A stretch of 62,202 nt of DNA, filler included, from Candidatus Fermentibacterota bacterium (GTDB lineage: Bacteria > JAFGKV01), in NCBI GenBank assembly GCA_016928395.1. It is 8 parts of 8 records of this genome, joined end to end, with 100 filler letters (N's around TTAATTAATTAA, not from the genome) between each part and the next. Parts side by side here need not be neighbours in the genome. Positions count along the whole stretch, not along the records: positions 1 to 17,594 come from JAFGKV010000185.1; 7 more parts are not named here. One strand, 5' to 3'. The notes below the pieces were generated by a model. It ran no database searches, was not told the origin of the DNA, and saw nothing but the letters and a program-made list of their open reading frames with translations. Shown piece by piece: positions 1 to 62,202 of this stretch (the first letter of the stretch is position 1; each line of letters begins with the position of its first letter). The translations under genes and the position numbers were made by a program.

Positions 1-3
1 TCT

Positions 4-60
4 GTAGGAGCGGCTTCAGCCGCGACACGCAACCCCCGTCGGGCCTGAAGGCCCTCCTAC
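4..60. repeat. Inverted pair of GTAG-type REP palindromes (REPIN-like)
   Basis: GTAGGAGCGGCTTCAGCCGCGAC at 4-26 and GTCGGGCCTGAAGGCCCTCCTAC at 38-60; the second is the exact reverse complement of 38331-38353. Confidence 0.75.
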
Positions 61-223
61 TCTGTTCATGCACCCCCCGTCGCCCGCGGGAGGGCGGGGC
101 TCGGAGTCGGTATCGGTATCGGTATCAGGAGGCGTACCTCCGAGTACGAGAGGGTGGATGTACTCTCAAACGGGGCTGCAGGCCGTGAGGGTGATCGAGT
201 GAGCCTGGCGGTCATCCGGCCTG

Positions 224-1612
224 TCAGGGAAGAACGACCTGGTAGTCGAATTCCCCGACACGGTTGGAGCGGGCCAACTCAACCCCTCCTGCATTCACGG
301 CCATGAGCAGGTATGTCCAGTTCTGCGCAGGGTCGCCGAGTCCGTTCGGTGTGGACCACGTTGTCTCAGTGGAAGGCAGTTGCGTCAGCCGGTTGTCGAA
401 TCCGGGCGCCGCACCGGGAACAAAGATTTGGTTGTTGCCGGCGCCGAATACCCAGAATTCGGCCGCACCGTCGTACGGCTCCCAGCTCAAGGTGTAGAGC
501 CCGCCGGCCTCGGTGCCGGCGATGATGAGCAGTTCGGGTACTACGTGCGCGTACTTCAGATCGAGATTCGTTCCGTCATAGTAGGCGATGTGGGGCCTCT
601 CCGTGGCGTCCAGGCAAAGCGACGCGTACCGGCCGACGCTGAGGGACTGATCGATGAAACGCCGATTCCAGCCCGCGCCGTCCTTGTAGGCATACTCCAG
701 GATTCCCCAGTCCGCATTGTAGTAGGCCACGTGGGGTAAACCCTCTCCGTCCACTGCCAGCGAGGTGTACATGGCATTGAAGTAGCTTGGATCGAGAAAC
801 TCGCTCTGCCACCCCGTGGCAGTCTTGCGCACGTATTTCGGAGGCCCGTCGGCCATGTGGGTGATGTGGGGCCTGTCTGACCCATCCAGGGCCAGGGAGC
901 TATGCTCTCCGTAGACTACTCACCCGCCGGGAGGCACATCGGCGTTCTCGATGTGCCATCCCACGGCATCCTGATAGGCGTACCGTAACGCGGTGCACGA
1001 CGTGAACGAGGCATAGCTGATGTGGGGGAATCCCGCCGAGTCCAGAGCCAGCGATGCGTAGGTGCCCGCATTGCCCGCGGCATCGACAAGTTGGGTCTGC
1101 CATGCACCGCCATCGTGGAACGAGTAGCAAAGGTCCTGATCTATCTCATCGTAGTACGCGATGTGGGGCCGGCCCGCCCCGTCAAGGGCCAGCGAGCTGT
1201 ACGAGCCGACCATGCCTGTGCTCGCCACGGTCTGCACGATCCAGGTGGCGCCCTCCCACCGGGCATACTTCAGATCATAGCCGAGCCCATCCATGTAGCT
1301 GATGTGGGGCGCACCGCCGGCATCCAGGGCCAGGGAAGCGAAGAACCCCGGATCACCCGAGTCGTCCACTACCTGGAACACCCACGCGGCGCCGTCCCAC
1401 CAGGCATAGCAAAGACTTTGGTCCGTAGCGTCATGGTAGGCGATGTGCGGCCTGCCAGATGAGTCCAGGGCCAGGGAGCTGAAGCTGCCCCGGTCGCCCG
1501 GGGCGTCGACCGTCGTGATCTTCCACCCGTCAGGCGGGGGGGCGCTCTGGGCAGTTTTTCCCAGGAGGGCGAACACAACGAGAGAGACGAAGGCGAGGAT
1601 CCTGAGCATCAT
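224..1612 (-). pseudogene. Secreted 7-repeat beta-propeller protein with SNRVGEFD C-terminal domain, interrupted by one in-frame TGA at 920-922
   Basis: Signal peptide MMLRILAFVSLVVFALLGKTAQS; seven repeats of W..VD..G.xSLALD..G.PHI.Y continuing in the same frame across the TGA (PGG*VVYGEHSSLALD); ORFs 920..1930 and 224..856 are in frame. Confidence 0.75.
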
Positions 1613-1722
1613 AGACACCTCATCGATTCGGTGAGAAATCCGTACACGAACGATGCATGAGGAGAGGCCAATGCAACCCACGGGCCGTGTCTCGGTGCCA
1701 CCGATACCGGCAGGCCCGGCGC

Positions 1723-2559
1723 TCAGTACTCCTCCGGCAACTCCTCTAGCTCCTCCAAGGTGAACACCGGGCCGTCCTTGCAGACGAAGACCTTGCCGAC
1801 ATTGCAGCGGCCACACTTTCCTATGCCGCACTTCATGCGGTTCTCCAGGGTCGTGTAGGTCATGTTCTTGGCGAACCTGAGCTTCTCCAGCACCGGAAGC
1901 GTGAACTTGATCATGATGGGGGGTCCGCACACCAACGCTACGGTATCCGCGCTGGAAGGCGCGATCTGCTCCACGACCGTGGGCACGAACCCGATCTCGC
2001 CACTCCAGTCAGGGGTCTCACCCCCCGGATCCACCGTGGTGATCACTCGCACATCCCCCCGGGCGTGCCACTCTTCCAGTTCGTGCTTGTACACCAGGTC
2101 AGCGACACTGCGGGCGCCATAGATGATACTCACATCCTTGAATCGTTCCCGCAAATCCAGCACGTTCCAGATCACGCAGCGCAACGGCGGCAAGGCAATC
2201 CCGCCGGCGATGAACAGGATGCTCTTGCCTTCCCATGTCTCAATAGGAAACGTATTGCCGTAGGGGCCGCGGAATCCGATGATGTCTCCGACATCACAGT
2301 CCGCCAACGCGGTGGTCACCCGTCCCATCGTGCGGAAGGTGCACTCGAGGTAGCCGCTGCGCGTCGGTGACGAGGCAATGCAAAAGGTGCTCTCTCCTTG
2401 TCCGAACACCGAGTAGAGGCCGAATTGGCCGGCCTTGAACCGGAATCGGGCACCGGCCTCCTCGTCCTGAAACGTGAGCCGGAACGTCTTGATCCCCGGC
2501 GCCTCATCCACGATGTGCGCGATGCGCATGAGATAGGGTCTATAGATGTTCTCGCTCAT
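1723..2559 (-). CDS. flxA: FlxA-like FAD/NAD(P)-binding oxidoreductase subunit with 2Fe-2S motif
   Basis: FKAGQF, RGPYGN, AGGIALPP, VCGPPIM and MKCGIGKCGRC...CKDGPVF motifs; ATGA overlap with the upstream gene; last gene of the hdr-flx operon. Confidence 0.88.
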   Translation of the reverse strand: MSENIYRPYLMRIAHIVDEAPGIKTFRLTFQDEEAGARFRFKAGQFGLYSVFGQGESTFCIASSPTRSGYLECTFRTMGRVTTALADCDVGDIIGFRGPYGNTFPIETWEGKSILFIAGGIALPPLRCVIWNVLDLRERFKDVSIIYGARSVADLVYKHELEEWHARGDVRVITTVDPGGETPDWSGEIGFVPTVVEQIAPSSADTVALVCGPPIMIKFTLPVLEKLRFAKNMTYTTLENRMKCGIGKCGRCNVGKVFVCKDGPVFTLEELEELPEEY

Positions 2560-3572
2560 TCGCCACTCTCCGCGATAACGGCCAGGTGCTCCGCGAGGTT
2601 CATGTCCACAGGGCAGGCCCGGGAACACCGGCCGCACCCGACGCACCCCAGAACCTGGAGACGCTCAGGCATGTAGGCGAACTTGTGCATCACCCTCTGC
2701 CGCCAACGATGGCTCTGGACCTCGCGGGGATTATGCCCTGACGTGTGCAGCGTGAACAGAGAGAATCCGCAGGAATCCCAGCAGCGTACTCTGGCGCCGC
2801 CGTGGCGGGTGGCTTCGTCCTGGATGTCGAAACACACGCAGGTCGGGCATACATAGGCGCATGCGCCACAGCCGAGGCATCGCAGTGACTGATCGATCCA
2901 CAGCTCCTCCCGGTCAAAGGTCTTCGGCAGAACCTGGCGCAGCCGGTCAAGATCAAAACGAACGGGAACAGAGGCCAGATGGGCCGCCTTGTCCATACCC
3001 TCGGCCGGCCCGAAAAGCTCTCCGGCGATGCCCGCCAGCTCCACTCCCCGCTCCGTCACGACTTCGACAAGGTACTCATCCCCGACCCCAGTGAGCAGCA
3101 GGTCGCTGCCTGCCGTGTCGCCCGGCCCACCCCCGGTCGAGGTGCAGAAGCAGTAGTCATCCGCCTGGTTGCACGCGATCGAGACAAATGCAACCTTGTT
3201 CCGGCGGGCCAGATACGGCTCATCTTGAGAGTCCCATGTGAACACCGCATCCAGTGCGGCAAAGGCTCTGGCATCACAGGGCCTCAGCCCGAATATGATG
3301 GTGGGAACGCTGGACTCCGCAGCCTCCACCACTTCAATGCCCGACTCCCCCCGACGGAACCGGAACAACTCCTCCCAGATAGGCAAGACGGCCGACTTGG
3401 GCGACAGCGTCGTCTGGATCAGGCCAGCGGCGACGTCACCCGGTGAGTCGACCTCACCGAAGGTCGTGATGTCGCCCTCGGCACGGGGCGCCAGGATCCA
3501 CCACCCCGCGGTCTTGTACCGCTGGAACAGGGCCTCCAGTGAGGTGGTGCTCATACGTTTCTGTTCAATCAT
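2556..3572 (-). CDS. flxB: FlxB-like 4Fe-4S dicluster protein (AsrA/HydB-like)
   Basis: GLRPCD, CFC, CLGCGACAYVCPTCVCF and GCVGCGRCSRACP motifs; operon position. Confidence 0.8.
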   Translation of the reverse strand: MIEQKRMSTTSLEALFQRYKTAGWWILAPRAEGDITTFGEVDSPGDVAAGLIQTTLSPKSAVLPIWEELFRFRRGESGIEVVEAAESSVPTIIFGLRPCDARAFAALDAVFTWDSQDEPYLARRNKVAFVSIACNQADDYCFCTSTGGGPGDTAGSDLLLTGVGDEYLVEVVTERGVELAGIAGELFGPAEGMDKAAHLASVPVRFDLDRLRQVLPKTFDREELWIDQSLRCLGCGACAYVCPTCVCFDIQDEATRHGGARVRCWDSCGFSLFTLHTSGHNPREVQSHRWRQRVMHKFAYMPERLQVLGCVGCGRCSRACPVDMNLAEHLAVIAESGE

Positions 3573-3578
3573 CGTCTG

Positions 3579-4382
3579 CTACCTGATGAAGGTGTCTTTG
3601 TCGTCGGTCGTGAAGGTCGAGAGGGCGTATGACGCCGTTGCGGAGAGGCCGGCCTTGCCCCCGAACTGCTCGGCGACTTCCTTCTCGATGACCTGATTGA
3701 GCAGATTCAGCGGAATGTCCACCGGGCAGGCCCGGGCACATTCCCCGCAATTGACGCAGCGCCCTGCCAAGTGCATGGCTCGTACCAGATGCCAGCCCAT
3801 GTTCCCCAGAGGATGAGCCGGCACCGGAATCCATTGGGGTTGATTCACCTCCACGATGCACTGGCTGCAGTAGCACATCGGGCAGGCTGCCCTGCACGCG
3901 TAGCATTTCAGGCATCGGGAGAACTCCTCCTGCCAGAATCGCCACCGCTCTTCCCGTGAAAGCGAGGCGATTTCGTCGAGGCAGTTCTGTTCCTCAGGCG
4001 AAAGCACAGCATCCGGCTTGCTCACCGCGCCTTCGATCTCCCCCAGGGTCTCTAGCCGGCGCACCCCGCCATCGGCCTCGGGAATGAGCGCGATGACATC
4101 GCGGTCTTTCACCTGCTGCTCCGAGGCCAATTGGAGGATCGACCGCAGAACCGCCTGGGTCCCAACTATGGCGGGCTTGCCCAATGACTTCACTTCCGGT
4201 TTCAGGAGATACACCGCCAGATTGTGCACGCACCGGTCATCGAAGATCAGGTCACCCACGCTGGTGGGGTCGCGGACCATGAGGGGGCGCGCCCCTCCCG
4301 CGCTCCCACCCCCAAAGCCGATCACTACCGCCGCTTCACCCGACTGCAGAAGGTCCCTTGCGGCATCCTGCAACCCTGTCAT
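3579..4382 (-). CDS. flxC: FlxC-like 4Fe-4S dicluster protein
   Basis: RCLKCYACRAACPMCYC and HLAGRCVNCGECARACP; lies between the MvhD-like and AsrA-like genes. Confidence 0.75.
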   Translation of the reverse strand: MTGLQDAARDLLQSGEAAVVIGFGGGSAGGARPLMVRDPTSVGDLIFDDRCVHNLAVYLLKPEVKSLGKPAIVGTQAVLRSILQLASEQQVKDRDVIALIPEADGGVRRLETLGEIEGAVSKPDAVLSPEEQNCLDEIASLSREERWRFWQEEFSRCLKCYACRAACPMCYCSQCIVEVNQPQWIPVPAHPLGNMGWHLVRAMHLAGRCVNCGECARACPVDIPLNLLNQVIEKEVAEQFGGKAGLSATASYALSTFTTDDKDTFIR

Positions 4383-4831
4383 ACTGCGATCCCTCCTGGC
4401 CGGATGTGAGCGGGAATGGTTTGCCGGTACTCGTCGTAGGGCCCCAGCTCCCTGACATTCGAGACGACGGAATTCACCAGATCAGCCCACTTGGCGCCCT
4501 CGGCCGCCGACACCCACGCGAAGTGAATCCGCCGGGTATCGACTCCCACGAAGTCCAGGAGCGCGCGCAGTACAATCCATCTCCGCCGCGCGTGGTAGTT
4601 GCCCGAGGTGTAGTGGCAATCAGCAGGATGGCAGCCCGAGATGATGATCCCGTCGGCGCCCTGGGTGAAGGCCTGCAAGACGTACATGAAGTCAATCCTG
4701 CCGGTGCACGGCACCCGAAGCACGCGCACGTTTGACGCGTACTTGATGCGGCTCGTACCCGTCAGGTCGGCGCCGGCATAGGTGCACCACGTGCAGACAA
4801 ACGCGGTGACCTTGGGTTCAAATTCCGCCAT
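4379..4831 (-). CDS. flxD: FlxD/MvhD hydrogenase iron-sulfur (2Fe-2S) subunit, all-Cys form
   Basis: FVCTWCTYAGAD, RVPCTGRID, SGCHPADCHY, WVSAAEG motifs; AGGAG RBS. Confidence 0.9.
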   Translation of the reverse strand: MAEFEPKVTAFVCTWCTYAGADLTGTSRIKYASNVRVLRVPCTGRIDFMYVLQAFTQGADGIIISGCHPADCHYTSGNYHARRRWIVLRALLDFVGVDTRRIHFAWVSAAEGAKWADLVNSVVSNVRELGPYDEYRQTIPAHIRPGGIAV

Positions 4832-5327
4832 TGTGATCTCCTGGTATCCCGTTGGGCACAGGGTTCAGGGTTCGGGGTTCAGGAAGCCCCTGAGCATATG
4901 CGTCGTACTCCTCGGTGTCCTCCTGCACAGACTCCACGGGCCAGCGCCGGTCAGACTCGGGTAGATTCCTCTCGAGGGAACGTTCGATACCGTTGAGCAT
5001 GCGAATGCACTCCTGATATCGCGCACGATACTCCTCGTACGTTTCCTGTGTTTCGTAGCCTTTCAGCCACGCCATGTACAGGTGATGCACGGTCTCGGCG
5101 GCCTCTCCGCGACTCCGATTCACTCCTTCGATCTTGTTTCGCACATGCCGGTCATCGTATTTCTCGGCGAGCTGGCCAGCAGCGCTGTTTGACGCCCGTC
5201 GAGCCTGAGACCCCAGCTCGTACTTCTCCTCGATTGGCCACCGCTGCGTAAGCTTTCCGACACATATGTGCAGACGACAGAGCTTCTGGTACACGACCAG
5301 GTCCTCTAGCCTACGATATGCTGCCAT
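4818..5327 (-). CDS. Four-helix-bundle protein (23S rRNA IVS protein / Avd-like family)
   Basis: xxLEDLVVYQK...WPIEEKYELGSQARRASNS...SRGEAAET...MLNG signature; purine-rich RBS. Confidence 0.85.
   Translation of the reverse strand: MAAYRRLEDLVVYQKLCRLHICVGKLTQRWPIEEKYELGSQARRASNSAAGQLAEKYDDRHVRNKIEGVNRSRGEAAETVHHLYMAWLKGYETQETYEEYRARYQECIRMLNGIERSLERNLPESDRRWPVESVQEDTEEYDAYAQGLPEPRTLNPVPNGIPGDHNGGI
4854..4884. repeat. Downstream arm of the heptamer-based inverted repeat flanking the four-helix-bundle gene
   Basis: GGGCACAGGGTTCAGGGTTCGGGGTTCAGGA; complementary to 5335-5379. Confidence 0.8.
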
Positions 5328-5334
5328 CTCCCTC

Positions 5335-5379
5335 TCCCCTGAACCCTGTTCCCTGAACCCTGACCCCCGAACGTGCCCC
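5335..5379. repeat. Upstream arm of the heptamer-based inverted repeat flanking the four-helix-bundle gene
   Basis: CCCCTGAACCCTGTTCCCTGAACCCTGACCCCCGAACGTGCCCC; begins immediately after the hdrA stop codon on the minus strand. Confidence 0.8.
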
Positions 5380-7371
5380 TCACAGCGCCACGAGTTCCGC
5401 AAAGACCTGTTCATTCGTGAAGCCCTGCAAATCGATGGCTTTCACGCGGCACAAGGCGACGCAAGTGCCGCATCCCTGGCACAGGCCGGGGTTCACCTTG
5501 GCCACAACCTTGAGCACCCTTCCCTGCCTATCCTTGATCTCCTCGCGCTCGATGGCCCGGTAGGGGCACGCGCTCTCACAGAGGAAGCAGCCCACGCACT
5601 TGGAAAACAGCGGTGGCGCCGTGCGATGGACCACGGCGATCACCGGCTCTCGCGACAGCTCGCTCTGGGAAAACAACCCTACCACCTTCGCCGCGGCGCC
5701 GGATGCCTGGGACACCGTTTCCGGGATATCCCGGGGCGCCTGGCATGCTCCTGCCAGGAAGATCCCGGCGGTATTGGTCTCCACCGGCCTGAGCTTGGGA
5801 TGGGCCTCGGCGAAGAAGAAGTACGGATCATAGCTTATGTGCAGCTTCTGCGCCAGTTCCTCAGCGCCCTCGCCGGCCACTACGGCGGTGCCCAGCACCA
5901 CCAGATCGGCCCGCACGTCGATGGGTCGTCCGCCCAGGAGGGTGTCGGCGCCCTTCACCACCAGCTTCCCATCTTCCTCGTAAATGCGCGAAACACGGCC
6001 GCGGATGTAGGAAACGTGATCCTCCTCGATGGCGCGCCGGACGAACTCCTCGTACATCTTGCCGCCGGCCCGGATGTCCATGTAGAACACATAGGCCTTG
6101 CCATGGTGGACCTTGTGCTTGTACAACATGGCGTGCTTGGCCAGATACATACAGCAGATCTTGGAGCAGTATTCGATACCCTTGGCGGGATCCCGGGAGC
6201 CCGCGCAGGAAATGAACACCACCGTCTCGGCGATCGTGCCGTCGGAAGGCCTGCGGATCTCGCCCAACGTCGGCCCCGAGGCCGAGGCAAGGCGCTCGAA
6301 CTGGAGGCCCGTGATCACATCGGGATACTTGCCAAAGCCGTACTCGGGGAAGAAGTCGCACCCCTTGACCTCAAAACCCGTGGCAGCCACGATGGCGCCC
6401 ACATCGGCCTCGATGATCGTGTCTTCCTGGTCGTAGCGGATCGCCTTGGTGGGGCAGACCTTCTCGCAGACACGGCACTTGCCCTTCTGGAAGTAGAGAC
6501 AGTTGTCCGTATCGATCACCGGCTTATTGGGTACCGCCTGGGGAAACGGCACATAGATGGCGGTGCGCGTTCCCACACCCGCGTCGAACTCGCTGGGAAT
6601 CTTCTTCTGGGGGCACTTCAGGGCGCAGAGTCCGCAGCCCGTGCAGAGCGTCTCGTCGATATGGCGGGCCTTCTTGCGGATCTTCACGTTGAAGTTGCCG
6701 ATGAATCCCTCGACACTCTCCAGCTCCGAGTAGGTGTGGAGCGTGATGTTGGGATGCTGGGCGACCTCTACCATCCGAGGCGTGAGGATACACTGGGAAC
6801 AATCCAGCGTAGGGAAGGTCTCGGAAAGCTGGGCCATGTGCCCGCCGATGGAGGGTTCCCGCTCCACCATGATGACTGTGTGCCCGGCATTGGCGATGTC
6901 CAACGCCGCCTGAATGCCGGCGACGCCGCCGCCAAGCACCAATGCCGTCTTGGTTACGGGCACTTTGATGGGAAAAAGTGGCTCATTCCGCCGCACCTTC
7001 TCCACCATGACCCGCACCAAGTCCGTGGCCTTCTCCGTTGTAGCCTCGCTCTTCTCGTGCACCCAGGAGCAGTGCTCCCGCACATTGGCCATCTCGCAGA
7101 GGTACGGGTTCAATCCGGCGTCGGCGCAGGCCCTTCGGAACGTTGGCTCGTGCATGCGGGGCGAGCAGGCGGCCACCACAACCCCTGTCAGGTTCTTCTC
7201 CTTGATGGCATCCCGGATCATGGTCTGCCCGGGATCAGAGCACATATACTTGTAGTCGACGCTGTGGACCACGCCGGGGACACCCGACATCGTCTCGGCA
7301 ACCTTTGCGCAATCCACCGTTGCACTGATATTCTCGCCACAGTGGCAGACGAACACACCGATTCGTGCCAT
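5380..7371 (-). CDS. hdrA: Heterodisulfide reductase subunit A
   Basis: RIGVFVCHCGENI, AACSPRMHE, NVREHCSWVH, GGGVAG FAD motif, TFPTLDC, CAGSRD, YCSKICC, DIR, ferredoxin motifs. Confidence 0.96.
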   Translation of the reverse strand: MARIGVFVCHCGENISATVDCAKVAETMSGVPGVVHSVDYKYMCSDPGQTMIRDAIKEKNLTGVVVAACSPRMHEPTFRRACADAGLNPYLCEMANVREHCSWVHEKSEATTEKATDLVRVMVEKVRRNEPLFPIKVPVTKTALVLGGGVAGIQAALDIANAGHTVIMVEREPSIGGHMAQLSETFPTLDCSQCILTPRMVEVAQHPNITLHTYSELESVEGFIGNFNVKIRKKARHIDETLCTGCGLCALKCPQKKIPSEFDAGVGTRTAIYVPFPQAVPNKPVIDTDNCLYFQKGKCRVCEKVCPTKAIRYDQEDTIIEADVGAIVAATGFEVKGCDFFPEYGFGKYPDVITGLQFERLASASGPTLGEIRRPSDGTIAETVVFISCAGSRDPAKGIEYCSKICCMYLAKHAMLYKHKVHHGKAYVFYMDIRAGGKMYEEFVRRAIEEDHVSYIRGRVSRIYEEDGKLVVKGADTLLGGRPIDVRADLVVLGTAVVAGEGAEELAQKLHISYDPYFFFAEAHPKLRPVETNTAGIFLAGACQAPRDIPETVSQASGAAAKVVGLFSQSELSREPVIAVVHRTAPPLFSKCVGCFLCESACPYRAIEREEIKDRQGRVLKVVAKVNPGLCQGCGTCVALCRVKAIDLQGFTNEQVFAELVAL

Positions 7372-7393
7372 TCTTAGTCCTCCATGCCCCTTC

Positions 7394-8269
7394 TCATGCG
7401 CCCACCACCGCCCGCCGTGGCAGGGCCACCTTCACCAGGTGCCGCTGCAGCCCGAGGTCCTTTCGATCGATGCCCAGGGCCAGGCCGATGGCCTGGGTGA
7501 TGTACAGCACGGGGATATGCGCCTCGGCCTCGGACATTCCCTTGATCGCGCACCGCCGCATGTCCAGGTTAGACTGGCACATTGGGCATGCCACGATGAG
7601 GGCTTCGGCGCCACGCTTCACGGCATCCGTCACGATGGGCTTGCAGAGCTTGGCAACGAGATCCGTGCGCGATACCGAAAACCCGGCGCCACAGCATTCC
7701 ACCTTGAATGCCCAATCGATAGGCTCCGCCCCAACCCGCTCCATCATCCTGTCCATGGTCATGGGATCCTCGGGCTGATCGAAGCGCAAGACCTTGGGCG
7801 GCCGTACCATGAGACAGCCATAGTAGCAGGCAACCTTGTAGGCAAGGGGGGCCACCACCAGAGACTCAAGCGACGCGCCCTCCAAGGCGCGATCCAAGGC
7901 CTGGATGACGTTGATGGGCACCGCGTTCAGCGCCAGGTCCATTTCGATGATATCCGCGATCTCGGCCTTCAGGGCCTCGTTCTCCTGCAGCTCGTGCCGA
8001 GTCATGACCAAGCGGCTGTAGCATGCCGAGCACGGCACCGCGATCTCCTGCATCCCCGCCCCTTCCGCCAGGGCCAGAATCCGGGCCGGCAAAGAAAGGG
8101 AGAGCGCATGATTCAGATTATGGGCTGCCGTGGCGCCGCAGCAATTCCAATCCGGCACCTCTTCCAGTTCCACGCCGAGCTTGTCCATGACGGCGCACAG
8201 CGACTCGTTGAACTCCCGGGACGACCCCTTGAGCGAGCATCCGGGGTAGAATCCCATCTTCATGGTCAT
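7394..8269 (-). CDS. hdrB: Heterodisulfide reductase subunit B
   Basis: FYPGCSL, DWNCCGA, PCSAC, YYGC, ECCGA, ACPMCQSNLD (two CCG domains). Confidence 0.94.
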   Translation of the reverse strand: MTMKMGFYPGCSLKGSSREFNESLCAVMDKLGVELEEVPDWNCCGATAAHNLNHALSLSLPARILALAEGAGMQEIAVPCSACYSRLVMTRHELQENEALKAEIADIIEMDLALNAVPINVIQALDRALEGASLESLVVAPLAYKVACYYGCLMVRPPKVLRFDQPEDPMTMDRMMERVGAEPIDWAFKVECCGAGFSVSRTDLVAKLCKPIVTDAVKRGAEALIVACPMCQSNLDMRRCAIKGMSEAEAHIPVLYITQAIGLALGIDRKDLGLQRHLVKVALPRRAVVGA

Positions 8270-8838
8270 CCATCCTTCCTCTGGGCCCGCTGGAATATCC
8301 TGGCCATGTGACTGCGGCCGCGGATCAATTCGGGAATCGGGTTCAGCTTGCCCCGCACGAAGAGCTTGGGCGCCATCAGAAGATCCTGCAGCAGATGCCG
8401 GGTGCGCACCTTGTAGGCCACGATCAGGAGGATCTCGTAGAGGCGGCCGCAGGTCCGTATGGAGTCGAGGAACGACTTGTGAAAGGCGATGATATCCCTG
8501 GCCTTGGGATGGGCGACCTTGCGCCGAAGCGATTCAGCTCGGAGGGAATCCATGACCTTGGGCAGGTCGATCTCCTTGGGGCACCGCGCATAGCACATCT
8601 CGCAGGTCAGGCACAGCCAGATGGTGTGCGAGCGGAGCACCTCGTCGTCAAGCTCGGGCATCTCCAGTTGCAGCATGCGCAGGATCTGGCTGGGCGTGAT
8701 GTCCATCTCGTCGGCCAACGGGCATCCCGCTGAGCACTTGCCGCACTGGTAGCACTCGGCCACTGCCACGCCGGTGTCATGCAAGACCCTACCTGCCAGC
8801 GTGTCGGTGGCGGAGACGGTATGAAGGGCAGAACTCAT
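8266..8838 (-). CDS. hdrC: Heterodisulfide reductase subunit C
   Basis: CYQCGKCSAGCP and IWLCLTCEMCYARCP; start chosen at MSSALH (8838), longer start at 8883 possible. Confidence 0.92.
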   Translation of the reverse strand: MSSALHTVSATDTLAGRVLHDTGVAVAECYQCGKCSAGCPLADEMDITPSQILRMLQLEMPELDDEVLRSHTIWLCLTCEMCYARCPKEIDLPKVMDSLRAESLRRKVAHPKARDIIAFHKSFLDSIRTCGRLYEILLIVAYKVRTRHLLQDLLMAPKLFVRGKLNPIPELIRGRSHMARIFQRAQRKDG

Positions 8839-9365
8839 GACATACTCCCGGGACTCCCCACGGGAATCCGCATGGTTGATCAACAGATCCCTCTCACGAC
8901 TCGCGACGGGGCTCTGGGCGAACCGCGGGCACGGCGCAGCAGGATCAGCATGGAAAGGCTCTTGAGGAGCGATTCAAGTAACGGCCTCACCCGCTGCGTT
9001 ACCACTGAAAACCGAACATAGCGTCGGAGGCCTCGCGCGTAGGCCCTCACGGTTCGGGATTCAGACCGGATTGCCCACTGCCCGACTGAGGAGTGAAGAG
9101 ATAGGAGTGTGCAGACATCCCACACTGCCGACTGCGACGAGCTCCCGCACCTGGGAGAGGGCATGAACCGCGCACTATGCATCTTGGTCCAGCGCGTTGC
9201 CTTTTCCCTGCATGGAGAAGCAGGGATGAGGGTGCCTTGTGCACCGGGGTCTGTCGATTTGACCTCTGCTCGCACGCTCGGTTTCACCTGTACTTACGCG
9301 CAAGCCCATGGAGGTTGTGTCAGCAAATGCGTGACCCAGGAAGACTCGACTGATGCTCGGTTTTC

Positions 9366-9408
9366 CCATATAGGACGTGTCATATATAGGACTCATCCTA
9401 TGCGATTC
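9366..9408. promoter_or_regulatory. AT-rich conserved motif (copy 1), putative protein-binding site upstream of the hdr-flx operon
   Basis: CCATATAGGACGTGTCATATATAGGA is identical over 26 nt to the reverse complement of 61355-61380; contains an ATAGGA-N4-TCCTAT palindrome. Confidence 0.5.
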
Positions 9409-9520
9409 TGATGTGAGCCTCTAGAACCGGTCAAACTCCGCCATACATGCCCCGGCCAAAGCCGGGGCATGTATGCAGTCTCCACAAACCAATGCGTCGG
9501 CGGTGATTCAGGCAGGAGGC

Positions 9521-12500
9521 TCAGTTCTCCAGTACTACCACCCCTCCCTGCGCCGCAAGCCGCGTCACGTAGATCTTGTTCCCCCCTGAATCGGAGACCA
9601 TCCCCAGGGCGCTGGCCAGTGGTATGGTGTCGATCTCCTGCCAGGTCTGAGTATTGAGTACCTTCACGACGTTATCATCCTTACAGGCAACATAGAGGTA
9701 CTGATTGCCCGGCACCAGCATGCAGTTGGCAGGCCGCGCCGTGAGCTGGAGTTCGCGCTGGACCTGCATGTTCCACCGCCCGATGACGGTCACACGATAG
9801 TCATCGGGGTGGCATAGGAAGATAAAGTCTTGTGTCACGGTCATGTCGAAGATGCCGCGGAACCCTCCCCAAACCTGCGCGATGTTCCACCATTGCGGAT
9901 CGATGGTGGCGATCGTACCGCCAGGGCTGGCCGCATAGATAGTCTCGTTGTCGGGACTGGCGCCGAAGTGGGAGTATCCGGCTCCTGCCGGGATATAGTA
10001 GTCAACAACCCCCGTATACAGGTTCATGACCGCGATACTGTCCCCGGCGCCCGCGAACGCGTAGAGGGTGTCACCGCGACCCCACGCACAGTCCACATCC
10101 CAAGGGCTGCTGCTGACCGACATTGGCGCCTCGGTGAAGTCAAGGTTGAACCCGTGTACTCGGTAAATCTTTCTATCCGTGAAGCCCGCCACCAATGCCT
10201 CATGGTAGGGGTTAGTGCATACGCCCACCGTCCAACCCGGAACCTCCAGGGTACGAAACACTCCATTGGTAGCCTGGTTGATGATGCGGACCTGCCCGGG
10301 TGAGGTGAGGTGGGAGAGCATGACGTAGTTGCCTGCTGATGTCGAAAGTCGAGCCATGTAGCATGGATTGTCGCCGCTTGGGATGACGAAGGTCTGCTCC
10401 GAGGGCCAACTGTCGATCACCGCGCTCACCTCGTTACTACCCGCGTTGGCTCCCAGCAGATCGCGTACAAACACGCGGTAGTAATAGCGCTGACCAGGAC
10501 TCAATGCGGGGTCACGATCGGTGTAGAACACGCTGTCTTGGCCGATGGCATTGATGGTGGCTACCAGTGTTGAGAGCGTATCCACTCCTGCCGAGGTCTT
10601 CCGGTACAGCCGATAGTCAAGGAAATCGGGGATGGTCGAGGCAGTCCACCGCAGGTACACGGCCTGGCTCGTGATCTGGGTTGGGCCCGGCTGCACCAAG
10701 GTGACGGTGCCAGGGGGAGCGTTAATCGTGATAGTGTTCACCGCGCTCTGAGACAAGGCTTCATTCCCTACTTGATCCGTGAAATCCCCGATCACTTGAG
10801 CCTGAAACACCTCGTCGCCTGCCTGCACCGTGTAGTCGACCATATAGATGCCGTCGTCGGCAGTCACGTCGCCCCGAGTACCGTCGTCATACAACGCGAT
10901 GCCCGTGTGTACGGTACCGATATCCACAGTGGCCGTGCCGTTCGGCTCTCCGGCATTCACCCAGAACAGCACGTGATCACCGACATTCAGGACCTGGCCG
11001 GCCGCATCATGGTCGACCTCCTGTATCTGGGCCTGCGTGTCCAGGGTGACGCTCACGGTCGGGCTGCTACCGGTATTGCCGGCCAGGTCCGTGGCTCGGG
11101 CGCGCAGCGTGTTGACGCCTTCGACAAGGGTCACCTGGGCGCTGAACGTGCCATTGAGGGGCGTCGCGTTCACACCGAACCCATTGACCTCCACGGTGAC
11201 TGTGCCTACCGCAAGATCATCGATCTGACCTGCGACGGAGATCGAAGGGCTGTTGCCGATACTGCCGTTCGTCGGAGAAGTGACCGTCAAGACAGGAGGG
11301 GTCGTATCCACCGTGACGCGGATTGTATCGGATGAACCCGGCCGGTCGTACTGATCGACCACCTCGACCCAGAAGCGATGGATGCCATCGCTGCCCACGG
11401 TCGTTGAAACCAGAAAGATGCCGCTTTGAATCGCGATGATCTGCGGTGTCCCGTTTACGAACAGTGTTCCCGCGATGATGGCGGGATCGGTCACTGTGCC
11501 GCCCACCTCGACAACGCGGCTGTTCAACAACGCTTCGTTCTCAGGCGTGGTGATGCGAACCGTGGGTCCCTGGCTATTGAGATAGACCGTGGCTGACGCG
11601 GAACCTGAATTCCCCGCCAGGTCAACGGCCGACACGACGATCTGGTTGGGACCCTCGCTCAGTTCGCTCCATGCCTGGAACTGCCCGTCGGCAAGAATGA
11701 GCTTGCGCACGATGCCTGAGACATTGAGGGTCACACTGTCGGGAGGGTTCGCATCAGTGACCGTGCCTGATACGAAGATAGGGCTCTCCTGGAAGGGCGT
11801 GCCATCCAGCGGCTGGATGAGACTGACCTGAGGCGCCTGGGAATCGCGGATTATCGTCATCGGCCCGGAATCGCCAGAGGTGCCGGCCTGGTTCGATGCG
11901 GTGACCCGGATCACATTGGATCCTTCCTCCAGATCAGCGGTACCGGCGAACTGCCCGTTGACTACGGCCAGGGTACTCCCGGCGCCATTGACCACCAGCG
12001 TCGCCGAGGTGACGCTCTGATCACTGATCACGCCCGAGACTGCAATCCGATTCTCCCGGGTGATGACACCGCTGGCCGGCTGGAGGATCTGGACGACCAC
12101 CGCGCTGGTGTCCCGCATCACGCTGATCTCGGCGCTGGTGCCGGTATTGCCGTTGGGATCGGTGGCCTGAGCCTTGATAAGGTTGAGGCCCGTTCCCAAC
12201 GTCACCGGCCCGGAGAAGGCCCCCGCCACCACGGACACCTGCGAAACCACAGAGCCGTTGACGAGGAGAGAAATCGTCGCTACGGTCTGGCTGTCGACCA
12301 CAGAGCCTTGCACCGCCACGGATGGCTGATTGGTCACATGCCCATCCGCCGGAGAGGTGATGGTCACCAGGGGCCCCTTCGTGTCGAAGGTCACGGGTGA
12401 CGAGCTCACCGGCGTACTCTCGTTCAAGCTGTCGTCCACCGCCGTGACGGTGTAGACATAGGTCATACCCTCCGTGACGCTCCGATCCAGATAGGCGCTT

Positions 12501-12775
12501 TCCATTGCGAACACGGAGTCCGCGGCAAACCCGGGATCACGCCGCACATAGTAGCCTTTCAGATCGGGAACAGGTTGGCCACCGTCCAGGGGAATCTCCC
12601 AATCGAGAAAGAGCCCCAGCGCCTGCTGCGCGACAGTGAGATCGGTCACCGGGGGAGGCGGTGTTGTATCGGGGTCCGGCCCGGAGGGGCTCTCCTTGTT
12701 GCACGCCAGAGCAACCATAAGGACGAACGCGCCCGCTACGGCCACACCACTGAGAAACCGGGATGTCTTGTTCAT
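9521..12775 (-). CDS. Large surface lipoprotein: FN3 + tandem Ig-like domains + choice-of-anchor X-like segment + C-terminal YncE-type beta-propeller
   Basis: Lipobox LAC; repeated DTxxPxVxIxxP Ig domains; LYDDGTRGDVTADDGIY; propeller-like C-terminus (LYVACKDDNVVKVLN, IYVT). Confidence 0.8.
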   Translation of the reverse strand: MNKTSRFLSGVAVAGAFVLMVALACNKESPSGPDPDTTPPPPVTDLTVAQQALGLFLDWEIPLDGGQPVPDLKGYYVRRDPGFAADSVFAMESAYLDRSVTEGMTYVYTVTAVDDSLNESTPVSSSPVTFDTKGPLVTITSPADGHVTNQPSVAVQGSVVDSQTVATISLLVNGSVVSQVSVVAGAFSGPVTLGTGLNLIKAQATDPNGNTGTSAEISVMRDTSAVVVQILQPASGVITRENRIAVSGVISDQSVTSATLVVNGAGSTLAVVNGQFAGTADLEEGSNVIRVTASNQAGTSGDSGPMTIIRDSQAPQVSLIQPLDGTPFQESPIFVSGTVTDANPPDSVTLNVSGIVRKLILADGQFQAWSELSEGPNQIVVSAVDLAGNSGSASATVYLNSQGPTVRITTPENEALLNSRVVEVGGTVTDPAIIAGTLFVNGTPQIIAIQSGIFLVSTTVGSDGIHRFWVEVVDQYDRPGSSDTIRVTVDTTPPVLTVTSPTNGSIGNSPSISVAGQIDDLAVGTVTVEVNGFGVNATPLNGTFSAQVTLVEGVNTLRARATDLAGNTGSSPTVSVTLDTQAQIQEVDHDAAGQVLNVGDHVLFWVNAGEPNGTATVDIGTVHTGIALYDDGTRGDVTADDGIYMVDYTVQAGDEVFQAQVIGDFTDQVGNEALSQSAVNTITINAPPGTVTLVQPGPTQITSQAVYLRWTASTIPDFLDYRLYRKTSAGVDTLSTLVATINAIGQDSVFYTDRDPALSPGQRYYYRVFVRDLLGANAGSNEVSAVIDSWPSEQTFVIPSGDNPCYMARLSTSAGNYVMLSHLTSPGQVRIINQATNGVFRTLEVPGWTVGVCTNPYHEALVAGFTDRKIYRVHGFNLDFTEAPMSVSSSPWDVDCAWGRGDTLYAFAGAGDSIAVMNLYTGVVDYYIPAGAGYSHFGASPDNETIYAASPGGTIATIDPQWWNIAQVWGGFRGIFDMTVTQDFIFLCHPDDYRVTVIGRWNMQVQRELQLTARPANCMLVPGNQYLYVACKDDNVVKVLNTQTWQEIDTIPLASALGMVSDSGGNKIYVTRLAAQGGVVVLEN

Positions 12776-15700
12776 TGCACCTCTCCAAGATGAGAAGCCT
12801 GCGCCTGCGCGGCGCGGCGAACCATGCCCATAAGCGGGTAGTCATCACTGCCCGTCAGGGCATGATACCATACTTCCGCCATTACCGAATACCCTAGATC
12901 GCTGGGATGCACACCATCTGGGCATACGACCCTCGACAGACTGCCGGCGGCGACCTCAACGAGCCGCGTGTAGTGGTCGGCGACCATAACGCCATTCCCG
13001 TCAGCAAGCTGCCTGAGAAGGGTGTTGAGCTGTTGCGCGCGCGCGTTCGTCGCCTCATCAAGCAAAGGTGGCACGGTGCCGACAACGGCCACCATGCCTA
13101 AAGAGCGCGCGTATGACGCTATCGCCGCTACGTTGTTCCTCACCCCCTGGAAGTTGACGGCCGCATCGAGAATATCAATGGTGCCAAACAAGATCAGGAC
13201 ATAGGCTTCGGGACGGCCCCCAAGCCGCCCCTGCATCTCAGCCACGCCGCTGGCGCTGGTGCCTCCGGGTACCCAGGTAGTGTCGACGATGGCGTCCCCG
13301 AAAAACGCGGTAAGCGCCAACTCCAGTTCCTCCCGGTACCCTTCGCACCAGATCCACCCTCCGTTTTGCGTCTGAGCGCCCGCGGTTATGCTGTCACCGT
13401 ACCCTAGAACGCGATGGGGGTTCCGAGCGCCGATATCGGGAATCCGGAAGGTCGCCACCGCCGACCATGGTCCCCAGAGCAGGCCATCAAAGGCCCGCGC
13501 CCGCCAGTAGCGGGTCCCTCCCGTGAGCGAGAGCTCAGGAACGATGGCCCAGGCGACCGTACCACCGGAAGCGGGAAGCGGCGGGCTCTGGGCCACGCGC
13601 AGGGTGAGCGTCGGGTCCGAGTAGACCTCCATGGTGTGGAGGAGGGCATCGCCATTGACATCGGTCGCCGGCGCCATGGCCAACGTGTGTCGCCCGGTGG
13701 GGACAAAGATGCCTCCATCGGGACGTAACGAGGTCGGCGCTGTGGGCAAATCATTCCGGACGACGTGACGCCGCAACTCGGTTGTCCACCCGGCCCTATC
13801 CGTGGCGACCACCACGATGGTCGTCCAGCCAAACGGAAGGCTCACCACGCCGCTGAACCCGCCTCCAGCGTCGACGCTCACCGGCGATCCCTGGATTGTG
13901 ACCAGAGATCCGACCTCGGTGGTCCCCGCTACCGTTACGCTACTGCTCTGCGTGAGCAGGCTGTCAGCGGGGCCGGAGAGGAGTATGAACGGGGGCGTGG
14001 TGTCCAGACTCAGGGGAAGCCTGACTGTGGTTCCGTTGCCGACAGCATCGGTGGCCGCCACCACCACCGTGTCAGGCCCCTCCGCCAGAGATACGAGAGC
14101 CTGGAATGCCCCGTCGACAACCGCGGCTTCCAGCCCGTCGATAGTCACCATGGCGCCGCTCTCGGCGACGCCGCACACGGTCACCGGACTTGCGGAGAAG
14201 AGCTCACCCGCTTCGGGGGAGGTGACCACAAGCGCGGGCGGTTCCCGATCGAGGATTATCACGCAGGGCTCGCCGGCGGCGCTGGTGTGCCCGGCGGTGT
14301 CCACGGCGACAGCGTACAGGGTAAGTGGACCGTCGTCCTCGAACGCCTCAATGGTAACACTCCATGCCCCCGTGGCACTGGCCACCGTCTGTCCCAAGGT
14401 CTCATCGCCCGAGAAGACGCTCACAGAAGCCCGGGGTTCCGCTGCCCCGGCTACATTGACCACAGAAAGACCCCAAGTAGTGCTCTCGGGAGGCTGGAGA
14501 ATGACCGGCGGGAGAGGAGGAGTGAGATCCACGGAGAAGCCGACGGAATCACCCCTCACCCATCCTGCTCCAGGGGTCGACGCGGCTCGAACGCTGACCC
14601 TGTGGCCTCCATCTGGAGTGGGAGTCGGCAGCGCTATCTCGAAACTCGACGCGGAGATCAACCCGTCGGCGACATTACCGTCGATAAGTACCTCAAGCCA
14701 CGAGCCGCTCTGAGCAGAGCCTGCCACCGTGAAGGTATCTCCCACGAGCAGGTCACCGTCGATCGGGGTGCTCAAAGCCGGCGCAGATGGTGCGGCGCTG
14801 TCCACAACGATCGTGCGTGGAGAAGAGTTCCCGCCGACATTGCCCGCCTTGTCAGTCGATCTGGCGGTGAGGGCATAGCTACCGTCACCGGGAAGAACCA
14901 GCACAGTGGAAAAAGCGCCGGCGGCATCAGCGTGTACGGAGGCAAGCCACGACCCGTCCACGGCGAGTTCCACCAAGGCGTTGGCCTCCGCGGCACCCTC
15001 GACACTGATGGTGCCGTCGAGGTGAACCTCCGCCGCCGCGGGCCGGAGAATAACTGGAGGAGGCGGGGCAATTCTGTCGACCCAGAGCCGGACGGCGTCT
15101 TCAGCCACCCGACTCTGGCCTCGTAGGGACACAATCCCAACAATGTGCGGCCCTTCATCCAGCAGGACGGCCGGTCCCAACGAGAACTCCCCACTCGCGG
15201 GGAGTGCCCGTAGCCCCGTATCTCCTCCGTCGATGAGCAAACCCAACTCATCGGAGCCGGAGACCAGCCCCTGGACGATGACGTGGAGCCCGGCCAGAAC
15301 GGTATCCGGCGCCGGGCTCAGTACAGACTGCACCGTCGGGCTTGCGCCTCCACCCACAATTACCGTGACGCTCTCACTGAAGGCGGTATGTCCTCCCGCG
15401 GCAGTCATGCCTCTGGCCCACAGATCCACATACCCAGAGCCCGAAGGATCCATGCCGGGCAGGAGAAACGCACCGTTGCAGACGGGCACAGTCGCAGTAA
15501 CCGTACCGTTCCGATAGATTTCTACCTCGACCACCTCAGTGGGAACCCGGCCGGCCACAGGGATGGACCCCGCCGGAATGACGGCGCCGTGCACCGGGAA
15601 GAGCAACACCGGTGTTGCCAGTGTGGCATAGCTCATGGTGACCGCCACCGGGGAGCTCACCAAGGATGTGTCATGCACCATCCGAGCCCAGATGACCCGT

Positions 15701-15975
15701 CCCCCCTGCCCACCCAGGGGAAGATCGCCCGCTTCAAACACGCCGGCATTCGAGGAGTACACCCGCACCGGCGAGGCGCCGCCGTCTACAAAGATGTCAA
15801 CCGCGCGATCGGGCTCGGCAGTTCCCTGAACGGTGATCTTCAAGCGCCCCGAGGTGCTGCCCGAACGCGGCGCGATGATAACCGGGACCCTGCGGGTTTC
15901 AACCTGCGTAGTATCCTTTCCGCATCCGCCCCAGAGCAGCGGCAGGAACAGGAGCGGAGCGAGCGATCGTCTCAT
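12772..15975 (-). CDS. Surface lipoprotein with tandem Ig-like domains and a C-terminal SGNH/GDSL hydrolase
   Basis: GGAGG RBS, MRRSLAPLLFLPLLWGGC lipobox; Big-like repeats; GYGDSIT block I and DGVHP block V; ATGA coupling to the next gene. Confidence 0.82.
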   Translation of the reverse strand: MRRSLAPLLFLPLLWGGCGKDTTQVETRRVPVIIAPRSGSTSGRLKITVQGTAEPDRAVDIFVDGGASPVRVYSSNAGVFEAGDLPLGGQGGRVIWARMVHDTSLVSSPVAVTMSYATLATPVLLFPVHGAVIPAGSIPVAGRVPTEVVEVEIYRNGTVTATVPVCNGAFLLPGMDPSGSGYVDLWARGMTAAGGHTAFSESVTVIVGGGASPTVQSVLSPAPDTVLAGLHVIVQGLVSGSDELGLLIDGGDTGLRALPASGEFSLGPAVLLDEGPHIVGIVSLRGQSRVAEDAVRLWVDRIAPPPPVILRPAAAEVHLDGTISVEGAAEANALVELAVDGSWLASVHADAAGAFSTVLVLPGDGSYALTARSTDKAGNVGGNSSPRTIVVDSAAPSAPALSTPIDGDLLVGDTFTVAGSAQSGSWLEVLIDGNVADGLISASSFEIALPTPTPDGGHRVSVRAASTPGAGWVRGDSVGFSVDLTPPLPPVILQPPESTTWGLSVVNVAGAAEPRASVSVFSGDETLGQTVASATGAWSVTIEAFEDDGPLTLYAVAVDTAGHTSAAGEPCVIILDREPPALVVTSPEAGELFSASPVTVCGVAESGAMVTIDGLEAAVVDGAFQALVSLAEGPDTVVVAATDAVGNGTTVRLPLSLDTTPPFILLSGPADSLLTQSSSVTVAGTTEVGSLVTIQGSPVSVDAGGGFSGVVSLPFGWTTIVVVATDRAGWTTELRRHVVRNDLPTAPTSLRPDGGIFVPTGRHTLAMAPATDVNGDALLHTMEVYSDPTLTLRVAQSPPLPASGGTVAWAIVPELSLTGGTRYWRARAFDGLLWGPWSAVATFRIPDIGARNPHRVLGYGDSITAGAQTQNGGWIWCEGYREELELALTAFFGDAIVDTTWVPGGTSASGVAEMQGRLGGRPEAYVLILFGTIDILDAAVNFQGVRNNVAAIASYARSLGMVAVVGTVPPLLDEATNARAQQLNTLLRQLADGNGVMVADHYTRLVEVAAGSLSRVVCPDGVHPSDLGYSVMAEVWYHALTGSDDYPLMGMVRRAAQAQASHLGEVQ

Positions 15976-16377
15976 TGAGAGCCTCCAGAGGCAAGACAGG
16001 CATGAACCCAAGCCCCGGCCGCGTCCTTCGGGAAAGAACGGTGTCCAGCCGATTCCGCCGCTGCAACCAAGGGCCTGCCCGGTGACCCTGGGGACTGTCG
16101 GAGACGGATAGGCGATTGTCTGCGCGTGAGCGTGGGTGCGTCGGTGCCACAAGACCGTTTGACCCGCGCATGTGCACCATGAGGCAATCAAGGTAGCAGA
16201 GAGAGCCGCTTTCGTCCACAGTCTGAAAGGATGGGGAAGAACAGCATCGAGTGGCGCGGTGAGAAGGTGGAGATGGATCGGGTGATGGCCTCCCCTCACA
16301 CCTGTTGGTGCCCGAGGCTGCCTCGACCCCTGCGCCGGCCTGACGGTGATAGCCGATACTCTTATGACCCACAGGTA

Positions 16378-16406
16378 TTGACACTGCCTGCTCTCGGTCG
16401 TATCTT
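16378..16406 (+). promoter_or_regulatory. Putative sigma70 promoter
   Basis: TTGACA-N17-TATCTT in the divergent intergenic region. Confidence 0.5.
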
Positions 16407-16782
16407 GCTATCCCCAAAGGCCTGTCTCGTCTTAGGTGGGAGAATTCCCGTGATGCGGGGGCTCTCACTCCGCTGTCGATTTCTCCCCGGATGGAGGTTC
16501 GTGTGGCTCTTGTGTGTTCGGCACGGCCAGAGCATGCCGAGCAGTGCCGAACGGCCAGCGTGCCGAAATGGCCTTGTCAGACAGGAGCATTGCTTGAGTG
16601 CGAGGGCCCTTAGACGCCACGCGGCGCTACTCACCGCATTGTCGACGGAAGGTCGCCGCGTGCGGCTTCTCGCTGAAACCACTGCGCTGCGCGTCTTCCA
16701 CACGGCCCGTGCCCAGGAGAACCGGGCTCGTGCTCATGGGCCGCGCACGCCGTCGATCCGATTCGTCGGGTGGGGCTCTCCC

Positions 16783-17594
16783 ATGAAATGCTACTTCATC
16801 ACAGTCTTGGTCGTTCTCTCAGCCGCGTTTCAGGGATGCGGCCCGGTAGCGCCGGACATCGTGCTCGTAGTGATGGACACTGTACGCCCGGATCATCTCT
16901 CCTGCTACGGCTACGAGCGAGACACCTCTCCCAATCTCTCGGCGCTCGCTGAGTCATCCGCCGTCTGGACGAACGCCTATTCGACCAGCTGTTGGACTGC
17001 GCCGGCTCATGCGTCAATGTTCACCGGTCTGTATCCGGTGGCGCATCGATGCACACAGGAAAACCCGGATCTCCAGCCGGCATTGGTGTCCCTGGCGGAG
17101 ATCCTGTCCGATCACGGGTATGTCACCATCGGCATAACAGAGAACGGGGTGCTTCACCGAGAGAGCAACTTCTCCCAAGGGTTTGATGAGTACTACGAGA
17201 CATGGGTGGAGAATACTGTCGGAAGTGATGAAGAGACTACTCTTGGCTTGTTCTCCGAAGCCCTCGGCAGGCGGGTAGGGAAGCAGCCCATGTTCATCTT
17301 CATCAATCTCATCGCCGCGCATGTCCCCTATGAGCCTCCACAACGCTTCCTCACGCGTCTGGATTCGGGATCCCGTCAGCCTCGCTGTTCGGGCGAAGTC
17401 TGGAAGGATCTTCTCCTCGGCCGGGTGAGTCTTTCCCACGAGGAGGTCGCCTGCATCGAAGCGCACTACGACGCGGAGATCATGTTCGTGGACCATGTCG
17501 TGGGGAGAATGGTTGGAGAGCTCAAGAGCCGGGGGCGGTGGGAGAACACCGTGTTCGTCGCAACATCGGACCATGGTGAGAATCTCGGGGATCA
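16783..17594 (+). CDS. Sulfatase-like hydrolase/transferase lipoprotein (3' truncated by contig end)
   Basis: PDIVLVVMDTVRPDHL, SCWTAPAHASMFTG, AAHVPY, TSDHGE; lipobox QGC. Confidence 0.85.
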
Positions 17595-17694
17595 NNNNNN
17601 NNNNNNNNNNNNNNNNNNNNNNNNNNNNNNNNNNNNNNTTAATTAATTAANNNNNNNNNNNNNNNNNNNNNNNNNNNNNNNNNNNNNNNNNNNN
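17595..17694. other. Artificial contig spacer (also 22569-22668, 27891-27990, 32604-32703, 38363-38462, 46137-46236, 57770-57869)
   Basis: 100-nt N blocks with central TTAATTAATTAA all-frame stop linker. Confidence 0.98.
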
Positions 17695-18336
17695 CGTGAC
17701 CACGCAGCCCGCGCTGGGGAACACCTCGTTCCACTCCCTGAAGGGCTTGTTGGTCGTCAGGATGATCGACTTCTGCTCGTAGCGCCGGCTGACGATCTCG
17801 AAGAGGAGATCGGCGTGCCGAGTGCTGGCCGCCAGGTACCCCACCTCGTCGATGACCAGGAGCGACGGCCGGAGGTAGTGGCGGAGCCGGCGGGTGAGCG
17901 CGCTTGCCGATTCCTGACCGACCAGGTCGTTGAGGAGCTCGCTCGCCGTGAGGAACCGCACCGTGTGCCCCCGCAGGACGGCCTGGTGCGCCAAGTTCTT
18001 GGCGATCATGGTCTTGCCCGTGCCGTTGGGGCCCGCGAGGATCACGTTCCCCGCCTCCTTGAGAAACTCGAGGGCGAAGAGCTCCTCGATGAGCTCCCGA
18101 TCGATCTTCGTCGGCCACTGCCAATCGAAGTCGGCCATGGGCTTGAAGGCCCCGATCTTCGCGTTCGCCACGCGCCGTTCCAGGCTCTTTCGCGCACGCT
18201 CCTCCTCCTCGTAGCCGATCACGGTCTCCAGCCAGGGCGCATTCGCGATCTCCTCCCAGTGGGCCAGGAGACCGGAGAAGCCCAGGGCGCGAGCACGCGC
18301 CTCAAGCGGGGACGCAGGCACCGTCGCAGTCTTCAT
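17695..18336 (-). CDS. istB: IS21 helper ATPase IstB (partial)
   Basis: FDWQWP, Walker A GPNGTGKT, Walker [22 protein letters not shown]. Confidence 0.95.
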
Positions 18337-19816
18337 CTTTCACCTCCTCGCAGGGATCGTAGGACTCCAGGGAATGCGGCAGCACGGTCAGTTCGCGCAC
18401 CCGGGGATCATCGGGGAGAGCCAGCGGCAAGGCCGCCGGCATCCCCCGCTCCTGGCGGCGGCGTTCGAGGGCGTGGCGCACCGCGTGCGGGTGCGGGACG
18501 TCCTTCTCGAGCGCCTCGAGAAGGGCGGCCTGGAGCTCCTCGGCCCCGTAGGCGTCGAGCATACGAAGGAGCCGCGAGACCGCGCTGCCCAGGTTCTGGC
18601 CCCGTTCCGCGAGCCGCCTGAGGAGCTCGCCGCTCGCCGGCGCGGCGTGGTGGAGCCGATCCATGCCCCGGTGCTTGCGGGCGTGTCGCTTCGCGGCGAC
18701 CAGAGCTTCGACGTGCTGGGGGTCCTCGATCTGACGGCCTTTGTCGTAGGAACGCGCATGCGTCGCCACGACCGTCTGCCCGGCCAGGATCCGGACCATG
18801 GAGAGGTCCGCACACACGACCAGCGTCTTTCGCACGTGCTCGTGCGGCACCGAGTAATCGTTCAAGTCGAAGCGCACGTAGGGCGTCTTGCCCACCGACA
18901 CCTCCCGGCGCTCCTCGGTGGGGAACGGGTTGGGAGGGAGCTCAAGCAGGAGCGGCTTTTCCTCGGCGTAGGCGTCGGCCACCGTCTTGCGAGGATCGTC
19001 GGGCCACCTGCGGTCCATGGCGTCGCCCAGGCACCAGCGCGCTGCCTGGTCGTTCAGGTCATCGAGGTCCTTCCAGGGACGGGCGGCGAAGAAGCGGCTC
19101 CGGACGTAGCGGATGGCCCGCTCCACGCGGGGCTTCTCGTTCCCCCTGCCGGGGGCCACCGGCCGCGGCTCGAAACGCCAGTGGCCGGCGAATTCCATGA
19201 ACCTGGGGTTGAAGCGGATGGCATCCCCGATCCGTTGCAGGACCGCGCTCTTGAGGTTGTCGTACAGGATGACCCGCGGCAGCCCGCCGAACGCCTGGAA
19301 GGCGGCCTCGTGTCCGCGGAGAAAGTTCTCCATGTGGCACCCGAAGAAGAAGCGGATGAAGAGCACCCGGGAGTAGGACAGGACGAGGACGAAGGCCATG
19401 AGCTTGCGCTGGGCCCGGCCCACGCTCACCCCGCCGAAATGTCCCCAGTCGGCCTGGCCCTGCTCGCCGGGAAGGGTGCGCAGGCGGAGGAACGCCTCGG
19501 GCGCCGGCGCCGGACGGTAGTGGCGAACGATGGACCGGAAGTGGCCCTCTGCGCCCGAGTACCCGCGGTCCTTGACCATGTCGTAGAGGCGGCTCGCGGC
19601 GAGCCGCGGGTACTTGGTGAAAGTCTCCACGATGAACGGCACGAAGGCGTCCACCTTCGAGGGGCGGACCAGTGCTGCCCGGGGGATACCCGCCTGCGTC
19701 AGCACGCGGGTGACCACCGAGTGGTGGAGCCCCAGCTGGTGGGCGATGGTTCCCGGCGGCCATTTCTCTGCGTGATGGAGACGCAGGATCTGAGCCTCAG
19801 TTTCTGGTGAAATCAC
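18302..19816 (-). CDS. istA: IS21 transposase IstA
   Basis: N-terminal [49 protein letters not shown] start after a GGAGG RBS. Confidence 0.95.
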
Positions 19817-20348
19817 GGTGATACCTCCCATGCAGAAAGTCCATGCGGGAATAGACGCCGCACAGTTGGCCGCAGAAGTCGCAGCGGTACCCCGCGGAAG
19901 ACGTCGGAGGAACTGCTTCGACCCAACCTGCCAGCTCTGCGGGCTCCCCGCTCTCCCCATCAAGGACGGCCGTGGGGTCGGCGATCACTTCGGCCGCCCC
20001 TTCCGCCGCCGCCCGCTCCACAGCGGGCGTCTCGATCCCTTCATTCGGTGGGCTCGCTGCCTCGGCCGGACCCTGATGCGTCACATCTGGCCCCTGGGTC
20101 CCCTGTTTCTGCTGGAGACGTTCACGATAGCGCCGCTGCCGCTCGGCGTGGTTCGCCGCTCCCCGTTCGGTCTGTTGGTACTTGCGGCGAGCTCTGCGGC
20201 AGGACTCTTCCCTACTCTTTTCCGCGCACTCTTCCCCACAGTAGATCTGTCCGCGATCGCAACGGGAGCAGATCCGAACCTGGCGCCGGCAACGCGCGCA
20301 GAGGAACAGACGGTGGGTAGCAGCGCACTCCTGATCAGCGCACCCCAT
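19797..20348 (-). CDS. IS21-internal accessory protein with Cys-rich (Zn-finger-like) motifs
   Basis: [17 protein letters not shown], basic helix, C-terminal CDFC; overlaps the istA start and lies inside the IS end. Confidence 0.65.
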
Positions 20349-20369
20349 GGCGACGCACCGTGCCGGGGC

Positions 20370-20477
20370 TGGACAAAGGGCGCGATTCAGGGGATACTGA
20401 TCCCGGGATCAGCGACCTCAATCGCTGGACGGCCCGAAGAGACCCAGGGTGGGCAACACGCGAGGGTCTCTTTTTTT
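20370..20477 (+). ncRNA. Putative promoter plus ~70-nt counter-transcribed small RNA inside the IS21 leader
   Basis: TGGACA-N17-GATACT (20370-20398); hairpin CAGCGA-cctcaa-TCGCTG; terminator stem AAGAGACCC...GGGTCTC followed by T7 (20471-20477). Confidence 0.5.
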
Positions 20478-20721
20478 GTGCCCCGCGGCGGCGTTCTACC
20501 CGAAGAACGGGCCGAGGGGAAGGGGGTAGGTGAGGCGGGCGGTGAGACAGCCTCCGAAATCTCGGGGCTAGGCCGGCTCACCCGCCTTCAGGCGAGGGGG
20601 GGGAAGGGCAGCAAGCCGGAGGGCGGCCGTCAGGCCGCTGCGTCGGACGGTGATAACCGGGCGACCGGGGCGTTCCCAGGCCAGACCGCCGGAATCACGC
20701 GGTTTCAGATCGGCGTTGACA

Positions 20722-22568
20722 TCCGGTCGTCGGAGAACCTGGGCGATATCGGGATGGCCTTTATCCGCGGAGAAACCGCTGATTCCACAGTCGAGGGTTT
20801 CACGCTTGACAAGATCAGTGTGGTTTTCCAGGGTTCCTCCTCTCCCAGGTTGACCAACTGCACCATCAAGGGGAGTTTCGGCGTATTGTGCGAAGGTGAC
20901 TCCGCGCCGGTGTTCACGAATTGTGTGCTCACGGAGAATTGGGGGAACTGCGGTGGAGGCGTGTATTGCACGAACAGTTCCTGCCCTGAGTTCACCGATT
21001 GTGTGATCACCGGGAACGTTACGGATGATCAAATGATTGGCGGCAGAGGCGGTGGCCTCTGTTGCGATGAGAACTCCTGCCCCGTGCTAACCAACTGCAC
21101 GATCACAGGGAATTCGGCTTGTTGGGGTGGCGGCGTTTATTGTAGAAGCAGAGGCCGGCCTGTACTAGCCAATTGCACGATCACGGGGAACGTGGTTGGC
21201 TCTGGCCTTTTGTGCGACGCATCGTCCCCTGAAATTGTAAACTGCATCATTTGGGACAATCCAGGTGGGTCGATTACTCGAGTGGACGGCGCCTCAGACC
21301 CAAACGTTTCCTTTTCCTGTATCGAAGGTGATGAGGTATGGCCTGGTGAAGGAAACATCAATGAAGATCCGCTTTTTTGTGGCTGGGACGGTGCAGAGAT
21401 CCGTGTAACCAATCAGGGCGAGTTTGAGGACGCGCTGACAGGTTTCAGCCTTTCTCTTTCGATCGAGTCGCCGTGCCTTGGGACGGGCCGCGATGGAGCT
21501 GATATGGGCGCTGATACAGGAACCTGCGATGAAGTTGGGGACATTTCACGCCGTATCCAACTCTCAAGAGGTGTATATTCCATAGTCGGATTCAGCCTTT
21601 TTCATAATGTGAGTATCGCCGGTTCAGGAGAAGATGCGACTGTCATCGAAGGAACCGTTTCTGGACTGAGAACCGGAGCAAGGCTGAGCCAACTGAGAGT
21701 AACAAAGGGAGGAGGCGTACATGTAGGATCAGGAGAGGCGCCTGAGATTTCAGACTGCATGATAACCGGGAACGGGGGCGGTGGCATCTCCTGCGCGTTT
21801 CGCTCCTCTCCTATCATCACCAATTGTACGATCAGCGAAAACTCGGCCTGTTTAAGTGGTGCTGGTGTTTCCTGCGTCTCGGCATCTCCTAAATTCACCA
21901 ATTGTAAGATCATCAGGAATTCGACAATCTGCGACGATGGTTATGGTGCGGGGATTGACTGCACCGGTGTCTCCTCTCCCGTGTTCACCAATTGCACGAT
22001 CACGGGGAACCTAGCAACGTTCGGCGGTGGTATCTACTGCGACAGTGACTCCCTCCCCGTGTTCACCAACTGCACGATTTCGGGGAACCTGGCCGAGGCC
22101 GGCGGTGGCGTGTACTGCCGGCTTGACTCCTCACTAATCCTTACCAACTGCATCTTCTGGGCTAATTCCGGCGGGTCTATTTGTGACGTAGAGCCTTCAG
22201 ATGCACAGATATCCTATTCCTGTATCGAAGGGGAGGAAATCTGGCCCGGTGAGGGGAACATTAGCACCGATCCCCTCTTCATTCAGCCCGGCCACTGGGA
22301 CGACAACGATACACCAGACGATACCAGCGACGACATCTGGATCGAAGGCGACTACCACCTCCAGCCCGGCTCACCCTGCATTGACACCGGCACCTCCGAA
22401 GGCGCACCAACAACGGACATCGAAGGAAACGGCAGACCCTGCGGCGCTGGGGTCGACATGGGTGCATACGAGATGGGCAGTTGCCCGGAACCGCCCGAAC
22501 GCTTCGTCCGTGGCGACTCCAACTCAGACGGGAAGCTCGACATCGCAGACCCTATCTACACCCTCCTC
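20722..22568 (+). pseudogene. Parallel beta-helix repeat protein with dockerin-like C-terminus, 5' end cut off by IS21 and 3' end by the contig break
   Basis: Repeats of SSPxFTNCTITGN.A..GGG; DYHLQPGSPCIDTG...VDMGAYE; FVRGDSNSDGKLDIADP; homologous sequence begins right at the IS terminus with no signal peptide. Confidence 0.75.
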
Positions 22569-22785
22569 NNNNNNNNNNNNNNNNNNNNNNNNNNNNNNNN
22601 NNNNNNNNNNNNTTAATTAATTAANNNNNNNNNNNNNNNNNNNNNNNNNNNNNNNNNNNNNNNNNNNNTCGCCCGACTACCTACGACAGAACGGATGAGC
22701 GGGTCGTTTTTCTGCAGGAATAGAACCGGGAAGCGTTGGCAGTTTGGGAATGGCACCGCGGAAGAGGCGAGGGCGGATCACCTTG

Positions 22786-22813
22786 GCCACTATTCTCACC
22801 TGAGAATAGTGGC
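22786..22813. repeat. Perfect 13-bp inverted repeat
   Basis: GCCACTATTCTCA-CC-TGAGAATAGTGGC. Confidence 0.7.
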
Positions 22814-22990
22814 GGCCAGTGGGCGTGGAGCAGGCTGCACGCGGACAGCAGTCCGGCAGGGTGCAGGTCCTCTGCGCCTTCACCGTGCGACTCTTCGATC
22901 CGCTCCATCTCGCCAGTTATCCGGCGCGTTCCCCACGTCCCCGAAGCGCGACCCCATCAAATCCCCAAGTGCACTACATGAGCCCACTAG

Positions 22991-23070
22991 CCTGACCCCA
23001 TCAGCCGTCTCCTGACCCCACCAGCCGTCTCCTGAACCCACTAGCCGTCTCCTGAACCCACTAGCCGTCT
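22991..23070. repeat. Four tandem copies of a 20-bp unit
   Basis: CCTGA(C/A)CCCAYYAGCCGTCT x4 with no spacers. Confidence 0.9.
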
Positions 23071-23113
23071 CCCGGACATGGGCAAACCGCGGCGCCCGAA
23101 GTGGATCCCGTGC

Positions 23114-24742
23114 CTACGGTACCGAGCTGTAGTCAAACTCCCCGACGCGATTCGACCTGACCAACTCCTGCTCCCAGGCGTTTACAGCCAGGATCAGATA
23201 CGTCCAATCGTGATAGGGGATGGCGACGCCGTTTGAACTGGACCATGCGGTGGTGGGAGGAGACACCTGGGCCACGCGATGAGTCCAGGGTGATGTCAGG
23301 CCGGGTTCGAAATACGCCTGGTTCTCGGCCCCGTAGACCCAGTATTCAGCCACGTCTATCACCTCGGGCCACTGCAAGACCAGCTGCCCTCCGGTCACAC
23401 TGCTGGACAGGACCAGCGGTGGCGGTATCGCGAATACGTATGCTCTCCCGTCATCGGTCAGTTCGGCATCTTCGTTGTAGGCTCCCGCCACAACGTCATC
23501 GAGTCCGTCGTTGTTGACATCGCCCGCACCCGACACCGAGAACCCGAAGTACCCATCAATCTCGGGATGCGTTGACAGCAGTGTGTACAGGGGCTTGCCC
23601 GTGCATCCGCTGAAGACGTAGCCCCTCCCGGCGCTGACGGCACCGCCGTCTTCCAGGTAGGCACCCACCGTCACATCGGCGAAGCCGTCACCGTTCACGT
23701 CTCCCGCGCCCGAGACCGAATAACCGAAGAAGCCTACCGCCTGCGCATTGGGAGACACTAGCGTATAGAGAAGGCCGCCCGTCTGCCCGCTGAAGACATA
23801 GGCTCTTCCCGTATATGGTGGTCCACCGTCTTTGTAATGGGCTCCTACGATCAGGTCGGCATAGCCGTCGGCATTGACGTCTCCCGCGCCCGAGACCGAA
23901 TAGCCGAAGTAGCTCAGCGTGTCTGCGTTCGGTGACACAAGGGTATGGAGCAGAACACCCGTCTGCCCGTTGAATACATACGCTCTGCCGGCGTCGGGAG
24001 CCGGGGCGCTCTCGTAGCACGCGCCGACGATCACGTCATCGAATCCATCGTTTTTGACATCCCCCGCGCCCGAGACGGAGATGCCGAAGTGGCCATAGGA
24101 TTCGGGGTTTGGGGATTCAAGCATCATGTGTAGGGCGCCGGTCTGCCCGCTGAAGATGTATGCCCTGCCTGTCTGTGTGTCTCCACCGTCCTCGTAGTGT
24201 GCGCCCACGATCAGGTCGGCGAATCCATCGCCGTCGGTCTCTCCCGCGCCGGAGACGCTGGTGCCGAAATACCCGATGAATTGGGCATTGGGGGACAGCA
24301 GGGTGTGGATCGGACCACCCGTCTGCCCACTGAAGACATAAGCCCTCCCCGCGTTCACCTCGCCGCCGTCTTCGCTGTCCGCTCCGACCACTATGTCGGC
24401 ATAGCCATCATTGTCGACGTCTCCGGCGCCGGACACGGAGCAGCCGAAGTAGCCGTCGATCTCAGGGTTCGGTGACATCAGCACATGGAGCGGGTTGCCC
24501 GTCCGTCCACTCATGATGTAGGCCCGGCCCGCATCCGCCGCTCCGCCATTCTCGTAGCACGCTCCCACAGCGAGATCCGCGTACCCGTCGATGTCAGTGT
24601 CGCCGGCCCCTGAGACCGAGAGGCCAAACGCACCCGAAACCTCAGGATTCGGCGACATGAAGGCGTGAAGCACTTGGGCGCGTGCGTCTTGGATACTGGC
24701 ACTGACCAAGACCCAGATGAGAGCTCGAGCGAATCCCTTCAT
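23114..24742 (-). CDS. Secreted FG-GAP (integrin-alpha-like) beta-propeller protein with SNRVGEFD C-terminal domain
   Basis: Signal peptide ending ARA; seven FGxSVSGAGDVxxDGxxDxxVGA...GRAY repeats; C-terminus RSNRVGEFDYSSVP. Confidence 0.9.
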   Translation of the reverse strand: MKGFARALIWVLVSASIQDARAQVLHAFMSPNPEVSGAFGLSVSGAGDTDIDGYADLAVGACYENGGAADAGRAYIMSGRTGNPLHVLMSPNPEIDGYFGCSVSGAGDVDNDGYADIVVGADSEDGGEVNAGRAYVFSGQTGGPIHTLLSPNAQFIGYFGTSVSGAGETDGDGFADLIVGAHYEDGGDTQTGRAYIFSGQTGALHMMLESPNPESYGHFGISVSGAGDVKNDGFDDVIVGACYESAPAPDAGRAYVFNGQTGVLLHTLVSPNADTLSYFGYSVSGAGDVNADGYADLIVGAHYKDGGPPYTGRAYVFSGQTGGLLYTLVSPNAQAVGFFGYSVSGAGDVNGDGFADVTVGAYLEDGGAVSAGRGYVFSGCTGKPLYTLLSTHPEIDGYFGFSVSGAGDVNNDGLDDVVAGAYNEDAELTDDGRAYVFAIPPPLVLSSSVTGGQLVLQWPEVIDVAEYWVYGAENQAYFEPGLTSPWTHRVAQVSPPTTAWSSSNGVAIPYHDWTYLILAVNAWEQELVRSNRVGEFDYSSVP

Positions 24743-24775
24743 GGTGTCTCTACCTCACATTCCTTGAGCCCGCTG

Positions 24776-26668
24776 TCAGTCTTCAATCGAAGGCCCCTTC
24801 GGTTCTCCGAGATCATGAGACGGCATACCTATCCCGTTGTTCGTAACAAGGTCGCGCTTGGTCGGGTCTGATGCCACAATGTCGCGCATTGCAGTGGGGC
24901 GCTCACGTGACAGCTGGGCTCGGTAGTCCTCCCTGGCTCGCTCTTGCTCCACGTGTTGCCGATCGGCAGCCTCGGGGTAGAGGTATGAGTCGGTTCGCGC
25001 GGCTTCGCAGAGGTCGAGCCGTTTCGCCTCGTACCCACGGCGCTTTGCCACGACGCGATAGTCGAAGGGAAGGTTCGACGCTCCCCCGCGGAACTCGACG
25101 ACATCGAACCCCGTGTCACTCTTGCTGACATAGACCCCCTCACACTCCCCGCCCAACTGCACGAACACCATCATCGGATTCGCGTCATCGATAGTGACGG
25201 TTTCCAGGAAGACCTCATCCAACTCGACGTGGGCGCGACCGTCCGCCAGCCGGCTGTGCCCGAAGTCTTCGAACCAGTTCTCGGGACTCTCCTGGCAGTA
25301 GAGCAGCGTCGGTCCCTTCGATGTACGCACCACACAGCTCTTGGTGCCCGATCCTGCCAGGTTGCCTTGATAGTAGACTCCATACCCCGAGGGTGAGCAG
25401 TTCTGCCCGTAGACCCCGTAGGAGACTCCTATGGAACCTTCCGACTTGCCGTATACCGCGAACCCACCACCCGGCACATGAACCAGGCCATACACGCCCA
25501 GGGCGCTCGTGCCCGTTGTGGCAACGACCTCGCCTACGACCCCGCACCCGCCCATGGCCGCCGTGTTCACACCATACACTCCGTAGCCGAAGCCGCCCGC
25601 CTTTCCCTGCACGCCATTGGCGAACCCACCTGTGGTTTCTCCGTATACTCCCGCGCCGTGGTAGGCGTGGTGAAGCCCGTATACCCCATAGGTCGTGGCA
25701 TTCTCTATGGCCTCGGCGACTCCCTGCACCGCCCTGCCGTCGGTGGAGTTGGTCTGACCGAACACACCCCAGGCGGATCCGCTGACAGCATTGTTCTGTC
25801 CCATGACCGCGTAGCCATCCGGGGCGCAGAGGTAACCCTCGACTCCGCGGGGATCCCCGCTGGTTGCGCTGGCATACCCGAATACGCCGCACCCCTCCGA
25901 TGATGCGGATTCGCCGTAGACGCCGTAGGCGTTGCCGGAGGCGGCCGAGGCTGTTCCGTGGATTCCGTCGCTGATGGGACTGGCCGCGACCGCATGCACG
26001 CCCATGCTGTAACCACCGGCATTCGGGGCCTGGGCGTAGATCGCCCTACCTTCGATGGAGAGCGTCTGAGCGAACACCGCGTGCGCTTCCCCGGGCGTAC
26101 CATAGTTGCGCGCGAATACGCCGCTTCCATTGGGAGAATGACACTCCGCATAGAGCCCATGGGTAAAGCCCGTCGAGGGCGTCGAGGATGCGCGGAGTGC
26201 GGACGCATCAGCTCCGGCATTCGAGTTGAAGGCGGCGAGGATCGACCCAGGCAAAGATCCACTCACCTCGGTGCCGGCCACCAGTCCACTGGCCATGTAG
26301 GCATAACCAACGCTTACCAGGCGCTGCCGGGGGCTCTGCGAGATGAGGTTGAAGTAGACCTGCAACCAGTGGTCCTCGTTGAATGCCAGTCCCAATGCCG
26401 GCATGCTACCGGCTCCCAGCACTACGCTGAACACGCCCCCGGACACCGCCACGGTTTGTGGCCCGCTATCCCAGAGCTGCGTGCCCCCGGTTTCGGCATC
26501 ATAGATCTGAAACCGCATGGGATACGACGCATCTGCCACCGGAGTCCCTCCGCTGTCCGTGACTTTGCCCTGGTAGCTGATCATCTGCGGGATCTCCGCA
26601 TGAACCACCGCCATTCCCCACAGGGCCACGATCAACAATCCACGCACGATACCCGACCATTCTCGCAT
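24776..26668 (-). CDS. Secreted Gly-rich repeat (fibre/beta-solenoid-like) protein, paralogue of 46436-48466
   Basis: AGGAGG RBS; signal peptide; IPQMISYQGKVTDSGGTPV N-domain; GVxG repeats; KSCVV.TSKGPTL.YCQESPENWFED C-domain. Confidence 0.8.
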   Translation of the reverse strand: MREWSGIVRGLLIVALWGMAVVHAEIPQMISYQGKVTDSGGTPVADASYPMRFQIYDAETGGTQLWDSGPQTVAVSGGVFSVVLGAGSMPALGLAFNEDHWLQVYFNLISQSPRQRLVSVGYAYMASGLVAGTEVSGSLPGSILAAFNSNAGADASALRASSTPSTGFTHGLYAECHSPNGSGVFARNYGTPGEAHAVFAQTLSIEGRAIYAQAPNAGGYSMGVHAVAASPISDGIHGTASAASGNAYGVYGESASSEGCGVFGYASATSGDPRGVEGYLCAPDGYAVMGQNNAVSGSAWGVFGQTNSTDGRAVQGVAEAIENATTYGVYGLHHAYHGAGVYGETTGGFANGVQGKAGGFGYGVYGVNTAAMGGCGVVGEVVATTGTSALGVYGLVHVPGGGFAVYGKSEGSIGVSYGVYGQNCSPSGYGVYYQGNLAGSGTKSCVVRTSKGPTLLYCQESPENWFEDFGHSRLADGRAHVELDEVFLETVTIDDANPMMVFVQLGGECEGVYVSKSDTGFDVVEFRGGASNLPFDYRVVAKRRGYEAKRLDLCEAARTDSYLYPEAADRQHVEQERAREDYRAQLSRERPTAMRDIVASDPTKRDLVTNNGIGMPSHDLGEPKGPSIED

Positions 26669-27041
26669 GATATGCCTCCTGAAGGACCGCGCACTCCATG
26701 CGAATCGATACCGCGCCGGGCGAGGAGTGCACAATCACCCGGCAGAGATGCAACATTAGATGTACGTTGCGTATGGGTCAGATCTCGCACACCAGGGGTC
26801 GACCGGTCCGGTGGGGTGATATCAGGGAGGGCGATTGGGGTATTGACTGGTGAAGGATCGTGTATATGGTACGCCTCCGGAAGCACACCAGACAGGAGGA
26901 TGATGCAGTGAGTGCTGCTGATTGGGGACGAAGAGGTATTGGCTTTCGTGATGTCGTGGGAGGGGAAGCAAAGCGGAGGCTTCCATCGCAGGAGTATCTC
27001 GAGTGGACCGGCCATGGAGAGACCGGAAGGGAGGCGGAGCC

Positions 27042-27524
27042 ATGATCGACAAAGAGAGTCTTGCGGACGTGACCGGCATGGAGCCGAAGCAAAGAGACTA
27101 CTATCAGAAGCTCCGCAGGCGCATCCGTATGTGGTTTGAGAGGAAGGCGGAGAGATCACCTACGTGGGCGGAGTACATCCTCTTCGCGCCTGACCTGTTC
27201 CATCTGCTCTGCAAGCTGATGACGGATGATGATGTCCCTGCTAAGGACAAGGCAAAGGTGGCCGTTGCCATTGCATATTTCATCTCACCGTTTGAACTCG
27301 TGCCGGAGGGGGTTGTGGGCCCCATCGGGTATATCGACGATATCGCTCTTGCAGCCTACGTGCTTGATGGGATCATAAACAATGCTGGGGCGGATGTGCT
27401 CAGACGGCACTGGGCAGGCGAGGATGATGTGCTCGAGGTGGTCCAGCTCATCCTCCGCCGGGCCACCTCGATCCTCGGGCGACTCTGGAGCAAGCTTGTC
27501 AAGGTAGTGGATCGCATCACGTAG
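27042..27524 (+). CDS. YkvA/DUF1232 family membrane protein
   Basis: APDLFHLL..L..D.DVP, AIAYFISPFELVPE..GPIGYIDD. Confidence 0.85.
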   Translation: MIDKESLADVTGMEPKQRDYYQKLRRRIRMWFERKAERSPTWAEYILFAPDLFHLLCKLMTDDDVPAKDKAKVAVAIAYFISPFELVPEGVVGPIGYIDDIALAAYVLDGIINNAGADVLRRHWAGEDDVLEVVQLILRRATSILGRLWSKLVKVVDRIT

Positions 27525-28067
27525 TGACGCGTGGGATTCGCCCCGTCACTAGAAAGGGTGTAGTGGGGGATGCCCAAGACCCACTCTGCTACAGCGACTC
27601 CGATTATGAACCAGGATCGATTGAAGCTGGATCGGCAGCACGACCTAATCGATCCTATGCATCCTGCATCCCCCGCAGCTCTCGTATCAAAGCACGGCCG
27701 ACTGGCAGGTGCGCGTCTTGTTCTCCATGTTGGATACACAGGGAGGCGCTAAACTCATCCATGTATTGAACATGCCGCTCAGGAGAGCGGCCTCAGTGGG
27801 GCCAGGTATTGCATTTGGGATTCTTGGCGAATAGGCGACGGGGAGAGACGGAACAGGCGGGGAAAAGCAATCGCTTGGCGTGCTTGAGCANNNNNNNNNN
27901 NNNNNNNNNNNNNNNNNNNNNNNNNNNNNNNNNNTTAATTAATTAANNNNNNNNNNNNNNNNNNNNNNNNNNNNNNNNNNNNNNNNNNNNCTCTCCACTG
28001 CGTAAACCATTCCCATGGGGCGGCACCTCATCAGTACCGGCAGCGTCGAGTGGCCCGTTTCTCCCGA

Positions 28068-28146
28068 ATCGCTATCGAAATCGCTATCGCTATCGGTTTC
28101 GATATCGGTTCTCCCCTTCGATTCCGATATCGATATCGATTTCGAC
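28068..28146. repeat. Hexamer-repeat (ATCGxT-type) array with inverted halves
   Basis: ATCGCTATCGAAATCGCTATCGCTATCGGTTTCGATATCGG...TTCGATTCCGATATCGATATCGATTTCGA. Confidence 0.75.
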
Positions 28147-28206
28147 GCCCCATTCCCATCTCCCCGCCATCATGACCCCGACACTCATTCGATCCAGGAG
28201 GTATGA

Positions 28207-28643
28207 ATGAGGCTATCCCTCCTGCTGCTGTTCTGCAGTCTGTGCGGTGGCCTCGCGCCACTCCGGGAGGCCGAGCCTGCCCCGGATCTGAATGATCTCG
28301 CCGCCTGGGCCACTGCCCGATTGGACGATGGGGTCTCGTTCGAGCCAGAGACCCTGTGGGGGGATCTGAGCCTCCTAAGGATCCTGCGCGACACCGTCAC
28401 CGTGGGCCTCGTCTACGAATCCCTGGCTCGTCACGGATGCAGCCGGGTTCCCTCGGTGCATCTCGCAGCGAGTCCTCCCCACGTACCCCCAACTACCAGT
28501 TGGGAAAGGAGGTGGTGCCATTTGCGTCCCGCAACCCAGGCTACAGGGGTGCCTGCCATAGCAGAGTCGGGGTGCTGTTCGACTCACTAGGCCCCCCGGC
28601 TCTCGGTCCTGGGTCGGCTCAGCTGACATTGGGATTGCGGTGA
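28207..28643 (+). pseudogene. Hypothetical secreted protein, possibly frameshifted near 28470
   Basis: AGGAGG RBS and signal-like N-terminus MRLSLLLLFC; sequence becomes low quality after ~88 aa and another frame stays open to 28643. Confidence 0.3.
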
Positions 28644-28750
28644 ATCCATGTGGCGAGCAGTGGCTGTATCAATCTGCATAGGCTCGGCAAGCGAGAATTG
28701 CACAATGCGCGCCGGGAGACCGGGCGAGACAAAGACGGGAGGACGTGATC

Positions 28751-28909
28751 ATGTTCGATTTCACGGTGTTTGACTTGGAGACCCCACCGGATTGCCGCGA
28801 CACAAGCTGCGGATCGACCTGCAGCCCAGTCCAGGGCACCGGCCAGGGCGGAGGCACCGTTTGCACTGGCTCCATGGGCTGCAATGCCACTGAGGGAGCA
28901 CCCTGGTAG
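28751..28909 (+). CDS. Putative RiPP precursor peptide, 52 aa (MFDFTVFDLETPPDCRDTSCGSTCSPVQGTGQGGGTVCTGSMGCNATEGAPW)
   Basis: GGAGG RBS 8 nt upstream, double TAG stop, 5 Cys, Ser/Thr/Gly-rich core, directly upstream of a SPASM gene; below the ORF-track size cut-off. Confidence 0.7.
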   Translation: MFDFTVFDLETPPDCRDTSCGSTCSPVQGTGQGGGTVCTGSMGCNATEGAPW

Positions 28910-29038
28910 TAGGGTCTCACCACATGGTCCGTCCATTGCTGGAGTGGCCGACTCTAGCTGTACGTCCGGGGCCTCACGCTGCCGCCTCGTGCGTTCTGTC
29001 ACACATCATCAACCTTCCACCAAACCGGGGCAGGTCCA

Positions 29039-29795
29039 GTCACGGTCAGCGTGGATAGCGTTGATCCCTCTGTGAATGACTTGACCAGGGGAAAGGGAAC
29101 CCATGAGTTGTCTACACGCGCAATTCAGCTTCTCGTCGGAGCAGGTATCACGACACACGGCGAACGCTGTCCTGACAAGACTCACCATCGATTTGTTCGG
29201 CTCGACCAAGGCATATCTCAGGGAGCTTGGTTGTAGAGGGGTAACGCCGATGCTGATGCAGCCACCAACACTGGTGGATCTGGAAGAACTGCGTCCCACG
29301 CCGTACCAGATCGAGCGTTTCCTCGATGACAACTACAACGCAATGGTTCGAGCATGCGGGTACGAGGGACTATACAAGCACGGCAAGCTGGGATGGGTCG
29401 GAAAGAAGGTTGCGTGCGGAGCCGGCATCTCAGAATGTGCCGTTGGACCCGATGGTGAATTGTACCCTTGCAGGGTCCTTCTTGGGGATAGTTTTGCTTC
29501 GGGATCTCTCCTTTCGGGTGGGTTCATGGACTTTTGGAGGGAATCACCCGTACTGCAAGACGTGCGATCCATCAGGTATGCGTCAATCGACCAATGCGGG
29601 CGGTGCGACTTGTTGGGATTGTGCCTCGGCGGATGCCGCGGCACGGCATACCAACTCACGGGCAGTCTGGAAGGATGGATAGGGAGAGAACTCTGTCACG
29701 AGCAGCAGCAGATCCTCATGCACAAGCTGGTCGTAGCGGTGCGAGCAGAGCGCGAGAGGAGCCGCCGAGATCGGCCGGAGGTGCGAGGTGAGTAA
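29039..29795 (+). pseudogene. Radical SAM/SPASM enzyme remnant (N-terminal CxxxCxxC region missing; frameshift at ~29153-29158)
   Basis: VTVSVDS...NDLTRGKG in one frame, then in the +1 frame CGAG..CAVGPDGELYPC and CGRCDLLGLCLGGC...LC SPASM motifs; no cluster-binding motif in the 130 nt upstream. Confidence 0.78.
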
Positions 29796-30885
29796 GGGTT
29801 CTCGAATCGGATTGTCCCTACTACTGGTTGCTTTGGCGTGCCGCGCGTCAGACCCGAAAGCCTCCGAGATAGGAAGCGTTGTGCAGACCCCCGTCCTGGA
29901 GTGGCCTCGGCCCGATACGCTGCTGTCGGTGACGAGAACTGGTTCTCTACGACTTGTCGAAGGCTGCAGCATTCCTGGGAGCGGGCAACTCGCTGCAGAT
30001 TCCTTGGGCGTCTTGATCTCGACTTCCAATCGCCTGCTAGCCATGGACTGGGAGTGCAGGGAGACGTGGTCCTCTCCGGTCTCCTCGAATGCCGGGATGC
30101 CCACAGGACTGTGCAGTGTCGCGTCGCTGAATGACTCTGCCTTGCTCCTTGCTGAGGACATGCAGGGGCTCCGCACACTGTGCCGGAGAACGGGGAGAGC
30201 TCTCAGTGAGGGGCACTTTCTGGGGGATCTGGGGGGTATGTATCGTCCAGAGATAGTCCCGTATTTGTCGGCACCCTGCGGAGTTCATGTGGGAAGAGGC
30301 CTCATTGTAGCCTCTCAACACGCGTTCACCTGCCACCAATGCGGTGCGTGCGTGGTGTTGTATGATGAGTCATTCCACGAGGTCCTCGTCTTGGGCACGA
30401 AGAAGCGGGAGGACGGGGCCGCCTTCTCGGCTGTGACTAGCAGTGGAGAGGCCAGTTTCTTTATTGCGACCAAGGACAACGACGCGATTCATGAACTGAG
30501 GCCGGACGGCACCATGGTCCGATCCCTGACCTGTGGGCATACCAGGAGGCGGCCGGCCATGGCGCCCGCGGTTTGTGGGGGCGAGAAGGCGTTCCCGAAG
30601 GTGTTCCCCATCGTCGTATCTCTTGTTTTTGCCGATCCTGATACGCTGTGGGTGCTCTATGGTGGAGGCGCCTTTGAATCGGACCTCAGCGAACTCTGGC
30701 AGGTTCGGCTCTCGTCGCTTGAGGCCAGCGTCCTTCAGCTTCCGTTCCTAGCGGAGGATGCTGCCGTTTATGGCAGTGCCCTTGCGGTGGTGGACGTTAC
30801 TTCGGAGATGGATGCACACGGCAGGTATGTTGTCGATCCTGAGAAGTACCGCGTGCACATTGGTCGATGGGAGGTGAGTGAATGA
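29788..30885 (+). CDS. Lipoprotein, probable 6-bladed beta-propeller
   Basis: Lipobox LAC; beta-rich repeats (IHELRPDGTMVRSL, DPDTLWVL); overlaps both neighbours. Confidence 0.6.
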   Translation: MSKGSRIGLSLLLVALACRASDPKASEIGSVVQTPVLEWPRPDTLLSVTRTGSLRLVEGCSIPGSGQLAADSLGVLISTSNRLLAMDWECRETWSSPVSSNAGMPTGLCSVASLNDSALLLAEDMQGLRTLCRRTGRALSEGHFLGDLGGMYRPEIVPYLSAPCGVHVGRGLIVASQHAFTCHQCGACVVLYDESFHEVLVLGTKKREDGAAFSAVTSSGEASFFIATKDNDAIHELRPDGTMVRSLTCGHTRRRPAMAPAVCGGEKAFPKVFPIVVSLVFADPDTLWVLYGGGAFESDLSELWQVRLSSLEASVLQLPFLAEDAAVYGSALAVVDVTSEMDAHGRYVVDPEKYRVHIGRWEVSE

Positions 30886-31970
30886 GATGGATGGTCCTTA
30901 CAATGGGGTTGATGGCTGCGTGTGGCGGCCGTGGCGGCTCGGAGCAGGGCACAGCGTTGAGCGACAGTGTGTGTACTGCGCTGGCTGAGTGGTCTGGCTG
31001 GGCGGAAGGTGGGAAGGCATTAGCTCCCGTGAGGGATGAGTGTCCCCGCCTCATGACGGAGTACGGGAGCCGAGAGGCGGCGGAGCCTCCGTTCTTCTCG
31101 GTCGAGGCATTTGCGGTTCGAGGCGACACGCTGTTCGTGGCGGATCAGAAGGGGGCGCAACTCGTTACCATGGATCTTGGCGGGCGAGTGTTGTGGAAGA
31201 GCGGGCGGGCAGGGCAGGGGCCCGGAGAGTTCTCCGGATTGGCCCAGCTCGCGGTCGGCGACACGCTGATCGCGGTCTCGAATCTGAACAACAATCGTGT
31301 TGACTTGTTCTCGCGGGCCGGGACCTGGCTCAGGTCGATCCCGATCCAGTGCCCCTATGATCTCGCCTTCCTTGATGAGAACACGCTGGTCGTGGTTACG
31401 CATGCGGAGCCGGGCGGCATGGTGCAGGTGGTTGATCTTCATACAGACGCGGTGAGAGCGTTCGGTGGTCCATGGCCATTCCTCTCCGCCAACATCCGAG
31501 GAAACCGTGATCTGCACTGCGCGGTTGTCGGCGACCACCTGTTGGCGGTGTGCAGCTACTATGCGAACCACATCGAGGTATATGACTGCCGCCGTGATAC
31601 GCTCGTGGCTGCGTTTCACCGAACCCTGCCGGCGGGAGTGCCCGATCACTCGGTGAAGAAGGACGCAGGTGGGGAGATGATGTTCTTCACGCTGCAGACC
31701 TTCCTGTTGGACATCTTCGCGGGCGCTGATGGAGCCATCAACGTGCTCCTCCGGCCCTTCGCACCCGACAAGACCGTAGACTGCGCGGCGGAGGGAGTTG
31801 CCGAGGTCGGTATCATCGACCGGTTCTCGACCCAGGGCGAGTACCTGGGCAGCTACGCAGTGCCGGTCAGCGCGAGCCAGGCCGTCCTTCGCGGTTCGGA
31901 GATCTTCGTGTCCAGCAGCCAGGAGGATATGATCCACAGGTTTGCGCTCCCGCAACCGCGCCAGGAATGA
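30882..31970 (+). CDS. 6-bladed beta-propeller (NHL-like) lipoprotein
   Basis: Lipobox AAC; LFVAD..., GRAGQGPGEF, RVDLFSRAGTWLRSI, DRFSTQGEYLGS; ATGA overlap. Confidence 0.82.
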   Translation: MRWMVLTMGLMAACGGRGGSEQGTALSDSVCTALAEWSGWAEGGKALAPVRDECPRLMTEYGSREAAEPPFFSVEAFAVRGDTLFVADQKGAQLVTMDLGGRVLWKSGRAGQGPGEFSGLAQLAVGDTLIAVSNLNNNRVDLFSRAGTWLRSIPIQCPYDLAFLDENTLVVVTHAEPGGMVQVVDLHTDAVRAFGGPWPFLSANIRGNRDLHCAVVGDHLLAVCSYYANHIEVYDCRRDTLVAAFHRTLPAGVPDHSVKKDAGGEMMFFTLQTFLLDIFAGADGAINVLLRPFAPDKTVDCAAEGVAEVGIIDRFSTQGEYLGSYAVPVSASQAVLRGSEIFVSSSQEDMIHRFALPQPRQE

Positions 31971-32078
31971 GTCCGGACAAGTCGCCCTCCGGCGGGTTCC
32001 TCTCCCCGGCATCAGGGAACGACTCCGCGACGTCGCATTCCTGGTGGAGATGGTCAGGCAAATGGGCGAGGAGAAGCC

Positions 32079-32603
32079 ATGAGCAGAACGGTCAGCACGC
32101 GGGTCATGTGGATCACGGCGGCAGCCTTCCTGATGGTCAACGGCGCGATCATCGGCCGCCAGATCGTCGCGAAGCGGCGGGCCATGCCAGCCGAATCGGA
32201 AGCCACGCCCATGGTAGCGCATGGCGGCCGTGTCACCTGGAGCGGGCATGACATCCTCGGTCGGCCTGTGACCATCCCCTGTGACACCGCGGATGTGCTG
32301 ATCGTGGAAGTGGATCTCAACCAGGGCCGGGAGGCACTGGAACTGGCAAGGATTCTCCAGCATGGCCGCCCCAGGTCGGGTGTGCCGATTGTGCTTCTTG
32401 CAGCAACAGGTAACACACGTTCCTTGGCGAGACTGAGCCAGACCGGGAGCGCCTCGATGCATGTCGTGACGCGTCATTCGCTCGACACAGTCTTAGGGAG
32501 TCGACCGGAACGATCCCTGGCAATGGGGAGGGTGGTAATCATTGGTTCAGATGCGTTGGCGGGACTAACCATGTTGAAGGCAGGCCCACGGGATCTGCAG
32601 GTA
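32079..32603 (+). CDS. Membrane-anchored hypothetical protein (partial)
   Basis: GAGGAG RBS, N-terminal TM helix, ORF open to the contig end; weak redoxin-like pattern without CxxC. Confidence 0.5.
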
Positions 32604-32703
32604 NNNNNNNNNNNNNNNNNNNNNNNNNNNNNNNNNNNNNNNNNNNNTTAATTAATTAANNNNNNNNNNNNNNNNNNNNNNNNNNNNNNNNNNNNNNNNN
32701 NNN

Positions 32704-33492
32704 ACCGGCAGGCTCCAACAGCAGGTCGGCCAGACGACCGCGGGCTTCGTCTGAGAAGCCCAGGCCATCCCGGATGTAGCCGTTGACGCTGCCGAACCCT
32801 TCTCGCATCTCGCTGAAGGATGCCTCCAGATACTCCCGTCGAACCTCGAACAGAGGCTGAAACCGCTCCCGCGATATGCCGACCAGCGAGAACATCCCGA
32901 GGCGCTTCAGCATCTCCTCTCGGAAGCCATGAAGGCTTTCGTTGGAAAGGAGATAATCGCTCAGGATCGTATCGTAGGGGACCCCAAGCGTGTGGTGGAT
33001 GATCGCACAGGCAAGCCCGGTTCGATCCTTGCCCGCGGTGCAATGAATGAGGATGGGCAGGTTGTCCTCATCTGAGGCGATGCCCAGGATCATCCCCAGT
33101 TCCTCCCGAAACTCGCTGACATACTCCCGATAGATCTCTTCGAGAACCTGTTCATACCGCAAGGTACGGGCTTTGCCGAACAGAAGGGAGAGAAGCTGCC
33201 GGAAGCGGCCCGACTCGTCGTGCTGTCGGGCCTTCATCGGGATATGGGTGTAGCGGAAATGGGCGTCGTGCGCAAGGGGATTGGGGTGATGCGCCCGTTC
33301 CCGTTGCGTTCGGAGATCACAGACCGTCTTGATCCCCAGAGCCCTGAGTCGTTCCAGGTCGTTGCCGGTGGCCCCGGAGAGGCTGCCGCTCCGATAGAGC
33401 ATCCCTCCACGCACGCGTCGCCCGTCCTGGGTACCATACCCGCCGAAGTCCCTGAAGTTGTGAATTCCGTCCATCATACTCATGCCTCGCAT
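32704..33492 (-). CDS. Tyrosine-protein phosphatase (Y_phosphatase3 / PtpB-like), extreme 3' end at the contig break
   Basis: NFRDFGGY, LYRSG, DLRT, HCTAGKDRTG, DYLLSN. Confidence 0.92.
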
Positions 33493-33895
33493 CGCGGTTC
33501 GGCTTCCTCAGGATGACCCCCGCTTGACACTCATCCGAACGGCCAGTGACACAGCCTGGCAACCCCGCAAGGCGCCGTCACCTCTGCTGCGCGATTCCTA
33601 TCTTCGGCGGCGCCCACCCCGCTTCGTGCCACAACCGCCGTGCGTGTCTCCGCAGATTCGGCTCCCAGGGGGTGTCTTCCCGGCTGGAAGCCGAGACCAC
33701 GGCTCCCTTGGCCGCGCCTGGCGTGCACACGTTTCGAGCAGTTCCCGACCCTGGTGTGCCGGAGAATATGGCAAAGCCTGCCTTCGCGGGCAACCAGGAG
33801 GCACCCTGTCGTCGTGAAGCCTTGAGCTCCTCACGTTGGGCAGTACCTTGTGGGGGCGTGTAGGATCACTTCACTCTACGCCAAGGGGGTTCGAT

Positions 33896-35098
33896 ATGCG
33901 ATGCTACGTCACGATCCTCTGTACCTTCCTGAGTGTCGTTGCGTCGAGTGCGCGTGCCCAGGTTCTCATCAACGAGTTCACGCCAAAGGGAACCGAGTGG
34001 ATCGAACTCGTCAATGCCTCTGACGCCGCGGTCGCGGTCACCGGGTGGACCGTTGACGATGGAAGTCCCTCCCATGCGGATACTCTGGACTCAACGTGGG
34101 GTATCTCCGTGCTTCTCGGAGGCGAGTACTTCTGGCATGCAAGAGTGAATGGGTGGGATCTCAGCAATGACGGTGAGTATGTCGTTCTGCGCGACGACAC
34201 CGGCGCCACGGTTGACTCTGTCGCCTACGGCACCAAAGGAGGCGCGCCGATCGCCCCTTCCGGCTGGAGTTGTGCGCGCAGGCCTGACGGGACCAGCAGT
34301 GGCGACTGCGCCTTGGATTGGGATATCGATCCTGCGCCCACGCCCGGCGTCATGAATGATGTCCCTGGAGGCGTGAATCTGGGATCCAGCCTCATCATCA
34401 ACGAAATCGATCCAACCCACCTGGTTCCCGATACGCCTGACTCCGTTGAGCTCTACAACCCCACAAATGAGGATGTCAGCCTCGTCGGCTGGCTGATCTC
34501 CGATGGGGACGATGTTGATACGCTCAGCGCAGGTGTCGCACCCGCGGGCGGATATGCCGTATTAGCGCAAGGCGAGCCGGGCAGCTTCACCTTCGACTTC
34601 ACCACGAATGATGTCTGCTATCTGTGGACAGACGGGTTCGTGCGTGTGAACCAGCTTGGCTGGGCCGGTGAATCTGATGAGTACTCGTTGCAGCGATGCC
34701 CCGATGGAGCGGGCCCCCACGAGGGCTACAACTGGGCCTCCTCCGGCGGCGGCAGCACGCTTCTTGATCTTCCTGCGACGTGGGGTTCGGCAAACCCAGT
34801 GCCGGCGCCGCACGTGGTTGACCTCGAGTTGTCGCTGCTTAATCCTTCCACCGCAGTTCTGGCGTGGACGATATCGCCCCTTGCCGATTCCTACCGGATC
34901 TACCGCACCGAAGCGTGGTACTTCTCGGGACAGGAGTCGTTGTGGGTAACGGCGGCCGCATCGCCGTGCACCGTGACGACAGGTATTGGAAACCCTTTTC
35001 TTGACTATGCGTACATCGTCAAAGCTGTGGGGCCGACCGGCGAATCCGCCCCATCCAACCCCGTCGGTGAGTTCGACGGATTCTGGGACATTCCCTGA
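33896..35098 (+). CDS. Secreted protein with two lamin-tail domains and an SNPVGEFD C-terminal domain
   Basis: Signal peptide ending ARA; VLINEF..EWIELVN, LSNDGE, PTPG..N, IINEI..VELYN; C-terminus PSNPVGEFDGFWDIP. Confidence 0.85.
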   Translation: MRCYVTILCTFLSVVASSARAQVLINEFTPKGTEWIELVNASDAAVAVTGWTVDDGSPSHADTLDSTWGISVLLGGEYFWHARVNGWDLSNDGEYVVLRDDTGATVDSVAYGTKGGAPIAPSGWSCARRPDGTSSGDCALDWDIDPAPTPGVMNDVPGGVNLGSSLIINEIDPTHLVPDTPDSVELYNPTNEDVSLVGWLISDGDDVDTLSAGVAPAGGYAVLAQGEPGSFTFDFTTNDVCYLWTDGFVRVNQLGWAGESDEYSLQRCPDGAGPHEGYNWASSGGGSTLLDLPATWGSANPVPAPHVVDLELSLLNPSTAVLAWTISPLADSYRIYRTEAWYFSGQESLWVTAAASPCTVTTGIGNPFLDYAYIVKAVGPTGESAPSNPVGEFDGFWDIP

Positions 35099-35198
35099 TA
35101 CGGTTATCCCTTGGCCGAAATGGGCGTACGCGAGGACGCCGCAGCCCAGGCCGTCATCACGGCGGGTGAGATTCTCCCCCCTCTGGCCGGGACCTCCG

Positions 35199-35390
35199 TT
35201 ACTGTTTCATGGCCAGCAGCCGGACAAACACCCCCATTGAGAATCCTACGCACGACAACTGGAGCATCGTCGCCGAGGAGAAACTGTCACCGAGAAAGAA
35301 GACGATCGAAGGCCCGAAGAACCTGCCAAAGAGCGCGAGAAGTAGCGCCAGCAGGCCCAAAGCACCCAGGACTAGCGAGAGAAGCTTCAT
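35199..35390 (-). CDS. Small two-helix membrane protein (63 aa)
   Basis: AAGGAGG RBS; MKLLSLVLGALGLLALLLALFGRF; two hydrophobic segments. Confidence 0.65.
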   Translation of the reverse strand: MKLLSLVLGALGLLALLLALFGRFFGPSIVFFLGDSFSSATMLQLSCVGFSMGVFVRLLAMKQ

Positions 35391-35685
35391 CGGAGGTCCT
35401 CCTTGGCTCCGTGCCGGGCGGCACGGGTTCCCACAACCGGCGCGACGAGCCACCCAAAGCGACAGTCGGCATCCGAGGCGGCATTCGCCACGATTCCGCA
35501 TCAACTCGACTCGTAGTATCATTCGCTACCGCCCTGTTGTCAATGATGGGCCGAGGCCCGATGTGAGAGCGGCCCGACAATCCCAGGGCACGACATCAGA
35601 GTAAGCCTTGGCCGAGACAGCCGGCTTGACTGCTAGAGATCCAGGCCCCAGGTTGATGACTCGGTCCCTCGCGTAGGAGGCATCC

Positions 35686-36849
35686 ATGAGGCCGTTCCTC
35701 GTTCTACCGCTCATAATGGCCTGCTCTATTCCCAGTCCCCAGGCCCCCACCTGGGAGGTGACGGCCAATGTGCCTTTGGTGGCACGCACGGTCTTTGCCC
35801 GTGACCTCATCGGAAGCCAGGGCGACTTCTTCTTCGGCGAGTATGGGCCCTTCCGTGTGATGGATTCCGACAGCGTCGTGGCCAGCCTGGTCTCCGCCAT
35901 TGTGGTCGCGGATCCTGCCGGCCTTCAGGCCCTTCCTTCCCAGGGTGAAGCCACCATAGCCGCCGGTACGGTCGGGTGGAGCGGAAATCCTCTGGACGAG
36001 CTGGATAACCCCGAGTTCTTCCGGGTATGGATCGAGCTTGTCATAAGGCACAACCTGCCCGGCGCGGTGACGGTGGATGCGCTCATCGAGGGATGGGATG
36101 ACACCTGGCGCCCCAGTGAAGCCGTGGAGGTCACCGCAGCCGCGCCGCCGACTTCTGGCGGCGTCGAGATCACCTCGACGCATCTAATCACCGATGAGCG
36201 CGTGCTGGCCTTCATCAATCCTTCGCCCGCCCATGACGTGCCCGACAGTTTCCTGGCGACCTGCAGCGTGACCTATGGCGCCCAAGGCGAGGAAGTCGGC
36301 GGCGAGCCGGTACTCTCCATCGAGATCTCGGTCATCACCGCCATCGACCTAAGCTTCGACGGCGCCAGCGTAGATCGCCGATCCATCGTCCAGAAACTCA
36401 TAATCTCCCCAGAAGATGTCGATTCGGATGCTGCCGATCTTTCAGGCAATCTGACCAAGAACCTCCGTGCGGCCCTCATAGTGACCGATGTGGCCAACAA
36501 CCTGCCTCTGGGCGGGTTGGCCTATGTGCGTGTCGATCACGATTCCCTGAACTTGTGGATCGATCCAGCGCTCCTGGTCGGCCCCTTCGAGTTCGATGCC
36601 CCTCCCGTCGACCCTCTCTCAGGGAAGTCAACGGGCGTGAGCGACGCCCAATCCAGCGTGACTCTGAATGAAGAACACCTCGACTTATTCTCCAATCCAG
36701 GCCCGGGGGATCTCACGCTCTACGCCGCCGTAGAGTATCTTCTTGATGGCGCGGGCCGGCGCCGGATCTGCGTATGTGCAGGCGATTCCATCAGGGCAGA
36801 GGCCCTCATGGCTATCACATCTCTTGTCGAGGTGGACGATGAGTCATAG
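35686..36849 (+). CDS. Hypothetical lipoprotein
   Basis: AGGAGG RBS, lipobox MAC, 387-aa ORF overlapping the next gene. Confidence 0.75.
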   Translation: MRPFLVLPLIMACSIPSPQAPTWEVTANVPLVARTVFARDLIGSQGDFFFGEYGPFRVMDSDSVVASLVSAIVVADPAGLQALPSQGEATIAAGTVGWSGNPLDELDNPEFFRVWIELVIRHNLPGAVTVDALIEGWDDTWRPSEAVEVTAAAPPTSGGVEITSTHLITDERVLAFINPSPAHDVPDSFLATCSVTYGAQGEEVGGEPVLSIEISVITAIDLSFDGASVDRRSIVQKLIISPEDVDSDAADLSGNLTKNLRAALIVTDVANNLPLGGLAYVRVDHDSLNLWIDPALLVGPFEFDAPPVDPLSGKSTGVSDAQSSVTLNEEHLDLFSNPGPGDLTLYAAVEYLLDGAGRRRICVCAGDSIRAEALMAITSLVEVDDES

Positions 36850-38041
36850 CCGCCTTACACGTGCGATGATGGTCGTCGCGATGGTCGCCGCCGGAGCGGG
36901 AGCTGACAACGGCGGCCGGATGCGCTGGGGCGCCGGATGGCTTAGCAACCCGGCGCTCCTGGCCGATACCGCCACCGAGCGCTGGGAAGTCTGCGTAGTG
37001 CAGGGGGATATCGCCGTTCGCAACAATGCGTTCAACCTTGACCTGTATAGGAGATACAACGGCGCGTTTCTTGAGGAGGATGACAAGCAGACGATCCTCG
37101 AGAGCATCTCCGGGCAATCAGTGCGGGGGCTGCTGAGGGGCGAGGGTTCCGCCATGGGGGTTCGGATCGGCCATGCCGCGTTCACGATCGGCGCCTACCT
37201 CGGTGGCGATCTCAGTGTGGACAAGGAGATGATCGACCTCGTCTTTTTCGGCAATGACCTTGACCGGCGCTATGAGGTGCTGAACTCGGGCGGCGCGTTG
37301 GCCTACCTGTCTGCCGGGGCCGCCTATGGCATCGAGATGGGTGACATGGCCGGGTGGACTACGTCGGTTGGCATAGGAGGTCGGGTTGCGGTGGGTCTGG
37401 TGGCCGCGAAGATCATGGAGAGTTCCCTCAGCGTTCTGACCGAGGTGGGAGGGATCACCGCGACGGGCGCCACAGTGGTCCGTCGAACCGATGCCGATGG
37501 TGCACGCCCCGTGACTGTCGCCTTGGACCTCGGGGGTCGGGCCACGAAAGGAAAGTGGGAGCTGGGGCTGTCGTTCACGGATATCGGGCCTTCGTTTTCG
37601 TGGTCAGAGGTCGAAGAGAAGCTGGTTGAGTTCGAGGCGATAGAATGGACCGCGGAGTTGGGCGACAGCGGCTACACCACCGCGGATACGACCTACGATG
37701 TGGGCTCGTGGTCGACCCCGCTGCCTACCCGTATGGAAGTGACGGTGGGAAGGTCTCTGCCGTGGGGCGCAGTCTGGATGCGCTGGGAACAGGGTCTGCG
37801 GCGATGGGCGGGGGTCACGACGACGCCACGCGTGCACACTGGTGTCGCGTGGGACGCCCTTTCGTGGCTGCGCCCCTGGTTCGAGCTGGGGTTGGGAAGC
37901 CCCGAGGGGTTCGGCATGGCCCTGGGCACAGCTCTTACGCCCGGGCCGGTTCGGCTGTCGCTGGGTATCACCGGATTTCGTCTGCCTCCCTCCCACAGCG
38001 AGGCTCTGGGCCTGCGCCTGGGGCTGGGATTCGGCGGATAG
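36839..38041 (+). CDS. Outer-membrane beta-barrel protein (DUF5723-like)
   Basis: Signal peptide, NPALL plug motif, alternating beta-strands, DLG...DIG, LPT motif, terminal LGLGF. Confidence 0.7.
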   Translation: MSHSRLTRAMMVVAMVAAGAGADNGGRMRWGAGWLSNPALLADTATERWEVCVVQGDIAVRNNAFNLDLYRRYNGAFLEEDDKQTILESISGQSVRGLLRGEGSAMGVRIGHAAFTIGAYLGGDLSVDKEMIDLVFFGNDLDRRYEVLNSGGALAYLSAGAAYGIEMGDMAGWTTSVGIGGRVAVGLVAAKIMESSLSVLTEVGGITATGATVVRRTDADGARPVTVALDLGGRATKGKWELGLSFTDIGPSFSWSEVEEKLVEFEAIEWTAELGDSGYTTADTTYDVGSWSTPLPTRMEVTVGRSLPWGAVWMRWEQGLRRWAGVTTTPRVHTGVAWDALSWLRPWFELGLGSPEGFGMALGTALTPGPVRLSLGITGFRLPPSHSEALGLRLGLGFGG

Positions 38042-38065
38042 GGGAGGGGAGAGAGGAAGGGAGCA

Positions 38066-38163
38066 GATGGACGGATGAGTGGACGATTGGATGAGTGGAC
38101 GATTGGATGAGTGGACGGATGGACGGATGGAACACTGGAATAGGGGAATACTGGAACGCTGGG
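38066..38163. repeat. Degenerate 8/16-nt tandem repeats
   Basis: GGATGAGTGGACGATT repeated, then TGGAACAC/TGGAATAG/GGGAATAC/TGGAACGC. Confidence 0.8.
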
Positions 38164-38330
38164 TCGGTGGACGAAGGGATGATTGGATGGATTAGGGCAG
38201 GGAGAAGGGGGCCGGAGCGTGTGGGGGAGAATGTAGGAAAGCTCACGTTCGACTGCCCGGCTTGTCGATTACGATTACGATGGCGATAGCGATACGGACC
38301 CGGAACCGCCGGCGGGCGACCATGGACAGC

Positions 38331-38353
38331 GTAGGAGGGCCTTCAGGCCCGAC
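38331..38353 (+). repeat. GTAG-type REP
   Basis: GTAGGAGGGCCTTCAGGCCCGAC, identical to the copy at 38-60 (reverse); at a contig end. Confidence 0.75.
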
Positions 38354-38462
38354 AGGGGCGGCNNNNNNNNNNNNNNNNNNNNNNNNNNNNNNNNNNNNNN
38401 NNNNNNTTAATTAATTAANNNNNNNNNNNNNNNNNNNNNNNNNNNNNNNNNNNNNNNNNNNN

Positions 38463-38775
38463 ACCGCCAGCAACTCTCCCTCATCCGCCACGCCAGCCCC
38501 TCAACGCCTCCACCCCCAAAACACCCGTAGGCTTTTTCAGCGGAATCTACAGAGCACTCTAGACCCCGCTCAAGGCCGGATCGCTCGTCGGTGTTCTCAT
38601 GGAACCGAACGCAGGAGGGCAAGCTGAACCGCTCCATGATGGCGTCAATATCAAGAATCACATCGAAGTAGACCCACTCCCGGCAGTTCTTCGACCATGC
38701 CTGACCACGATAAGTTACCCTCACGCCGTCTTCGAGAAGTGCCTTCTCCAGCGGCGCCAAATGCTCACACACCAT
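38463..38775 (-). CDS. Hypothetical protein (partial or disrupted)
   Basis: MVCEHL..LE...RGQAWSKNCREWVYFD; frame open to the contig end. Confidence 0.6.
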
Positions 38776-38909
38776 GGTGCGCCTCATGCCGGCTGCCCGA
38801 GAAATCACGCCCACAGAGCCTCGTATCCCTCCCGAGAACCAGGGCAGGCACTACCGCCGTGACGATGATGCCGTTCACTGATGACTCATTTCCAAAGCAT
38901 CCAACTGCC

Positions 38910-39677
38910 TCACTCATGGTCGACCCTCAACCGATCCCTGGCGGCAGCGATAACCAAGGGCGCCGCGGCTTTCAGAATGGATTCATCATGGGTGCGTGCA
39001 ATGCCATCGTAGACGCGGCCGGCGGCCCGAACCGCGGCATGCAGGGCCTTGGGCAAATGGTTCAGCGCCCAGTCCGCGGCAGCACGCTTCGAGAGCACGA
39101 CATTGCGCGTTTCCACGCTGCAGATGATCCGGCATCCGTTCCACACCACGAACGCGCCATGCCCGCCGTCATCGTGCCCTAATTTGACGAGCCCCTCCAT
39201 GTAGTCGAGCTCACTGCGCAAGGCCTGCTGCAGCTCGGACCACATCGGGGGTGTAACGAAGTCTGTTGGTCTGCTCCCACCCAATGCCACATACTGACCC
39301 GCCAGCCAGTGGGCCCGGTGCAGCGCCCAGGCATGATCCACAAGATGCTCCCATAACGCATGGCGGGGCGGCCGCACCCCCCGTGCCTCGCGCTCGAGTA
39401 TGTACCAGCTATCCCACTCCACACCTGTGTCCGCGGCGATGGAATCATGGATCCCTTCGATGGCCATCGCTGCCCCGAGCTCGGGAGGTCTCACGAGTAT
39501 GCCGTGGGTATCGACATCACCCAAGAGGTGCGGGCGATCATCGAAGGTTGCGGCTCCGTGCACCCACAATGCGATCAAATCATCACCCAGAAGTGCTCCG
39601 AGCTCGTCCCGCAACCTGCCGCAGGCGACGCCTACCTCGGGCGGCAAGCATTGAAACGGAACGCTCATACGGTTCAC
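38910..39677 (-). CDS. Aminoglycoside adenylyltransferase-like nucleotidyltransferase (DUF4111-type C-terminus)
   Basis: WVHGA...GDVD NTase motif; VWNGCRI...VLSKRAAADWAL. Confidence 0.72.
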   Translation of the reverse strand: MNRMSVPFQCLPPEVGVACGRLRDELGALLGDDLIALWVHGAATFDDRPHLLGDVDTHGILVRPPELGAAMAIEGIHDSIAADTGVEWDSWYILEREARGVRPPRHALWEHLVDHAWALHRAHWLAGQYVALGGSRPTDFVTPPMWSELQQALRSELDYMEGLVKLGHDDGGHGAFVVWNGCRIICSVETRNVVLSKRAAADWALNHLPKALHAAVRAAGRVYDGIARTHDESILKAAAPLVIAAARDRLRVDHE

Positions 39678-40201
39678 TCACCCCACCTCATGCATGGCGA
39701 ACCAGGGGACGATCGACACGGGGCAAGAAACAGACTCGACGCGACCGGCGATTGTGATTGCAGTGGGCTTCTCATCGAATCCGTCGGGAGCATATAGTCC
39801 GCTGCTGTGTGCGCTGTGCATGTCAGGCCTCCTACCCAACATCCTCCCATCCGGGCAAGGCCCACTCCCTGCCGTCGGAGACGAGACCACCCAAGAGCAA
39901 TTTGGAATATGTGAGCGGTGACGACAACACGCAAGGACACGTCATGGCACGTCTGCCCGAGAACCAAGACGCCCGAGACACGCAAAAGACTCAGAGGAGT
40001 GGGGAACTGAAGCCTGGAAGGATGGACGGCGAAAAGACCGGAGAGTGAGCTCGGTAGTCGGCCATTGGGCCGCGAACTGCGCCGTGCGAACCGCCGACTG
40101 CGAGCCAGGCGAATTAGCTGACAGCCCACCGCGGTGAGCGTTCCCCGCAGCGGGGCTGAATCCCGACCCGTTCGCCTCCCTGAGCCAGGCCGCAGAGCGC
40201 C

Positions 40202-40441
40202 TCAGATCGGAACCCGGGCGGTGAGCTTTCCGTCAAGGAGGGTGACAAGCCGGTATCGATTCCGTGCCTGCCTACGATGAGCCGGGCCGCCCTGAAGACG
40301 CGAGATGGCCTGCGCCAGTCGGCCTGATGGTGCAGACACGGTCGGTTGACGATCCTCCCGGCCGGGAGACGTATCGGTCGAGGGGATCTCCTCAGCGGTC
40401 AAGGCAGAGGCGATCAGCACAACAAAGGCAAGCCATCGCAT
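40202..40441 (-). CDS. Small secreted hypothetical protein or gene fragment
   Basis: AAGGAGGT RBS and signal peptide MRWLAFVVLIASALTA. Confidence 0.4.
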   Translation of the reverse strand: MRWLAFVVLIASALTAEEIPSTDTSPGREDRQPTVSAPSGRLAQAISRLQGGPAHRRQARNRYRLVTLLDGKLTARVPI

Positions 40442-40677
40442 CGTAACCTCCTTCTTCCTGTGTACCGCGTGGGCCATCCTAAGGTTCCATCGGTGGCACG
40501 GAAGATCCTCGCCTCGTCGTTTCGATTGCCCCTCGCGGGAAGTTGCCCGTCTGACGTCCTCCGGCGGCACACTCGACTCCGGGATCATCGGGGAAACGCG
40601 AACGTACAGACGGCAGTGATGGTGACAGCGGCCGACAGGCTACCGGCGTTTCTCCGCCGGAGCACCCACACTTCATT

Positions 40678-43620
40678 TCAGGAACCTTCCGGGTGCCTAT
40701 CCATTTCGTGCATAATGGCGTTTCGGCCGCGTTCCTTGGCGCGGTACAGCGCGGCGTCAGCCCGCTCCAGGAGATCGACAGCGGTGACGGGATCGTCGAA
40801 CGACGTCACCGTGGCCACACCGCCGCTGATGGTGAAGGCGGGCACGGCGTCGGTTGATGATCGTACCTCCACCGCCGATTTCAAACGCGCGCAGATGCTC
40901 ACTGCGGTGGCCTGATCGGTCTCCGGCATGAGCAGAGCAAACTCATCGCCTCCCCACCGTGACAATACATCGGTATCCCGGATCACCGACCTCCCGCGCG
41001 ATGCAGTGGCGCGCAGCGCCGCGTCTCCGGTCGCATGGCCCGCGGAATCGTTGATGGTCTTGAAATGGTCCAGATCAAAGATCATCAGCGATACGGGCCG
41101 CCCGTACCGCTCTGCCCGTACCAGTTCCATTTCCACCCGCTCGTTCAAGGTACGCCGGTTGGGCAGTCCGGTAAGCTCATCGACTCTCGCTAACTCGGCC
41201 AAGTGATCCCTCTGACGCGTGATCTCCACGGTTTGCTCTGCGACCAGCCTCCGAAGCCTGCGTCGCTGCGCCTCCAGGTGTCTCACACGCCAGAAAGCCG
41301 CTGCAAAGCCGACGCCAACCAGGCCAAAGCCAAACCCCGCCCTCGCCAGTGCCGTCTGCCACCACGCGGGGGCGACTTCGACGGGCAGAACTAACTCGGG
41401 ACCATCCCACTCGCCATGCTTCTGGCGGGCTTGCACGTTGAGTTCGTAGTGGCCGGGAGGCAGTCTGGTGTACCGGACCGGTGCGCCTCGCTCCAGGGGA
41501 TTCCATGCGGTATCGAATCCCTGCAGGCGGTACCGGAACCCGATCTCCTGCTCGTTGAAGAAGCTGGGACAGGCAAGTCGAAAGTGCACGCTGTGGTCCC
41601 GGGATCGGCAATGAAACACTGTGGGAAAAGCCTCTACCGCATCATCGGCCCGCCCTTCGACGATCAGGGGTCTGGGCGGGGACGGCGTCACGATCCACCC
41701 CGGATTCACCACGGTTACGTTCTTTCCGGCGAGCCACACCCTGCCGTCGCGTGCCAGGAGCGCCGCGTTGCCATTGCATTCCTCCACTGCCACACCATCG
41801 TAGTAGCCGAAGGATCGAGCCTTCACGCCATCATGCATGGCGATGCCTGCGCTGCAGCCTATCCAATAGGTCCCGTCGCGGGCGCGTACCGCGTCAAAGG
41901 GAATCAGGTCGCCAACCTGCAGCCGCGTCCATCCTTCACCGTCCCGAACGGCGATCCCTTGACTCGTTACGAGGAAGACATGGCCATCCTGGTCGTGAAT
42001 CGAACTGACCCTGCTGTCGCCGACCCACTCAGGCAAGGATACCTCCTCGGCACTCCCGTTCTCGCGCCAGATCCATAGTCGCGACCCGAGAACCCACCAC
42101 CCCCCAGCGCTTCGCGGGACAACCCGACGGATCTCCTGGATTGAGACCTGGCGATGAAACCGGTGTTCGGTGAACTGACCAGAACGAGGATCAAGGCAGA
42201 ACAACCCGCCGGATGTTGCGATCCACACCTCAGAAGCGTGGACTGGAAGAATGGAGCGGAGGAGTATCCGCCGGAACGGTGCATAGGGATATGGTCTGAA
42301 CCGTCCCTCTGACCAACGACATACGCCGTTGAAGCCCAGAACCCAGACGCCGTCGTCTCCAGCCTTCAGATCAACAATGGACTCCTCAGGCAGGCCGTCG
42401 CGGGCGGTCAAGACCCGAGGTGCGCCCGCGGTGTCAATGGCCACAATGCCATTGTTCGTCCCCAACCACACAGACCCATCCCGCAACTCCTCCATGGCCC
42501 AGACAGCGTTGACGGGCAAATCGGCTCGGGACGTATAGTTGACGAAAGCCGGATGGCTGAGCTTGTCGAGGCCCGCTTCGGTGGCGCACCACAACACACC
42601 GTCGCTGTCTATCAGAAGATCGCTGATCCAACTGCTGGAGAGCCCTTCGGCCTCCGTGAATACTTCCGCACACCCTTCGTGCACGCGGTACAGGCCTTGA
42701 TACGAAGCGATCCACAGGGCTCCCGCGGCGTCTAGCTCCATGGTGATCGATAGGGGTGGATCGCGACCGACAGGGAAGGGCAATCGAAAGGCTCGGCTGG
42801 AGAACCCGTCCCATGACGCGACCCACCCGTGATGGCCGTAGCACCAGACTGTGCCGTCTCTAATGGCCAAGACGTCGATCTCGAAGCCCCCCATCAGGTC
42901 ATACGGCAAGGGGATGCGCCGCACCTGTCCACAGCTGTCAAGGAAAGCACCTTCGGTGGTGGCGATGAGAAGTCCGCGGCCGGGCAGATCGACTATAGCA
43001 TCTATTGGCCCTCCTTCTGGCAGCGGGTGGAACGGGCCGGAAAGACCCTCATGCGAAACCGCGTAATACCCCATCTTCCCCAAAGCGAGAATCGAGCCGT
43101 CGTCGCGACGGCGAATGAGCGGGATCCTGTCACCGTGAATGAGGGGGGTGTCCGGCAGGGTCAGCAGCGTTCCATGCCGATCCATGTATTGGATTCCGGT
43201 ACCCACATAGATCATCCACACTCTGCCATCGCCATCCACGGCAACGTCATCCGGCGACTCTGCCAGCAGGCCATCCTTCTGCCGCCACACGCAAAACTCC
43301 ACTCCGTCATAGCGCACCAATCCTGCGCTGGACGCCATCCAGATCAAGCCGTCGCCACCCAGAGCCAGCGCACTGACGTAGGAGCTCGGCAAACCGTCAC
43401 GGATGCCATAGTGCACCAAAGGAAGTTGCTGGGCCCGCAACGGTTGCAGGAAGCTGACACAGAGTAGCACCAGTGGAGTGTAGAGCCGCGGAGGTCTCCG
43501 ACGGCGTGGTTCAGATCTCCGAAGCATTCTGTGACTCCATGTCGAGGCCAAAGCCCTCGAGTGCGTGCGACAATGATGGATTTGACGGGTTGAAAGTCGC
43601 TCCCGCATTTCGCAGGTCAA
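40678..43620 (-). CDS. Diguanylate cyclase with periplasmic two-component-regulator propeller and Y_Y_Y sensor
   Basis: DGL..xV repeats, YRLQGFD..W, YTRLPPGHY, TM helix, DELTGLPNR, RDTD I-site, GGDEF; true start probably downstream of 43620. Confidence 0.9.
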   Translation of the reverse strand: MTCEMRERLSTRQIHHCRTHSRALASTWSHRMLRRSEPRRRRPPRLYTPLVLLCVSFLQPLRAQQLPLVHYGIRDGLPSSYVSALALGGDGLIWMASSAGLVRYDGVEFCVWRQKDGLLAESPDDVAVDGDGRVWMIYVGTGIQYMDRHGTLLTLPDTPLIHGDRIPLIRRRDDGSILALGKMGYYAVSHEGLSGPFHPLPEGGPIDAIVDLPGRGLLIATTEGAFLDSCGQVRRIPLPYDLMGGFEIDVLAIRDGTVWCYGHHGWVASWDGFSSRAFRLPFPVGRDPPLSITMELDAAGALWIASYQGLYRVHEGCAEVFTEAEGLSSSWISDLLIDSDGVLWCATEAGLDKLSHPAFVNYTSRADLPVNAVWAMEELRDGSVWLGTNNGIVAIDTAGAPRVLTARDGLPEESIVDLKAGDDGVWVLGFNGVCRWSEGRFRPYPYAPFRRILLRSILPVHASEVWIATSGGLFCLDPRSGQFTEHRFHRQVSIQEIRRVVPRSAGGWWVLGSRLWIWRENGSAEEVSLPEWVGDSRVSSIHDQDGHVFLVTSQGIAVRDGEGWTRLQVGDLIPFDAVRARDGTYWIGCSAGIAMHDGVKARSFGYYDGVAVEECNGNAALLARDGRVWLAGKNVTVVNPGWIVTPSPPRPLIVEGRADDAVEAFPTVFHCRSRDHSVHFRLACPSFFNEQEIGFRYRLQGFDTAWNPLERGAPVRYTRLPPGHYELNVQARQKHGEWDGPELVLPVEVAPAWWQTALARAGFGFGLVGVGFAAAFWRVRHLEAQRRRLRRLVAEQTVEITRQRDHLAELARVDELTGLPNRRTLNERVEMELVRAERYGRPVSLMIFDLDHFKTINDSAGHATGDAALRATASRGRSVIRDTDVLSRWGGDEFALLMPETDQATAVSICARLKSAVEVRSSTDAVPAFTISGGVATVTSFDDPVTAVDLLERADAALYRAKERGRNAIMHEMDRHPEGS

Positions 43621-43705
43621 GAGCGACGATCCTCTTGACTCTGATGTGCACGTCCGTAACTACTCATGTGCATCCGGCGATCAGCCCGCCCTTGCCAGGA
43701 GGTGA

Positions 43706-44671
43706 TTGATGAAGCGCCGTGAGTTTCTCAAACAGGTGAGTGCCGGTATCGCGGTTGTGGGGTGTGCACCGTCCTCCTTTGCGGATAACGTCGCTCCTCT
43801 ATCCTCGGTCACGGCATCCATGACACCGCAGTCTTCCCTCGCCCGGGCCCGGGGCGCCGACCCGGAGGCCATGACCCATGCGGCGGTCGAGCGCCTCGGC
43901 GGGATGCGCACGTTCGTGCATAGGGGCGATAAGGTGGTGATCAAGCCCAATGTCGGCTGGGATCGCCCCTTCGCCATCCGAGCCAATACCCATCCTGACG
44001 TCGTGAAGGCGTTGGCCCGCATGGTCATCGAAGCGGAAGCCGCGGAGGTCCGGATCGTAGATTTCCCGGTCATGGGGCAGAACCCTCGCAACGCCTTCGA
44101 GGCCAGCGGCATGAACGCCGTCGGGGCTGAACTCGGGATACCAGTGTATCCGGTGTGTGAAGCCTCCGGCTTCGTGGACATCACGCTCCCCGGCGCCGAA
44201 GTACTCAAGACGGCCCGGGTCATTCGCGAGCTTCTCGAGGCGGACGTGATACTCAACGTGCCCGTGGCCAAAAGCCACGGCTGCACGAAGTTCACTGGCG
44301 CTCTTAAGAACTGGATGGGCATCGTGTGGAGTCGCGCATACTTCCACCAGAACTTCACCACCGATTCACGATCCAGCCCGGCCCACTGGAACCACATCGC
44401 ATCCTGCATCGCGGAGATCCAGCAGCGCATTCCACCGACGCTGGCCGTGATAGACGCGCTGGCCATCATGAAAACCGGAGGCCCCCAAGGCCCGGGGGAG
44501 CTGGAGAACGTCGGCGAGATCCTGGCGGGCACCGACCAAGTCGCGTTGGATACCTATGCCGTCAGCCTCTTTGATACGATAGAACTGGGGGATGTGATAA
44601 GCATTCATCGCGCCGCCCAGCTCGGGCTCGGTACGTCGGACCTGTCGCGGGTTGCCATCTGGGACGCCTGA
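43706..44671 (+). CDS. Tat-exported DUF362 family protein
   Basis: KRREFLK Tat motif; VVIKPN, THPDVV, NVPVAKSH, ALKNWMG, DQVALD. Confidence 0.88.
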   Translation: MMKRREFLKQVSAGIAVVGCAPSSFADNVAPLSSVTASMTPQSSLARARGADPEAMTHAAVERLGGMRTFVHRGDKVVIKPNVGWDRPFAIRANTHPDVVKALARMVIEAEAAEVRIVDFPVMGQNPRNAFEASGMNAVGAELGIPVYPVCEASGFVDITLPGAEVLKTARVIRELLEADVILNVPVAKSHGCTKFTGALKNWMGIVWSRAYFHQNFTTDSRSSPAHWNHIASCIAEIQQRIPPTLAVIDALAIMKTGGPQGPGELENVGEILAGTDQVALDTYAVSLFDTIELGDVISIHRAAQLGLGTSDLSRVAIWDA

Positions 44672-44673
44672 TC

Positions 44674-45207
44674 ATGAGAGGATGGGTCATTGCCGGAGCC
44701 TGCATGCTTATGTGCTGCGGAATCCACTATCGAGACAGGCATGACCCTTCAACCGGCCTACATGCACCCGCACGGGCGTGCACCCTCAGCGTGCCTGATC
44801 CTTCGCTTCTCGCGGACGCCGCCCTCCCCGCGGGCTGGTCCCTTGCGGAGGAGCCTCGCGCCTATGTCGGTGACCAGCTCTTTGACCTCATCGATGGAGG
44901 CGCGGTGCAGTACATAGACCACGGTTTCCAGTGGGCGCTGGCTGCAACCTATCTCAGCGAGAGCGGAGATCGCATGACCGCCGAGCTGTACCGGATGGCC
45001 TCGCCCCAACAAGCAAGAGACCTCTTCGTTGCCCGCGACTTCCCCGCGGAGCGCCCACCGGTGGGGGACGGAGCTCGGCTCCAGTCCGGCATGGTGGAGT
45101 TTCTGAGCGAGTGCTGCCTGGTCTCCCTGACCTACTTTTCGCTGGGCAACGACGATTCCACCTTGGTACACATAGCCCAACTCCTGGCTGACCATCTCGC
45201 CAGATAG
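44674..45207 (+). CDS. Exported hypothetical protein (DUF6599-like)
   Basis: GW...Y.GDQLFDLIDGGA..Y...GF, ELYRM motifs; 2 nt after the DUF362 gene. Confidence 0.7.
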   Translation: MRGWVIAGACMLMCCGIHYRDRHDPSTGLHAPARACTLSVPDPSLLADAALPAGWSLAEEPRAYVGDQLFDLIDGGAVQYIDHGFQWALAATYLSESGDRMTAELYRMASPQQARDLFVARDFPAERPPVGDGARLQSGMVEFLSECCLVSLTYFSLGNDDSTLVHIAQLLADHLAR

Positions 45208-45390
45208 CAGCAGAGACCTCGCTGAGCTCGGGTCTCAGAGTCGACGCCGGGGCTCAGCTCAAAACTATCGGCACTCAGCTCTCAGCCACCTGTGCTGCTT
45301 CGCTTCCCCACTTCTTCACCATGTTCCCTTGTCGAGCCTCCACGACTCCGAGTTCGGGCGTCTCCTGATGCAGAAAGGATCTGCCGGCAG

Positions 45391-45419
45391 TTGACAATCG
45401 TGCCACCACGACCTATCAT
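45391..45419 (+). promoter_or_regulatory. Putative sigma70 promoter
   Basis: TTGACA-N17-TATCAT about 110 nt upstream of the 45532 CDS. Confidence 0.6.
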
Positions 45420-45531
45420 ATAGGCACACCTCGCCGCTTCATTCCGAATGCGCGGCGGGTTTCACACATCCGCGGGCGCCACACATCATCCCGCCCCGCA
45501 TCCATCACCTTCTCCACAAGTGAGGTACATA

Positions 45532-46136
45532 GTGAGAAACTTGATGGTCCTCGTGTGCACATGTGCGCTTGGTCTCGTGACCTTGAGTTGTTCCAAGGAT
45601 GACTCGACCAAGCCCGATCCCAGCGGCGATCCTTTAGGGACGCTTTCGGGAGTCGTCGAAGACGTGTACGGTTCGCCGATTTCCGGGGTCGACGTGAGCG
45701 CCGGCGCGCTCACCGGTCACACCAATGAGCAAGGCTGGTTCTACATCCCCGACGTACCAGTCGGCGATGTGCTCGTCGCCGTCGAGCACACGGGTTTTTT
45801 GCCCACGTACCGCACCACCAGCATCAGGCAAGGCCAGACGACTCACTTAGGAACACTGGTCCTTCTGATGACCGAAACCCTTTCCGTGCCGGCGGATCAG
45901 GGAGGCACGGTAGAGACAAGCGACGGCGCCGGTACGGCTACCTTCCCGCCCGCGGCCTTCGTGCAGCAAGACGGTCAGCCCTACGTTGGTGACGTTTCCG
46001 TGGAGATCGCCGCGCTCAGGCCCGGTGACCCCGGGTTCTACGGCGCGTTCCCCGGCTCCTTTGAGGGCACAAGGACCGACGGGTCCACCGTGCCCTTCGA
46101 ATCATTCGGCTTCATGGGCGTGAACCTCTCCGGGTC
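45532..46136 (+). CDS. Lipoprotein with carboxypeptidase-regulatory-like domain (partial)
   Basis: GAGG RBS, GTG start, lipobox LSC, GTLSGVVED..G.PISGV, TNEQGWF. Confidence 0.75.
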
Positions 46137-46435
46137 NNNNNNNNNNNNNNNNNNNNNNNNNNNNNNNNNNNNNNNNNNNNTTAATTAATTAANNNNNNNN
46201 NNNNNNNNNNNNNNNNNNNNNNNNNNNNNNNNNNNNAGTCGGCAGTAGGCAACCGGCAGTCAGCGGCCCGGCCCCTGAATGCGGAGGAAGGCGAGGAAGC
46301 TTGCGGAGAGGATTTGGGGACCGCAGGTTCCCTTCCGTCACAGAGTGGTGCAGGAGGGTGCCGGGCAGAGAGCTGTCGGCGCCCTTTGTCTTTGTGGGAC
46401 AAAGGATAATACGCGCGAGCGAGGAGGAGGAATCC

Positions 46436-48466
46436 ATGCGGACCCGTGTCTCGCCATTTGTGGTTTTCAGTATCGTCATTGGGTTGGTATTCCCGGTTAT
46501 TGCCGACATCCCGCAGGTCATGACGTACCAGGGCAAGGTGACGGACTCCGGTGGCACCCCGGTCGTTGATGGTGGCTACACCATGACCTTCGATGTCTAC
46601 GATGCAGCCAGTGGAGGCACCTCGCTCTGGAGCAGCGGCGCACTGACCGTGATGGTGAGCGGCGGGGTGTTCAGTGTCTTGCTGGGAGACACCGGGCAAC
46701 CGGCTCTGAGCCTGGACTTCGCTTCGGACTACTGGGTTGAAGTGGACATTGCGGGCGACGCGCAGACGCCAAGGGTTCGCCTCGGCTCGGTTGGCTATGC
46801 GTACATGGCGAGCGGGCTGGTGGCGGGGACTGAGGTGAGCGGGTCGGTGACCAGCGGGACCTCCGCGGCCATCAGGGGCACGAATACGGCCACGACGGGC
46901 ACCAGGTACGGGCTCCACGGCCGGAGCTACTCCACCTCGGGCAGGGGCGTGTACGGCGAGGCCGCCGCCCTCTCAGGCACGACCTACGGGGTGTACGGCG
47001 CGGCTGCGTCGACCACGGGCTATGCGGGCTACTTCCAGGGCAATGCCCGTGTCACCGGCAACCTGACCGTGGATGGAGCCCTTGCTGCTTCCGGCATAGG
47101 TGACATCACGGCGATCATCGCGGGCACCGGACTCATCGGCGGCGCCACCTCCGGCGATGCGACGCTGCACGTCGCGGTGCCCCTGGCTCTCACCGCCTCC
47201 AATGCGAATGCCATAGTATCGGGCACCAATTCAGGTGCAACGGGCGCTTCCCCAGGCGTGCAAGGCACGAGCGCCTCCACCGACGGTAGGGGCCTCTACG
47301 GCGTGGCGTTCGCCACATCAGGAAACACCTATGGCGTGCGCGGAGAGAGCGCTTCCACCTGGGGCGTCGGCGTCCACGGTCTGGCCTCCGCCACCTCGGG
47401 CACCACCTGCGGCGTGCGCGGGGAAAGCGCCTCCACCTGGGGCAGGGGCGTCCACGGTCTGGCGACCGCCGCCACGGGCACGACCTACGGCGGCTACTTC
47501 AGGAGCGACGCTGACGATGGCTACGGCGTCTACAGTCTAGCCTCCGCCACCTCAGGCATCACCTACGGCGTGCGTGGGGAGAGCTCCTCCACCGCCGGCA
47601 GGGGAGTCTCCGGCAGTGCTTCCGCCACCTCAGGCATCACCTACGGAGGCGACTTCGGGAGCGCTTCCACGGCCGGCCGGGGCGTCTTCGGTCTAGCGAC
47701 CGCCGCCACGGGCACGACCTACGGCGTGTATGGGCGGAGCTCCTCCACGGCTGGCCGGGGCGTCTATGGCTTGGCCACCGCCTCCACGGGCACCACCCAC
47801 GGCGTGTATGGGGAGAGTGCTTCCAGCGGCTGGGGCTTTGGCGTCTACGGCGTGGCCGTCGCCACCACGGGCCTCACGTGTGGTGTCTTTGGGAAGACCA
47901 ACTCCGCCGATGGCTATGGCATGTACTACCAGGGAGGACTTGCCGGCACGGGCACGAAGAGTTGTGTGGTGAAGACCTCCAAGGGCCCGACGCTGATGTA
48001 CTGCCAGGAGAGCCCCGAGAATTGGTTCGAGGACGTGGGCAGGGGGCGACTCGTTGGCGGCTTCGCACACGTGGAACTAGACCCTGTGTTCGTTGAGACG
48101 GTGACCATCGACGAGGTTCACCCCATGGAGGTCTTCGTCCAGTTGAGGGATGACTGCCGCGGCGTATTCGTGAAGGCGGGGATGACAGGATTCGACGTCA
48201 GGGAGCTGCAGAGCGGGACGAGCGACGCGGAGTTCTCTTATCGCGTGATGGCCAAGCGCAAGGGGTTTGAATCGAAGCGTCTGGACTACTGCGCGGCCGC
48301 GGAGCGGGATTCGTACCTGTTCCCGGAGCTTCGGGAGCAGGAGCGTCGGGAAATGGAAGAGGAACGCGCCCGCCACGAGGAAGAGCGTACGCGAATGGAA
48401 GAAAAGCGAGCACGGATGGAGCGGGAACGGCCCGAGCCGATCAGGGTGTCGGAGGCGGGCCGGTAG
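46436..48466 (+). CDS. Secreted Gly-rich repeat (fibre/beta-solenoid-like) protein, paralogue of 24776-26668
   Basis: GGAGG RBS; signal peptide; IPQVMTYQGKVTDSGGTPV; ~26-aa GRGVxGLAxAxxGTTYGVxGxSxST repeats; YCQESPENWFED domain; charged tail. Confidence 0.85.
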   Translation: MRTRVSPFVVFSIVIGLVFPVIADIPQVMTYQGKVTDSGGTPVVDGGYTMTFDVYDAASGGTSLWSSGALTVMVSGGVFSVLLGDTGQPALSLDFASDYWVEVDIAGDAQTPRVRLGSVGYAYMASGLVAGTEVSGSVTSGTSAAIRGTNTATTGTRYGLHGRSYSTSGRGVYGEAAALSGTTYGVYGAAASTTGYAGYFQGNARVTGNLTVDGALAASGIGDITAIIAGTGLIGGATSGDATLHVAVPLALTASNANAIVSGTNSGATGASPGVQGTSASTDGRGLYGVAFATSGNTYGVRGESASTWGVGVHGLASATSGTTCGVRGESASTWGRGVHGLATAATGTTYGGYFRSDADDGYGVYSLASATSGITYGVRGESSSTAGRGVSGSASATSGITYGGDFGSASTAGRGVFGLATAATGTTYGVYGRSSSTAGRGVYGLATASTGTTHGVYGESASSGWGFGVYGVAVATTGLTCGVFGKTNSADGYGMYYQGGLAGTGTKSCVVKTSKGPTLMYCQESPENWFEDVGRGRLVGGFAHVELDPVFVETVTIDEVHPMEVFVQLRDDCRGVFVKAGMTGFDVRELQSGTSDAEFSYRVMAKRKGFESKRLDYCAAAERDSYLFPELREQERREMEEERARHEEERTRMEEKRARMERERPEPIRVSEAGR

Positions 48467-48498
48467 ACGAGCGCGCCTGCCGGCACCATCGCCGCACC

Positions 48499-48558
48499 GT
48501 AGGGGAGGGCGCCTCTGCCCTCCCGTTGCTTCGGGCGACCAGAGACGGTCGCCCCTAC
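48499..48558. repeat. Inverted pair of GTAG-type REPs
   Basis: GTAGGGGAGGGCGCCTCTGCCCTCCCG ... GGGCGACCAGAGACGGTCGCCCCTAC; first copy differs by 1 nt from 57924-57950. Confidence 0.75.
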
Positions 48559-48818
48559 GGGGGTTGGGTTGGCTCGGGGAGGGACGCGAGGAATGCCCGC
48601 ACCGCTGTCCGCCCAGTCGACCGTGAACCCCTGGTGCGTAGAGATGTGACATGGCTCCTTGACCTGATGCAAAGAGCCCGTTTCTTGGCGTACGGCGCCG
48701 TTGCGATAGGGATACGCACCCAGGGAGCATGGCGGAATCGATGGGAATGGTTGGGTGTTTCCTCGAATGCACGACGCGTGGATTGAGAATCCCTGTTCGT
48801 TTTGCCCTGTGAGAGACT

Positions 48819-49322
48819 ATGAGACTGGCGAGTTTCGAGAGGATCATTGCGTCACTGAACGAGGCAGACGTGCGGGCTCTTGTTGCCGGCGGTCTCGCCG
48901 TCGTAGCCCATGGCTACGGGCGACTGACGGTCGATGTCGATTTGGTGATTCAGTTGACTCCATCAAATGTCATTCGTGCATTCCAGGCATTGGCATGCCT
49001 GGGTTATCAACCGAGAGTGCCAATCACGCCTGGGCAATTCGCGGACCCGACACAGCGCGTGGCGTGGATTCGCGACAAAGGTATGATGGTTCTGAACCTC
49101 TTCAGCGACCTCCACCGGCACACGACCATCGATGTCTTCGCGGAAGAGCCGTTCGACTTCGACGAGGCCTATGGGAAGGCGCTCGTGCAGACACTCGAGG
49201 GTGGAACCGTCTGCCGGTTCGTCGACCTGACCACCCTGATCCGCATGAAGGAGCAGGCCGGACGAAGCAGGGATCTAGACGACGTGCGACATCTGCGCAT
49301 GCTGCAGGAAGACGCAGTATGA
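48819..49322 (+). CDS. Stand-alone nucleotidyltransferase-fold protein
   Basis: AGGLAVVAHG..R.TVDVD motif; LIRMKEQAGRSRDLDD C-terminus. Confidence 0.82.
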   Translation: MRLASFERIIASLNEADVRALVAGGLAVVAHGYGRLTVDVDLVIQLTPSNVIRAFQALACLGYQPRVPITPGQFADPTQRVAWIRDKGMMVLNLFSDLHRHTTIDVFAEEPFDFDEAYGKALVQTLEGGTVCRFVDLTTLIRMKEQAGRSRDLDDVRHLRMLQEDAV

Positions 49323-49576
49323 GCGACCAGCGCTGGAAGATCGCGGAATCCGCGCCGGATTGGGAATGCGGGTGGGAAGACAGCGAGCGGTTTCATCTCC
49401 GTCGCTTCCGCGCTCTTTCCATCACGGAGAAACTGATGGCCATCGAGGAAATGGCAGACCTCACCGAGTTCCTCGGGCGTCGGGCGCGGGAACGTCTCAG
49501 GGCGTTAGGCAGTGGGCAGTCGGGCAATCAGCGAGCACCTTCGTGCATGGAGGGGTCGGCAGCGAACGTTGAATGA
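49319..49576 (+). CDS. Small partner protein of the nucleotidyltransferase (toxin-antitoxin-like)
   Basis: ATGA overlap; W...W...H...FRALSITEKLMAIEEM helical pattern. Confidence 0.6.
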   Translation: MSDQRWKIAESAPDWECGWEDSERFHLRRFRALSITEKLMAIEEMADLTEFLGRRARERLRALGSGQSGNQRAPSCMEGSAANVE

Positions 49577-49872
49577 CACCATCACCAGCCGAGGTGCGAG
49601 GTCGGGTGAATGGACAGGTCGAAATCCAGATCTTCTTTTCCGCAGGCGCAGAGGTCCAGACGGAACGACAGGGCCAGCATGAAGAGCATGAAGAGGGTTC
49701 ACCCCCTCGACTTCGCTCAGGGTCAACTACACAGGGTCACCCCCGCATCCAACGGTGCTGGACCAAGCCCGCATCCAGCCGTGCGGGGCCAGGCGCGTCC
49801 CTCCAGAGGGGAAGCGTGCGGGTCACGCGTGCTCTCCCGCACGCCCTCCATCCTCGATCCCTTCCTTGTTCG

Positions 49873-50751
49873 TCAGGCGCCGTCCCACCCCGCCAGGCGT
49901 GCCATCATCCACCAGAAAGCGCGGCCCTTGAGGATGCAGTTAAGGGGGTGTGAGTGGGCGCAGCACTCGTCGCACATGAGCGCCGCCTGGGCCACGAGGT
50001 CGCTGCCGGGATTGGCGGCACACCACTCGTCGGCCCAGTTGCGCGACCAGTCATCATAGTCGCACCCATCGGTGGCTCCGCGGCCGAGGTAATCGGTGCC
50101 GTCGGGGTCGAAACGCTCGATGTCGGCGAAGTCGAAAAGGATCTTGCCGCGTTCCCGGCAGAATGCTCGAATCTGCTCGTTGCGGCTGTGCAGGTTGCCG
50201 CCGGACCCTGAACCATCCAGGTGACCGGTCATGTATACGAAGCGTATGTGGGGATACTCCTGCTCGAGCCCATGCATGGCCTCCAGGTAGGCCTGAATCC
50301 CCTGGGAGGAGTTGTCGGACACGCCGCCGCACCATGACCACATCACGACGTTGCGATCACCGCGGCTGTCTGCCAGCACTTCCACGGTGGCATCCCGCCA
50401 CGAGAGATCGCCGTGATGCCCCAGATCGCCCTCTCCGAAGCACATGTCGTTCATGAACACCCCGGGCTCAAGGCCCCACCCGGAGTAGGAGAAATCGTAC
50501 GTCGAGCCTGTCATGTCCCGGAGGGCCTCGATGCCCGTAATGATCTGGCTTCCATGGGATGTGTGGCTATACCCGACGCGCAGATCCCGCGCGGCCTGCC
50601 GAATACGCTCCATGGGCACCGAGGAGAGATCCGTGCACAGGTGACCGATGATGAAGTCATCTGTCGGGCCATCATCGGGGCCGATGGCATCGTCGTCGCC
50701 GCAGCCTACCGAAAGTATGCCTACGCACAACAGAACCGGCAGAAAGCGCAT
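49873..50751 (-). CDS. Hypothetical lipoprotein
   Basis: GGAG RBS, lipobox VGC; HTSHGSQI, MWSWCG, YMTGH, LFDFADIE, CAHSHPLNC, ARLAGWDG motifs. Confidence 0.8.
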   Translation of the reverse strand: MRFLPVLLCVGILSVGCGDDDAIGPDDGPTDDFIIGHLCTDLSSVPMERIRQAARDLRVGYSHTSHGSQIITGIEALRDMTGSTYDFSYSGWGLEPGVFMNDMCFGEGDLGHHGDLSWRDATVEVLADSRGDRNVVMWSWCGGVSDNSSQGIQAYLEAMHGLEQEYPHIRFVYMTGHLDGSGSGGNLHSRNEQIRAFCRERGKILFDFADIERFDPDGTDYLGRGATDGCDYDDWSRNWADEWCAANPGSDLVAQAALMCDECCAHSHPLNCILKGRAFWWMMARLAGWDGA

Positions 50752-50776
50752 GGCTCAATCTCCTCCGGGTGGATAC

Positions 50777-51769
50777 CTACCATCGTTCATTGAATTCGTT
50801 GTGCAGCACGGAGCCGCTCTCGTCTGTCCTGACATGAAGCGCATAGAGCTCGACATCTTCCGAGAAGAGATAGCTCAAGTCCTGCCAGATCACGTGATTG
50901 TCACCACCTTCACGGCGATGGCTCCAGAACGGGAACAGTACGCTGTTCTTGAAGCCCCTCACTGAGAGGAGACTCTCGGTAGACTCCACCGGGCCCGGGG
51001 CCGGCCTATACTCAATCCGGCGCCGCCACAGGGAACGGCGTTGCGCCGCGTCGATCAGCGCTGCATGGATGCCCTTTGAGTCTTCCTGAAGAACTAGCCA
51101 CTGATTTCCACTGTGGGTAGCTGGGAATGCTTTGCGGCGCCAGGATTTGTCAGACACACCTGCCACGGCCAGGGCCGTGCGTCTCAGCTGGTTGGCGCGG
51201 AGGGATATCCCCAGCACGACGACTATGGCAAGACTTGCCCACACACTCCCCAGTTGTGGGACAGCCACAGATGCCACCGCTGCCGCCAAGAGGACCCAGA
51301 AGAACGGATTGAATCGCAGGCCGTTCGCTTGACATGCGATGCACGTGCTGTAGCGATGGTCTCGGCACGAGGGAGACGCAGTCACCGGGTTCAAGCCCAG
51401 GACCAAGGGAAACGAGAAGCGTCGCCTTGAGAAAGGGGCGAACAGGGCGATGCCGTTGTTGTGCATGAGAAGATCCAAGATGACATGGCTGGCCACGCCA
51501 CCCATGGCCAGTGGCAGAAACGGCAGCCAGCCCCTGCCCGTAACAGCCCCCGCCAGGGCCGCGATGAGAAGGCCGGCTGCCGCGCCTCCTGGAATCGTAT
51601 GGGCAAGCCCGTGGTGGTAATCGAGGAACGCTGTCCGAGGTATCTTACGGGTCACGAATTCGGCATCGGGGGCAATAGCGGCGGCAACGGCCGTGGCATA
51701 CCCGGCGGCGTCAGCCTCGAAGAGCCCTCCGACCACTACTCCCGCCAGAACGTGGGTGAAAGGATCCAC
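50777..51769 (-). CDS. Inner-membrane metal-dependent hydrolase (YdjM-like)
   Basis: DPFTH, APD, HHGLAHT, SHVILD motifs; GGAGG RBS with GTG start. Confidence 0.82.
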   Translation of the reverse strand: MDPFTHVLAGVVVGGLFEADAAGYATAVAAAIAPDAEFVTRKIPRTAFLDYHHGLAHTIPGGAAAGLLIAALAGAVTGRGWLPFLPLAMGGVASHVILDLLMHNNGIALFAPFSRRRFSFPLVLGLNPVTASPSCRDHRYSTCIACQANGLRFNPFFWVLLAAAVASVAVPQLGSVWASLAIVVVLGISLRANQLRRTALAVAGVSDKSWRRKAFPATHSGNQWLVLQEDSKGIHAALIDAAQRRSLWRRRIEYRPAPGPVESTESLLSVRGFKNSVLFPFWSHRREGGDNHVIWQDLSYLFSEDVELYALHVRTDESGSVLHNEFNERW

Positions 51770-51888
51770 AGAGCCTCCTTGACGTGGCACCCGGCCGTTG
51801 TTGCGATTCTCAAAGGCCCGCCAGTATGCGCGCCATACGCCGAAGATGCAATGGCACCGGTGCGGAGGAATCCACCCTGGCCGCCAGC

Positions 51889-52632
51889 TCACCGCTTCCA
51901 GGCGCGTTGGATCCAGGGAACCGCCTCATGGAGGTGGCGGGTGAACGCGCCGACGTCGTAGTGGCTTGCACCGTCGATGACCACAAGCTTGATGCGGGCG
52001 CCCTGCTCTTGAATCAACCCTACGACGTCGGCGGTTGGCTTGACGGGCATGACCTCGTCGTTACGGCTGTGAATGACGTACACCGGGATGCGCCAGGGAA
52101 CCGCTCCAGAGTCCTCCTGGGGGCGACCGGCCAGGATGAGCGCGGCGGTGAAGCGATCCTGATGGCGTGACGCGATGGTCCAGGCACCCGTTCCACCCAT
52201 GCTGTAGCCCGTGATGAGGGTTCGCCGGGGATCGATCGTCCAGAGGCTCTGCACGTAGTCACGCAAAGCTAGGACGCTGGTCTCGGCTTCCGGGCTGGTC
52301 CATCGCCCATGTCTGCAGTCGGGCGCGACGATGATCGCCCCGAGCGTGCGCAGTCCCGGTTCGATGAGCTCGGTCAAGAACGGTCTACTGAAGTAGGGTG
52401 TGACGGTGCCGCCGTAGTGCAGTGCCACCACCAGGGGGACAGGCTTCCCGGACGCGTAGCCCTTCGGGATTGAGATGGTGTAGCGTCCGCCGTTGTTCGG
52501 AAGCGTCTCTTCACGAATCACCGGCGGTTCCTCTCCTCGGGCGCGTCCGGAGACGGCAGTCAGAACCACCGTGAGGATCACTCCCGCGATGACCGCAGCG
52601 CCAGAAGAAGTCATCATGGAACCCATGACCAC
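51889..52632 (-). CDS. Exported alpha/beta hydrolase (esterase/peptidase)
   Basis: PLVVALH, IDPRR..ITGYSMGG, HS..D.V.P, H. Confidence 0.85.
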   Translation of the reverse strand: MVMGSMMTSSGAAVIAGVILTVVLTAVSGRARGEEPPVIREETLPNNGGRYTISIPKGYASGKPVPLVVALHYGGTVTPYFSRPFLTELIEPGLRTLGAIIVAPDCRHGRWTSPEAETSVLALRDYVQSLWTIDPRRTLITGYSMGGTGAWTIASRHQDRFTAALILAGRPQEDSGAVPWRIPVYVIHSRNDEVMPVKPTADVVGLIQEQGARIKLVVIDGASHYDVGAFTRHLHEAVPWIQRAWKR

Positions 52633-52930
52633 AGGGAAGAGACCGGATGCGTGATGGTCGTTCTCATGCAGACATCATGGGAGACCTTCTCAGCCATGTC
52701 AACGCGTCGTCGCGCATTGATGGGCGAAGATCACTTCGATCATCAAGGGTCATACGAGTGACGAACGTTACACCACCTCGCCATTCTCCGAGGCCCCCGG
52801 AATGTGGCGTACGAGCCTCCCGCACGCCGAAGACCGAAGGCAGCCGTGACGCTGCAGCTCATCCTTGATCTCTGCACCCGGGGAGCGTAGTCTATTGGGA
52901 AAGCCGTGAATCATCCACAGGAGGCTGCCC

Positions 52931-55900
52931 ATGGTTCGCAACGGAGCGATAGGTCTGAGCCGTCACGATATTGATGCGATCCGTCAGGAAGCCATGCAGT
53001 TTGCCGGCATCGGGCTGCTCACCGTCGGTGTCGACGGAACCATCATGTACGCCGACAGAGGTATGTTACGGATCTTCGGCCTTGAGGATCGTTTTCCCGA
53101 TGTTGTCTCGGCATATGGCTTGGTGGCGGCTGACATCTTTGGGTGCACCGACATTCTGACGACGCTCACCGAGGCCGCGAAAGCGCGGGGCCGGGTGCAC
53201 GCCGTTGAGTGCCAGATCCAGTCACCCAAGGGCGCTCCCAGATGGGTGCTATGCGATGCGTACGGTCTCCCCGCCTCCGGGCAACCCTTCGAGGCCGTAC
53301 AGATCATGATGCGGGATATCTCGGGGCATAAGCGCGCGCAGCAGCATATCGCACGACTGCACGAGTGCCTCCGGGCGTTCGGTCCCGACCCTGAGGCCAA
53401 TATCAACAAGCTGACCGCGTTGGCGGGTGATCTTCTCGGCGCATCGTGCGCCATGTACAACCGGCTGTCCAAGGGAATACTCGACGCCGTCGGGCAGTGG
53501 CGCACCCCCCAGGACTATGCCCGTGTCAGCCCTCCTGAGGGCCGGCTCTGCTACGATGTAATCAAACGGGGAGGCGGGGAGCCCGTGGTGGTCCGTGACC
53601 TGCCGTCGACACCGTACGCACTTTCTGATCCCAGTGTCGCACGGTACGGTTTCAAGACCTACGTGGGCGTGGCGGTCCACACAGGCGACCGCGTGGCAGG
53701 TTCGCTGTGCACCGTGTCTCGGCTAGACTGGGAGCCTTCCGACGACGATCTGGCGTTGCTGAACGTCGCCGCCTCGGCCATCGGAATTGAGGAGGCCCGG
53801 GCCGCCACCCAGCAGGGTAGGCCTGAACGGGAGGAAACGTATCGTTCGCTGATGGAGCAGAGCCTGGAGAACATCTACTTTCTTGACATCGAGTCAGGCC
53901 GCGTACTGGAGTCAAACCGGGCTCTGCAGACGCTGCTAGGCTATTCTGAAGAAGAACTCAATGGACTGCGGGCGCAGGATTTCGTAGCCCACGATCCATC
54001 CGACATCATGGCGAAGATCGAGCGAGTGCGAAACGAAGGACAGGTGTTCGTCGGCGAGCGGCACTACCGGCGCAAAGATGGAAGCCTCGTCGATGTGGAG
54101 GTAACCGCCAGTCTTGTGCGCCACGGAGGCCGGGAGGCTCTGGCCGTGGTATCACGCGATGTCACCGAACGTAACAGCGCTGTTCGCGCCTTGCGAGAGA
54201 GCGAGACCAAGTACCGCACCGTGGTCGAGCAATCGCTGCAAGGCATCGTCGTCGCATCGGACTCGCCGCTGCGTTTTGTGTTCGTCAACGAGGCAATGGG
54301 CCGCATTCTCGGGTACACGGTCGAGGAACTCATGGGTCTTTCGCCTGAGGGTATCAGAGCTTTGGTCTATCCCGAGGATCGAGAGCTGTTCTTCCGGCGT
54401 TTTGCGGACCGCTTAACGGGCACCGCGGTGACACCACGATACGAGTTCCGTGGCCTTCGAAGGAGCGGCGCTGTCTGTTGGCTGGAGATTAGTTCGTCCC
54501 TCGTCAAGTACGGAGACTCCCCTGCGATACAGGCAATGTTTATCGATATCACGGCCCGCAAGGAAGCCGAGGAGTCCGTCAGGCGGTCGGAGGCGCGATA
54601 CCGCATGACTCTGGAGTCCATGGGCGACGCTATTCATGTCGTTGATCGCGACTTCCGGATCGTCTTGTTCAACAGAGCTTTCCGGGACTGGAATGAGAGA
54701 TTGGGTCTTCCCAGTGAGGTCTTGGGCCTGCAGCTGTTTGACGTGTTTCCATTTCTTCCGTCCTCTGTAGCAGAGGAATACGAGAGGGTTTTCTCCTCGG
54801 CGCACACCTTGGTGACTGAGGAGTCCAGCGATGTTGCCGGCCGACCCATAGTGACTGAGACTACGAAGATCCCGATGATGGAGGGGGACACCGTGGTTTC
54901 GGTCGTCACTGTTGTCCGCGATGTCACCGAGCGCACCCGCGCCCACGCAGAGCTGCGGCAGAGCGAGGAACGGTTTCGAGAAATGGCCGAACTCCTCCCC
55001 GAGATTGTGGCGGAGACGGATCTCGATGGCAGGCTTACCTTCGTGAACCGTAGAGGGTACGAGGCGACCGGGTATACCCAGGAGGATCTCACCAGGGGAA
55101 TCCGAATCATCGATCTGATCAGCCCCGACCAGCGGGCCGCTGCAGCCGAGCTAATCGAACGGATACTCAGAGGAGAACCATCGGAGGAGCACCAGTACAC
55201 CTTGGTACGAAAAGACGGGACGACATTCCCCGTCATTGTGAAGTCCGCGGTCATCCAGAGAGACGGACACGCCGCTGGCCTGCGGTCGGTGGTCATGGAT
55301 ATCACGGAGCGGGTTCGACTGGAGGAACAGCGCCGCCAGGGTGCAAAGATGGAAGCCATCGGGCAGCTTGCCGGAGGCATCGCCCACGATTTCAACAATC
55401 TGCTGACCGGAATCTTGGGCTATGCCGGCATGCTCTCCAAGGAACTCTCCGAAGGCAAGATGCAGCAGGCCGCGCGCACGATCGAGGTGACGGCCGAACG
55501 CGCATCGGAATTGACCACACAGCTTCTCGGCTTCGCGCGGTGCGGAAAACTGCAGGTGGTGCCGGTGGATCTGCACAAGAGCATCCACGAGGTAGTTGCA
55601 CTGCTGTCGCGCACCATTGACCCGGCAATCCGGCTCTCAGCGAACCTCAAGGCCGCTCATGCGGTGGTCATGGGGGATCCTGCTCAGATGCAACAGGTGT
55701 TGCTTAACCTGGGTCTCAATGCCCGGGATGCCATGCCCAGCGGGGGGGAATTGGTCTTCCAGACCGACACAGCTGACTTGGACGAGGCATATTGCCGAGT
55801 CCATGTGGATGCCCAACCGGGCCGTTGGCTTCTTCTCTCCATCACCGACACCGGCCACGGGATCCCCAAGAACATTCAGGGGAGGATCTTCGAGCCCTTC

Positions 55901-56482
55901 TTCACGACGAAGGAGCCGGGAAGCGGCACAGGCATGGGGCTGGCAACGGTCTACGGCATAGTGCGCAACCATGGCGGGCGGATCGAGGTGTACAGCGAGC
56001 GTGACAAGGGCGCCACATTCAAAGTGTACCTGCCTTTGGCCGAGCCAGGCTCAAAGGCGCAGCAGCTTCCGGTCACCGATCCGCCCCGAGGTCAGGGGCG
56101 AATTCTCGTGGTAGATGACGAAGACGTGGTGTTGGCGGTGGCGGAGGATATCCTCAAGGAATTGGGGTATGAGGTGACCGCGGTTTCCGGGGGAACGGCC
56201 GCAGCAGAGTCCTACCGCAGGGAACACGTCTCGGTAGACCTGGTCCTCCTCGACCTGGTCATGCCCGGCATGGATGGCAGGGAATGCTTCGCCGAGATGA
56301 AGAAGGTGAATCCCGATGTGCGGGTGCTCCTTTCCACGGGATTCGGCATGAATGGGCGTGTCCAGGAGGCTTTGGAGGACGGCATGATTGGGTTCGTGCA
56401 GAAGCCCTATCGTCTGGCCGAGCTGGGTCGCGCGGTTCGAAACGCCCTGGGGGTGCGGCCATCGGATGCAGCGGATGCGTGA
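52931..56482 (+). CDS. Cytoplasmic multi-PAS/GAF hybrid sensor histidine kinase with receiver domain
   Basis: Several PAS-PAC units, a [16 protein letters not shown]-box, NARDAM, DTGHG, FFTTK, GTGMGL, receiver VVDDE/DLVMP/KP. Confidence 0.95.
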
Positions 56483-57620
56483 ACGGATTCTTGTAGCTGC
56501 CTTCCTTCTTGCGTGTGTGGCGGGTTTCCCCGTATTCGCGCAAGGCCCTCCCTACCCCATGGGGCATCGCACCATCACTTTCCACGACTCGGCGCGCAAC
56601 GATCGCGCCATCTTGACCGAGATCTACTACCCTGGGGTTTCCGCGGGCGACAATGTGCCGACGGCGGAGCCTACGGGCGAAGGGTTCCCGGTGGTTACGT
56701 TCGGCCATGGGTACCTCATGACTTGGAGTGCCTACGAGAACATCTGGAGTGCTCTCGTTCCGGAGGGATACGTGGTCGCCTTGCCGCGTACCGAGGGGGG
56801 CTTGTCTCCCGGCCACCTTGACTTCGGGCTCGATCTGGCATTCCTGGTAAGCCGGTTGCGCATCGAGAATGCCGAGCCCTCGTCACCCTTCCATGGAGTG
56901 TTGGCGGAGGCTGCGGCCATCATGGGGCATTCCATGGGCGGCGGCGCCGCGGTGTTGGGCGCCGGTTCAGATAGCACCATCACTGCCTTGGCGAACCTGG
57001 CTGCGGCCGAGACAAGCCCCTCGGCCATTGCGGCTGCGATGACCGTCTTCTGTCCCTCGCTGGTGGTCTCGGGCTCCTACGACGGCGTTGCCCCGCCCGG
57101 TCAGCATCAGATTCCAATCTATGCCGCTCTCTCCTCGCCCTGCAAGACATACCTCTCCATCCTCGGGGGTAGCCATTGCCAGTTCGCCGAGTCGAACTTC
57201 TACTGCGAACTTGGTGAGATCGGTGCGCCGACTCCGTCGATCGATCGCCCGACCCAGCACGCCTTGGTCTCATCGTTCCTCGTTCCGTGGCTTGACTTTC
57301 ATCTGAAGGGAGACCACACGGCCTGGCATGGGTTCGAGGCGTTGCTCTTTTCCTCCGAAGCCGTTTCTCTCCAGCATGAGTGCGACATAGTGCCTCCCGC
57401 GCCTCCGGAGATCGTCTCCATATCCCGTGAGACTTTGACAGTCACTCTGACCTGGCGGCAGTCTCCCTTCGCCACGGGTTACCACGTGTACGGGTCTACC
57501 GACGCGTTTCACAATTCGCCGGGGAACCTAGATGGCGTCACTGCGGACACCTCGTGGTCGGCCATCGAGGAAAGCGTGCAGCGTTTCTACCGGATCACCG
57601 CGGTAAAGGGTACATCCTGA
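56475..57620 (+). CDS. Secreted chlorophyllase-like alpha/beta hydrolase with short FN3-like C-terminal domain
   Basis: Signal peptide, FGHG, GHSMGG, D and GGSHCQF; C-terminus LTW...YHVYGS...FYRITAV. Confidence 0.85.
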   Translation: MRERILVAAFLLACVAGFPVFAQGPPYPMGHRTITFHDSARNDRAILTEIYYPGVSAGDNVPTAEPTGEGFPVVTFGHGYLMTWSAYENIWSALVPEGYVVALPRTEGGLSPGHLDFGLDLAFLVSRLRIENAEPSSPFHGVLAEAAAIMGHSMGGGAAVLGAGSDSTITALANLAAAETSPSAIAAAMTVFCPSLVVSGSYDGVAPPGQHQIPIYAALSSPCKTYLSILGGSHCQFAESNFYCELGEIGAPTPSIDRPTQHALVSSFLVPWLDFHLKGDHTAWHGFEALLFSSEAVSLQHECDIVPPAPPEIVSISRETLTVTLTWRQSPFATGYHVYGSTDAFHNSPGNLDGVTADTSWSAIEESVQRFYRITAVKGTS

Positions 57621-57870
57621 CAGAAATCGATGGGCTCGTTTCGTCCGGCGTGCACTATTCGCGGTTGCTGGTTCACCACTATCCGATCTATTTATCCTCC
57701 GGACGGGATGACCGGATTGCCGGGTGCTCAGCGTTGGTCCATCCATCCTTCTGTCAAAGCGGTGCCTAGNNNNNNNNNNNNNNNNNNNNNNNNNNNNNNN
57801 NNNNNNNNNNNNNTTAATTAATTAANNNNNNNNNNNNNNNNNNNNNNNNNNNNNNNNNNNNNNNNNNNNA

Positions 57871-57950
57871 CGGGCGGAGTCAGAGCTCCGCCCCTACAAG
57901 GCAACGGTTCCTCGCAGGCCTCCGTAGGGGAGGGCGTCTCTGCCCTCCCG
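57871..57950. repeat. GTAG-type REP cluster at contig start
   Basis: GGGCGGAGTCAGAGCTCCGCCCCTAC and GTAGGGGAGGGCGTCTCTGCCCTCCCG. Confidence 0.75.
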
Positions 57951-57964
57951 CACGCCACTGGGCA

Positions 57965-58118
57965 CCTCTGGATGCTGGTCGGGCCCGACAGCGATAGCTG
58001 ACAGCCGATAGCCAACAGCCGATAGCTGACAGCCGGCCGTACTCTCCACCTCAAGAGACCTGGTGCTCTCGCATCCAGAGGCCCCACTGACAACTGACGA
58101 CTGAGAACTGACAGCTCC
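57965..58118. repeat. Heptamer arrays, the first enclosed by an 11-bp inverted repeat
   Basis: CCTCTGGATGC (57965) and GCATCCAGAGG (58071-58081) flank (CTGACAG/CCGATAG/CCAACAG)n; ACTGACA/ACTGACG/ACTGAGA array follows. Confidence 0.7.
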
Positions 58119-58222
58119 ACGCCAAGTCAGATCAGGCGAAGGTCATCGCACTTGACGATGCCCGTGGGCATACCATAGCATCGGTCTTCCTACCAGCGTT
58201 TTCCTTGGACAGGAGCAGACTC

Positions 58223-59497
58223 ATGGATACACGTTTCGTCTCACTACTGGTCTTCTGCGTTCTGGTAACATGGTGCAAAGCTGATGTGCCCGCCGAGATG
58301 CTCAGCTTCGGCGGCGAATGCCGCCTGCGCGGCGAGGCCTTGGACAATGCCTTGGACCTGACGGATCATGGCGATACGACTTCGGAGGGGATCTCCCGGA
58401 ACGACGCCTATGAGTACCTCCGCTTCCGTACACGAATGTGGTTCAAAGCCTCACCCCAGCCGGGGCTCGCCATGTTCTTCAGGTTGGGCAATGAGTACCG
58501 CTTCGGTCGCGGCGCGAACACCTCAGGAATGAAAGATCCCGAGAGCAAGGTCTCGCTGGACAATGCATGGGCGCGGATATCCCGGAGAAGCGTGGCTTTG
58601 ACCTTTGGTCGTATGGATCTGCTGTACGGCGAGGGGTTCCTCATCTTTGACGGCACTCCGGCTGACGGATCGTCATCGGCCTGGTTTGATGCCGTCAAGC
58701 TCTCTCTCGCCCGGCCCATAGGCGCGGTGGACTTCATTTTCGCCAAGATCGACGAGGAGGGCTTCGGAGGGCCAAGCCGCGACGAGGACCTTGTGGGGGT
58801 GTATGGAGTACGGGGCAAGGCGGAGACCTACCTCCTCCACCGCACCAAGCGCAGCAGCACCGGCAGCCTTTCGGGCACGGTGCGTTCCCAGGGAACGACC
58901 ACAGCCGCGGGCGCCCGCATTGCTCGTCAGCCCAGCCACGGGGTGTCCTATGCCGCCGAAGGCGCCTACCAGTGGGGCGATGTGGGCTCCGAGAGTCGCC
59001 GGGGCTATGGAGGCTATGGGCGAATCGGGTGGCGAGGCGCGGGCAGGGCGGGTCTTGGAGTCGAATGCGGGGGTCTGTATCTCTCCGGTGATGACCCTTC
59101 CACCGACCGCCATGAAGGGTGGGACGGTTTCTATGGAGAGTGGCCCAAGTACTCTGAGCTATTGGTATACACGCTTTACGACAATACGACCCGCGTCACG
59201 CCCAATGAACCCGGCACGTGGACGAACATGGCGGCATTCTGGCTGGAGGCCGGCGTCGCTGTCCCAGGCGGGGGGAGGTTGGTCGCGCGGATCACGCCGC
59301 TGCGCGCCGCTGAGAAGGGTACGGGGCCTGGTTCTGGCACATACCGGGGGTTGCTGGTCGCCGCCCGGGCGGATGCCCGTCTCGCCGAGGGCTTGCAGGC
59401 GCAAGTCCTGGGAGAAGTATTCACGCCGGGCGACTTCTACGCTGATGATGCGGATGTCGCGCTGTATGGAAGGTGGCAGCTTACTGCATCGTTTTGA
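58223..59497 (+). CDS. Outer-membrane beta-barrel, alginate-export-family-like
   Basis: Signal peptide, GE.R.R.E, R.RTR, GRMDLLYGEG, FDA, YLSGDD, C-terminal Phe. Confidence 0.78.
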   Translation: MDTRFVSLLVFCVLVTWCKADVPAEMLSFGGECRLRGEALDNALDLTDHGDTTSEGISRNDAYEYLRFRTRMWFKASPQPGLAMFFRLGNEYRFGRGANTSGMKDPESKVSLDNAWARISRRSVALTFGRMDLLYGEGFLIFDGTPADGSSSAWFDAVKLSLARPIGAVDFIFAKIDEEGFGGPSRDEDLVGVYGVRGKAETYLLHRTKRSSTGSLSGTVRSQGTTTAAGARIARQPSHGVSYAAEGAYQWGDVGSESRRGYGGYGRIGWRGAGRAGLGVECGGLYLSGDDPSTDRHEGWDGFYGEWPKYSELLVYTLYDNTTRVTPNEPGTWTNMAAFWLEAGVAVPGGGRLVARITPLRAAEKGTGPGSGTYRGLLVAARADARLAEGLQAQVLGEVFTPGDFYADDADVALYGRWQLTASF

Positions 59498-59576
59498 TCG
59501 GCCTGGCCGTGGGTACCGGTCTTTGCCCCCGGCCCCCTTCTTCGGGATGCATGATCCATAGGGAGGATCTATTGCC

Positions 59577-61028
59577 ATGGTTGCATCGTATATTGCCGTG
59601 GTCTTCTACACGTTTCTGGTGATCGCCATCGGCATCTCAGGCGCACGGCGCACCAAGTCATTCTCGGACTTTCTCATCGGCGGCGGCAGCATTGGCCCTT
59701 GGATGACAGCGTTTTCGTATGGGACCGCGTATTTCTCCGCGGTGATGTTCATCGGTTTTGCCGGCAAGGTCGGCTGGGGATTCGGCATGTCGGGGCTGTG
59801 GATCGCGTTAGGCAACTCCCTGGTGGGCGTGACGCTGGTCTGGCTGTTGCTGGCCAAGCGGGTCAGGTCGGTTTCCGCCGAGCTGAAGATCCACACCATG
59901 CCGGAGTATCTGGAAGCTCGGTACAACAGCCCATTCCTGAAGGTCTACTCATCGGTGGCGACCTTCGTGTTCCTCGTTCCCTACAGCGCCGCGGTGTTTA
60001 TCGGGCTCACCTATCTCCTGAAGATCACCTTTGCCATCCCCTACGAGTACATGCTCGTGTTCATGGGCGTGCTCACCGGCATCTATCTCATCCTCGGCGG
60101 CTACAAGTCAATGGCATCGGTGGATATCTACTTCGGGATCATGATGATACTCGGCGTCGCGGTTCTGGTGGCAAGCAGCGTGGCCAAGGCGGGCTCGCTG
60201 GAGATCATCTTCAGCCGTCTCCGCGAGATCGACCCCCGCCTGGTCGCCCCGGTGGGGCCGCCGGGATTCTGGCCATTGTTCTCCTTGGTCGTCTTGACCA
60301 GCGTCGGGCCGTTTGCCATGCCCCAACTGATCCAGAAGTTCTACGGCGTCAAAGACGAGCGATCCATCCGCATCGGCACCGTTGTGTCCACAGGCTTTGC
60401 CCTTCTGGCCACGGTCGGCGCCTACTTCACCGGCGCTCTGACTCGCGTGTTCCTCACGCCCCAGGCCAATCCCGGGGCGTGGAAGGCGGCCGCCGACGGC
60501 ACCCGCCGACTCATCCCCGAAGCCCTCATGCCGGAGCTGCTGCGCACGGTAATCCCAGGCGCCCTTTCCGGCGTCATCCTGCTGCTGGTGTTGGCGGCCT
60601 CGATGTCAACCCTGGCAGCGATGGTGCTCGTCTCGGGTTCCACCATCGCCAAGGACCTCTACCACGGCTTCATCAAGCGAGACGCCAGCGATGCGGCCTT
60701 GACCAGAGCAATCCGCATCGCCAGTGCGGCCTTCATTCTGATCTCCATGGGGGTGGCCTATCTCAGGCCCGCCATCGTGGTGACCATCATCTCCATTTCC
60801 TGGGGGGCCATCGCCGCGGTGATGCTAGGTCCGTTTCTCTGGGGGTTGTTCTCGAAACGGGTAAACGCCTTCGGTGCGAGTGCGTCGGCGGTGGTGTCCT
60901 TGGTCATTTGCCTGGCATTGTTCATCGCCTGGGGGGCGCCGAAGGCGCCTCAAGCCGCGTCGCTGAGCATGCTGTCATCGCTGGTGCTCCCCCCCATTCT
61001 CAGCCTTGGAGGACGACGGCGGCAGTAG
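59577..61028 (+). CDS. Sodium:solute symporter family protein
   Basis: SDFLIGG, FSYGTAYFSAVMFIGFAG, TMPEYLEARY, MPQ, LAASMST; about 13 TM helices. Confidence 0.93.
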   Translation: MVASYIAVVFYTFLVIAIGISGARRTKSFSDFLIGGGSIGPWMTAFSYGTAYFSAVMFIGFAGKVGWGFGMSGLWIALGNSLVGVTLVWLLLAKRVRSVSAELKIHTMPEYLEARYNSPFLKVYSSVATFVFLVPYSAAVFIGLTYLLKITFAIPYEYMLVFMGVLTGIYLILGGYKSMASVDIYFGIMMILGVAVLVASSVAKAGSLEIIFSRLREIDPRLVAPVGPPGFWPLFSLVVLTSVGPFAMPQLIQKFYGVKDERSIRIGTVVSTGFALLATVGAYFTGALTRVFLTPQANPGAWKAAADGTRRLIPEALMPELLRTVIPGALSGVILLLVLAASMSTLAAMVLVSGSTIAKDLYHGFIKRDASDAALTRAIRIASAAFILISMGVAYLRPAIVVTIISISWGAIAAVMLGPFLWGLFSKRVNAFGASASAVVSLVICLALFIAWGAPKAPQAASLSMLSSLVLPPILSLGGRRRQ

Positions 61029-61337
61029 TCAGGCCGCAGGGTTCAAGGATCTGCGTTCAAGTCGGACCAGCGGCGCCTCGCAGTTTTCGGCGCGCCCTGC
61101 ACAGGCATCAATCCTCCCCCTCGGATCAGCCATGATCCTTTTCTCTTGGCCCGGAGAAGGCGGGACCAGAGCGCGTTCGCTTCGAGGTTCGTGCCTCGGG
61201 TTTCCCGCGAAGCATATTACGCCGCTTTTCCTCATCGGGAGATGATCCTCGCGATGATACCGCACGGAGAACAAACCCGCGAACCCGTGCCGAAAGCCAT
61301 CTTGCGTCGCTCCACTCCAGGCGGGAAGCCGCCGGAT

Positions 61338-61380
61338 GAGTCATATAGGATAAATCCTATATATGACACGTCCTATATGG
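61338..61380. promoter_or_regulatory. AT-rich conserved motif (copy 2)
   Basis: ATATAGGAT-AA-ATCCTATAT palindrome followed by ATGACACGTCCTATATGG; 26 nt identical to 9366-9391 (reverse). Confidence 0.5.
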
Positions 61381-61881
61381 TTGAACGCCCAACGGATATC
61401 CCCAGCGAACATCGTATGGCCAGGCCCCAGTCTTTACGGTGCTGAGCCAGCGCCGCTTCTTCGTCTCATCCCGTTTTGCGAGAGACCTTCACCATGGCGT
61501 AGTGATGAATACGATTGGATCTGGCCCATACCGCCATGGTTTGCAGGTGCATACCCGCCCGTCGGGCTCGTCGTCGCGGGGCTGGGCATGGAATAGGTGC
61601 ATTCCGGCGAAAGAGAATACGCGGTACGGGCTGAACGAGCGGCAACGAAGGCGGCTGGGTTTTCGTGGGCGCTCTCTGGCCGCGAACGCGGGGAACATGT
61701 TCCCATGAACCGCACCACAGTCAATCACCGTAAGGCGCCCGCCGCCGCGGAGGTTTACACGGACGGCTGGATCCCCGAGTGGCCACGTCGGCCTCAGACG
61801 ACTGCTCGACTGCGTGTTGCGCGCTCGACTCCACTCAGCTCCGAGACCCCAATAGCCTGTTTGTCTCCTACACGATTCCAG

Positions 61882-61917
61882 TTGACAAGACGCCACACCC
61901 AAGGTAGACTTAGTCTA
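61882..61917 (+). promoter_or_regulatory. Toxin-antitoxin operon promoter with overlapping palindromic operator
   Basis: TTGACA-N17-TAGACT; the -10 box forms half of the palindrome TAGACT-T-AGTCTA. Confidence 0.68.
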
Positions 61918-61949
61918 TAATTTAGTCTTCATGTCACAGAAAGGTAGCC

Positions 61950-62189
61950 ATGCCTGCAACGCTCAACATCCACGAAGCCAAGACGCACTTCTCCAAGATC
62001 ATCGCCCGCGTTCAGCGCGGTGAGGATGTAGTCATCGCAAAGGCTGGCAAGCCTGTCGCGCGGGTGGTTCCGATCTCGAGCCCCAAGAAGCCTCGCCGCC
62101 CTGGCTCGGCCGCCGGCAAGATCACGTTCGCCGACGACTTCCTGGCGCCGCTGCCGGAGAGCGTCATCGCCGGATTCGAGGCAACGTAA
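61950..62189 (+). CDS. Type II antitoxin, Phd/YefM family
   Basis: NIHEAKTHFS...GEDVVIAKAGKPVARVVP...RRPG...DDF..PLP. Confidence 0.93.
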   Translation: MPATLNIHEAKTHFSKIIARVQRGEDVVIAKAGKPVARVVPISSPKKPRRPGSAAGKITFADDFLAPLPESVIAGFEAT

Positions 62190-62202
62190 TGAACATCCTC
62201 CT
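62189..62202 (+). CDS. Start of probable VapC/PIN toxin (truncated by window end)
   Basis: TAATG overlap with the antitoxin; begins MNIL(L), compatible with the MxxLLDT PIN start. Confidence 0.55.

Follow-up and report, generated by a model that had tools for sequence, protein, structure and literature searches.

In cellulosomes, many enzymes share a C-terminal dockerin tag that binds a common cohesin scaffold, and in chaperone-usher and type V pili each protein has its fold completed by a terminal strand of its neighbour. Substrates of the T9SS are defined by a CTD on their own chain; the type A CTD has a conserved Lys near its C-terminus, and type A substrates engage SprA-PorV (PMC10994853, in the portions of that text drawn on here). 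In Porphyromonas gingivalis, the pieces of the gingipain/HagA T9SS polyproteins are held together non-covalently via ABM1-ABM2 motifs, and an altered ABM1 releases the catalytic domain of Kgp (excerpts of PMC10319874 and PMC5266723). In Tat hitch-hiking, a partner carries subunits that lack a signal of their own (PMC4273604, in excerpt).

The window analyzed in this work is the whole stretch of 62,202 nucleotides, filler included, from a Candidatus Fermentibacterota bacterium (G000), one of three genomes of its phylum considered here (the others are G001 and G002). Proteins encoded in it end in a common domain, here referred to as the tail. The reading favoured here, to which we assign a probability of roughly 60%, is that the spare strand of this FN3 domain completes a shared adaptor, adaptor-1, which in turn links about 90 CTD-less cargos to a CTD carrier, adaptor-2. 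The evidence suggests that the C-terminal module of T9SS substrates has been split in three, the tail being one part and the type A CTD residing on a different gene, that of the carrier. Cargos would first reach the periplasm by Sec or Tat and would receive their signal for export or surface display in trans.

Like the type A CTD (TIGR04183 / PF18962), as far as the excerpted source describes it, the tail is a beta-sandwich of about 100 residues that ends unrelated signal-peptide proteins of the same cargo families, but it has the FN3 fold, matches no such model and has no conserved terminal Lys; in addition, its export signal would reside on a separate carrier, and it is predicted to bind an adaptor and not PorV. 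Its likeness to ABM1/ABM2 is one of arrangement, and whereas the gingipains, in the excerpts used, form one cleaved CTD-bearing polyprotein, the parts are encoded by separate genes here and one adaptor would serve about 90 cargos. As in pilus donor-strand complementation (PMC4789730, in excerpt), a terminal strand is predicted to complete the fold of another protein, but no polymer would form; adaptor-1 has one gap and no matching donor strand. The folds differ from those of the dockerin-cohesin pair, the tail not being an EF-hand dockerin, and no dockerin family was among the Pfam matches of the tails. Unlike Tat hitch-hiking, the process proposed here would cross the outer membrane. With the FN3 domains of PF00041 the tail shares the core fold and the W/Y/Y pattern, but differs in its extra conserved terminal strand, its single terminal copy and its predicted dedicated partner. 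FN3, type A CTD and donor strands are known parts, and their arrangement is new as far as the literature was searched: a search including few subscription journals and no supplements retrieved no description of this tail-adaptor sorting system, and no report of T9SS export of a non-covalent multi-protein complex was found among the literature searched, which likewise included few subscription journals.

Table 1. Features of the window related to the tail and the proteins that bear it
Feature	Position	Strand	Basis
FN3 core, propeller-protein tail	266..538	-	AF2 model, fold searches, PDB sequence matches
FN3 core model strands	residues 13-18, 21-26, 34-41, 57-62, 67-70, 81-88, 94-98 of window:227-559	-	AF2
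Terminal docking (donor) strand (predicted), residues 99-111, N-R-V-G-E-F-D-Y and five further residues, the last Pro	227..265	-	
Cargo 1: signal peptide, BNR_4-like beta-propeller and long tail, with one in-frame TGA	224..1612	-	
In-frame TGA of cargo 1 (candidate codon for selenocysteine or read-through)	920..922	-	
Long tail, FG-GAP protein (gene 23114-24742)	23114..23425	-	A1 match
Long tail, lamin-tail-domain protein (ORF 33836-35098)	34807..35098	+	A1 match
Short tail, alpha/beta hydrolase: FN3 ending after strand F, without strand G and docking strand	57390..57620	+	

The features are collected in Table 1. The initial annotation had described three tails with their terminal sequences on three different contigs, and all three were recovered (C231, C235 and C237), as was the shorter related version that it had reported for the hydrolase (C239). 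Pairwise BLAST joins only the first two of these tails (44%, E 2e-25), the third and fourth joining by profile only. With an HMM built from the three tails, 52 of the 71,641 six-frame ORFs of G000 were matched at iE<1e-3; in each of them the match lies no more than 26 residues from the end of the ORF, which in one case is a contig end. Since HMM iteration drifts into generic FN3 domains, counts rest on position and on a fixed profile, A1, which has 73 rows, was built largely from G000 tail proteins and was counted at iE<1e-4. A1 gave 81 long terminal, 10 short terminal and 9 internal matches in G000, i.e., 91 of 100 were terminal, with a single terminal copy per protein, and it gave no match on reversed G000 ORFs. 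The internal matches comprise one cut by a contig end, one apparent frameshift and seven ordinary FN3 domains without the extra strand. As to the short tails, a clean end after strand F is seen in six, whereas two continue into unrelated extensions and another two are apparently frameshifted; the window hydrolase covers A1 positions 5-87 only (iE 1.7e-11).

At E<=1e-8, 87, 98 and 59 tail matches were obtained in the three genomes of the phylum (59 in G002). Among the phylum loci inspected, 32 of 33 tail matches lie within 30 residues of a stop, and the domain is C-terminal in 45 of 48 database homologs. A scan of a genome collection with a single window tail as query gave no matches, and the ESM Atlas returned unnamed or weak FN3 clusters only. 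The free tail is probably restricted to this lineage, as the initial annotation had proposed. Its expectation of many C-terminal copies was also borne out, and none of the outcomes that it had named as counting against it was encountered, namely, a mostly internal or cytoplasmic domain, few copies, or a full match to a known model. A terminal Pro, claimed for all three tails, is not a general trait and was found in 44 of the 81 long tails only, and the SNxVGEFD motif recurs in degenerate form (S in 68/73 rows, G in 69/73, E in 55/73, D/E in 59/73 and F/Y in 59/73).

The predicted FN3-like fold found support in the profile, an AF2 model and two fold searches. The model of the window tail (pLDDT 93.5) is an all-beta, seven-stranded sandwich, and its Foldseek and VIA-align matches are FN3 domains, with FN3 Z values of about 9-10. 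The PDB sequence matches are likewise FN3 domains, spanning profile positions 7-98 and mostly ending by position 98, and the FN3 domain of chitinase A1 matches the tail profile at E 5e-11. Along with the seven strands, the tail has the Trp of strand B and the Tyr residues of strands C and F that mark the FN3 fold, W26 being invariant and Y35 near-invariant in the alignment. VGExD[FY], one of its best conserved parts, extends beyond the FN3 domain and forms an extra strand without counterpart in internal FN3 domains. The tail does not belong to the catalogued sorting domains, in keeping with the initial claim, as none of the Pfam and NCBIfam models for such domains matches the 73 tails: TIGR04183 and PF18962 gave 0 matches at E<=0.05, and the only CTERM-protein model matched was MXAN_2561_fam, weakly (best E 0.002). 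A conserved Lys is absent from the common residues of the last 17 alignment columns. A protease-sortase or membrane-anchor reading was considered and rejected; the tail ends have no hydrophobic helix or transmembrane segment, and the strand tolerates extensions, with about 21 of 72 long tails continuing 13-38 residues past it.

It might be argued that the tail lacks a dedicated partner, being either an ordinary FN3 spacer or the remnant of a truncated fusion that gene shuffling has spread. Its core is a plain FN3 domain, and A1 matches 130,466 cluster representatives among 1.84 billion proteins, the best 150 being multi-FN3 proteins, which swamp this search to the point that it gives no range for the tail. 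The window tail itself does not match PF00041, but 12 of the 73 tails do so weakly at E<=0.05 (best 9.6e-6), and one tail reaches 24.7 bits against the Pfam fn3 cut-off of 25. This explanation is nevertheless very improbable, given the terminal, single-copy placement, the conservation of a strand that internal FN3 domains lack and the existence of the complementary adaptor, microprotein and mirror split, as well as of the predicted complex, all of which are described below.

Clear parallels emerge between the proteins that carry the tail and those that carry a CTD. Pfam assigned peptidase C25 (9), S8 (4), M14 (2), C10 (1), PAD (1), FG-GAP (8) and DUF362 (4) domains, as well as GH13, GH18 and PLD, to 64 of 83 fetched tail proteins, and no CTD family. 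A signal heuristic, which is crude in that it over-calls and misses fragments, gave 46 SPI, 3 Tat, 0 SPII and 22 without signal for 71 long-tail proteins, a distribution similar to that of 109 CTD proteins (79 SPI, 1 Tat, 2 SPII and 27 none) and above the background of 707 SPI and 58 SPII in 2291. Within these limits, the initial view that the cargo is of the SPI and not the SPII type holds, as long tails go with SPI-type or Tat signals and no lipobox. The C25, C10, PAD, S8, M14 and DUF362 families carry tail or CTD alternately within one genome. A CTD profile of our own found 140 terminal copies in G000, none on tail proteins, and paralogs that carry a CTD were identified at E<1e-15 for 29 of 67 long-tail cargos; tail and CTD are consequently taken as alternatives on like cargo. 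For example, contig C251 encodes a paralog of the window FG-GAP protein (51% identity over 400 aa) that ends in a type A CTD. G000 also has SprA (a 1892-aa frame), 7 PorV-like matches and 74 places that match TIGR04183. PorU had no match above the cut-off in the three genomes, partial matches being C25-family proteins, and the search for the motor gene GldM was silent, as was its control, which makes it uninformative.

These data bear on the possibility that the tail acts autonomously, as a new class of T9SS CTD that a PorV paralog recognizes without mediation, the adaptor being incidental. The tail is modelled as a C-terminal seven-stranded beta-sandwich, as known for CTDs (PMC10994853, in the portions cited), and does not occur together with the type A CTD on similar cargo; several PorV-like genes are available, one of them on contig C110 together with two tail genes, and G002 has tails without an adaptor-1 match. 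We consider this improbable. The listed fold matches of the tail are FN3 domains and none is a CTD structure, although unlisted families may exist, and the CTD models match none of the 73 tails. The conserved residues lie on the strand that is missing from the adaptor, the C-terminal extensions of the long tails run on beyond it, and in the fusions described below the domain is internal, upstream of a true CTD. Furthermore, 6 of the 7 PorV-like genes either adjoin a CTD-type or SusC-like gene or show no tail gene in their visible surroundings, and no pattern of a dedicated PorV adjoining tail genes was seen among the seven.

A number of other secreted proteins were recorded along the way. In several operons of G000 (contigs C240, C135, C55, C159 and C151), PorV-like genes come immediately after a SusC-like gene and the gene for a CTD-type protein of their own. 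At least five secreted proteins (G000 C39, C42, C181, C200 and C232) end in a third kind of motif, W-G-x-I-K-x-x-F, located behind an FN3 domain. Eight small secreted proteins without Pfam match (190-260 aa frames; L010:9429-10046, L012:304-873, L016:301-1077, L023, L024, L025, L030 and L040) consist of a short Gly-rich domain, a long tail and a C-terminal extension that often ends in Arg; adaptor-1 likewise ends in Asp-Arg. Two secreted fibre-like proteins of the window (24776-26734 and 46301-48466) have neither tail nor CTD, and their N-termini weakly resemble Bdellovibrio mosaic adhesive trimers (NF053851, below cut-off). A beta-helix protein (19818-22568, contig C234) that ends at the contig edge has a terminal motif that we take to be dockerin-like; this may be another anchoring type or a sign of a mis-binned contig.

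The propeller gene of the window also stands apart by its in-frame TGA, located between signal peptide and tail. The G001 ortholog (L004, G001:C233; about 60% identical) has a TGA at the matching place, and in both genes a Cys is encoded about 24 residues upstream of the TGA and a short hairpin lies some 13 nt downstream. Propeller paralogs have no Cys at the TGA position. A tRNA-Sec was identified in G000, and SelB in G000, G001 and G002. From these sequence features, the propeller is a candidate secreted selenoprotein, or a candidate for programmed read-through that would control tail attachment. A motif scan for further selenoproteins gave spurious frames only.

The adaptor came to light through 3 of the 48 tail homologs (P0185, P0191 and P0198), in which the tail is N-terminal and fused to two repeats of about 85 residues each. 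In these fusions the last strand of the tail aligns with the first strand of repeat 2, and the tail strand therefore equals the one with which repeat 1 begins. Only a single further protein containing the repeats is encoded in G000, namely, adaptor-1 on contig C146, in which a signal peptide is followed by repeat 1 without its first strand, whereas repeat 2 retains its own; compared with its intact homologs, i.e., repeat 2 and the fused repeat 1, adaptor-1 is thus an acceptor lacking one strand. In alignment A3, the N-terminus is visible for 12 close stand-alone adaptor-1 proteins, i.e., that of G000 and 11 homologs from the database. All of them start directly after the predicted signal peptide, and their first residue, like that of the G001 protein, is the one after the missing strand. 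The 11 further close homologs are 61-83% identical, a twelfth match being identical to the G001 protein. Adaptor-1 is single-copy and 61-84% conserved, whereas identity to the window tail is only 16-54% among the tails. In close relatives, the adaptor-1 gene is covered by RNA contigs of three studies and is hence presumably transcribed, although such contigs cannot give its level or rank expression; the neighbouring pta gene lacks long RNA contigs, to which no weight is given here. A distant stand-alone two-repeat protein (P0215, 27% identity) also lacks the first strand and lies behind a propeptide-like segment.

The complete G001 adaptor-1 has 217 residues and no CTD. The gene after it encodes adaptor-2, composed of a signal peptide, a PH domain (a name coined here from its N-terminal Pro-His motif), FN3 and a type A-like CTD. 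In all 7 loci with downstream DNA, the gene behind adaptor-1 encodes a PH domain, adaptor-2 being complete in two (L142 and L145) with a type A-like CTD in both, and pta precedes adaptor-1 in five loci. In G000, the contig breaks off within the adaptor-1 gene and the assembly yielded no PH-domain gene; the carrier is therefore documented in relatives only. A point against the model is that adaptor-1 had no match in G002, which is 98% complete and in which 59 tail matches, the microprotein and SprA are present; it also lacks pta, which fits an assembly gap at adaptor-1 without proving it. The third gene of the adaptor operon at L145:7686-8549 encodes PH-FN3 and the W-G-x-I-K-x-x-F motif and is a possible second carrier, and a secreted protein of two PH domains without CTD (L227:4140-4862, G002:C20) adjoins an ECF sigma-like gene.

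In other bacteria, a single polypeptide has the order cargo-FN3-strand-repeat1-repeat2-PH-CTD (P0201 and P0202). The repeats occur in 10 of 398 sampled unrelated genomes, with fused loci in G013, G077, G158, G182, G219, G334, G341 and G366. The full fusion with CTD is present in G013, G334 and G366; the chain stops after PH in G219 and after repeat 2 in G158, G334, G341, G366 and G077, with a CTD or PH-CTD gene next in two cases. At L167 (G077), the fused FN3-strand-repeat module is followed by a PH-like gene. In P0201 and at L159 (G366), a second PH domain is inserted within FN3, between strands F and G, and this sequence arrangement suggests that two repeats may bind two PH domains. In G094 and G126 a mirror split was found, FN3 strand G being the first element of the adaptor. 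As this split predicts, most of the A1 matches in G094 (20) and its congener G254 (23) stop before strand G, those at the loci read ending at or near the stop, and one such tail is among the 5 A1 matches of G126. In the best 30 loci of the 398-genome sample, with at most 12 candidates scored per genome, the extra strand was seen in fusions only. SprA_N was present in 9 of the 10 repeat-bearing genomes and in 99 of the 398 overall, a link whose Fisher P of 2e-5 is overstated since related genomes are not independent.

Complex prediction argues for direct binding of tail and adaptor. Alone, adaptor-1 is modelled by AF2 with a mean pLDDT of 70, residues 1-6 and 71-77 and the C-terminal linker being below 50. 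The complex with the window tail, for which the G001 protein (80% identical) was used since that of G000 is truncated, scored 0.87 (0.82, 0.88 and 0.87 in individual runs), compared with 0.00 for the best of three controls; of 157 solved complexes, 116 attain the mark applied to this score, as do 2 of 215 mismatched pairs, counts that are rough for the alignments used here, that of the adaptor including three fused rows. Partner pLDDT was 95, and contacts agreed 100% between runs. In the model, tail residues 99-111 run antiparallel to adaptor residues 70-77, in the register 104-73, 106-71 and 101-76, and touch residues 1-10, so that the segments disordered in the lone adaptor lie in the predicted interface, although pLDDT values of different predictors are not strictly comparable. 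Split-gene halves can pass this test through likeness to solved structures, but no solved relative of adaptor-1 was found by PDB sequence search or by Foldseek with the pLDDT-70 model, so that memory of solved structures is unlikely to account for the score. The model supports binding as predicted, and the tail strand very probably docks into adaptor-1. A point against the model is that one adaptor groove would have to serve about 90 cargos.

A 46-codon protein encoded on contig C63 starts with a signal peptide, and the 21 residues that follow correspond to FN3 strand G and docking strand, i.e., the strands that the short tails lack. It is kept in all three genomes of the phylum (78% in G001 and 51% in G002), and its 21-residue peptide resembles the N-terminus of the mirror-type adaptors. 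From this correspondence, the microprotein would complete six-stranded tails such as that of the window hydrolase, offering a docking strand to adaptor-1.

The mechanism that we favour may be summarized as follows. As read from the genes, cargos with a Sec- or Tat-type signal end in FN3 and VGExD[FY], and the one-chain module of other bacteria is split here into cargo tails, adaptor-1 (repeat 1 minus its first strand, and repeat 2) and adaptor-2 (PH-FN3-CTD), the adaptor genes lying side by side. The tail strand is predicted to pair antiparallel with residues 70-77 of adaptor-1 and to order its N-terminus, and short six-stranded FN3 cargos would obtain strand G and docking strand from the secreted microprotein. 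Adaptor-1 would then bind the PH domain of adaptor-2, a contact proposed from gene order and fusions, and the CTD of adaptor-2 would engage SprA-PorV, the assembly being pulled through SprA and either held at the surface or released. As to the initial proposal of a new secretion or attachment signal, the FN3 C-terminal tag stands, but the evidence favours a docking tag and not a T9SS-independent stand-alone signal, and the role of the tail in secretion or attachment is a putative one.

It is also conceivable, if unlikely, that the tail docks for assembly or tethering, the cargos being periplasmic or exported otherwise, e.g., by a type II system, and then captured in the manner of dockerin-bearing enzymes on a cohesin scaffold. 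All the binding evidence fits this equally well. Docking need not imply T9SS, since G077 (100% complete) has the fused module and no SprA_N match; pilin-like, prepilin-peptidase-like and PilB-like ORFs, read by eye, lie near sprA, and four DUF362 proteins with Tat-type signals bear tails. However, a type A CTD is retained on the split-off carrier and forms the end of most full fusions, cargo families including DUF362 alternate between tail and CTD within one genome, and SprA_N accompanies the repeats in nearly all genomes that have them. We lean slightly towards the wider view that an ancestral T9SS C-terminal module has been cut differently across phyla, with plug-bearing enzymes sharing an adaptor and a CTD carrier and the 21-residue peptide acting as a plug converter.

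If the model is true, about 40% of the tail- or CTD-marked secretome (91 tails and 140 CTDs) is invisible to CTD-based prediction, the translocon is loadable through a shared adaptor, and T9SS transport of non-covalent complexes becomes directly testable. One mechanism would explain why 59-98 proteins in each genome end in an uncatalogued domain, and would also account for an orphan microprotein and for the six-stranded FN3 tails of other lineages. A short strand and its small acceptor are, in addition, a candidate protein-coupling tool. Should the plug reading be true, these bacteria would practise T9SS hitch-hiking on a universal carrier, by means of a counterpart of dockerin-cohesin with a new fold and a genetically encoded three-part connector.
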